Assembly: GCA_964570645.1 (NCBI GenBank)
Contig: CAZNAK010000001.1
Coordinates: 1-28,943, forward strand
DNA: 28,943 bases
DNA from: an uncultured Cytophagales bacterium
GTDB lineage: Bacteria > Bacteroidota > Bacteroidia > Cytophagales > Bernardetiaceae
Reading direction: 5' to 3'
Part shown: positions 1-28,943 of the stretch, one piece after another
Position numbering within the stretch: position 1 is the first letter of the stretch
Layout: every line of letters starts with the position of its first letter
The notes under the pieces: generated by a model
What the model was told of the DNA's origin: nothing
What the model saw: the letters and a program-made list of their open reading frames with translations, nothing else
Database searches by the model: none
Position numbers and translations under genes: made by a program

Positions 1-308
1 GGTTGATCGAAAAGCAACAAAAATAATTTTTTTTTGTCTCAAATGAATATTGGGAAAATCATATTGTATCCGAATCACCATTACGCTAGATAGTGACTTT
101 GGTGAGCTAGTTTTTTAAAGATAGACGCTACCCAATCGGTGTTCTTTGCTTTCGATGGGATGACTTCGATGCCGACGAATTAGGTAGATACTTACACGGC
201 CTGCAAGGTAAAATAGAATTTAAGGGATATTTCACGGTCATTCATCCTGATAAAATTCGACAACGTGAAATTTTAAAAAAAAAACTTACAAAACGAAGGC
301 GCGATTGA
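1..308 (+). pseudogene. Decayed DUF5615-family PIN-like toxin gene remnant (5' part outside window)
   Basis: Frame 2 (47-115) reads ILGKSYCIRITITLDSDFGELVF then TAA at 116-118. Removing one T from the T6 run (111-116) joins it to frame 3: KDRRYPIGVLCFRWDDFDADELGRYLHGLQGKIEFKGYFTVIHPDKIRQREI..., stop 306-308. The ITxDxDFGELVF...GV..R...F.V......IR.R pattern is typical of DUF5615 PIN-like proteins (recalled, not searched). There is a further in-frame TGA at 44-46. Confidence 0.7.
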
Positions 309-382
309 GGGAGAGGTATTGGTGGAATTGCTGTAGAAAAAATACCAACAAAACATCTGTGCAGCTACCAAGTTTTTGATGC

Positions 383-2746
383 ATGAAAAAGCTATTCGTA
401 CTCACACTTTTTTGGCTTCCTTTTACGGTTTGGGCGCAAAACACCGCGACGCTTTCTGGCTATATCCGTGATGCTCGTACCAGCGAGGGGCTATTGGGGG
501 CAGAAATTCGCTTGGAAGGGACTAAACTTGGCGCAATCGCCGATCCTGAAGGATATTTTGAAATCAAAGACGTTCCTGCAAAAAGCTATAACGTGAAGGC
601 TTCGTATATCGGCTACGAGACCGCAACTAAGTTTAATGTTGTCGTCCGAACGGGCGCAAACCCAGAGTTGATTTTTGAGCTTCCAGAGTCCGCCAGCGAG
701 CTAGAGGAGGTCGTCATTCAGGCAAGTGCTTTTGAGAAGCTGGAGGAAACGCCGCTTTCCATTCAACGCCTCTCCCGTGAGGAAATCGCGACTTATCCCG
801 GAGGAAACAATGATATCGCTAAAGTTGTGCAGTCCTTGCCGGGGGTATCGGGTTCGGTGGGTGGCTTTCGGAACGACGTAATTATCCGAGGTGGTGCGCC
901 CAGCGAAAACGTATATTATTTGGATGGTATCGAAATCCCAAATATTAACCACTTTGCCACGCAGGGAAGCGCAGGCGGTCCCGTGGGGCTTTTGAATGTG
1001 TCGTTTTTTGAGGGAGTAACGCTAACCACAGGTGCTTTTGGGGCGCAGTACGATAATGTGCTTTCGGGAGTCCTACAGTTTGACCAGCGCGAGGGCAACG
1101 CCAAGGGATACAACACAAACTTACGGATAAGCTCTAGCGAAACCGCCCTGACCGTAGAGGGACCGATGTTCAAAAAGAAAGAAAATGAACGCGGCAAGAC
1201 GACTTTTATCGGTTCGGTGCGTCGTTCTTACCTTCAACTTCTCTTTCAAGCCATCGGACTACCCTTCTTGCCCGACTATTGGGACTATCAGTATAAAGTC
1301 AATCACAAAATGGATAGTCGTAACGAGTTTAATTTCATTGGACTAGGTTCGATTGATGACTTTTCTATCAACGCAGATGACGATCTCGATGCAGAGCAGC
1401 AGGCTACTTTAGAGCAAGTTCCCGTGATTAAGCAGCAGACGACGACACACGGCGTAAGCTGGTTGCATCGCCTCAAAGACGGAAAGGGCTTTATGCGAAC
1501 GGCATTAAGTACGAATTATTTTCAAAATAACTTTGAACGATACGAAGATAACGAGAACCAAGAAGGGCTATTTTTTCGGAACGAGTCTGTGGAGTGGGAG
1601 ACCAAATTACGCTATGAGCTGACACGTTTTGCGGGCGAGTGGACGCTAGGGGCGGGGGCGACGTTCCAAAATGCGTACTACGAAAGCAAAACCTTTGATG
1701 GTAATAACAACGTGGATTTTGATGTAGATAATAACTTTGTGCGCTATGGCGGGTATTTTCAAGCTTCGCGTGGGTTTGTCAATAATCGTATTCGTCCTTC
1801 GTTTGGGATTCGCTTTGACGGAAATACGTTCACGGACACAGGAAACGAGTTCTGGCGGACGTTATCGCCGCGTTTTGCCCTTGCGGTACAGTTAGATGAG
1901 TCCGCCCGATGGACATTTAATGCCTCGGCAGGTCGCTATTTCAAGATTCCTCCCTACACAGTTTTGGGTTTTCAGAGTTCCGAAGGACAGTTTGCTAATC
2001 AAGATGCTGAATACATCCGCAGCGACCACCTAGTGTCTGGGTTTGAGTTCCTCCCCACCCCTTCTACGCGCCTAACCGTTGAGGGATTTTTGAAGCTCTA
2101 CAACAACTACCCTGTTTCTACACGAGATAGTGTTTCGTTGGCAAATCTAGGCGGCGGCTTTGAGGTATTTGGTAACGAAGCGATTGAGAGCGTGGGCAAA
2201 GGGCGTGCGTATGGAGTGGAGTTTTTGTATCAACAAAAGCTGGCGAAAAACTTTTACGGGATTCTGGCCTACACACTTTACTGGAGCGAGTACACAGGTT
2301 TTGACGGGGAGGAGTATCTTCCCTCAGTTTGGGATAACCGCCACCTGCTAACCTTTACGGGTGGCTATAAGCTACCCCGAAATTGGGAACTCGGGCTTCG
2401 GGCAAGGGTCTTGGGAAGTACGCCGTTTGCACCCGTTGATACCGAGGCGACGAACGCCGTTTATCCGCAGTTCGTCTTTGCCTACGACCAACTCGGACAA
2501 GAACGACTCGAAACCTTTTCGCAGATTGATGTTCGGATCGACAAAAAGTGGAACTTCAAAAAATGGACGCTAGACCTTTTCTTGGAGGTACAAAACGTGT
2601 TAGGTAGCCAGATTCCAAGTCCACCTACGTACGGACTCGCACGAAACGACCAAGGGCAAGTTGAAACCCCGCAACGCATAATCGAGATTATAGGTGTCGA
2701 TAATAGTGCCGTACTGCCTTCCTTGGGCGTGGTCATAGACTTCTGA
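383..2746 (+). CDS. TonB-dependent outer membrane receptor with N-terminal carboxypeptidase-regulatory-like domain
   Basis: 787 aa. Signal peptide (VWA|Q); LSGYIRDARTSEGLLGAEI N-terminal CarboxypepD_reg-like domain; plug motifs (LPGV, IRGG..SEN.YYLDGI.I.N.NH); alternating beta-strands; C-terminal Phe (VVIDF). Substrate unknown. Confidence 0.93.
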   Translation: MKKLFVLTLFWLPFTVWAQNTATLSGYIRDARTSEGLLGAEIRLEGTKLGAIADPEGYFEIKDVPAKSYNVKASYIGYETATKFNVVVRTGANPELIFELPESASELEEVVIQASAFEKLEETPLSIQRLSREEIATYPGGNNDIAKVVQSLPGVSGSVGGFRNDVIIRGGAPSENVYYLDGIEIPNINHFATQGSAGGPVGLLNVSFFEGVTLTTGAFGAQYDNVLSGVLQFDQREGNAKGYNTNLRISSSETALTVEGPMFKKKENERGKTTFIGSVRRSYLQLLFQAIGLPFLPDYWDYQYKVNHKMDSRNEFNFIGLGSIDDFSINADDDLDAEQQATLEQVPVIKQQTTTHGVSWLHRLKDGKGFMRTALSTNYFQNNFERYEDNENQEGLFFRNESVEWETKLRYELTRFAGEWTLGAGATFQNAYYESKTFDGNNNVDFDVDNNFVRYGGYFQASRGFVNNRIRPSFGIRFDGNTFTDTGNEFWRTLSPRFALAVQLDESARWTFNASAGRYFKIPPYTVLGFQSSEGQFANQDAEYIRSDHLVSGFEFLPTPSTRLTVEGFLKLYNNYPVSTRDSVSLANLGGGFEVFGNEAIESVGKGRAYGVEFLYQQKLAKNFYGILAYTLYWSEYTGFDGEEYLPSVWDNRHLLTFTGGYKLPRNWELGLRARVLGSTPFAPVDTEATNAVYPQFVFAYDQLGQERLETFSQIDVRIDKKWNFKKWTLDLFLEVQNVLGSQIPSPPTYGLARNDQGQVETPQRIIEIIGVDNSAVLPSLGVVIDF

Positions 2747-2754
2747 GTGCGTAA

Positions 2755-3723
2755 CTATTCGTTATAGAGTACTGCCAACACGGTTTCGCCTACTTGAGCA
2801 AGCGTTAGTTTGTCAATAATTCCCAGGTCATCTTCGTGGGTATGCCAGTAGCTCCCGAAGTACGTGTTTGTTTGTGGGTCGTGTTGAATGATGTCTATCA
2901 TCGGAATACCCGCCTGAGTGCTAACATAGTAATGATCATCTATGATGGAGCTTGACTTTTGATTGACGAAAGTCGCCCCATATCCCAAACGCTCGGCAGT
3001 CATCCAAACGTTATTGACCACGCTTGGAGCAAATTGATCGGAGTGTCCCTCACGGTAGAATTTTGCACCCTTTGCACCGACCATATCCAAGAGTATCCCA
3101 TAAAACGCTTTGTAGCCTTCGGGCATTTTATTCTTGCTCCAATACTGCGACCCTAGACAGTAGGAATTTGGTGTGCCACCATTACCGTAATCTTCGAGGT
3201 CAAAAAGCATGATATCTACGCCTACATTTGGCTTTCTGGAGGCAGACTGAAGTACGCGCGCTATTTCTAGAAGTACGCCTACGCCGCTTCCTCCGTCGTT
3301 TGCACCGAGGATCGGCTCGTTGACACGCTCTTCGTCTTGGTCAGCAAAAGGACGGGTATCCCAATGAGCAGCCAGTAGCACCCGCTTTTTTACCGACGGA
3401 TTAAACTGTGCCATGATATTACGACCCGAAAGTTCTGTTCCGTCAAATGCTAGTGCCTCCACTTCCTGAACGAGGACGTTAAGTCCAAAACTCCCCAGTT
3501 TTTTAATCAAGAGGTCACCGCAGGCCTGATGTTCAGCGGAATTAGGCACGCGCGGTCCAAAATCTACCTGCGCCTTCACGTAGGCATACGCAGAGTCGGC
3601 ACTGAAACGAGGCGCGGTCACAAATTTTGGGGGTGTTTTATCTTCTGGTATTTCCGAGGACTTTTCAGGGCTATCACACTGAGTTAAAAAAAGGATTAAA
3701 AGTAAGGCAGCAAAGATACGCAT
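2755..3723 (-). CDS. M28-family lipoprotein, probable animal-type glutaminyl-peptide cyclotransferase (glutaminyl cyclase) of Bacteroidota
   Basis: Lipobox LTQC. Motifs FGPRVPNS..H, LLAAHWDTRP, GANDGGSGVGVLLE, FDLEDYG, LLDMVG, IDDH, YWHT match the M28/QC fold and Zn ligands, as in the Porphyromonas/Tannerella QC enzymes. Confidence 0.85.
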   Translation of the reverse strand: MRIFAALLLILFLTQCDSPEKSSEIPEDKTPPKFVTAPRFSADSAYAYVKAQVDFGPRVPNSAEHQACGDLLIKKLGSFGLNVLVQEVEALAFDGTELSGRNIMAQFNPSVKKRVLLAAHWDTRPFADQDEERVNEPILGANDGGSGVGVLLEIARVLQSASRKPNVGVDIMLFDLEDYGNGGTPNSYCLGSQYWSKNKMPEGYKAFYGILLDMVGAKGAKFYREGHSDQFAPSVVNNVWMTAERLGYGATFVNQKSSSIIDDHYYVSTQAGIPMIDIIQHDPQTNTYFGSYWHTHEDDLGIIDKLTLAQVGETVLAVLYNE

Positions 3724-3736
3724 GAGCTTTTTGTTT

Positions 3737-3744
3737 CAAAGGTA
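3737..3744 (-). promoter_or_regulatory. Candidate Bacteroidota sigma70 -7 box (TACCTTTG) for the QC gene
   Basis: Plus-strand CAAAGGTA is TAnnTTTG on the minus strand, 13 nt upstream of the ATG at 3723. No clear -33 box. Confidence 0.5.
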
Positions 3745-3781
3745 AAGAAAATAATCCCATTTTGGAGACGTTCCCTGTGTA

Positions 3782-4069
3782 ATGAATAGATACCTTTTTA
3801 GTCTAGTTTTTATATTGCTTCTGGCAAGCTGCAAGACCGCCGAACCCACAGGATATGCAGGCGAAGTGCCCCCTGAGCGTATGAGTAGCCGTCAATACAA
3901 GGCGTGGAGAAAAGATGAGCGTCCGCCGACCCTTGAGGAATATGCGAAACTCTCTCCGCGACTTCAGCACAAGTGGCTTAAGCGGCTCAGCCATCCGCAG
4001 TACAACGACCCAATGTATTTTGGTCAAAAGCGTCCTCCTAAAAAGCGAAAAAAGAAAAAACAAAAGTAA
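3782..4069 (+). CDS. Small hypothetical lipoprotein with polybasic C-terminus
   Basis: 95 aa. Lipobox LASC after a hydrophobic stretch; ends YNDPMYFGQKRPPKKRKKKKQK. Confidence 0.75.
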   Translation: MNRYLFSLVFILLLASCKTAEPTGYAGEVPPERMSSRQYKAWRKDERPPTLEEYAKLSPRLQHKWLKRLSHPQYNDPMYFGQKRPPKKRKKKKQK

Positions 4070-4169
4070 CCTTTAATGCGCGAGGGAAGGCGTATCGTTG
4101 GTAGATCTTCATAGTTTTGTAACATTGATGACCTGTACATCAGGCTTCTATCTTGATTTAAACGCTTCT

Positions 4170-4967
4170 TTATTCCGCCTTTAGCGCGTGTATTCCTTTT
4201 GTTTTTTTCTTCCGAACACGCATATTGAGTAACTCCACGATAAAGGCAAACGCCATGGCAAAATATACATAGCCTTTCGAGACTTCCCGTCCGAGGGCTT
4301 CGGAGGTGAGTAAAAAGCCAATCAGAATTAAAAAAGAGAGGGCAAGAATTTTTAGCGGTGGATTGCGGTCAATAAACGCACTAACTGATTTGACAAAGGC
4401 AATCATCAAAGCCATTGAGATCATCACGGCAACAATCATGATGATTACTTCATCAACCAAACCGATAGCGGTTAGGATAGAGTCAAAAGAAAATACGATG
4501 TCGATGAGGACGATTTGAAGAATTACCCCCGAAACGGACACTACGTTCTTCTTTTTTTTATCCTTTTCTTCTATTCCAAAGGTGATTTTTTCGTGAATCT
4601 CGGAAACACTCTTTGCAATCAGAAAGAGTCCGCCCGCCAGTAGGATGAGGTCACGGATATTGATGCCGAGGTGTATATATTTTTCGCTGTCGGTAGGATA
4701 ATCCAGTCCGATAAGGTCGCTAATATTGAATAGGTCTGCCTGAAGGCTCATGATCCAAGTAATGCCAAAGAGCATAGCGATACGTACGACCAAAGCTAAA
4801 GCGAGTCCTAAATTACGGGCAAAAGGACGGCGTTCTTCGGGAAGTTTATCAGTCAAGATGCTGATAAAGATGAGGTTGTCAATACCCAGTACAATCTCAA
4901 GTGCGCTCAGGGTCAGAAGGCTAACAAGCCCTTCTCCTGTTAAAAATACGCTGAAATCTATCTTCAT
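4170..4967 (-). CDS. terC: TerC-family integral membrane protein
   Basis: LEIVLGIDNLIFI and DIVFSFDSILTAIG motifs; about 7 hydrophobic helices; P.LK.LAL.FL.LIG and KGYVYFAMAF. Confidence 0.93.
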   Translation of the reverse strand: MKIDFSVFLTGEGLVSLLTLSALEIVLGIDNLIFISILTDKLPEERRPFARNLGLALALVVRIAMLFGITWIMSLQADLFNISDLIGLDYPTDSEKYIHLGINIRDLILLAGGLFLIAKSVSEIHEKITFGIEEKDKKKKNVVSVSGVILQIVLIDIVFSFDSILTAIGLVDEVIIMIVAVMISMALMIAFVKSVSAFIDRNPPLKILALSFLILIGFLLTSEALGREVSKGYVYFAMAFAFIVELLNMRVRKKKTKGIHALKAE

Positions 4968-5083
4968 GTAAGTAAAAGCCTTTAAAAAGGTAAGTGTTCG
5001 CCGGAGGTAATGCCTTTTCTGGGAAGTAGGGAGGAATAGGTAATAATTTGGACAGCCGCCCGAGAAGTCGGATATTTGTGTTT

Positions 5084-5275
5084 ATGAATAAAAAAAATGC
5101 AGCCCGGCTTTCTTTGGTTCGATCTATCCTTTTTTTAGTGGTGGGTTTACTGGTCTTATTTACTGAAGTATTTGCTTCTTTGGGCGAATATCGTTATGCT
5201 TTTGGGGGTTTTGCGATCCTCTATGCGCTCTTTCGATTCGGGTATTGGTGGTATCTGTATCGGGACAAAGAATAA
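5084..5275 (+). CDS. Small two-TM membrane protein (about 63 aa), upstream of exbB
   Basis: In-frame ATG at 5084 (MNKKNAARLSLVRSILFLVVG...). Two hydrophobic segments; GGFAILYALFRFGYWW. The track's TTG at 5048 is a less likely start. Confidence 0.6.
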   Translation: MNKKNAARLSLVRSILFLVVGLLVLFTEVFASLGEYRYAFGGFAILYALFRFGYWWYLYRDKE

Positions 5276-5317
5276 AATTGTGTAACTTCGTCCACTACCC
5301 AACAAACTCCTATTCTA

Positions 5318-5971
5318 ATGAAAGAAACCCTTAATTCGGCTGCCGAGCCGATCATGCTGTGGGACCTATTTCTGCAAGGTGGTGTCACGATGCTTTTTAT
5401 CACACTGATTTTTATCTGGGCAGTGTTCATCATCTTTGAACGTCTGTTAACGCTCTCGCGCACCTATCAAAACACCGAAACATTGACGGGGCAGATCCGC
5501 GTCGCGCTTCAGGAAGGTACCATTCAGGAAGCCATCGCGATCTGTGAGAAACGTAAGTCTTCACCTTTTAACCGTATGCTTCATAAGGGCTTAGAGCGTA
5601 TGAAGTTCACCAAAGAGATCAAACCCGTTAAGGTAGCCATTGAGGACATGGGCGAGCTTGAGCTATTCAAACTCGAAAAGAACCTGACTACTTTAGCTAC
5701 GCTAGCCGGTGCAGCTCCGATGCTAGGATTTTTGGGTACGGTAATCGGGATGATCGAAGTGTTCATGGATTTACATAATCTTGAGGGTTCGATTACGCCA
5801 CAAATGCTCTCGGAAGGAATTTATCAGGCGATGGTTACGACGGCAGGCGGTCTAGCTGTTGGTATTGTCGCGTATGTGGCTTACAATGTACTGACAGCCA
5901 GAGTACAAAAGGTTGTTTACACGATGAAGCAACTGACGTTTGAGTTTTTGGATAACCTACAAAGTGCTTAA
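5318..5971 (+). CDS. exbB: MotA/TolQ/ExbB proton-channel protein
   Basis: LATLAGAAPMLGFLGTVIGMI and GIYQAMVTTAGGLAVGIVA motifs; three TM segments. Confidence 0.93.
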   Translation: MKETLNSAAEPIMLWDLFLQGGVTMLFITLIFIWAVFIIFERLLTLSRTYQNTETLTGQIRVALQEGTIQEAIAICEKRKSSPFNRMLHKGLERMKFTKEIKPVKVAIEDMGELELFKLEKNLTTLATLAGAAPMLGFLGTVIGMIEVFMDLHNLEGSITPQMLSEGIYQAMVTTAGGLAVGIVAYVAYNVLTARVQKVVYTMKQLTFEFLDNLQSA

Positions 5972-5982
5972 TCAACGCTATT

Positions 5983-6381
5983 ATGCCCCTCGAATCACGT
6001 AACAAGATCAATCCGATGTTTAATATGTCTTCAATGACAGACATCGTTTTCTTGCTTTTATTATTTTTTATTTTGACCTCAGGCTCCGTAATTCCTTTGA
6101 GCTTACCCATTGACCCTCCTTCAAGCAGGAGTTCCGTTAAGGTAATGCCTAAAATACACGTTGCGATCACCAAAAATCTGGAATACGCCGTTGGAGAGAC
6201 AAAGATCAACGCCAGCCAACTCGAAGCTGAAATTCGACGCGCGCTCCCGATAGACGATGAAGGCGTGGTAGTACTCCATGCAGACAAAACGGTACCTGTC
6301 GAGAAGGTAATTGAGGTGGTGGATATTGCAAACCGGCTGGGCGTTAAAATCTCGGTAGCCATTCAACCTGCTTCGTCATGA
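5983..6381 (+). CDS. exbD: ExbD/TolR biopolymer transport protein
   Basis: NMSSMTDIVFLLLLFF TM with the conserved Asp; C-terminal VVLHADKTVP.EKVIEVVDIA. Confidence 0.93.
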   Translation: MPLESRNKINPMFNMSSMTDIVFLLLLFFILTSGSVIPLSLPIDPPSSRSSVKVMPKIHVAITKNLEYAVGETKINASQLEAEIRRALPIDDEGVVVLHADKTVPVEKVIEVVDIANRLGVKISVAIQPASS

Positions 6382-7124
6382 AACTATCCGAAGGCCTTCG
6401 TGAGCGTCGTCTAGCGGCTCGGAACCGTCTTCAAAGTGGGGTATTTACGACGCTCATCTTTTTGGTACTTTTTGGACTTGTACGAGCGTGTCAAGTTTGG
6501 GAAGCCCCCATTCCTCCTCCGCCCCGCCAAGGCATGATTATGGATTTTGGTAGTTTGGTAGAGGGGGCATCCCCTCAGGAAGAAATAGAACCAGTGAAAG
6601 AGACCATACAGCCGCAACCAGTACGACCTGATAACTCCGAGGTGGTTACGGCAGAAAACGACTTACCCGAACTTGAAGAGACGATTGAACCCGTAGAAGA
6701 AGTTCCGCAGGAAGCAACCGAGGAAGTCGAAGAGGCATCTCCCGAAGTTCCTTCCAATGAACTCACCGAGGAAGAAGATCCCGGTGATACCGGACAACCT
6801 GATGCGACACAGGCTAGTGACCAAAAAGAAGTAGAGGAAAATGGAGAAGAGGGAACCTCGCTCGACCTAGTGGGTTGGGAGTGGGATGCGCCTCCCAGAC
6901 CAAATGACAACTCTAATGAGCTTGGAAAGCTTGTATTCCAGATTGTTATAGATGATCGCGGTGAGGTACTGGCGGCAAATACTGAGAGTCGTCTTGGCAT
7001 CTCGTATCAGGTGGCTGAACTCTATCGCAAAGAGATTTTATCGCTTACGTTTTCGCCAACCCGCGCAAGCGATCCCCCACTCCGAACACAAGGTAGGGTT
7101 ACGATTGTATTGAAAAAAGAATAG
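6378..7124 (+). CDS. TonB/TolA-like energy transducer
   Basis: ATGA overlap with exbD. N-terminal TM anchor, Pro/Glu-rich acidic linker, and a C-terminal TonB_C-like beta-alpha-beta domain (GKLVFQIVIDDRGEV...TFSP...QGRVTIVL). Confidence 0.75.
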   Translation: MKLSEGLRERRLAARNRLQSGVFTTLIFLVLFGLVRACQVWEAPIPPPPRQGMIMDFGSLVEGASPQEEIEPVKETIQPQPVRPDNSEVVTAENDLPELEETIEPVEEVPQEATEEVEEASPEVPSNELTEEEDPGDTGQPDATQASDQKEVEENGEEGTSLDLVGWEWDAPPRPNDNSNELGKLVFQIVIDDRGEVLAANTESRLGISYQVAELYRKEILSLTFSPTRASDPPLRTQGRVTIVLKKE

Positions 7125-7133
7125 AAAGATAGA

Positions 7134-10100
7134 TTACAGACGGATGCCTAAGACGCTTATATCATCTCGTTGTTCCATCGAACGCTGATGGCTGTTGAGG
7201 GCTTCCTGAATCTCATGTCCTTGTTCCTTGAGTGGCAAGGAGACAATACGTTTGATTAATTCAAAAAATTTCATAGAACCAAACTTTCGTCCACCTTCAG
7301 GACTATTCTGGTCTATAATACCATCGGTGTAGAGGTACAAAGTACTCCCCTTTTCTAATACAAAAGTTTCTTGTTCAAACGCTTTTCTACCACGCTGACG
7401 ACCGCCGATAGACCGCCTTGTACCCCGATATTTTTTGACCTGTTTCTCCCCAGCATCGTAATAAATTAAGGACTGAGAAGCTCCCGAGTACACAATTTCA
7501 TTGTCTTTTATCCTGCAAAGGCTAATATCCATCCCATCTTCGTTTGCTCCTCCTTCTTGGTGAAGGGCGTTCCGAAGTTCAAGGTGGAGATTTTCTAGTA
7601 TTTCCGCGGGTTCGCGTACAGCTCGCTCAATGACAATTTCATTTAGCAGTGTGTTGCCGATCATTGACATAAATGCACCCGGCACACCATGTCCCGTGCA
7701 ATCTGCTACCACGACAAACCAAGTCTCATCAACCTGAGCAGCCCAATAAAAATCACCCGAAACAATGTCTCTTGGTCTAAAGAGAACAAAATATTCACAT
7801 CCGATACGTGACAGCTCTTCGGCGGGAGGCAGAACGGCATTTTGTATGGTTTGCGCATATCGAAGACTATCTATTGTACGCCGATTTTCTTTTTGAATGT
7901 TTGTGTACATTCGTGAGTTGGCAAGCGCAATAGAAACGTAGGATCCGAGTGTACGTAAGAAGGTCAGGTCACGTTCTCCGTAAGTGTTCTTTTCAAAGCT
8001 CTGCACAGTCAGAACGCCTAACGAAGTATCTTCAACAACTAGAGGTAAATAAATAACGGACTGTGGAATTTTTCCTGCATGCGCTTTAAGTTCTACCTGA
8101 TCTAAATAATCCCTTAGTTCGTTATCAACATCATTAATAAACACTTCTTCTTGTGTGTGGTAACAACGTACTGCTGGGCTGCTAACGTCGTTTAGGCTTT
8201 CGGCATCAAAGGGAAGCTCTTCACCCTCTTCCATGAAGCCTCGAAACTCAAGCTGTTGACGCTCACGATTGAGAACACCAATACCAAAAGCCTCGGCGGG
8301 CATCAGTTCATTTACGTTTGCGTAAACTTCTTTAATGAGCTGTTCGGTATCTAGTTGTGCTGTTATTTTTTGACCAATATCGCTCAATGTTTTTACATTC
8401 TCGAAGGCTCTTTCCACCTTTTGTTTCTCCTTACGAAGTTCTACGGTCTGCTCTTGAATCTGCTTAGTCCGGTCGGCGACAGTCTGTTCTAACTGCTTAT
8501 TTTTTCTACGTACACGTCGTGTATTCCATTGGATACTAAGAAAGAGGGTAAGTGCTGCAATGATTACATAACCTAAGTAAGCCCACCAAGTCCTGAACCA
8601 AGGAGGTGCTATCGAGAAACGAATCGTACTCGCTTCACTGACTTGCCCTAAGGCATTTCTGCCTCGGACACTGAACGTATATTTACCCTCCCAAAGGTTA
8701 CTGTACTCTTTTTTGGTTTCTGTTGTCCAAGGTGACCACTCACTTGATTCGTTTTTGGTTTCCAGTTTGAATTGATATAAGTTAGCTTGTTCACTTTCAA
8801 AAAATGGTAAGGCATAGCGAAATATAACAGAACGCTGGTCAGAGTTAAGTTCGAGGGGCGGTGGAGTCTTTGTACCATCATACTGAGAGAACAGCAAAGA
8901 ATCATTTACGACTACTTCCCGAATCAAGACGGGCAGCAATGGGGTAAGCTCAAACTTTTCGATGGGATTATACAAAAACAGTCCTTCCGAGTTGGCAGTC
9001 CATAGCTTTCCATCGGCTTCTACGTACAAGAAATTTTCGAGTGCTTCGGGGAGACGCTGTAGCTCAGGTATCAATTCCCATTCCCATTCGTTCCTTGTGA
9101 CCATTTTGGCCTTTGCCACTGGAGTTTGGCGGGTATTAAAACCACTGATCCAGATATAGTTTCCTTTTTTACCAACCCAATTCACATGACGGCTTTCAGT
9201 GAATAAGAAGTAGTCCTCAAAACGCTCGTCAACCTCGAATACCTCTCCCGTCCAGCGGTGTACCCCTCCGCCGTTGGCAAACACCAACTCTTTTCCAATC
9301 TGATAGACAAACGTTTCAAATAGATACTTTACGGGAATCCCATATTTATCATCATTATACACCTTGACTTTGGGTGTAGGAGACAAGGGAGCTATTACAT
9401 GGACATATCCACTACCGTAAGTACCTGCCCAAAGCGATCCATCTACAGCCTGCACCATGTTACGAATAAGTGGCGAGACCTCAATAAAGCGTAATCTTGT
9501 CCAATTTCCAGTATCATATCGGATTACGGTCACGCCTTCGTTTGAGCCAGCATAGAATATCTCAGGGTTACTTCTATCTTGTATAATACTGGTGGAATTA
9601 TTATTGACCCCTGCGATGATGCTCAGCTTTCCGTCTTTGAACTCAAATACACCTCCGTTATTTGCTAGTAAAAGCGTTTTTTTTCCTCCAGGAAGGGTTA
9701 TAGACTTACCATTCCATGATTGTTTTTCATCCTTACTAAGCGGATAAAAGCGATTATTTTCTTCTAATACGAAATGATTATCACTCGTATGCGCAAATAT
9801 TTTACCTTGATGCCTGACTGCGCCTGTTACATTTCCTTTTAGCCCACTTTGTTTGTCCCATTTGCTTAACGTAGAGGAATATTCTACTTTAACTATCCCT
9901 TTATCAAGTGAAATCCAAAGGTCTCGCTCGCGGTCGAAGTGAGCATAAAAGACACTGCTAGCTATGCCTACTTGGTCCTTTAACATATCTACTTCGCTGC
10001 CATCAGGTGCTGCGACAGCGACTCGTCCGTCAAGCGATGAAAACACATAGCCCTCTTCTTCGTCCCCACTACCCCGGTAAAGCATATTGGTAAACGTAGG

Positions 10101-10862
10101 CGGGTTTTCCATAACGAAGAAGGGCTTTCGTTCCGCCCCATCCCAAAGAAAGATATTTCCGTTTCGTAGTCCAATCAGAATTTCATCATTTTTAGCGGGC
10201 AAAATAAACGCCATGGACTCATTCCCTAGGTCTTCCAGCCCTGCAACAGGCTCAAATGTCCCATTTTTATATTCAAGCAGTCCTTTACCATTTTGATTAA
10301 CGAGGAGACGATCATTGACAAAGTAAGTTCTCCGGTCAAAGAAGTTTCCACTAGGGGCTTCCAGAACCGTCAGCTTGTCTTCCTTCAAAAAGAAGAGAGC
10401 CTCATTACTACTAAATATAATGCCATAGGGAGTTTCTAAAATGCCCCAGACATCGTTATACGTCAATTCTGGATCAGGTAATTTTTCGCCAAGTCCCTCA
10501 AAAACGAGTGTTCCTTTTTCATCACGGGAGAAAAAGCCAAATTCTCCCTGTCCTCCTACGTAGATGCGCTGTGACTCACCATCTATGTGTATCGAGCGCA
10601 TCGTCGTATTATTACCTGTTGTGTGTGTCTTCCAAAAGGTCCCATCGAACTCAACCAAGCCTAAATTATTAGCAAAGTACATGAGGCCATTTTCAGCTTG
10701 GGCAGAAAACCAATTTTGGGTACTAGCTTGATACTCCTTAGGAGGATAATAATGGTGGAATGGTCGTCCGCGCTCCTCCTTTCTTTGCGCACGAGAGGTT
10801 GAGCCTAGGAAGCCAAAAAAAATTACAAAGAGATGAAGATATGTTAAGACTCGCTGCGGCAA
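7134..10862 (-). CDS. Membrane sensor PP2C phosphatase: periplasmic beta-propellers + Y_Y_Y, TM, coiled coil, GAF, SpoIIE/PP2C (SiaA/RsbU-like)
   Basis: 1242 aa, TTG start, signal peptide (SRA|Q). HTCS-type propeller repeats (GLMYFANNLGLVEFDG, DLWISLDKG, SLWAGTYGSG); YSNLWEGKYTFSVRGRN (Y_Y_Y); TM WWAYLGYVIIAALTLFLSI; GAF (SVIYLPLVVEDTSLGVLTVQS); PP2C motifs VSGDFYW, VADCTGHGVPGAFMS, DGMDI, YTDG, RDDI. Confidence 0.92.
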   Translation of the reverse strand: MPQRVLTYLHLFVIFFGFLGSTSRAQRKEERGRPFHHYYPPKEYQASTQNWFSAQAENGLMYFANNLGLVEFDGTFWKTHTTGNNTTMRSIHIDGESQRIYVGGQGEFGFFSRDEKGTLVFEGLGEKLPDPELTYNDVWGILETPYGIIFSSNEALFFLKEDKLTVLEAPSGNFFDRRTYFVNDRLLVNQNGKGLLEYKNGTFEPVAGLEDLGNESMAFILPAKNDEILIGLRNGNIFLWDGAERKPFFVMENPPTFTNMLYRGSGDEEEGYVFSSLDGRVAVAAPDGSEVDMLKDQVGIASSVFYAHFDRERDLWISLDKGIVKVEYSSTLSKWDKQSGLKGNVTGAVRHQGKIFAHTSDNHFVLEENNRFYPLSKDEKQSWNGKSITLPGGKKTLLLANNGGVFEFKDGKLSIIAGVNNNSTSIIQDRSNPEIFYAGSNEGVTVIRYDTGNWTRLRFIEVSPLIRNMVQAVDGSLWAGTYGSGYVHVIAPLSPTPKVKVYNDDKYGIPVKYLFETFVYQIGKELVFANGGGVHRWTGEVFEVDERFEDYFLFTESRHVNWVGKKGNYIWISGFNTRQTPVAKAKMVTRNEWEWELIPELQRLPEALENFLYVEADGKLWTANSEGLFLYNPIEKFELTPLLPVLIREVVVNDSLLFSQYDGTKTPPPLELNSDQRSVIFRYALPFFESEQANLYQFKLETKNESSEWSPWTTETKKEYSNLWEGKYTFSVRGRNALGQVSEASTIRFSIAPPWFRTWWAYLGYVIIAALTLFLSIQWNTRRVRRKNKQLEQTVADRTKQIQEQTVELRKEKQKVERAFENVKTLSDIGQKITAQLDTEQLIKEVYANVNELMPAEAFGIGVLNRERQQLEFRGFMEEGEELPFDAESLNDVSSPAVRCYHTQEEVFINDVDNELRDYLDQVELKAHAGKIPQSVIYLPLVVEDTSLGVLTVQSFEKNTYGERDLTFLRTLGSYVSIALANSRMYTNIQKENRRTIDSLRYAQTIQNAVLPPAEELSRIGCEYFVLFRPRDIVSGDFYWAAQVDETWFVVVADCTGHGVPGAFMSMIGNTLLNEIVIERAVREPAEILENLHLELRNALHQEGGANEDGMDISLCRIKDNEIVYSGASQSLIYYDAGEKQVKKYRGTRRSIGGRQRGRKAFEQETFVLEKGSTLYLYTDGIIDQNSPEGGRKFGSMKFFELIKRIVSLPLKEQGHEIQEALNSHQRSMEQRDDISVLGIRL

Positions 10863-10909
10863 CGCTATTCGATTAAGTAGAACAATAAATATACAAATTT
10901 CCGATAAAC

Positions 10910-11362
10910 TTAGGACTTTAAAATCTCGTCAATGATGTTTAAATGATGTCTTGTATGAATACGCATGAACTTCTGGGTATTCTTTAGGTTCATTTTACCA
11001 AAGTAGGGGTGTTCAAAATGATTTTTAGGGTGTAAACTAGGCAGTTTTCTTAGTATACCGTGTGTTTGCCGTAGCTGTTCATTAAGTTCTTCGATACTTT
11101 TTGGTTTTTCTGGGGCAACTTGCTTAGGTGATTTACCTACACCTCGAGGAATACCCCTTAATTTAACAAACTGCCACGAAATATTAAACGTAGGACGAGA
11201 TACATCAGGGTTAGAGCGTTCTAATGCTTGTGTAATTTTAATAAGCACTTGCATCGAGTGGTCTAAATGCCAGCCTACATCTGTTGTGGAGACGGTTTCA
11301 CTTTTCGTGCGTGCCTCAGGGATATACTCCTCAAGTTGTCTCAATTCTTTTTCAAAATTCAT
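10910..11362 (-). CDS. DinB/DUF1569-like four-helix metalloprotein
   Basis: VGWHLDHS ... HPYFGKMN ... HTRHHL is the three-His DinB superfamily pattern. Confidence 0.8.
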   Translation of the reverse strand: MNFEKELRQLEEYIPEARTKSETVSTTDVGWHLDHSMQVLIKITQALERSNPDVSRPTFNISWQFVKLRGIPRGVGKSPKQVAPEKPKSIEELNEQLRQTHGILRKLPSLHPKNHFEHPYFGKMNLKNTQKFMRIHTRHHLNIIDEILKS

Positions 11363-11386
11363 ACTCGGGAAATACTTTTTAATGGC

Positions 11387-12319
11387 TCATTTTCGATTCA
11401 AGACGTACCGCATCTTTAGTTCGTAAGAGAACTGCACGGCGGGTTCAACGATCTCAGGGTTGAGCACACGATCGTACGTGTTATAGGGCAGCTTATCATA
11501 AAAATATGTTTGCGCTTTCCCCGCACGGGTAGTTGTTTTGAACTCCCCTTGTGGCAGTTGCGCACTTCGATAAGCGGAGTAACTTTCGTATCGCTCGACG
11601 GGATAAGTGCTTGCTAAATTTTCCTTAAGAATTTTATAACGAATGTGATCTCCCGAGAACCCGACCCCTAGCTTCTCGAAGCCTTCTAACTTTTCCTGTG
11701 TGAGTACAATAGCCTCACGTCGTAAGGAATCATAGACGGAATTTAATGTGTTTTGAGCGACAACGTAATCTACCTTTACTAGCTCATAAATCTCCACTTC
11801 TGCGGCTTTCAACATAATTTGATCTAGTTTCTGAATATCAGAAAAACTGATGTGAATGTTCTTGGTCAGTTCAAAGCCCGTAGGTACTTCGTTGGCATTT
11901 TTACTAAATATCTTTTTTTCAATTTCGTAGGAGTAAGTCGGCACCTGCGCAATGAAATCAATGTAAATATCGGTTTTTTCAACGATACCCTGTTCAATAA
12001 GGCTGTTTGAAAAAGTTTTGATACGCTGTTCTGCCGTCTGATTGCACGTAATGGCTGTTTTACCTGTCTGCCTTAAACTAAGAATAGCAACGTAAGCCTC
12101 TGCGGGTACATTTATCAGTAGCCGTGTCTGTATCTCAAGAGTAGAGTCATTCAAGAAACCTAGCTTACGATCAGAAGAGCTTACATTTCTGTCATTCAGA
12201 AAATTGTAATAGGTTTGACTGCGGGCGCGTTCCTGGACTTGCTTGGAGTATCCGCCCCTGACCTGAGCCTTAACATGAAAAGAAAGAATAAGGGAAACAA
12301 CGATAAGTAGATAACGCAT
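11387..12319 (-). CDS. SIMPL (DUF541) domain secreted protein
   Basis: Signal peptide (VKA|Q); GFELTKNIHISF, EIYELVKVDY, Y..LR.EAI...EK...LG, EPAVQFSYELKM.Y typical of Bacteroidota SIMPL proteins. Confidence 0.75.
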   Translation of the reverse strand: MRYLLIVVSLILSFHVKAQVRGGYSKQVQERARSQTYYNFLNDRNVSSSDRKLGFLNDSTLEIQTRLLINVPAEAYVAILSLRQTGKTAITCNQTAEQRIKTFSNSLIEQGIVEKTDIYIDFIAQVPTYSYEIEKKIFSKNANEVPTGFELTKNIHISFSDIQKLDQIMLKAAEVEIYELVKVDYVVAQNTLNSVYDSLRREAIVLTQEKLEGFEKLGVGFSGDHIRYKILKENLASTYPVERYESYSAYRSAQLPQGEFKTTTRAGKAQTYFYDKLPYNTYDRVLNPEIVEPAVQFSYELKMRYVLNRK

Positions 12320-12362
12320 AAAAAAAGTGGTGATTCTTCATGCAAGATACACCACTTTTTTT
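12320..12362. terminator. Bidirectional intrinsic-terminator-like hairpin abutting the SIMPL start codon
   Basis: AAAAAAAGTGGTG-attcttcatgcaagata-CACCACTTTTTTT: perfect 13-bp arms including A7/T7, with extra TCTT/AAGA pairing inside. Confidence 0.7.
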
Positions 12363-12400
12363 GAAAAGCGTAATATGATAAGTCTTATTACAGTTGAGTA

Positions 12401-12832
12401 CTACCGGTGGAAGCCCAAAACAGCGGCACCACAGAAGTTTTTCGAGTTTCGGAACTCAAACTTGAGATAGTAAATACCCGTAGCTTCACACTTGTACGTG
12501 ATACCATTCATGAACTTTTCGTTTATGAACGAAGTACCGACTTGATTTCGCTTAGAATCATAGAGCGTAGCAATGATTCCCATAGCACCGCCATCTTTAC
12601 TAGCGATACGAATGCGATAGTCAGTGTCTTTACTAAAAACGCAAGTATATTCGATAGTCTTACGACGACCCCCACGCCCGTCAATACGATAACTTTTTAC
12701 GAAGGTGTGATCCTCCAGTCTGCTCAAGGCAACGCTAGTAAGCGTTCCTGTGTCGCATTGTGCTTCAGCGGCTTCTGGCCTTGCCCAGATTAGGCAAACA
12801 AATACGCTCAAAATGACCAATAATCTTTTCAT
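12401..12832 (-). CDS. Small secreted Cys-rich beta-sandwich protein (PPC-like domain)
   Basis: 143 aa, signal peptide (AEA|Q), 4 Cys in the mature part. YRIRIAS...ATLYDS...TGIYYLKF pattern resembles bacterial pre-peptidase C-terminal domains. Confidence 0.75.
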   Translation of the reverse strand: MKRLLVILSVFVCLIWARPEAAEAQCDTGTLTSVALSRLEDHTFVKSYRIDGRGGRRKTIEYTCVFSKDTDYRIRIASKDGGAMGIIATLYDSKRNQVGTSFINEKFMNGITYKCEATGIYYLKFEFRNSKNFCGAAVLGFHR

Positions 12833-12909
12833 AACTTAGTGTTTTGATGAAAAAGTGCTTTCTTGTTTTAGAATAGAAACAATGATAGTGTGAAAAACAG
12901 AGTTTATAA

Positions 12910-13839
12910 TTAGCTTTCGCTCACCATTTCATTTCGGATTGAGCGTATTAGATTGATGATTTGGTTTAAATCTTCATCTGTGACTTCCACAAAGGTTTTG
13001 GTAGTAGATTCAATGACAATCTCATCACCAACAACTTTCATAACGGGTTGTCCTTTTTGTTCAACGATATCGACTTTCTCGTAAGCTGTTTTTAGCTCAT
13101 TGAGGTTTTTAATCAATCCCTCGAAGTAAGGTTTTCCTTTGTACACTTCTAGAACTAACAAAATCCTTTCCAAAACAATTTTTTGCTCACCGATCTTTTC
13201 TTTGAGTTTCCCATTAGCACTCTCTTGGTACACCAAAGAGGTGATGTAAGAGGCTTCCATCCAGCCTCCTGTAAGAATGAGTATGCTTAAATAATCTCGA
13301 CGCTGTTTGGAGAGATGGAAATTTATTTTCTCAAAGTTTGAAGTCGTCAGTTGTAGTAACGAGTCCAAGTTGTCAGTATTATTTGTCAGTCGCTTGATCG
13401 TTTTATAGTCAAAAAATTGACCGATGTTTAACCCATCTGCAAGCTTTTTAACGGAGTTCAAGTAGTTTAGTGCGTCTTGATTTACCTCATAAATATTGGC
13501 ATAACCAAGATCGGTACTGTAAACCCCAAGGTTTAAAGCTTTTTTATAGTTTGTTGTGTAGCTATCTACGGACTTTGGGTCATTCAAGTCGTCCTTTTGG
13601 TACTCTGTCCCGATGTCTTTTATCAAAAATGCCACTTCGAGTGGATTGGGTATGGACTTAATAATATTAGGAATTTGATCTTCTTTGAGTTGACGAGCCG
13701 CTTCAGTAGACTCTTCAGCATCTGTATTAGTCACAGGAGTTTCGGTATCCGCACCTTCTTGCTCTTCAGGAGCGGCACCACCGCAACTTGCCAGCGTAGT
13801 GATCAGGGCAATAGATAGGAAATAGAGTATAGTTTTCAT
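12910..13839 (-). CDS. Alpha-helical hypothetical lipoprotein
   Basis: Preferred ATG at 13839 (MKTILYFLSIALITTLASC, lipobox). Acidic linker, then a helical domain (IPNPLE, KALNLGVYSTDLGY, ILTGGWMEASY). The track's start at 13863 is TTG. Confidence 0.85.
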   Translation of the reverse strand: MKTILYFLSIALITTLASCGGAAPEEQEGADTETPVTNTDAEESTEAARQLKEDQIPNIIKSIPNPLEVAFLIKDIGTEYQKDDLNDPKSVDSYTTNYKKALNLGVYSTDLGYANIYEVNQDALNYLNSVKKLADGLNIGQFFDYKTIKRLTNNTDNLDSLLQLTTSNFEKINFHLSKQRRDYLSILILTGGWMEASYITSLVYQESANGKLKEKIGEQKIVLERILLVLEVYKGKPYFEGLIKNLNELKTAYEKVDIVEQKGQPVMKVVGDEIVIESTTKTFVEVTDEDLNQIINLIRSIRNEMVSES

Positions 13840-13911
13840 GATCGGTTGCATCTGGTTAGACAATTGATACTGCTAATATACAATAATCAAAGTAAAGAAA
13901 AAGTCATTTTT

Positions 13912-16900
13912 CTATTCTTCTTTTTTAACCGTTCCTCTAGCAGGTAGCTTGAGCGTAGAGAACCAGTGAAGAACTTTTTTGAGGGTCTCAAAATAAAGCG
14001 TAATGCAAAGCAAAACTGTCATTAACCAAATAACCGCTACGTTAAATCCGTATGTATCAAACAAACCACCTCCAAAGTGTTTGTAGGGCATAAAAAACTG
14101 TGCCCGATAATCAAAGAAATTCTTTTCGGCGGGATCTATCACATGAAAGATAGGGTTCATAAGCTGTACTAACCGATTATCTTTTCGCTGAATGTACTCG
14201 GCACCGATAAAGTTATTTCTGACCGCGTCCGCAACTTTTTCAGATTCGTACATATCTTCCAGATATTTAATATTTGGACTACTCGGATTCATCTCCATTG
14301 CATATTTCACAGAGTCCACTACCTCCTCGGCTTTATTAAACTCTAGATTGTAATAATACCGGAGTTGCTCTAACATATCGCGTAAGCCAATGGCAGTTTC
14401 CTGATTGAAGCCTTTGAGCGTCAAATCGGTATTCAGGGCACGGTCAACGGTCTCGTTTAGATCATCAGCCTTGATATCCTTTTGAATCAATTTGAGTTTT
14501 TGTAGCTCTGCACTTAATAAATCCAGATCACTTTGTAGCTCTCTACGTAAAGAATCGTTCGCATTCTCACGGTATTCGAGGACGCGGTCAATGATACGTT
14601 CAATCTCTGGAATCCAGTGGCTACGTTGATAATTTGCCTGACTCTTCTTGAGTTCTTCTGGATAGAATATTTTTTGGTACTCATTCCCTTTAGCCTGCTG
14701 TACCATTAACGCCTCATAAGCCCATCGCGAGGCAAAAAAGTCTGCTAAAAGAGGTACTTGTCCCTCTTCTGAGATCGCTGTGTGCATTTGATCAAAGCGA
14801 AAAATTGCACCACTAAGAATCATTTGGGGAATTAAAAGTATTGGAATCAGGATATATACGGCTACTGCCGAGCTAAATGAAGCAGAAATATTTAGTCCCA
14901 ATACATTTGCAAAGCAAGAAACTGTAAATAGTACACCCCAGTAGGTTAGCCACATCCCACTGATCTCAAGTATTGAATTACCGATAAGGACAAAAGTTAA
15001 CGACTGAATTGCCGATAAAGTAAAGAGAATTAGTACTTTGGAAGACAGGTAACTAAACCGGCTAAGATTTAGGAACGACTCCCGCCGTTGTATTTTTCGG
15101 TCTCGTATAATCTCCTCAGCACTCACGGAAAGCCCCATGAAAAGCGATACGATGACCGCAATGAGGATGTAAGCAGGTAAATTGTCATTAAAACGAAAAA
15201 TATACTGTCCTTCGGGCCCATTGTAGTAACGGACAATTACGGAGAGGAACAGTGCCAATATAGGTGCCTCAATTAGGTTAATAACCATGTACTGGGTATT
15301 GCTGATCTTGGAGAGAAAGTCTCGAACAATAAAAATTGAGGTTTGCTTTAGTTTATTCGGGATATGAAGACTAGAGTCAGGAGCGTCAACGACTTCCGTA
15401 ACCTCCTGAATATCATGAGATACTTTGTACTGCTCATGCCACTCAGGAGGAGTGACCTTACGGACAGCAGTGAACTGGCCAAACTCATCTACTACCCGTG
15501 CTTCAATGAGATTAAAAATCAATTCGACATTTACGTTACCACAAGTGTTGCATTGCCCTGCATCACTGCCAATCTGATTGGTCGCTTGTTTGAAATAAGT
15601 AACTGCCGCAACGGGATTACCATAAAAAACGGGGTATCCACCCGTATCCATAATAAACATCTTATCAAACATCTTGAAGATGTCAGAAGATGGCTGGTGA
15701 ATAACCACAAAAATCAATTTCCCCTTGAGGGTTAGCTCTTTAAGAAGGTCAATCACATTCTCGGAGTCTCGTGAGGAAAGCCCAGACGTAGGCTCGTCCA
15801 CAAACATAACCGATGGCTCGCGAATCAACTCCAAGGCAATATTCAGACGCTTACGCTGACCGCCACTGATTTTCTTATTGAGAGGACTACCTACCTTGAG
15901 ATGTTTAATGTGATTTAGCCCCAAACTTAAAAGCACTTCATCGACTTTCTGTCGTACCTCCTTGTCGGATAAGTTATCAAAACACAGTTTAGCATTGTAG
16001 TATAAGTTTTGAAAAACGGTCAGATCTTCCATCAGGAGGTCATCCTGAGCCACGTAGCCTATCACACCCTCAATGCGCTCCTGCTCTGTGTGTATATTAA
16101 ATCCATTAATATTGACTGTTCCCTTATACGGCGTTTCTAGGCCCGCCATCACGTTGAGTAGCGTCGTTTTGCCTGCTCCCGAAGCTCCCATGATTCCTAT
16201 CAAACGTCCCGCGCTCTCCGAGATGTTAATATTTCGAAGTCCAATGTGGTCATTGGGAAAACGAAACTCTAGGTCTTTTACGTTAAAAGATAGCTTTGTC
16301 GCCGTAGTATCGGCCTTGTAAGTAGCAACTAAGTCGCTGTAATAAAGCGGCTTACCGCGAGGCGTACGAAATACGCTTCCATGAGAGAATAGCGTAATAT
16401 TGTCTTTCTTGAAGAGTTGCCCATTCAGGAAGATCTCATCGTTTCCTGTATATTTTGTGAAGTAAAGCCCAACAGAAGAGACATAAAGGAAGATAATTTC
16501 ACCATCAAGGAGTTTAGAATCAATGTAACGCCGTTTTGTCTCAGCAGGTGGCTCCTCTTCATCAAAAACTAAGAAATCCTCATGGTCGATGACTTGATAA
16601 GAGTCGTCGGCACGAACAAAGCTTTCTATCAGATTATATTGATCTTTGGGAATGTTGAATACCTCAGCAACCGTATCAATGATCTCCATACGGTGTTTGG
16701 TAAACTTGTTGTCAGCGGCGAGCATCTCAAGAAGCTTGAAAAGAACAATCGTCTTTTGTTGCTGTGTGAGTGTTTTGTTGATCCTTCGACAGATTCCTAA
16801 AACCCTCACTGAGTCAACGGTACTTGTATCGTCACTTTCGGCTTTTCTTTTTGCTCGTTTCCAGGCTCGATACTCTTTTTTAGCTACGGAGTCGCTTTTA

Positions 16901-17130
16901 TCTCGTCCCTTCCAATCAAATTCATCAGGAACCTCTACGGGTTTTGGCGCGTGTTGGCCATACTCGGCCATTTTATCATAGAGGTCAACATATTCCTTTA
17001 CGGTTTTTGTATCTAACTCCTGCTTAAAATAGCGAATAACAAAGTTGCGTTCGCCATCTGTTACACCACCATCCTGTTTAGAGATAATGGCAAAAAGTTG
17101 AGTTAGTGCTTTTAGTATTTCTTCACTCAT
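13912..17130 (-). CDS. ABCG-like fused ABC transporter: TerB-like N-terminal domain + NBD + ABC2-type TMD with large extracytoplasmic helical insert
   Basis: Walker A GASGAGKT (16165-16188), Q-loop YVAQDD, signature ISGGQRKR, Walker B VMFVDEPTSGL, H-loop VIHQP. NBD precedes TMD; E(I)IRDRKI..RE and SRWAYEAL ABCG-type motifs; N-terminal L..L.....DG.VT..E / AAD TerB-like helices. Confidence 0.92.
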   Translation of the reverse strand: MSEEILKALTQLFAIISKQDGGVTDGERNFVIRYFKQELDTKTVKEYVDLYDKMAEYGQHAPKPVEVPDEFDWKGRDKSDSVAKKEYRAWKRAKRKAESDDTSTVDSVRVLGICRRINKTLTQQQKTIVLFKLLEMLAADNKFTKHRMEIIDTVAEVFNIPKDQYNLIESFVRADDSYQVIDHEDFLVFDEEEPPAETKRRYIDSKLLDGEIIFLYVSSVGLYFTKYTGNDEIFLNGQLFKKDNITLFSHGSVFRTPRGKPLYYSDLVATYKADTTATKLSFNVKDLEFRFPNDHIGLRNINISESAGRLIGIMGASGAGKTTLLNVMAGLETPYKGTVNINGFNIHTEQERIEGVIGYVAQDDLLMEDLTVFQNLYYNAKLCFDNLSDKEVRQKVDEVLLSLGLNHIKHLKVGSPLNKKISGGQRKRLNIALELIREPSVMFVDEPTSGLSSRDSENVIDLLKELTLKGKLIFVVIHQPSSDIFKMFDKMFIMDTGGYPVFYGNPVAAVTYFKQATNQIGSDAGQCNTCGNVNVELIFNLIEARVVDEFGQFTAVRKVTPPEWHEQYKVSHDIQEVTEVVDAPDSSLHIPNKLKQTSIFIVRDFLSKISNTQYMVINLIEAPILALFLSVIVRYYNGPEGQYIFRFNDNLPAYILIAVIVSLFMGLSVSAEEIIRDRKIQRRESFLNLSRFSYLSSKVLILFTLSAIQSLTFVLIGNSILEISGMWLTYWGVLFTVSCFANVLGLNISASFSSAVAVYILIPILLIPQMILSGAIFRFDQMHTAISEEGQVPLLADFFASRWAYEALMVQQAKGNEYQKIFYPEELKKSQANYQRSHWIPEIERIIDRVLEYRENANDSLRRELQSDLDLLSAELQKLKLIQKDIKADDLNETVDRALNTDLTLKGFNQETAIGLRDMLEQLRYYYNLEFNKAEEVVDSVKYAMEMNPSSPNIKYLEDMYESEKVADAVRNNFIGAEYIQRKDNRLVQLMNPIFHVIDPAEKNFFDYRAQFFMPYKHFGGGLFDTYGFNVAVIWLMTVLLCITLYFETLKKVLHWFSTLKLPARGTVKKEE

Positions 17131-17178
17131 GTAATAAGAAGATTAAAACCGTGTTCGAGCCGCTTAAAAAAAGTATCG

Positions 17179-17215
17179 GCACACTTTTATACCTTTTGAA
17201 AGACAAAAAGTGTGC
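17179..17215 (-). terminator. Hairpin between siaC and the ABC gene (possible attenuator or weak terminator)
   Basis: GCACACTTTT...AAAAGTGTGC perfect 10-bp arms plus inner CTTT/AAAG. On the minus strand it is followed after 6 nt by a T7 run. Confidence 0.5.
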
Positions 17216-17222
17216 TAAACCC

Positions 17223-17591
17223 TTAGTAAGTATTAAACTCGAAAGGAATATCCTCAACCAAATCTGAAAATTCTTCGCCTGCCTCTTCCATATCTTCGTC
17301 ATCTTCATGGTAATACCACATGATGACCGTACCCTCAATTTCTTCGAGCTTCGATAAGATGTCAAGGATCAGTTTGGAAGAAGCCGTATTAAAATATTCA
17401 AGACGAAAGTTAAAGCGTGTCTCAGCTAATTTTTCAGCTTTATAACGCTCCAGCCAGTCCAAAATAGGTTGATAAAATTCTGCCGCATCTTCAGGCAGAG
17501 AACGCCCCGAAATCTCGAAGTGGGATTCTTGCTTGTTGAGGACGACCGCCGGGGTATCTTCTGTTCCGGGAAGGTTGATAACTTCCAGCAT
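17223..17591 (-). CDS. siaC: SiaC-family (DUF1987) phospho-switch protein
   Basis: TEDTPAV, ISGRSLPEDAAEFY.P..DW, LEYFNTASSK (Thr equivalent to the SiaC phosphosite), WYY.EDDEDM.EAGEEF. Confidence 0.92.
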   Translation of the reverse strand: MLEVINLPGTEDTPAVVLNKQESHFEISGRSLPEDAAEFYQPILDWLERYKAEKLAETRFNFRLEYFNTASSKLILDILSKLEEIEGTVIMWYYHEDDEDMEEAGEEFSDLVEDIPFEFNTY

Positions 17592-17640
17592 ATTCGTGTA
17601 TGGTTACGGGTTAGTTAAATTCGTTTTTATTCAGAGAATA

Positions 17641-17648
17641 CAAAAGTA
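17641..17648 (-). promoter_or_regulatory. Candidate -7 box (TACTTTTG) between siaB and siaC
   Basis: Plus-strand CAAAAGTA is TAnnTTTG on the minus strand, in the 72-nt gap. No -33 box seen; could be chance. Confidence 0.3.
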
Positions 17649-17663
17649 CAAAATCTCTCATGG

Positions 17664-18218
17664 TTACTTCATAGTCGGAATGGTGACGGTAACTTTAAGA
17701 GAAAAAAATTTGAGTTCGTCGTTAATTGTTTCCATTTCATAGATGAGTGGGTTTCCTGTTTTTTTGCGCATGTCAATAAAACCAAGCCCAGCCCCTCCTC
17801 TTTCAGAAAGTTTCATGACTTCCTTCAATCGCTTTCGATAAGCGTCTTTTATTTCTGCTTTATCCATTGCGTTTAGGGTCTCAATTTTTGAGGTAATTTT
17901 TTCAACCTCGCCTACCTCCACAGGATTTCCTGTCGTAATAACATAAGCGTCATCGCGCTTTCCCAGTAGAAAAATAGCGTTTTTCTTTCCGTATTTCTCC
18001 TGATTAAACTCAGAAGAATGTCGGTAGATATTTTGAAGAGCTTCCATCATGACGTTGAAAACCTTCCTTTTGATCTTAGATTCTTCTCCAAAAGAATCCA
18101 TGTTCCGTTCTGCCATTGCTAAGACAGACTTCGTGATTTCTTGAGAAAATTCGCCTTCATATACAAGCAACAACTGCTGCTTTAGCATAGTCCGATGAAG
18201 ATCATAAATATATTTCAT
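17664..18218 (-). CDS. siaB: SiaB-family (DUF6272) GHKL-type protein kinase
   Basis: Preferred ATG at 18218 (MKYIYDLH). YEGEFSQE, KRKVFNVMMEALQNI..H (N-box), TGN, SERGGAGLGFIDM..K.G (G-box). Confidence 0.9.
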   Translation of the reverse strand: MKYIYDLHRTMLKQQLLLVYEGEFSQEITKSVLAMAERNMDSFGEESKIKRKVFNVMMEALQNIYRHSSEFNQEKYGKKNAIFLLGKRDDAYVITTGNPVEVGEVEKITSKIETLNAMDKAEIKDAYRKRLKEVMKLSERGGAGLGFIDMRKKTGNPLIYEMETINDELKFFSLKVTVTIPTMK

Positions 18219-18261
18219 GAGCAAAATGTCGGTTAGCGAGCGTTTTGGACGCGAATCTAAT

Positions 18262-18280
18262 ATTCAGGATATTCCTGAAT
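18262..18280. promoter_or_regulatory. Palindrome, candidate operator upstream of siaB
   Basis: ATTCAGGA-tat-TCCTGAAT (perfect 8-bp arms); an extra TTCAGGA half-site at 18302-18308. Confidence 0.4.
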
Positions 18281-18502
18281 TGTAAGCAAGGTAAAACAAA
18301 GTTCAGGAAGAGACAATCTTTTTTAGAAAAAGTAGTAAAAAAGCCTGTTTTCCTAAAAATGCAGCTACAAGTACAGTACCAGAAGGTCGAAAACTAAGAT
18401 AAAGTTGAAAAATTAGTCTTGCGTAATTCGAGGAGTGTTTGTTAAGCTCCTAAAAAAATCAAAACATCCGACTTTTCGGCGTTATACTTCGTATATTATA
18501 AC

Positions 18503-19138
18503 ATGAAAAAGATTTCACAACTTACGTTCTTATTTCTTTTTGTAGGTGCGGCAACAGCTTTTGCACAAGGTGAAAAACAAACTATCCGTTTCTCTGGGCT
18601 TGTCGTGGAAGGGGATAGTATGAGCCCAATCGTTGGTGCGCACGTCTATTTACCGAAAATTGGAAAGGGAACGATTACCAACCCTTACGGATATTTTTCG
18701 CTTCAGGTACGACCAGGAGACTTAGTCATCATTTCTTCGATTACGTACGAGCCACAAGAAATCCTGATCCCACCGACCAGCGAACCCAATTACTCGTTAT
18801 TGATTGACCTCAAGAAAGATACGACTATTCTGGAGGAGATCGTTATTTATCCTTATCCCGATGAAGAGGCTTTTAAGGAGGCATTTCTGGCAATGAACAC
18901 CTTAACTATTGAAGAAGAGAATTTACGGCGAAACTTAGACCCTGAACGCATACGTGAATATGCGTACAGAGCACCAATGGGAGCAACGGCAAACTACACC
19001 TATGCGATGGATCAGCAAATCAACGCCATTACAAATAGATTCACGATCCCGACAACGCAGTACCTCAACCCGATAGCATGGGCGAAATTCATCAAAGATG
19101 TGCGAGCTGGGAAATACAAAAAGAGGAAAAAGAAATAG
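18503..19138 (+). CDS. Secreted carboxypeptidase-regulatory-like domain protein
   Basis: Signal peptide (AFA|Q); IRFSGLVVEGDS..PIVGAHV...GTITNPYGYFSL...D...SSITY; LEEIVIYPYP..E.FKEAF; basic tail. Confidence 0.85.
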   Translation: MKKISQLTFLFLFVGAATAFAQGEKQTIRFSGLVVEGDSMSPIVGAHVYLPKIGKGTITNPYGYFSLQVRPGDLVIISSITYEPQEILIPPTSEPNYSLLIDLKKDTTILEEIVIYPYPDEEAFKEAFLAMNTLTIEEENLRRNLDPERIREYAYRAPMGATANYTYAMDQQINAITNRFTIPTTQYLNPIAWAKFIKDVRAGKYKKRKKK

Positions 19139-19154
19139 TAGTGGATTAAAGTTA

Positions 19155-19189
19155 CACCTCAAGAGATTAAAGATCGCTTGAGGTGCTTT
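19155..19189. terminator. Intrinsic terminator between convergent genes
   Basis: CACCTCAAG-a-GAT-taaag-ATC-g-CTTGAGGTG followed by CTTTT, between the stops at 19138 (+) and 19198 (-). Confidence 0.65.
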
Positions 19190-19197
19190 TAAGGCAC

Positions 19198-20883
19198 TTA
19201 GACCTGATTTGCTTCGTCCATTTCCTTGAGTTTACGACGTAAAATCTTACCTACGTTTGATTTCGGCATTTTTTCTGCCTCGATAAAGGCATAGTGTCGA
19301 GGTACTTTGTAGCCCGTTAAGTGCTTTTTACAATGTGCTTTCACGTCTGCTGCGGTCAGTCCTTCCTCTTTTGCTACGATGTAAACTTTTACGGCTTCCC
19401 CAGATTTCTCATCGGGAACGCCAATCGCTGCTACTTCCATCACGCCAGTGTGCAAAGCAACAGCATCCTCTACCTCATTCGGATAAACATTAAAACCTGA
19501 AACTAAGATCATGTCTTTTTTGCGATCCACGATCTTGAAAAATCCATTGGGAAGCATAACGGCAATGTCCCCTGTTTTGAGCCAGCCATCCTCGGTGAGT
19601 ACTCCTTCCGTAGCTTCGGGACGCTTCCAATAGCCTTTCATGACTTGTGGACCTTTACCCCAAAGCTCGCCGCGTTCGCCCTCAGGAACGGGATTACCCT
19701 CATCATCTGCGATGCGTATCTCGGTCGAAGGCATCGGCAGTCCAATCGTTCCATTCTCTTCTGACCCATCCACTGGATTGCAACATAAAACGGGTGAAGC
19801 TTCGGTGAGTCCATAACCCTCTACTAGAGGTACGCCTGTGGTTTGTTGCCAACGGTCGGCAACGGCTTTTTGAACCGCCATACCGCCGCCAACGCAAAGT
19901 TTCAGTGCGCTGAAGTCCACCTCTTTAAAGTCAGGTTGATTTAAAAGCCCATTAAATAAGGTGTTTACTCCTGTAAAAGCAGTGAACTTGTGCTTTTTTA
20001 GCTCCTTAACGAAGCCTGGCATATCCCGCGGGTTGGTAATCAGTACGTTTCTGGCACCAAAGGCCGTAAAAGCAAAACAGTTTACTGTCAGACAAAAGAT
20101 ATGATACATTGGCAGGGCCGTAATCATCGTTTCTTCGCCCTCCTTTGCACGAATATGCATCCAACCTTTGATCTGCTGCATATTGGCGATCATATTACGG
20201 TGTGTCAGTTCGGCGCCCTTTGCCACGCCTGTCGTTCCGCCCGTATATTGAATGAAAGCATTGTCACTACTCTTGACCGTTACGGGGCTGAAAGAGCCGC
20301 TGCTTCCTCTTGAAAGTGCATCGCGAAAAGAAATGGAGCGTGGAAGGCTGTACGCTGGCACCATTTTCTTGATGTTTTTTACGACAAAATTGGTGATTTG
20401 ACGCTTCGGGAAGCCCATCATATCCCCAATATCTGTTACGATAACTGTCTCGATGGAAGTTCTAGGAAGCACTTCCTCAAGTTTACTGGCAAAGTTTGAT
20501 AAGACAACGATAGCCTTTACATCCGCATCCGTAAACTGATGTTCCATTTCATGAACGGTGTAGAGCGGGTTGGTATTCACGATGATCATACCAGCACGTA
20601 ATGCCCCAAAAAGGGCGATAGGGTACTGCAATAGGTTAGGCATCTGGATGGCAATACGATCACCAGGCTCAAGGTTGGTATGGTTTTGCAAAAAGCTGGC
20701 AAAGTCCTTTGAGTGTTGATCTAACTGACTGTATGTCAGCGAAGTACCCATGCAGTAAAAAGATTCTTTGCTAGCAAACTTTTTGAAGCTTTCCTCCAAC
20801 ATATCCACTAACGAATTATACTGATCAGCATTAATTTCATGCGAAACATTTTCAGGATAACGTTCTAGCCAAGGCTTATTCAT
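19198..20883 (-). CDS. fadD: Long-chain fatty acid--CoA ligase
   Basis: AMP-binding motifs YTGGTTGVAKG, EGYGLTEASP, TGDIA, DRKKDMILVSGFNVYPNEVE, PKSNVGKILRR; FadD-type N-terminus (W...YP..V..EI). Confidence 0.93.
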   Translation of the reverse strand: MNKPWLERYPENVSHEINADQYNSLVDMLEESFKKFASKESFYCMGTSLTYSQLDQHSKDFASFLQNHTNLEPGDRIAIQMPNLLQYPIALFGALRAGMIIVNTNPLYTVHEMEHQFTDADVKAIVVLSNFASKLEEVLPRTSIETVIVTDIGDMMGFPKRQITNFVVKNIKKMVPAYSLPRSISFRDALSRGSSGSFSPVTVKSSDNAFIQYTGGTTGVAKGAELTHRNMIANMQQIKGWMHIRAKEGEETMITALPMYHIFCLTVNCFAFTAFGARNVLITNPRDMPGFVKELKKHKFTAFTGVNTLFNGLLNQPDFKEVDFSALKLCVGGGMAVQKAVADRWQQTTGVPLVEGYGLTEASPVLCCNPVDGSEENGTIGLPMPSTEIRIADDEGNPVPEGERGELWGKGPQVMKGYWKRPEATEGVLTEDGWLKTGDIAVMLPNGFFKIVDRKKDMILVSGFNVYPNEVEDAVALHTGVMEVAAIGVPDEKSGEAVKVYIVAKEEGLTAADVKAHCKKHLTGYKVPRHYAFIEAEKMPKSNVGKILRRKLKEMDEANQV

Positions 20884-20918
20884 AGAGTATTTGTGCGTTT
20901 AGTGTGTTTAGATAAGAT

Positions 20919-20926
20919 CAAATATA
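20919..20926 (-). promoter_or_regulatory. Candidate -7 box (TATATTTG) for fadD
   Basis: Plus-strand CAAATATA is TAnnTTTG on the minus strand, 35 nt upstream of the ATG at 20883. Confidence 0.5.
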
Positions 20927-21104
20927 CTAAGAAATAGTACCAAATGAGTACCTGACCATTTAAAATTTGGGATAGCGCTCATTAGGTACCAAGTAAATTT
21001 GGTGTTTTTGACTTATCTCTTATCTTAGAAGACCTGCTGTTAGGTGATGAATACGACTCTAAGTAATGCCTCTGCGTATCAGGATTACCTGATTGTAGAT
21101 AGTA

Positions 21105-21527
21105 TTATTTTCTCACTAACTCTCCTGAAAATTCTGCGGACTGTTCGTTATTTGCCTCCACGGTAACATGAAGGTCTATGGTAGCGGGTATTTCCTGACG
21201 CAGAATCTCCCAGATTCGCATCGCCATACGTGGTGGGGTGGGGACAGTATGATTAAAATCATTGAGGTCGAGGTAGAGGTTTTTATGATCGAAGCGTTCC
21301 TCTACTTTATCCTTAACAAGCTGCTTGAGTTTAGCAAAAGAGAACACCTCTCCCGTACGCGGATTCATTTCTCCTGTCAGCCGTACGGTAAAGTTATAGT
21401 TATGTCCTTTGTAAGCGGGAGAATCTTGCGTACCAAAGACTTCATGATTGACCTGAGCACTCCAATTCGGGTTGTGCGTCGTGTAGAGGGCATTGAAGTG
21501 TGCTTTATGAGAAATCGTTACTCGCAT
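21105..21527 (-). CDS. 6-pyruvoyl-tetrahydropterin synthase/QueD-like T-fold protein with degenerate active site
   Basis: Scaffold matches PTPS (HFNA, NPNWS...N.EVFG, GHNY...V..TGE..P.TG, ERFDHKNL.LD), but AAHRL reads ALYTT, GKC reads GTQ, HGHNY reads KGHNY, TAEN reads TPPR and YET reads EAN. Verified against the DNA; ORF intact. Confidence 0.85.
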   Translation of the reverse strand: MRVTISHKAHFNALYTTHNPNWSAQVNHEVFGTQDSPAYKGHNYNFTVRLTGEMNPRTGEVFSFAKLKQLVKDKVEERFDHKNLYLDLNDFNHTVPTPPRMAMRIWEILRQEIPATIDLHVTVEANNEQSAEFSGELVRK

Positions 21528-21574
21528 AGGAAAAAATGGTTATGAAATATCTCCCTTCTTTGAGGGCTGGAAGG

Positions 21575-22681
21575 CTAGAAATCGCGACGAATATTTTTTA
21601 GTTTCCCATCTACGCTCAATTTGTCCTTGAGCTGTTTCATGGCATCCTCCGCACGCTTGCGTCCCCAGTAGTTTCCATATAACACATGAAACGTAATATC
21701 GTTGTACTGATCGACCAAAATATAGGCTTCACGAAAATCCTCTGCTGCTAATTCATCACAAAACTCCTGTGCCCCTTCCATGTCAGGGAAGTAATTTAGA
21801 TGAACTACCCAATTCTTCTTATCAACGCGATGCCCACGCGAGTTATAAATAAAGTCGTTCATGGGATCAAAAGGTACATATTCGGGGTAGTATGCTGTTG
21901 CTTCCAGAAGCTCTCCCTCTGCGTCTTTTAGCGGAATAAACCAGTCGGTCTGCAAGACCGTAAAAGCAGAAATATCTTCATCTTCTGGGGCCACGTAGAT
22001 ATAGTATGGAGTGCCATTGTCACGAAAAATCTCCTCAGACTCGCCGTCTTTCATGGCATAAGCGGTAATCAATACATTGGATTTTGGGTCTTTATCCTCC
22101 TCAGAGACGATATAACTTTCGGGTGACTTGGGCGCAAGTGCCACAAAGTCAATCTGCCCATCTTGATTGAAGTCCCCAAAAGAAGCGGGACCTGCAAAAA
22201 TGCTAGCAAACGAATAGGGCTGAATATTATCTGGGTCTGTCACATCATAGAGGTTGTAGCAGCGATAGCGGCACGAGTTTACACAATCTTCTCGAAATGC
22301 AAAAAAACAGATATACTTACGTTCGAGGTAAGTAAACTCATAGATGTCCATGAAAGCACTTAAATATTTGACCGTAGAACGTTCTGGACTACAATAAAAG
22401 TTAAATTCCTGCCCATTGATGAGTAAGCCCGTAGGATTCGGACTAAGAATTGGGTGGCTACCTTCAATGTAAATCTGATATACCTCCAAGGAATCTACGT
22501 AAGTTGCATCATAAGATTGAAGGCTAGTATCACCTTGCTCCTTAAAACTATTTACTTTGAGGTGCTTGCTGATCCTTATAGCTTGCTGATTGAGATCTTC
22601 AAGGGAAAAGGTAGTCTGTGCCCCTGAGGAGGCGTAAAAAAAATAAAACAGCGGGAGGAGAAATATAATTTTTTTCATCAT
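21575..22681 (-). CDS. Secreted protein with Dx[DN]xDG (FG-GAP-like) motif and C-terminal SPOR-like domain, paralog A
   Basis: Signal peptide (SGA|Q); FGDFNQDGQIDF; C-terminal beta-alpha-beta-beta-alpha-beta WVVHL..F...EGA...DEL.......YI......FHV..GNY..R..A...L. Confidence 0.8.
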   Translation of the reverse strand: MMKKIIFLLPLFYFFYASSGAQTTFSLEDLNQQAIRISKHLKVNSFKEQGDTSLQSYDATYVDSLEVYQIYIEGSHPILSPNPTGLLINGQEFNFYCSPERSTVKYLSAFMDIYEFTYLERKYICFFAFREDCVNSCRYRCYNLYDVTDPDNIQPYSFASIFAGPASFGDFNQDGQIDFVALAPKSPESYIVSEEDKDPKSNVLITAYAMKDGESEEIFRDNGTPYYIYVAPEDEDISAFTVLQTDWFIPLKDAEGELLEATAYYPEYVPFDPMNDFIYNSRGHRVDKKNWVVHLNYFPDMEGAQEFCDELAAEDFREAYILVDQYNDITFHVLYGNYWGRKRAEDAMKQLKDKLSVDGKLKNIRRDF

Positions 22682-22748
22682 CGTAATGGTCTTGTTATGC
22701 TTACGTTACAAAATCAATACCGTACAAATCAGCATATACCCTTTTTTA

Positions 22749-23843
22749 TTAGAAATTCTTACGGACGTTTAAAACTTTTCCATTTACGCCGAAGTCATTT
22801 CTTAGCTTTTTGTGCATCTCATCTGTTTTTTCTCGATCCCAATAATTACCTACCATGACCATAAAAGTCAGATCGCGATTATATTGATCAATCATTACGT
22901 AAACGTCGTTAATTCCCTCTGCGGCAAGGTCATCTGCCATAGACAAAGCACCGTCAATATCCGTAAAATCCGCTACGTGGACGACCCAGTTTCGCTTTTC
23001 TACCCGAAACCCTTCTGGATTGTACAAGAAGTTATTGCGCGGATCGAAAGAGATGTAAGGTGGGAAATAGGGCTCTGCTTCCAGCGTATTGCCTTCTTTG
23101 TCTTTAAAAGGAAAGAACCAGTCCGCCTCAACGACATTGAAGCTTGATATTTGGTCGTCTGATGACTCCAGAAATATATAGTAAGCACTACCTTCTTTCT
23201 TTAATTGCTCAATTTTACCATCTTGAATCGTGTAAACGGTAGTCAGGCAGTATGATTCTGCATTTTCACGTTGCTGATCTGTTAGGTCTGAGGTAGGCTT
23301 TGGCACCGTACGAACAAAGTCGATTACGCCATCACTGTTAAAGTCTCCAAAAGAAGAGATTTCCCCAAAAATACTGGCAAAAGAGTAGCTCTTCACTTGG
23401 TTAGGGTTTGTAATATCGAACACATTAAAACAACGGTAGCGGCATCCCTTCAGCATACAGTCCTCACGGAACGAAAAGAAATTCAGGTATTTACGTCCCA
23501 GATAAGTAAACTCGTAAATATCCAAAAACATACTCGTACTGATTTTTTTGGACATCTCGACATTACAATAAAACCCCAGGTCCTGCCCATTGATTCTGAG
23601 TCCCATCGGGTTGGGATTCAGAATATGATGATACTGCTCTCCGTGTACAAAATAAAGCTTGAAAGGAACCGTAGCATTGGCATAAATGGTAAAAGTAGTG
23701 TCACCAACTTCCTCGATACCTGTTGCTTGCGGACGCTGTGCGATGCGCGCTGGTTCCTGAGAAATTTTTTCAAACGTGTAATTTTGTGCGCTTAATGGAA
23801 GGCAAAGAATGAAAAAGGCGAAGAAAAAGGATAGTATTTTCAT
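22749..23843 (-). CDS. Secreted protein with Dx[DN]xDG motif and C-terminal SPOR-like domain, paralog B
   Basis: Signal peptide (LSA|Q). Colinear with paralog A over its full length (ILNPNPMGLRING, DIYEFTYL..KY, FREDC...CRYRC, YSFASIF, FGDFNSDG.IDF, DWF.P.KD.EG, FDP.N.F.YN..G.RV.K.NWVVH, DQYN, GNYW). Confidence 0.8.
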   Translation of the reverse strand: MKILSFFFAFFILCLPLSAQNYTFEKISQEPARIAQRPQATGIEEVGDTTFTIYANATVPFKLYFVHGEQYHHILNPNPMGLRINGQDLGFYCNVEMSKKISTSMFLDIYEFTYLGRKYLNFFSFREDCMLKGCRYRCFNVFDITNPNQVKSYSFASIFGEISSFGDFNSDGVIDFVRTVPKPTSDLTDQQRENAESYCLTTVYTIQDGKIEQLKKEGSAYYIFLESSDDQISSFNVVEADWFFPFKDKEGNTLEAEPYFPPYISFDPRNNFLYNPEGFRVEKRNWVVHVADFTDIDGALSMADDLAAEGINDVYVMIDQYNRDLTFMVMVGNYWDREKTDEMHKKLRNDFGVNGKVLNVRKNF

Positions 23844-23852
23844 GTTGATAGA

Positions 23853-24637
23853 TTAGTTGGCTCCCTCGGGGCGCACAAGCCGATAGTTGGTTGACTCGGA
23901 ACGTCGTCCGTCAGGAAAGCTGAAATAAATCTCAAAGTCAATAAAAGTGCTAATTCCAAAGAATACAGTTAAATAATAAGAAAGTTTTCCATTTCGGAGG
24001 GTAATTCGTTCTTCCTCAGCTCCCGGCGTTCCTTTTCTGATGAGTTCATTCTGTCCGCTGCTATACCGTCCGATGATGACCAGTTCCACGTCATTTGTGA
24101 TTGCGCCGCTTGGATCTTCATAGTCAAACTCCTGAAAGAAAATAGTCGCCGAGTCGCCGTTGTCCCCAAATGGGCGTGAGTTAATACCCTCTGGAAAGGT
24201 AAGGGAAATATTTTGATCGCTGATGCTAGGTGCCGGGTTGCTACGTCCCGAGAGTTGAATTTTAATGATTGGGTTGTCCGCATCATTGGTAAAGAAGGCG
24301 AGTCTCGCCGTTTGGTCGCCAAAGGTTTGGGGCGCAAAAGTCACCGTAAAGGATGCATTTTCACCTTCAGCAACACTTCGCCCACGCTGTTCTCGTTATC
24401 TACCGTGACCCGTCCTATCTCTAAAGTTCCAGTCCCGACGTTGGTTACCGTAAAGTTGGCACTAAAAGTCTGTCCAAAATCTACGCTCGGAAAGTTTACC
24501 GTCTGCGCGGTAGAGTCTCCACGGATCGCAAGTGTTGTTCCTCGCAACTGGAGGGCAGGCTCTCCGCCCGACTCATATCCCGTCACACAAGCTGTCAGGG
24601 AAATACAAAAGAGGAAAATCAATGCTCTTATATACAT
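23853..24637 (-). pseudogene. Frameshifted lipoprotein with an Ig-like ASH/choice-of-anchor-D-type domain (split into the 98-aa and 163-aa track ORFs)
   Basis: Lipobox LTAC at the 24637 start. The first half of the Ig-like domain (FPSVDFGQ..ANFTVTNVGTGTLEI..VTV) is in one frame. The second half (SVAEGENASFTVTFAPQTFGDQTARL.F.TND.DNP) is in the -1 frame from about 24385, upstream of the track's GTG at 24344. A 1-nt (or 3n+1) loss near 24380-24395 restores one ORF of about 260 aa. Confidence 0.75.
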
Positions 24638-24760
24638 AGCGTTCTATTCATTTGCTCGATAGTAAAAGCGAAAAAGTAGGGTAATTATTGCAAGCACTTA
24701 CATTATCCCAATATATAGCTTTTATCGCTGCAATTCCATTTTTTCCTGTTTTCGTTTTAT

Positions 24761-25753
24761 TTATCCCTTCCATCCCCGATACGCCCGAATCAAGCCTGCG
24801 GGGAGTAAACGCGTCCGGCGGAGGGTTTCGGGGAGTTGTGGGTTGGAAAAGAAAAAGTCAGGAGCCTCTTGTCTTAACCACTCGAGCCGCTTTCTTGCCT
24901 CCGAAAGTTCAAGCCCTGCGTAGTAAAACTTGATTTGGCTTACCAGATTCTCCAAAACAGCATATTTAATTTCGTCGGTATGAATACGCTTTGAAAACGG
25001 ATAACGATCTTTGGTTTCTTCTTTTGGGAGAAGTCCCGCTAAGGTAAGTTTTGGTATCCAACTTTTTCCAGCCTCAACCGAAAGCAAGAGCTTTTGTAAT
25101 GTACGTGCATAGTCCCGGGCAAAACGCACCTGAAACTGGGTGGATTTACTGGTAGGGTGGAAAAGATATTTTGCTAAGGTCTGATCTAGGTAGTCAACCT
25201 TTCCTTCAAGGGCGACAAAGAGAAAAAAATCATAGTCCATACCATAATGCAGGTCTTGTCTCAAGTACCCGCCGTACTTTTCAAGAATACGCCGCGAAAA
25301 AAACGAGGCGGGTTGCGCAAAAGACATCCCTCCAAGTAGCTTTCTGGTGTTGCTTTGCGGTTTGCTGAGTTTTTCAGCTCCTGTTTCGTACAGCATTAGG
25401 CAGTTTCCATACACTAGGTCGAGTTCGGTTTTTTTTGCGAAAAGCCGTCCGACCGTCTCTAGTGCTCCCGGCGTGAGTTGGTCATCGCTATTCAGCCACG
25501 TAAGTACTTCTCCCGTTGCCTGAGACAGCCCTTTATTGATAGCATGACTCTGTCCCTGATCGGACTCACTCACCCAGCCCGTTAAACCCTCGGTACGTTG
25601 AAGTATCGGGATAGTATCATCCGTACTGCCTCCATCTACAACAAAATGCTCCACATCTTGGTAGTCCTGTTCCCTGACTGAAGCTAGCGTTTTGGGTAAG
25701 TATTTACCTTGATTAAAGGAAGGCGTAATAATCGAAATCTTGGGTAGGTGCAT
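24761..25753 (-). CDS. Glycosyltransferase family 2
   Basis: PKISIITPSFNQG.Y...L.SV..QDY, VVDGGSTD, SE.D.GQSHAINKG, WLNSDD, F.QP..F, MDYD. Preferred ATG at 25753 (the track's 25765 is TTG). Confidence 0.92.
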   Translation of the reverse strand: MHLPKISIITPSFNQGKYLPKTLASVREQDYQDVEHFVVDGGSTDDTIPILQRTEGLTGWVSESDQGQSHAINKGLSQATGEVLTWLNSDDQLTPGALETVGRLFAKKTELDLVYGNCLMLYETGAEKLSKPQSNTRKLLGGMSFAQPASFFSRRILEKYGGYLRQDLHYGMDYDFFLFVALEGKVDYLDQTLAKYLFHPTSKSTQFQVRFARDYARTLQKLLLSVEAGKSWIPKLTLAGLLPKEETKDRYPFSKRIHTDEIKYAVLENLVSQIKFYYAGLELSEARKRLEWLRQEAPDFFFSNPQLPETLRRTRLLPAGLIRAYRGWKG

Positions 25754-25777
25754 AGTAGCCGACAAGTTAGGATTTTG

Positions 25778-25785
25778 TAGTTTTG
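25778..25785 (+). promoter_or_regulatory. Candidate -7 box (TAGTTTTG) for ugd
   Basis: TAnnTTTG match 26 nt upstream of the ATG at 25812, followed by an A-rich leader. Confidence 0.5.
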
Positions 25786-25811
25786 GGAGAAATTAAAAAA
25801 CAAGTAATTTT

Positions 25812-27128
25812 ATGAATATTGCTGTTGTAGGAACAGGTTACGTAGGATTAGTGACAGGAACATGCTTTGCCGAAACGGGAAATCAGGTGATTTGCGTGGA
25901 TATTGATGCCAAAAAGGTAGAGCGAATGCAAGCAGGCGAAGTACCAATTTATGAGCCTGACCTCGATACCCTTTTTGAGCGTAACACCAGGGCAGGGCGA
26001 CTTCATTTTACAACAAGCCTGAGTGAGGCAGTCGAAAAATCAGAAATTATTTTTTTAGCATTACCGACACCGCCAGGAGCAGACGGATCCGCAGACCTTT
26101 CCTTTGTGCTTAACGTGGCAGAGGAGTTAGGTAGTATGATTACGGAATATAAGGTTGTCATTGATAAATCGACTGTTCCTGTCGGGACGGCAGACCTTGT
26201 ACATGAGCGACTCGCCAAGAACTTATCTGAAGACCTTTTTGACGTGGTTTCTAACCCAGAGTTTCTGCGTGAAGGCGTTGCCGTAGATGACTTTATGAAG
26301 CCTGACCGCGTCGTGATCGGAACCAGTTCAGAGAAAGCAAAAACGTTGCTCAGTCGTTTGTATGCGCCGTTTGTTCGTCAAGGGAATCCCGTTATTTTTA
26401 TGGACGAACGTTCTGCCGAAATGACTAAATACGCGGCCAACTCTTATTTGGCAACCCGAATTTCGTTCATGAACGAGATCGCGAACCTCTGCGAGCGTAC
26501 GGGCGCAAACGTGGATATGGTTCGTGTGGGGATGGGCAGCGACACACGGATTGGAAAGCGATTCTTATTTCCCGGTGTGGGATACGGCGGCTCTTGTTTC
26601 CCAAAAGATGTGCAGGCACTTGCCAAAACGGCCAAAGAGTACGAGTACGATTTTAAGATCTTGAACTCCGTCATGAACGTCAATCGTATCCAAAAGCATA
26701 TTCTGGTTGAAAAAATGGAGAAGAAGTTTGGCAAGCTCGAAGGGTTAAATATCGGTATTTGGGGGTTAGCTTTTAAACCAAACACCGATGATATTCGTGA
26801 AGCGCCTGCTCTTTCCATCATTGACGACCTTTTGGAAGCGGGTGCGACGGTAAAAGCCTTTGATCCCGAAGCCATGGAGAATGTTTCACGTGTGTATGGC
26901 GACAAAATTACGCTTGTAAACGACCCGTACGAAGCGGTTTCAGGCGTTGATGTGTTAGCTATCGTAACCGAGTGGAGCGTATTCCGCACACCAGATTTTG
27001 AACGTCTAAAGGAGTTAATGAAGCAACACATTATTTTTGATGGGCGCAACTTGTACGAACTCGATCAAATCCGTGAACTCGGAACGTTTTACTACGAAAG
27101 TATCGGCCGTCCCGTGATTGGAGGATAG
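25812..27128 (+). CDS. ugd: UDP-glucose 6-dehydrogenase
   Basis: Rossmann GTGYVG; KSTVPVGT; SNPEFLREG; AEMTKYAANS; catalytic GYGGSCFPKD; GLAFKPNTDD.REAP; FDGRN. Confidence 0.96.
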   Translation: MNIAVVGTGYVGLVTGTCFAETGNQVICVDIDAKKVERMQAGEVPIYEPDLDTLFERNTRAGRLHFTTSLSEAVEKSEIIFLALPTPPGADGSADLSFVLNVAEELGSMITEYKVVIDKSTVPVGTADLVHERLAKNLSEDLFDVVSNPEFLREGVAVDDFMKPDRVVIGTSSEKAKTLLSRLYAPFVRQGNPVIFMDERSAEMTKYAANSYLATRISFMNEIANLCERTGANVDMVRVGMGSDTRIGKRFLFPGVGYGGSCFPKDVQALAKTAKEYEYDFKILNSVMNVNRIQKHILVEKMEKKFGKLEGLNIGIWGLAFKPNTDDIREAPALSIIDDLLEAGATVKAFDPEAMENVSRVYGDKITLVNDPYEAVSGVDVLAIVTEWSVFRTPDFERLKELMKQHIIFDGRNLYELDQIRELGTFYYESIGRPVIGG

Positions 27129-27138
27129 TTTTAAGATT

Positions 27139-27175
27139 AAAGACTACAAAAGTCTCAAAGACTTTTGTAGTCTTT
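27139..27175. terminator. Bidirectional intrinsic terminator between convergent ugd and ggt
   Basis: Perfect 17-bp inverted repeat AAAGACTACAAAAGTCT-caa-AGACTTTTGTAGTCTTT. Confidence 0.85.
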
Positions 27176-27193
27176 TCCTAGCTCAGATGGCTT

Positions 27194-28888
27194 TTAGTAC
27201 CCCGCCGCTTGCCCATCTTTACGGGACTCGGATGCGCCAAAATATACTTTGTTGACAGGATCGTACTGAATGGCTTGATAACCGCCATAAATACCGCGTT
27301 TGAATCCGATTGTATGCCCACGTTCCATGAGTGCGCGGATGGTTCGATACGAAAAACCACTTTCGAGATGGATTTCGCCACGTCCCTCCGAAGGCTCGCC
27401 GGTGGGTTTAGATGAGCCAGAGTGATCGATACGCGGGGCATCGCCTGCCTCTTGTACGTTCATACCAAAATCCACCATATTCATTACGATCTGAGCGTGT
27501 CCCTGAGGTTGGAAGTCACCGCCCATTACGCCAAAGCTCAAGAAAGGCTGCCCATCCCAGGTGACAAAAGCAGGGATAATGGTATGAAAGGGTCGTTTTC
27601 GGGGTGCATAGGTGTTAAACTCTCCTTCGGTGAGGCTAAAAAGCTCCCCGCGATCTTGCAGCATAAAACCCAGCTTTGGTGGAACCATACCTGACCCCAT
27701 GCCGCGATAGTTACTTTGTATCAAGGAAACCATGTTTCCGTCCTTATCGGCTACGGTCATGTAGATCGTTTCGCCTTTGCTTAACTCGCCCGCTGTAAAG
27801 TTTCGGCTGGCACGATTAGGATTGATGAGTTGACGGCGTTTTTCGGCATATTCTTTAGAAAGTAACTCTTCGAGTGGAATATCTGCAAAACGCGGATCAG
27901 CGTAGTATTTTGCTCGATCTTCAAAAGCGAGTTTTTTGGCTTCCACAAATAGGTGGACGTGTTCGGGCGAACCAAACTCAATTTCTGAGAAGTCGTAGCC
28001 CTCCAAAATATTTAGCATTTGCAAAGCCGCGATGCCCTGACCGTTAGGGGGAAGCTCCCAAACGTCATAGCCGCGATAGTTCACCGAGACAGGCTCAATC
28101 CATTCGGTTTCAAACTCCGAAAAGTCTTCTTTGGAAAGAAAACCACCCTGCTCCTGAATAAAATCTACAATCGTTTCGGCAATCTCCCCCTCATAAAACA
28201 CCGAGCGTCCTTCCTTTCCGATGCGCTCCAAGGTAGTAGCAAGGAAAGGATTTTTGAAAATTTGCCCTTCTTGGGGAGCTTCGCCGTCAATTAAATAGGT
28301 TTCGGCAAAATTAGGTTGATTCTTAAAAAAGTTACCTGAGTAGCCCCAGTACATCGCGATCAGTTGTGTGACGGGGAAGCCTTCACGGGCGTAGCGTACC
28401 GCAGGAGCAAGCTTGTCAGCCATTGGTTTTTTACCAAACTTCTCGTGCAAAGCAAACCAGCCTGCTACTGTTCCCGGAACGGTGACGGGAAGTGGTCCGT
28501 AGGCAGGGATTTTAGTCATTTCTTTTTCCTTGAAATAGTCCAAAGTGAGGTCTTTGGGTGACCAGCCGCTGGCGTTAAGCCCATAAAGCTTTTGCTCCTC
28601 AGCAGACCAAACGATAGCAAAAAGGTCTCCTCCGATGCCATTTCCTGTTGGCTCCACAAGCCCGAGGGCAGCATTAGCGGCAATTGCGGCATCAACCGCC
28701 GTTCCACCATCCTTGAGAACATCGAGCGCAATTTGCGTAGCGAGCGGATGGCTGGTTGCTGCCATGCCGTTCTGGGCAATTACCTGCGATCTAGTGGCGA
28801 AGGTAGCACCATTCACACGGTCTTGAGCGTGCGTGGAAACAGAAAAGCTGAAGAAAAGAAGTAAGGGAAATAATAAACGTGTTTGCAT
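27194..28888 (-). CDS. ggt: Gamma-glutamyltransferase (secreted)
   Basis: Signal peptide (THA|Q); GG.AVDAAIA, EP...GIGGD.F, LPPNGQG, nucleophile Thr in ETIYMTVAD..GN.VS.IQS, KRPFHTIIP, GVMGG..QPQG, SRKDG.A.GY. Confidence 0.95.
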   Translation of the reverse strand: MQTRLLFPLLLFFSFSVSTHAQDRVNGATFATRSQVIAQNGMAATSHPLATQIALDVLKDGGTAVDAAIAANAALGLVEPTGNGIGGDLFAIVWSAEEQKLYGLNASGWSPKDLTLDYFKEKEMTKIPAYGPLPVTVPGTVAGWFALHEKFGKKPMADKLAPAVRYAREGFPVTQLIAMYWGYSGNFFKNQPNFAETYLIDGEAPQEGQIFKNPFLATTLERIGKEGRSVFYEGEIAETIVDFIQEQGGFLSKEDFSEFETEWIEPVSVNYRGYDVWELPPNGQGIAALQMLNILEGYDFSEIEFGSPEHVHLFVEAKKLAFEDRAKYYADPRFADIPLEELLSKEYAEKRRQLINPNRASRNFTAGELSKGETIYMTVADKDGNMVSLIQSNYRGMGSGMVPPKLGFMLQDRGELFSLTEGEFNTYAPRKRPFHTIIPAFVTWDGQPFLSFGVMGGDFQPQGHAQIVMNMVDFGMNVQEAGDAPRIDHSGSSKPTGEPSEGRGEIHLESGFSYRTIRALMERGHTIGFKRGIYGGYQAIQYDPVNKVYFGASESRKDGQAAGY

Positions 28889-28943
28889 AGGGAAAGTATC
28901 TTTTTACGTAAAACTCCCCCAATAACAGAAGGTTTAGTCAGCC

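Follow-up and report, generated by a model that had tools for sequence, protein, structure and literature searches.

A Sia-type phospho-switch that probably acts on an ABCG-like exporter in Cytophagales

Introduction

The described system closest to the locus analyzed here is SiaABCD of Pseudomonas aeruginosa, which consists of the PP2C phosphatase SiaA, the kinase SiaB, the DUF1987 phosphoprotein SiaC, and the diguanylate cyclase SiaD (PMC8457831, PMC7647112). SiaC is structurally related to STAS-like modules, and those who solved the SiaC–SiaD structure suggested a role for DUF1987 proteins as modulators of adjacent proteins (PMC8457831). SiaC/DUF1987 proteins are widespread, and SiaD, the c-di-GMP-producing enzyme that the threonine phospho-switch activates in Pseudomonas, is their sole known output. 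In a literature search of partial coverage, we found no paper that ties SiaB/SiaC or DUF1987 to an ABC transporter or to Bacteroidota, and none that describes a system like the one below, which a first reading of this DNA from the sequence only had also taken to be uncharacterized.

We analyzed a stretch of 28,943 nucleotides (the window) from an uncultured Cytophagales bacterium, in which siaB and siaC are followed by genes for an ABCG-like transporter, a lipoprotein, and a secreted protein. With a probability of roughly 60%, we take these five genes to be the output half of a Sia-type partner switch whose target is the ABCG-like exporter, not a diguanylate cyclase.

Results

Five genes on one strand end at a terminator-like hairpin

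The five genes all lie on the minus strand between positions 12401 and 18218 (Table 1), in the order and with the coordinates given in the sequence-only reading, whose end coordinate coincides with the siaB ATG at 18218. Intergenic gaps are short along the whole run from siaB to the secreted-protein gene. The unit is closed by a strong terminator-like hairpin that adjoins the ATG of the next gene, so the terminator previously read at this end stands. The hairpin was missed by a simple pattern scan for terminators, and we dropped that scan, which covered sigma-70 promoters as well, because Bacteroidota promoters differ and because it overlooked a real hairpin. When RNA runs were sought as evidence of co-transcription, the sequence matched only three DNA runs, from one microbial-mat study. 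A SIMPL gene (11387–12319) and a DinB-like gene (10910–11362) were rejected as members of the system because 0 of 80 related loci have a SIMPL gene and 0 of 80 have a DinB-like gene.

Table 1. Coordinates of the five genes, the transporter domains, and neighboring features within the window
Feature	Position	Strand	Basis
siaB, SiaB-family Ser/Thr protein kinase (GHKL/RsbW-like), ~184 aa from ATG	17664..18218	minus	NF038262, PF19788, 6KKO_A
siaC, DUF1987/SiaC phosphoprotein, 122 aa, predicted phospho-acceptor Thr69 in EYFNTASS	17223..17591	minus	PF09345
ABCG-like half-transporter, 1072 aa, regulatory head and predicted periplasmic insert	13912..17130	minus	Profile matches, solved relatives
TerB/DjlA-N-like helical bundle, transporter residues 1-175; predicted SiaC docking site at residues 89-157	16606..17130	minus	PF05099, model, fold matches
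FHA-like beta sandwich, residues 183-275, directly before the nucleotide-binding domain	16306..16584	minus	Fold matches
Nucleotide-binding domain (NBD), residues 298-520	15571..16239	minus	PF00005, 1e-31
ABC-2 type membrane domain, residues 596-800, five hydrophobic helices	14731..15345	minus	PF01061, 4e-14; hydropathy
Helical insert, residues 800-1025, at the position of ABCG extracellular loop 3	14056..14730	minus	Hydropathy and charge distribution
Helical lipoprotein, uncharacterized Bacteroidota family	12910..13839	minus	Lipobox LASC, Cys27
Small secreted protein, signal peptide and 4 Cys, PPC-like by language-model features	12401..12832	minus	Atlas clusters
Terminator-like hairpin and U-tract	12320-12362	minus	dG -23.8 kcal/mol; z -4.5 vs shuffles; 0/200 shuffles fold as well
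Propeller/Y_Y_Y-TM-GAF-PP2C protein, 1242 aa, candidate SiaC phosphatase	7134..10862	minus	SpoIIE, 6e-23

The kinase assignment of SiaB is borne out by the NCBIfam model SiaB_fam_kinase (NF038262), which it passes with 172.5 bits against a cut-off of 85, by Pfam DUF6272 (PF19788, 1e-39), and by P. aeruginosa SiaB itself (6KKO_A, E 4e-16). It scores 97 against a cut-off of 225 on the equivalog model of P. aeruginosa SiaB (NF038264), which makes it a family member and not an ortholog. SiaC matches Pfam PF09345 at 3e-40 (136.9 bits, cut-off 24.5). The conserved YFNTASS phosphosite noticed earlier is present, with Thr69 aligned to the LNT(68)SS site of P. aeruginosa SiaC (PDB 6KKO/6K4F, E 3e-17), and we infer that Thr69 is the phosphorylated residue.

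Both envelope proteins were likewise recovered. The lipoprotein has a nearly invariant Cys27 in its lipobox and is modeled with a pLDDT of 84. It matches nothing in Pfam or NCBIfam, and fold searches returned uncharacterized proteins, DUF5667-like models, and non-specific helical bundles (Z ≤7.1), with no clear solved relative; an Atlas look-up gave unnamed Bacteroidota clusters only. Its gene is the most constant neighbor of the transporter family, kept even beside paralogs that have no siaBC. The secreted protein has the signal peptide expected of it, its nearest Atlas clusters are unnamed Bacteroidota ones with a PPC-like hint, and its gene comes after the lipoprotein gene in most canonical loci.

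The transporter has a TerB-like and an FHA-like domain ahead of its NBD

The transporter is a single protein with the NBD before the membrane domain (ABC_tran, 1e-31, residues 298–449; ABC2_membrane, 4e-14, residues 596–783), and Walker A, signature, Walker B, and H-loop are all intact in its translation. Its best NCBIfam match, TIGR00955 (ABCG/White type), reaches 249.8 bits over residues 294–816 and is below the cut-off of 736, and its best solved relatives are Cdr1, Pdr5, and ABCG1/2/5. Going by these matches, the fused transporter is ABCG-like, as it had first been described, and is outside the eukaryotic subfamily. Hydropathy places the last transmembrane helix at residues 1028–1050, after an insert of ~230 aa, and from ABCG topology and the positive-inside rule this helical insert is probably periplasmic. 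Neither the insert nor the TerB-like and FHA-like make-up of the head had been noticed before.

The head matches PF05099 (TerB) with 25.9 bits against a cut-off of 24.4. The model of residues 1–175 (pLDDT 86) resembles 2h5n (Z 9.9, rmsd 3.4, 114 aligned) and 2ou3 (Z 8.4), and also TerB and DjlA-N proteins in AlphaFold DB, and a profile search of the head against solved-structure sequences gave NBD matches only, from the tail of the alignment. Residues 183–275 match dozens of FHA structures at Z 6–7.9, values that are only moderately specific, among them Rv1747 FHA-2 (6cah, Z 6.8) and 6hbz (Z 7.6, rmsd 2.3, 77 aligned); Foldseek gives these matches probabilities of 0.9–1.0 with weak E-values.

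Linkage of siaBC to the transporter is conserved across the order

Of the 139 loci of the transporter family, 110 have siaC no more than 2.5 kb from the transporter gene; these are distributed over at least 16 families of the order, and this recurrence takes the arrangement far beyond chance. The other 29 loci, about a fifth, have no siaC nearby. The synteny survey that the sequence-only reading had proposed covered 79 close orthologous loci and 40 loci from across the order, and it places siaB-siaC directly 5′ of the transporter gene, in the same orientation, in ~72 of the former and 29 of the latter. Three arrangements occur: PP2C-siaB-siaC-ABC-lipoprotein-secreted protein, lipoprotein-ABC with convergent siaB-siaC, and siaB-siaB-siaC-siaC-ABC. 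The transporter of distant paralog clades still has siaB-siaC beside it, in two arrangements other than the canonical one. The transporter family is present in more than half of the sampled Cytophagales genomes, and its linkage with siaC is common to more than 100 related genomes of the order. ABC-linked SiaC is also unusually conserved, with a mean column identity of 81% over 60 orthologs. Given the number of linked loci, their spread over families, and the very high conservation of the linked SiaC orthologs, it is scarcely credible that the genes are neighbors through an accident of history, without any functional meaning.

No diguanylate cyclase is found in this genome or in 40 relatives

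The domain scan agrees with the earlier observation that the window contains no GGDEF gene. Genome-wide, as the sequence-only reading had suggested looking, a search that matched 8 of 14 known genomes as a control found no GGDEF protein in this genome (80% complete) or in 40 relatives, that is, in 0 of 41 genomes, of which 36 are high quality, from 22 families. The explanation that a SiaD-like cyclase elsewhere in the genome is the true target of SiaC fails because GGDEF is absent here and in the 40 relatives.

SiaC is predicted to dock on the TerB-like domain

Complex prediction, likewise proposed in the sequence-only reading, gave SiaC and transporter residues 1–590 a score of 0.68 (runs 0.67–0.71), with the best control at 0.00. 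In a benchmark, 58 of 80 solved complexes and 2 of 110 mismatched pairs score at least this high, counts that hold only roughly because our own alignments were used for the complex prediction. The score is a model confidence, and it may partly recall the usual face of SiaC, the SiaC–SiaD and SiaC–SiaB structures being solved. On SiaC, the modeled interface is formed by residues 64–73, 76, and 95–111, which include Thr69; on the transporter, it is formed by residues 89, 92–93, 101–112, 115, and 146–157. In the model, the partner of SiaC is the TerB-like domain, not the FHA-like domain, and all contacts fall inside the residues 1–280 that had been guessed from the sequence. The face that SiaC uses in the model is the one that meets the SiaD stalk in P. 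aeruginosa (PDB 7E6G), where Y65, N67, T68, S69, I71, M75, and alpha-3 make the contact (PMC8457831). From this model, we infer that SiaC binds the TerB-like domain of the transporter.

The interface residues T102, V104, S107, V108, L111, R147, I150, I151, and T153 are among the most conserved of the transporter. The motif S107-V108-[KR]-x-L111 together with T153 is found in 93 of 110 siaC-linked transporters (~15% vary the strict motif) vs. 7 of the 29 without such a link (a contig end cuts three of the seven), in a comparison that is confounded by phylogeny because the linked and unlinked classes are clades.

These results bear on whether the transporter is the target at all. The siaBC genes and the transporter gene may simply be co-located and perhaps co-expressed, with the target of SiaC elsewhere (a regulator, the PP2C sensor, or an unlinked enzyme) and the transporter a parallel or co-regulated output. 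This genome has six SiaC paralogs, five besides the one at the locus, and five SiaB-family genes in varied contexts that include truA and a fructose-bisphosphatase-like gene as neighbors, so the modules are not transporter-bound in general. Because the five other SiaC paralogs sit in other contexts, SiaC proteins have other targets too; moreover, some transporter loci have no siaC nearby, and gene neighborhood alone is weak evidence of binding. For the SiaC of this locus, we nonetheless consider another target unlikely, since the linkage persists through three independent rearrangements, the complex test was passed with every control at 0.00 and with the phosphosite inside the interface, and conservation falls on the interface residues, which are also enriched in linked transporters.

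A different role for phosphorylation is raised by the FHA-like domain. FHA domains read phosphothreonine, and Thr phosphorylation positively regulates Rv1747 of Mycobacterium tuberculosis (PMC3138270). Phospho-SiaC could then be the active ligand, with pThr69 read by the FHA-like domain in the Rv1747 manner and the TerB contact a resting or competing state, and both the fold of residues 183–275, which resembles Rv1747 FHA-2 among others, and the nearly invariant basic residues K226 and K255 close to the loops are consistent with this. However, the Gly-Arg and Ser-x-x-His of canonical FHA domains are replaced by G210-E211 and S219-V-G-L, with no conserved Arg or His among 42–60 orthologs, where the loops were placed from the strands of the model and not by residue-level structural alignment. 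The Pfam FHA profile has no match on the transporter, and SiaC is docked on the TerB-like domain, albeit by a model that cannot represent a phosphate. We judge such a phospho-SiaC reader to be decidedly improbable. The reading that we prefer, with the N-terminal domains of the transporter as the output of SiaC, had been put forward from the sequence and is supported by the synteny, the absence of GGDEF proteins, and the modeled contact.

The input half of the canonical locus is missing from this genus

The canonical Cytophagales locus is larger, with CheR, CheB, a GAF protein, and a Cache-HAMP-GAF-PAS-PP2C sensor phosphatase (~1150 aa in relatives) 5′ of siaB; the PP2C gene is directly 5′ of siaB in ~60 of 80 related loci. 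Among the strains with the complete operon that can be grown in culture are Flexithrix dorotheae DSM 6795, Fulvivirga imtechensis AK7, and a Flammeovirga strain. These upstream genes of the normal operon had been overlooked in the earlier reading. In the window, no SiaA-type PP2C gene adjoins siaB, and the CheR-CheB genes of this genome are on another contig. We rejected an assembly artefact as the reason for the missing PP2C gene because a complete same-genus genome also has no full-length, canonical ortholog; three other genera of the family keep the ortholog beside the transporter. As judged by gene content, the CheR-CheB-GAF-PP2C input half is lost in this genus, and for that reason another of its ~40-odd PP2C proteins would have to serve.

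A candidate phosphatase for SiaC is the 1242-aa protein encoded 1.5 kb downstream of the five-gene unit, beyond the terminator, whose PP2C domain has SiaA as its best NCBIfam match (206 bits, partial). Orthologs of this gene lie downstream in two related loci (L011 and L026) and not in the same-genus genome (L007), and its membership in the system is putative.

Discussion

In the mechanism that we propose, SiaB would phosphorylate Thr69 of SiaC and a PP2C phosphatase would take the phosphate off. Unphosphorylated SiaC would dock on the second half of the TerB-like bundle (residues ~89–157) through the start of its alpha-2 (64–76, with Thr69) and its acidic alpha-3 (95–111), and phosphorylation of Thr69 would undo the contact, as for SiaC–SiaD in P. 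aeruginosa. Docked SiaC would alter the adjacent FHA-like/NBD module and, with it, export; on the modeled contact, the Sia phospho-switch probably gates export by the pump. The ~230-aa insert, the lipoprotein, and the small secreted protein would be the envelope side of the machine, and the usual input in Cytophagales would come from the Cache-HAMP-GAF-PAS-PP2C sensor phosphatase with CheR and CheB alongside. As a more tentative proposal, somewhat less likely than not to hold in full, the whole would be a signal-gated exporter of Cytophagales, of a hitherto undescribed kind: a phosphatase that senses an extracellular ligand and is tuned through methylation by CheR/CheB would set the state of SiaC, unphosphorylated SiaC would clamp the TerB-like head, and the pump with its insert, lipoprotein, and secreted partner would move a lipid or other surface component across the envelope, the sensor having been swapped in this genus.

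The locus offers a concrete second candidate target for SiaC, with an interface that is testable at the level of residues. The Sia module of this order had no known output, GGDEF proteins being absent, and an exporter as output, if true, explains the orphan module. It would also mean a new post-translational control of ABC exporters, in which a small, switchable protein binds to a TerB-like head, and a chemosensory-style pathway with export as its output instead of motility or transcription.

A STAS-like regulatory module that acts on a membrane transporter is familiar from the STAS domains of SulP/SLC26 anion transporters. In those proteins, unlike here, the transporter is a secondary one that carries the STAS domain as a fusion, and no dedicated kinase/phosphatase pair switches the domain. 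The canonical Cytophagales locus, with its CheR-CheB-sensor-PP2C input, recalls the RsbK-RsbM-RsbY pathway to RsbV/RsbW in Bacillus cereus, where a CheR-type methyltransferase tunes a non-chemoreceptor sensor controlling a PP2C phosphatase and a partner switch; in that pathway, unlike here, the output is sigma-B and the sensor is a hybrid histidine kinase (PMC4574943), and the locus studied here has no CheR, CheB, or sensor genes.

Like the transporter described here, Rv1747 is an ABCG-type exporter with the NBD before the membrane domain and one or more FHA-fold domains directly N-terminal of the NBD, it is encoded beside a Ser/Thr kinase gene (pknF), and its transport is under Thr-phosphorylation control (PMC3138270), as is proposed here. 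Unlike PknF, which is of the Hanks type and acts on the transporter's own linker, the kinase here is of the GHKL type and would act on a separate small protein; no Pkinase domain was found among ten genes scanned at the locus. The FHA-like domain also differs from Rv1747 in having neither the phosphate-binding Arg nor the His, and the system here has, in addition, a TerB-like domain, a predicted periplasmic insert, and two envelope proteins.

The relatives of the locus also depart from SiaABCD in their phosphatase, which is the long sensor protein accompanied by CheR/CheB (and absent at this locus) and not a HAMP-PP2C SiaA. With SiaABCD, the locus shares a SiaB-family kinase, a SiaC with the same phospho-Thr loop, and a predicted contact of the same SiaC face (the start of alpha-2 with its Thr, and alpha-3) with helices of the target, and by analogy phosphorylation should block SiaC binding here too. 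The two differ in that a GGDEF protein is found neither in this genome nor in the 40 relatives of the order, and the predicted target is instead the TerB-like head of an ABC exporter.

Organization of the operon

Five ORFs follow one another on the minus strand from 12401 to 18224 in the window's ORF map, separated by 72, 92, about 70 and 77 bases, where the figure of about 70 is counted from the likely ATG of the lipoprotein at 13839. The sequence-only reading had described siaB, siaC, an ABC transporter, a lipoprotein and a secreted protein on one strand with a closing terminator, and the ORFs, the family models and the hairpin fold bear this description out throughout. The siaB product aligns end to end with Pseudomonas aeruginosa SiaB (6KKO_A, E 4e-16). 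The SiaC phosphosite, first recognized as YFNTASS, lies in an EYFNTASS loop that matches the LYLNTSS loop of P. aeruginosa SiaC, and the alignment places Thr69 over Thr68, the known phospho-acceptor of that protein (PMC8457831). For the lipoprotein, a family search gave no match and a fold search with its model (pLDDT 83.6) gave no convincing solved relative; the clusters nearest to the secreted protein in the Atlas are PPC-like. The hairpin 3′ of the last gene folds at −23.8 kcal/mol (z −4.5), and none of 200 shuffles folds equally well. Its U-tract stops one base short of the ATG of the SIMPL-family gene, leaving no promoter space (12319–12362). Because the U-tract runs directly into this ATG, some read-through past the hairpin is possible, and the SIMPL-family gene either is expressed by read-through or has its start site further in.

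Features of the operon and of related loci (L-handles, loci of related genomes; C-handles, contigs of the source genome)
Feature	Location	Strand	Description
siaB	17664–18218, from ATG	−	NCBI SiaB-family kinase model, 172.5 bits (cut-off 85); Pfam DUF6272
siaC	17223–17591	−	SiaC/DUF1987, 122 aa, Pfam 3e-40
ABC transporter	13912–17130	−	Single chain, 1072 aa; NBD ahead of ABC-2 membrane domain
Cys-x-x-Cys	15541–15552		Transporter residues 527–530
Lipoprotein	12910–13839	−	Fourth gene; lipobox LASC
Secreted protein	12401–12832	−	Fifth gene; 143 aa, four cysteines
Hairpin	12320–12362		3′ of last gene; terminator-like, A- and U-tracts at flanks
SIMPL-family gene	11387–12319
Propeller/Y_Y_Y–TM–GAF–PP2C protein	7134–10862		1.5 kb downstream, past hairpin; SiaA is best NCBIfam match of PP2C part
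Convergent arrangement	L095:3026–8398; L103:2931–8451; L100; L105		Lipoprotein upstream of transporter
Tandem arrangement	L092:4554–11051		PP2C, then tandem siaB-siaB-siaC-siaC, then transporter; single locus
Second Sia-like module	L067:13945–16289; L071:16475–18783; L083:16479–18799; L085:16083–18374		PP2C, 45%-identical siaC, two divergent siaB; last three on opposite strand
Canonical CheR/CheB/GAF/sensor segment	L013:2633–8682; L064:3035–8913; about 55 other loci
CheR-CheB orthologs	C49:1499–2937		60–66% identity; followed by unrelated genes
Sixth SiaC copy	C382:96–470 (locus L002)		One TAA stop within family match
Genes after secreted protein	L007:14792–20194		UvrA-like, 678-aa GAF-PP2C, low-molecular-weight phosphotyrosine phosphatase

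SiaBC is linked to the transporter across the order

Among 554 transporter relatives (one genome per species), we examined the best 80, at 52–77% identity, and identified their neighbour genes by tblastn and ORF clustering. siaB and siaC lie directly upstream on the same strand in about 72 of the 79 usable close loci, and the lipoprotein and secreted protein lie directly downstream in about 70 of the 79; the loci that depart from this pattern are four members of a 55%-identical subgroup, without any of these neighbours, and loci ending at a contig edge. We also sampled 40 loci across the order's score range and 20 loci phylum-wide, including distant paralogs. Of the 40 loci, 29 likewise carry siaB-siaC ahead of the transporter, so the synteny proposed earlier for survey holds in both the close and the order-wide loci. 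In a distant paralog clade (about 42–44% identity) the lipoprotein precedes the transporter and siaB-siaC converge on its 3′ end, an independent layout of this SiaBC–transporter partnership, and one further locus carries tandem siaB and siaC genes. Other paralogs have the lipoprotein alone, or no conserved neighbour; of all neighbours, the lipoprotein accompanies the transporter most constantly. Of the 139 loci in total, 110 have siaC no more than 2.5 kb from the transporter. That the linkage has outlasted three rearrangements points to a functional tie between SiaBC and the transporter, and we consider it very improbable that the adjacency arose by chance. Within the order, the transporter head was detected in 168 of 301 genomes (16 of 22 sampled families); an even phylum sample gave only 13 of 401 genomes.

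Loci of the Cesiribacter/Nafulsella group have a further Sia-like module 2–4 kb downstream of the operon. The sixth SiaC copy of the source genome resembles the convergent-clade SiaC (LEYFNTSSSKC...EEDDEDMEE); the genome, which is incomplete, yielded no second TerB-ABCG gene.

No diguanylate cyclase accompanies the module

A domain scan of the window confirmed that it holds no GGDEF gene. The genome search proposed with that observation likewise found no GGDEF domain in the source genome (3.04 Mb, 80% complete) or in 40 relatives, which represent 22 families of this order; of the 41 genomes searched, 36 are of high quality, and the same search matched 8 of 14 control genomes. This absence argues that SiaC's target is not a SiaD-like enzyme elsewhere.

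The transporter carries a TerB-like and FHA-like head

The best curated family for the transporter is ABCG/White-type TIGR00955 (250 bits over residues 294–816, under the model cut-off), and among solved structures Cdr1, Pdr5 and ABCG1/2/5 are the closest. The translation shows intact Walker A, signature, Walker B and H-loop motifs. Hydropathy gives five helices within residues 613–780, then about 230 mostly polar helical residues, a last helix at 1028–1050 and a Lys/Arg-rich tail. ABCG topology and the positive-inside rule put the insert of about 230 residues at extracellular loop 3, so it is probably periplasmic and would probably share that compartment with the lipoprotein and the secreted protein. 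Directly after the NBD, C527 and C530 form a Cys-x-x-Cys pair that is invariant in 60 orthologs and may represent a metal-binding or redox-active site.

The head was modeled over residues 1–295 with 42 orthologs (pLDDT 85.9). Residues 1–175 form a two-lobed helical bundle resembling the TerB-family structures 2h5n (Z 9.9, rmsd 3.4, 114 aligned) and 2ou3 (Z 8.4); they also match TerB/DjlA-N models, with Pfam TerB narrowly over its cut-off. Residues 183–275 form a small beta sandwich similar to dozens of FHA domains (Z 6–7.9), including FHA-2 of the Mycobacterium tuberculosis ABC transporter Rv1747. Such a fold might be thought to read phospho-SiaC directly. In this transporter, the sequences G210-E211 and S219-V-G-L occupy the loops where Gly-Arg and Ser-x-x-His would bind phosphothreonine, and the orthologs conserve no Arg or His in these loops, at positions taken from the model strands rather than from a residue-level superposition. 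The modeled domain thus has the FHA fold without its functional signature, and we regard direct reading of phospho-SiaC as improbable.

SiaC is predicted to dock on the TerB-like domain

We predicted the complex of SiaC with transporter residues 1–590, the entire cytoplasmic N-terminal half, from 60-row alignments drawn from the same loci. The score was 0.68 (three runs, 0.67–0.71) and that of the best control was 0.00; 58 of the 80 complexes with solved structures and 2 of the 110 mismatched pairs reach 0.68, a rough guide only, as our own alignments were supplied. The model thus supports SiaC binding to the transporter head and, with it, the suggestion that SiaC's output could be the transporter's cytoplasmic N-terminal domains; contacts fall in residues 89–157. 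On the transporter they comprise residues 89, 92–93, 101–112, 115, 146, 149–150, 152–153 and 156–157, and on SiaC residues 64–73, 76 and 95–111, that is, the start of alpha-2, including Thr69, and the acidic alpha-3. In the P. aeruginosa SiaC–SiaD crystal, Y65, N67, T68, S69, I71, M75, D79, R103, L107 and E110 hold a helical stalk, and phosphorylation of T68 or the N67A/T68A/S69A substitutions abolish SiaD binding (PMC8457831). The predicted transporter contact uses the same SiaC face.

The transporter contacts coincide with the most conserved TerB-like residues (T102, V104, S107, V108, L111, R147, I150, I151 and T153). The motif S107-V108-[KR]-x-L111 with T153 occurs in 93 of 110 transporters with siaC nearby versus 7 of 29 without (n = 139), where three of the seven stop at a contig end and the classes are clades, hence give no independent statistic. 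In standalone or lipoprotein-only paralogs, the interface columns are more diverged than the remaining TerB-like domain (0.00–0.20 versus 0.33–0.41 identity to the linked consensus).

We take a partner switch with the exporter as its output to be the best explanation, at a probability of roughly 0.6: SiaB and a PP2C would control the state of Thr69, unphosphorylated SiaC would dock onto the TerB-like head, and docking would alter the adjoining FHA-like/NBD module. The complex model may partly recall SiaC's usual binding face, and phosphate is outside its scope. With the predicted contact and the motif distribution, we judge a direct SiaC target elsewhere, with the transporter only co-regulated, unlikely.

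The input half differs between genera

In about 60 close loci, a dCache-HAMP-GAF-PAS-PP2C protein of about 1150 aa precedes siaB. The canonical upstream order is CheR methyltransferase, receiver-less CheB methylesterase, GAF protein, sensor PP2C and siaB, with no CheA or CheW nearby; after the secreted protein, a predicted esterase is common. No PP2C, GAF, CheB or CheR gene precedes siaB in the window or in the same-genus locus L007, whose genome (G466) is 100% complete. The full-length sensor phosphatase adjoins the transporter in three other genera of the family (51–53% identity over 1145 residues), and a search for it in the L007 genome and the source genome gave PP2C-domain matches only. 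From these genomes, the genus appears really to have lost the canonical input half. CheR-CheB orthologs of the source genome lie on a separate contig.

The propeller–PP2C protein downstream of the hairpin has orthologs downstream in two Bernardetia-like loci, both of which also have the canonical phosphatase. At that place L007 has an unrelated GAF-PP2C of 678 aa, so the downstream region is not conserved even within the genus. The source genome has 43 SpoIIE-domain matches, five SiaB-family genes and six SiaC genes. PP2C phosphatases are greatly expanded in this genome and in four other family members (G401, G466, G496 and G526), each of which gave 52–70 matches to a PP2C-containing query.

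Comparison with known systems

The module is real and conserved; it represents a known type of signalling module in a variant not yet described, and the window holds a reduced form of it, in an uncultured microbial-mat bacterium. Our literature search, of incomplete coverage, yielded no publication that connects SiaB/SiaC or DUF1987 with an ABC transporter or describes them in Bacteroidota. The proposed SiaC–exporter mechanism is specific and testable. Its mode of working is like that of P. aeruginosa SiaABCD, but the defining GGDEF output is absent. The CheR/CheB-flanked sensor of canonical Cytophagales loci recalls Bacillus cereus RsbK-RsbM, where a CheR-type enzyme methylates a signalling helix of a sensor feeding a partner switch (PMC4574943). 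The Rv1747/PknF exporter of M. tuberculosis, which is under Thr-phosphorylation control (PMC3138270), shares the ABCG-type exporter, the FHA-fold domain before the NBD and, as proposed here, control by Thr phosphorylation; in contrast to Rv1747/PknF, the kinase is of another type, the phospho-acceptor is a separate protein and the FHA domain is degenerate.

Follow-up and report, generated by a model that had tools for sequence, protein, structure and literature searches.

A PTPS-family protein with a half-lost active site and a paralog without Asp-His: a candidate split synthase in Bernardetiaceae

An open PTPS-family gene and its surroundings

The stretch analysed here, called the window, comprises 28,943 nucleotides from an uncultured Cytophagales bacterium of the family Bernardetiaceae (contig CAZNAK010000001.1 of assembly GCA_964570645.1). 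On its reverse strand lies a gene (P0001; Table 1) whose product belongs to the PTPS family (PF01242/COG0720, T-fold) both by profile and by fold. As the original prediction held, the frame runs at full length from an ATG with zero stops or frameshifts, and Pfam PTPS covers residues 7-135 of the product at 9e-17 (61.6 bits against a cut-off of 22.4). The NCBIfam models 6PTHBS and QueD place it far under both of their cut-offs; TIGR03367 (QueD) gives 42.5 bits against a required 89.25. Among solved structures, the closest in sequence is rat PTPS, 1b66 (4e-20, 34% identity), and since the HMMER alignment is ungapped, the two proteins can be compared residue by residue. An AF2 model (pLDDT 93.1) ranks rat, human and C. 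elegans PTPS at the top of a Foldseek search (TM 0.83-0.84), above QueD, and superposes on 1gtq and 3i2b at TM 0.84 and an rmsd of 2.5 Å. The structural motifs named at the outset are all in place and, on this model, the scaffold is intact, again as foreseen.

Table 1. Features of the PTPS-like gene, with neighboring genes of the window; rat PTPS numbering is given for residues that correspond
Feature	Position	Strand	Details
PTPS-family T-fold CDS, clade C, P0001	21105..21527	(-)	140 aa, ATG start
Stop codon of the PTPS-like gene	21105-21107	(-)	
Tyr15	21483..21485	(-)	position of rat Zn ligand His23; family alignments
Q34-DSPAY-K40-G-H42	21402..21428	(-)	replaces C-x5-H-G-H; rat PTPS and family alignments
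R78-FDHKNLYLD-87 block	21267..21296	(-)	rat PTPS and family alignments
Asp80-His81	21285-21290	(-)	rat Asp88-His89, putative trans-acting half of the intersubunit triad
Thr97-Pro98-Pro99	21231..21239	(-)	replaces Thr105-Thr106-Glu107; pocket Glu gone
Glu124-Ala125	21153..21158	(-)	replaces Tyr132-Glu133; pterin-anchoring Glu gone
Secreted protein, weak C-terminal SPOR	21575-22681	(-)	~365 aa, directly upstream of the PTPS-like gene
Secreted protein, weak C-terminal SPOR	22749-23843	(-)	~365 aa, paralog of the preceding
SiaC-family phosphoprotein (PF09345)	17223-18224	(-)	adjoins a DUF6272 protein; part of a Sia-like module

The two paralogous SPOR genes accompany the PTPS-like gene in the MAG of its closest relative (P0013) and in G011, where the gap between the SPOR gene and the PTPS-like gene is 2 bp, and not in distant relatives, so that the trio is confined to the genus. 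Cotranscription of the three genes is possible, with no evident functional link. A promoter and terminator scan of positions 20850-24000 gave a site count no higher than in shuffled sequence. Public runs that contain DNA of positions 20900-22700 are microbial-mat metagenomes only, from a single 2018 study, with no RNA run listed; the best-matching run may be the sample from which the MAG derives.

Active-site residues and the clade that shares their loss

Subfamilies of COG0720 are sorted by their Cys/HGH motif, and some are left with no assigned function (PMC5041015, PMC9894224); we took the subfamily motifs from these two papers, that of PTPS-II being C-x5-H-G-H (PMC5041015). At this place the window protein reads Q-DSPAY-K-G-H. 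Compared with the rat enzyme, AAHRL has become ALYTT (His23 to Tyr15), GKC has become GTQ (Cys42 to Gln34), and HGHNY has become KGHNY, with His48 replaced by Lys40 and His50 retained as His42, so that one of the three Zn-binding His (rat 23, 48 and 50) is present. The two Glu of the PTPS-II pocket are also gone, with TTEN changed to TPPR (Glu107 to Pro99) and YET to EAN (Glu133 to Ala125). Each of these substitutions had been listed from the sequence beforehand, and each is confirmed by the ungapped 1b66 alignment and by family alignments. A realignment that restored the ligands would have undone this description; none was found with rat PTPS or in the family alignments. Glu124 lies one residue ahead of the Glu133 column, in a beta-strand, and is not a realigned Glu133; its position is Phe or Ala in P0002 and in the G011 copy (L004), the two closest relatives in the tree.

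The original prediction was that the catalytic machinery had been specifically erased. This stands for the cis Zn His, the Cys and both Glu, but not for Asp80-His81, which are kept. The RFDHKNL block had been regarded as merely structural; it carries the counterparts of rat Asp88-His89, and with them two members of the catalytic triad, and the machinery is thus half, not fully, erased.

We sought relatives by word-indexed and exhaustive searches and by scanning 401 genomes from the order. Few share the substitutions. They form an eight-member group, clade C, made up of the window protein, P0013, P0002, P0004, P0014 and the copies of genomes G011, G198 and G112; a fragment, P0026, is also among them. 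P0013, from another MAG in which the order of genes is the same, is 92% identical to the window protein, and P0003 is identical to the G011 copy and comes from the same genus. The G198 and G112 copies belong to another family than the window's. In a tree of 87 PTPS sequences built with IQ-TREE, clade C is monophyletic (support 100/99) on a long stem (0.91), and its sister (97/80) consists of the canonical PTPS-II-like proteins P0005, P0006, P0008 and P0012, not of the resident Cytophagales paralogs. Judged by this tree, the window protein descends from PTPS-II-like enzymes, and since the same changes define a clade with such support, the substitution pattern is not chance. Outside clade C, another single-domain relative, P0098 (136 aa), is also degenerate, with Phe, Thr, Cys and His at the cis positions and Asn-His as its dyad.

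Within the clade, the position of His23 is Tyr in seven of eight members and Phe in G112. Cys42 is lost throughout (Gln, Glu, Ala or absent), and the position of His48 varies among Lys, Asn, His, Gln and Glu. Glu107 and Glu133 are present in deeper members and gone from the window's subgroup; at position 107, Glu is still found in most of the other members. His50 and the Asp-His pair are retained in all eight, and RFDHKNLYLDL, with 10 of its 11 residues invariant in a four-sequence alignment, is the most conserved block of the clade.

The loss of several catalytic residues and the long stem branch are what one might expect if a redundant duplicate were decaying neutrally, as a young pseudogene whose frame happens to be open. 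We regard this as very improbable, and the selection tests contradict it. Eight lineages, at 46-92% identity, have open frames, and the fold is predicted with high confidence. Between the window gene and that of P0013, there are 60 synonymous codon differences and 11 amino-acid differences (omega 0.02-0.04). For G198 against P0014, omega is 0.06-0.07; only these two close pairs could be used for pairwise estimates because dS is saturated in most pairs. A codon model (GY+F1X4) gave an omega of 0.05 for clade C, compared to 0.03 and 0.09 for two canonical groups of paralogs, A and B, described below. Clade C thus appears, from codon comparisons, to be under strong purifying selection (omega about 0.02-0.07), and the proposed check, that the substitutions should define a conserved clade with dN/dS below 1, gave a positive answer.

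A conserved operon context for clade C was not found, and the loci differ between lineages. The neighbors are RimM/NuoH for P0002, DUF192/YidD for P0004, LytTR for the G198 copy and a His kinase and a semialdehyde dehydrogenase for the G112 copy. The window gene is also unlinked to the other PTPS gene of its genome (see below). Operon logic therefore gives no support to any partnership between the two.

The Asp-His pair in paralogs and in fused proteins

Genomes of the Bernardetiaceae (family f1) normally have two canonical C-x5-HGH paralogs; the group A gene usually shares an operon with the gene for GTP cyclohydrolase I, and the group B gene stands alone. A whole-genome search of the window genome, a MAG that is 80% complete, found, besides the window gene, one further PTPS gene only, a group B copy on contig C187; a group A gene was not found in this assembly. 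Upstream of GTP cyclohydrolase I (FolE) on contig C212 (G000:C212, L126, 553-1648), where relatives have group A, there is a gene for a MerC-family membrane protein, and because that slot is filled, group A seems to have been lost.

The original prediction had called for a canonical paralog in the genome. There is indeed a second PTPS gene, but it is not intact. The C187 protein keeps His23, Cys42, His48, His50, Glu107 and Glu133, with the motifs AAH, C-x5-HGH, PSCE and ETE, and in place of the VDHKNLN of its group it reads VEGKYLN, that is, Glu-Gly for Asp-His. It has therefore lost just what the window protein has kept.

Table 2. Asp-His dyads (one-letter code) of PTPS copies in Cytophagales genomes of families f1 and f18
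Genome(s)	Group A	Group B	Degenerate Asp-His copy
Window genome	not found	EG	window gene
G011	GH	DG	clade C
G198	NH	HQ	clade C
G112	DQ	HH	clade C
Genus g76, five genomes	degenerate copy, next to FolE, DH kept	HY	group A
31 f1 and f18 genomes	all copies found DH	all copies found DH, but DY in genus g6	none

The same complementarity recurs wherever a cis-degenerate Asp-His copy is found (Table 2). In nine of nine such genomes of f1 and f18, every cis-intact paralog is without Asp-His, while among the 31 genomes of these families without a degenerate copy, Asp-His is found in every copy in 29, and Asp-Tyr in one copy in the other 2. In the group A proteins of G011, G198 and G112, just one residue of the dyad is lost. 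In some genomes, a single Asp-His donor may serve both cis-intact paralogs, A and B. A wider look at the 120 closest group B homologs in a large protein collection found Asp-His in 111; four of the nine exceptions (P0172, P0173, P0174 and P0175) are the closest relatives of the C187 protein, and P0174, with Asp-Gly, comes from the same metagenome run as the clade C member P0002.

In genus g76, it is the group A protein that is degenerate (L119, G127:C41; also G184, G248, G325 and G333), with Tyr at 23, Tyr at 42, Cys at 50 and Asp-His kept. This copy arose independently within group A, which makes two independent origins. The group B protein of the genus (L102, G127:C163) has, in addition to its His-Tyr dyad, a C-terminal extension of ~20 aa. 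The two exceptions among the 31 genomes are the group B proteins of genus g6 (L038 in G016:C51 and L040 in G015:C2), which have Asp-Tyr with no degenerate partner and a fully canonical group A beside them. Either group A lends its dyad to group B there, or Tyr can replace His89.

How much weight can this pattern bear? A naive table of genus by paralog (7/7 against 1/29) gives a Fisher p of about 1e-6, which overstates the case. There are only four to five independent contrasts, all in the same direction (sign test p=0.125), and the association between a degenerate copy and loss of Asp-His elsewhere is thus consistent and not statistically established.

Fused proteins provide a further set. The exhaustive search returned many tandem PTPS proteins of two or three domains, 270-420 aa in length (P0015-P0163, e.g., P0041, P0028, P0058, P0019 and P0066), with named examples from MAGs of Nitrospirota, Fimbriimonadia and Cyanobacteria. 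Often, one of the domains has lost its cis residues or its Asp-His dyad. Every domain was checked for the cis residues (His, Cys, His, His) and for the dyad, and we then considered the two-domain proteins in which exactly one domain is cis-intact. Asp-His is kept in both domains in 11, in the cis-intact domain only in 13, in the cis-degenerate domain only in 12, and lost from both in 0 (Fisher p=0.002). In 21 of 21 fused proteins with a cis-intact domain that has no Asp-His, a domain bearing it is present in the same chain. The empty class, with no Asp-His anywhere, is what a requirement for the dyad in trans predicts. The commonest replacement of His89 in the fused forms is Tyr. A single ring-on-ring geometry is not universal, since the 13 proteins of the second class pair a fully intact with a fully dead domain.

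A composite active site and its alternatives

What activity would these genomes need? GTP cyclohydrolase I (FolE), a PF00351 pterin-dependent aromatic amino acid hydroxylase and FolB are present in the window genome, FolB was found in five of five genomes searched, and no true QueC turned up in the window genome (G000), G011, G001, G198 or G127. From this combination, the PTPS activity needed is of the PTPS-II kind, leading to a biopterin-type cofactor, and the need for it persists in genomes whose chains each have an incomplete site. Both PTPS genes of the window genome, and fused forms as well, are automatically annotated as 6-carboxytetrahydropterin synthase, a function that is unusable here because QueC is absent. 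We rejected a QueD (PTPS-I) role for the window protein, given the absence of C-x3-HGH, the low TIGR03367 score and the missing QueC, and a FolB-replacing (PTPS-III) role, given the absence of E-x2-HGH and the presence of FolB in all five genomes.

Nar 1994 and Ploom 1999 reportedly placed Cys42 of PTPS on subunit A and Asp88/His89 on subunit B of the other trimer. The PTPS Zn site is buried between three adjacent monomers (PMC7546909), and Burgisser et al. 1995 (cited in PMC2229834) use the word "intersubunit" for the catalytic triad in their title. The putative placement of Asp88/His89 on the opposite trimer draws on those reports, that title and the contacts of a model of our own.

The model joins three C187 group B chains to three window chains, each with its own alignment. 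It scored 0.88 against 0.00 for the best of three controls. Of 80 solved complexes, 58 reached that mark, as did 2 of 110 mismatched pairs; this pass may reflect memory on the part of the predictor, since PTPS homo-hexamers are already solved. Runs agreed on 100% of contacts, with a partner pLDDT of at least 86. The predicted interface is ring-on-ring, head to head, and involves residues 10, 12-14, 38-43, 80-83, 86-87 and 125-127 of the window protein and residues 9, 11-13, 32-33, 35, 37-42, 79-82, 86 and 130-131 of B. In it, Asp80-His81-Lys82-Asn83 of the window protein contacts Pro32-Cys33, Asn35 and Ser37-Asn42 of B, a stretch that includes the catalytic Cys33 and the Zn ligands His39 and His41; the expected error for the pair of B His39 and window His81 is 0.8 Å. 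The degenerate Glu79-Gly80 loop of B is placed opposite the dead site of the window protein. We take the model to speak for compatibility and geometry, not for a preference of hetero- over homo-assembly. The loss of Thr-Thr-Glu may, weakly, fit homotrimeric rings, in which that segment would line no pocket.

We lean, by a modest degree, toward a split, hetero-hexameric PTPS that makes a biopterin-type cofactor and in which the window protein is the obligate trans-acting subunit. The residue pattern, the purifying selection, the co-occurring complementary losses and the confident ring-on-ring model are what we observed; the physical assembly of B with the window protein, its activity and the identity of its product are what we infer. 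Canonical PTPS is a dimer of trimers in which one subunit supplies the three Zn His, the Cys and the pterin-binding Glu in cis, and the Asp-His pair reaches in from a subunit of the opposite trimer to complete the site. In the window protein the cis half is gone (two of the three Zn His, the Cys and each Glu), whereas the trans half, Asp80-His81, is retained. We imagine a group B trimer and a window-protein trimer stacked head to head, making three composite sites, with Zn, Cys and pocket from B and Asp-His from the window protein, and leaving three dead sites. Such an enzyme would yield the PTPS-II-type intermediate on the way to a biopterin-like cofactor.

It has to be asked whether such a subunit completes catalysis or only assists. 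A non-catalytic regulatory or scaffolding subunit, tuning the stability, zinc economy or activity of the paralog, would account for the preserved fold and oligomer interface residues, and a mixed hexamer would save three of six zinc sites. However, a scaffold would not need the dyad, which sits in the most conserved block of the clade, and a partner subject only to regulation would be expected to keep its own Asp-His loop, which is exactly what group B has lost. We consider this possibility improbable. Because Asp-His is kept in that block and the paralog has lost exactly Asp-His, a role in catalytic completion, rather than in regulation or scaffolding, is likely as far as the sequences go. 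Of the three options originally offered, a regulatory subunit in hetero-hexamers with the true enzyme comes closest: the hetero-hexamer fits best of the three, but the regulation does not, and the supposed true enzyme has itself lost Asp-His. Another, a binder of a different purine or pterin, is weak for the window copy because both pterin-contacting Glu are lost.

One can also envision a neofunctionalized homo-hexamer with a zinc-independent activity or ligand built on Tyr15, His42 and Asp80-His81, beside a group B enzyme made self-sufficient by another base (e.g., Tyr82, or Tyr at 89 elsewhere). Tyr15 is nearly invariant in clade C, where His42 and Asp-His are kept, and the window and group B genes are unlinked. 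The Asp-Tyr of the g6 group B proteins, which have no degenerate partner, and the frequency of Tyr at 89 in the fused forms mean that a replaced residue might act as the base and leave B self-sufficient. Yet this explanation gives no account of why Asp-His is lost precisely where a degenerate Asp-His copy exists, nor of why fused proteins are never wholly without Asp-His. Moreover, both pocket Glu are gone, and the pocket of the clade varies at 42 and 48, unlike a new conserved site. We think it unlikely, and we return to the trans-acting subunit.

As a known system, the PTPS-II homo-hexamer (rat 1B66/1GTQ, human 3I2B and C. elegans 2G64) is the best match. The window protein shares its length, its T-fold, the Asp-His loop, the predicted head-to-head ring contact and a BH4-type pathway context; it differs in its loss of C-x5-HGH, of two of the three Zn ligands, of the Cys and of both Glu and in its predicted need for a complementary paralog. 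QueD/PTPS-I (E. coli 4NTK) and PTPS-III share the Pfam family and fold with it at a greater distance (E 1e-6, TM about 0.72), whereas their motifs, C-x3-HGH and E-x2-HGH, are missing. SCO6650, of the PTPS-IV type (PDB 3D7J; Foldseek rank 22, 15% identity), is a hexameric T-fold homolog on a different branch, tied to a tailoring gene cluster, while the window protein is of PTPS-II-like descent; we take SCO6650 to be without the canonical catalytic residues.

A closer parallel in logic comes from the prozymes of trypanosomatids, those of AdoMetDC and of the deoxyhypusine synthase heterotetramer, in which a dead paralog, kept under selection, is required by an impaired one; in the latter enzyme, active sites span the contact between the paralogs. 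Like a prozyme, the window protein has lost its own site and appears to be under purifying selection, and dependence of a partner is predicted. Unlike the prozymes, which are unrelated in fold, chemistry and organisms, the PTPS pair would be incomplete on both sides, in a complementary manner, and is known from sequence and a model. If our reading is true, the pair would be a bacterial T-fold counterpart of these systems. A literature search found no published description of a hetero-oligomeric or split PTPS.

One consequence concerns annotation. Either gene, taken alone, would pass for a working PTPS in a pathway reconstruction, and if the site is in fact split, the seemingly canonical copy expressed alone is predicted to be an inactive enzyme. 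If coassembly is obligate, the two genes would offer a compact, easily testable case of a shared active site split between duplicated subunits.

More broadly, and more tentatively, PTPS-type synthases may repeatedly have split their intersubunit site between chains or domains, at least twice in the Cytophagales and also in fused proteins of Nitrospirota, Armatimonadota and Cyanobacteria, so that obligate hetero-oligomers would be widespread; we hold this a little short of probable. Were it true, a widespread and unrecognized architecture would lie among genes annotated as ordinary "QueD," with complementary degeneration locking paralogs to each other. Complementary losses that arose more than once would bear on how obligate hetero-oligomers evolve.
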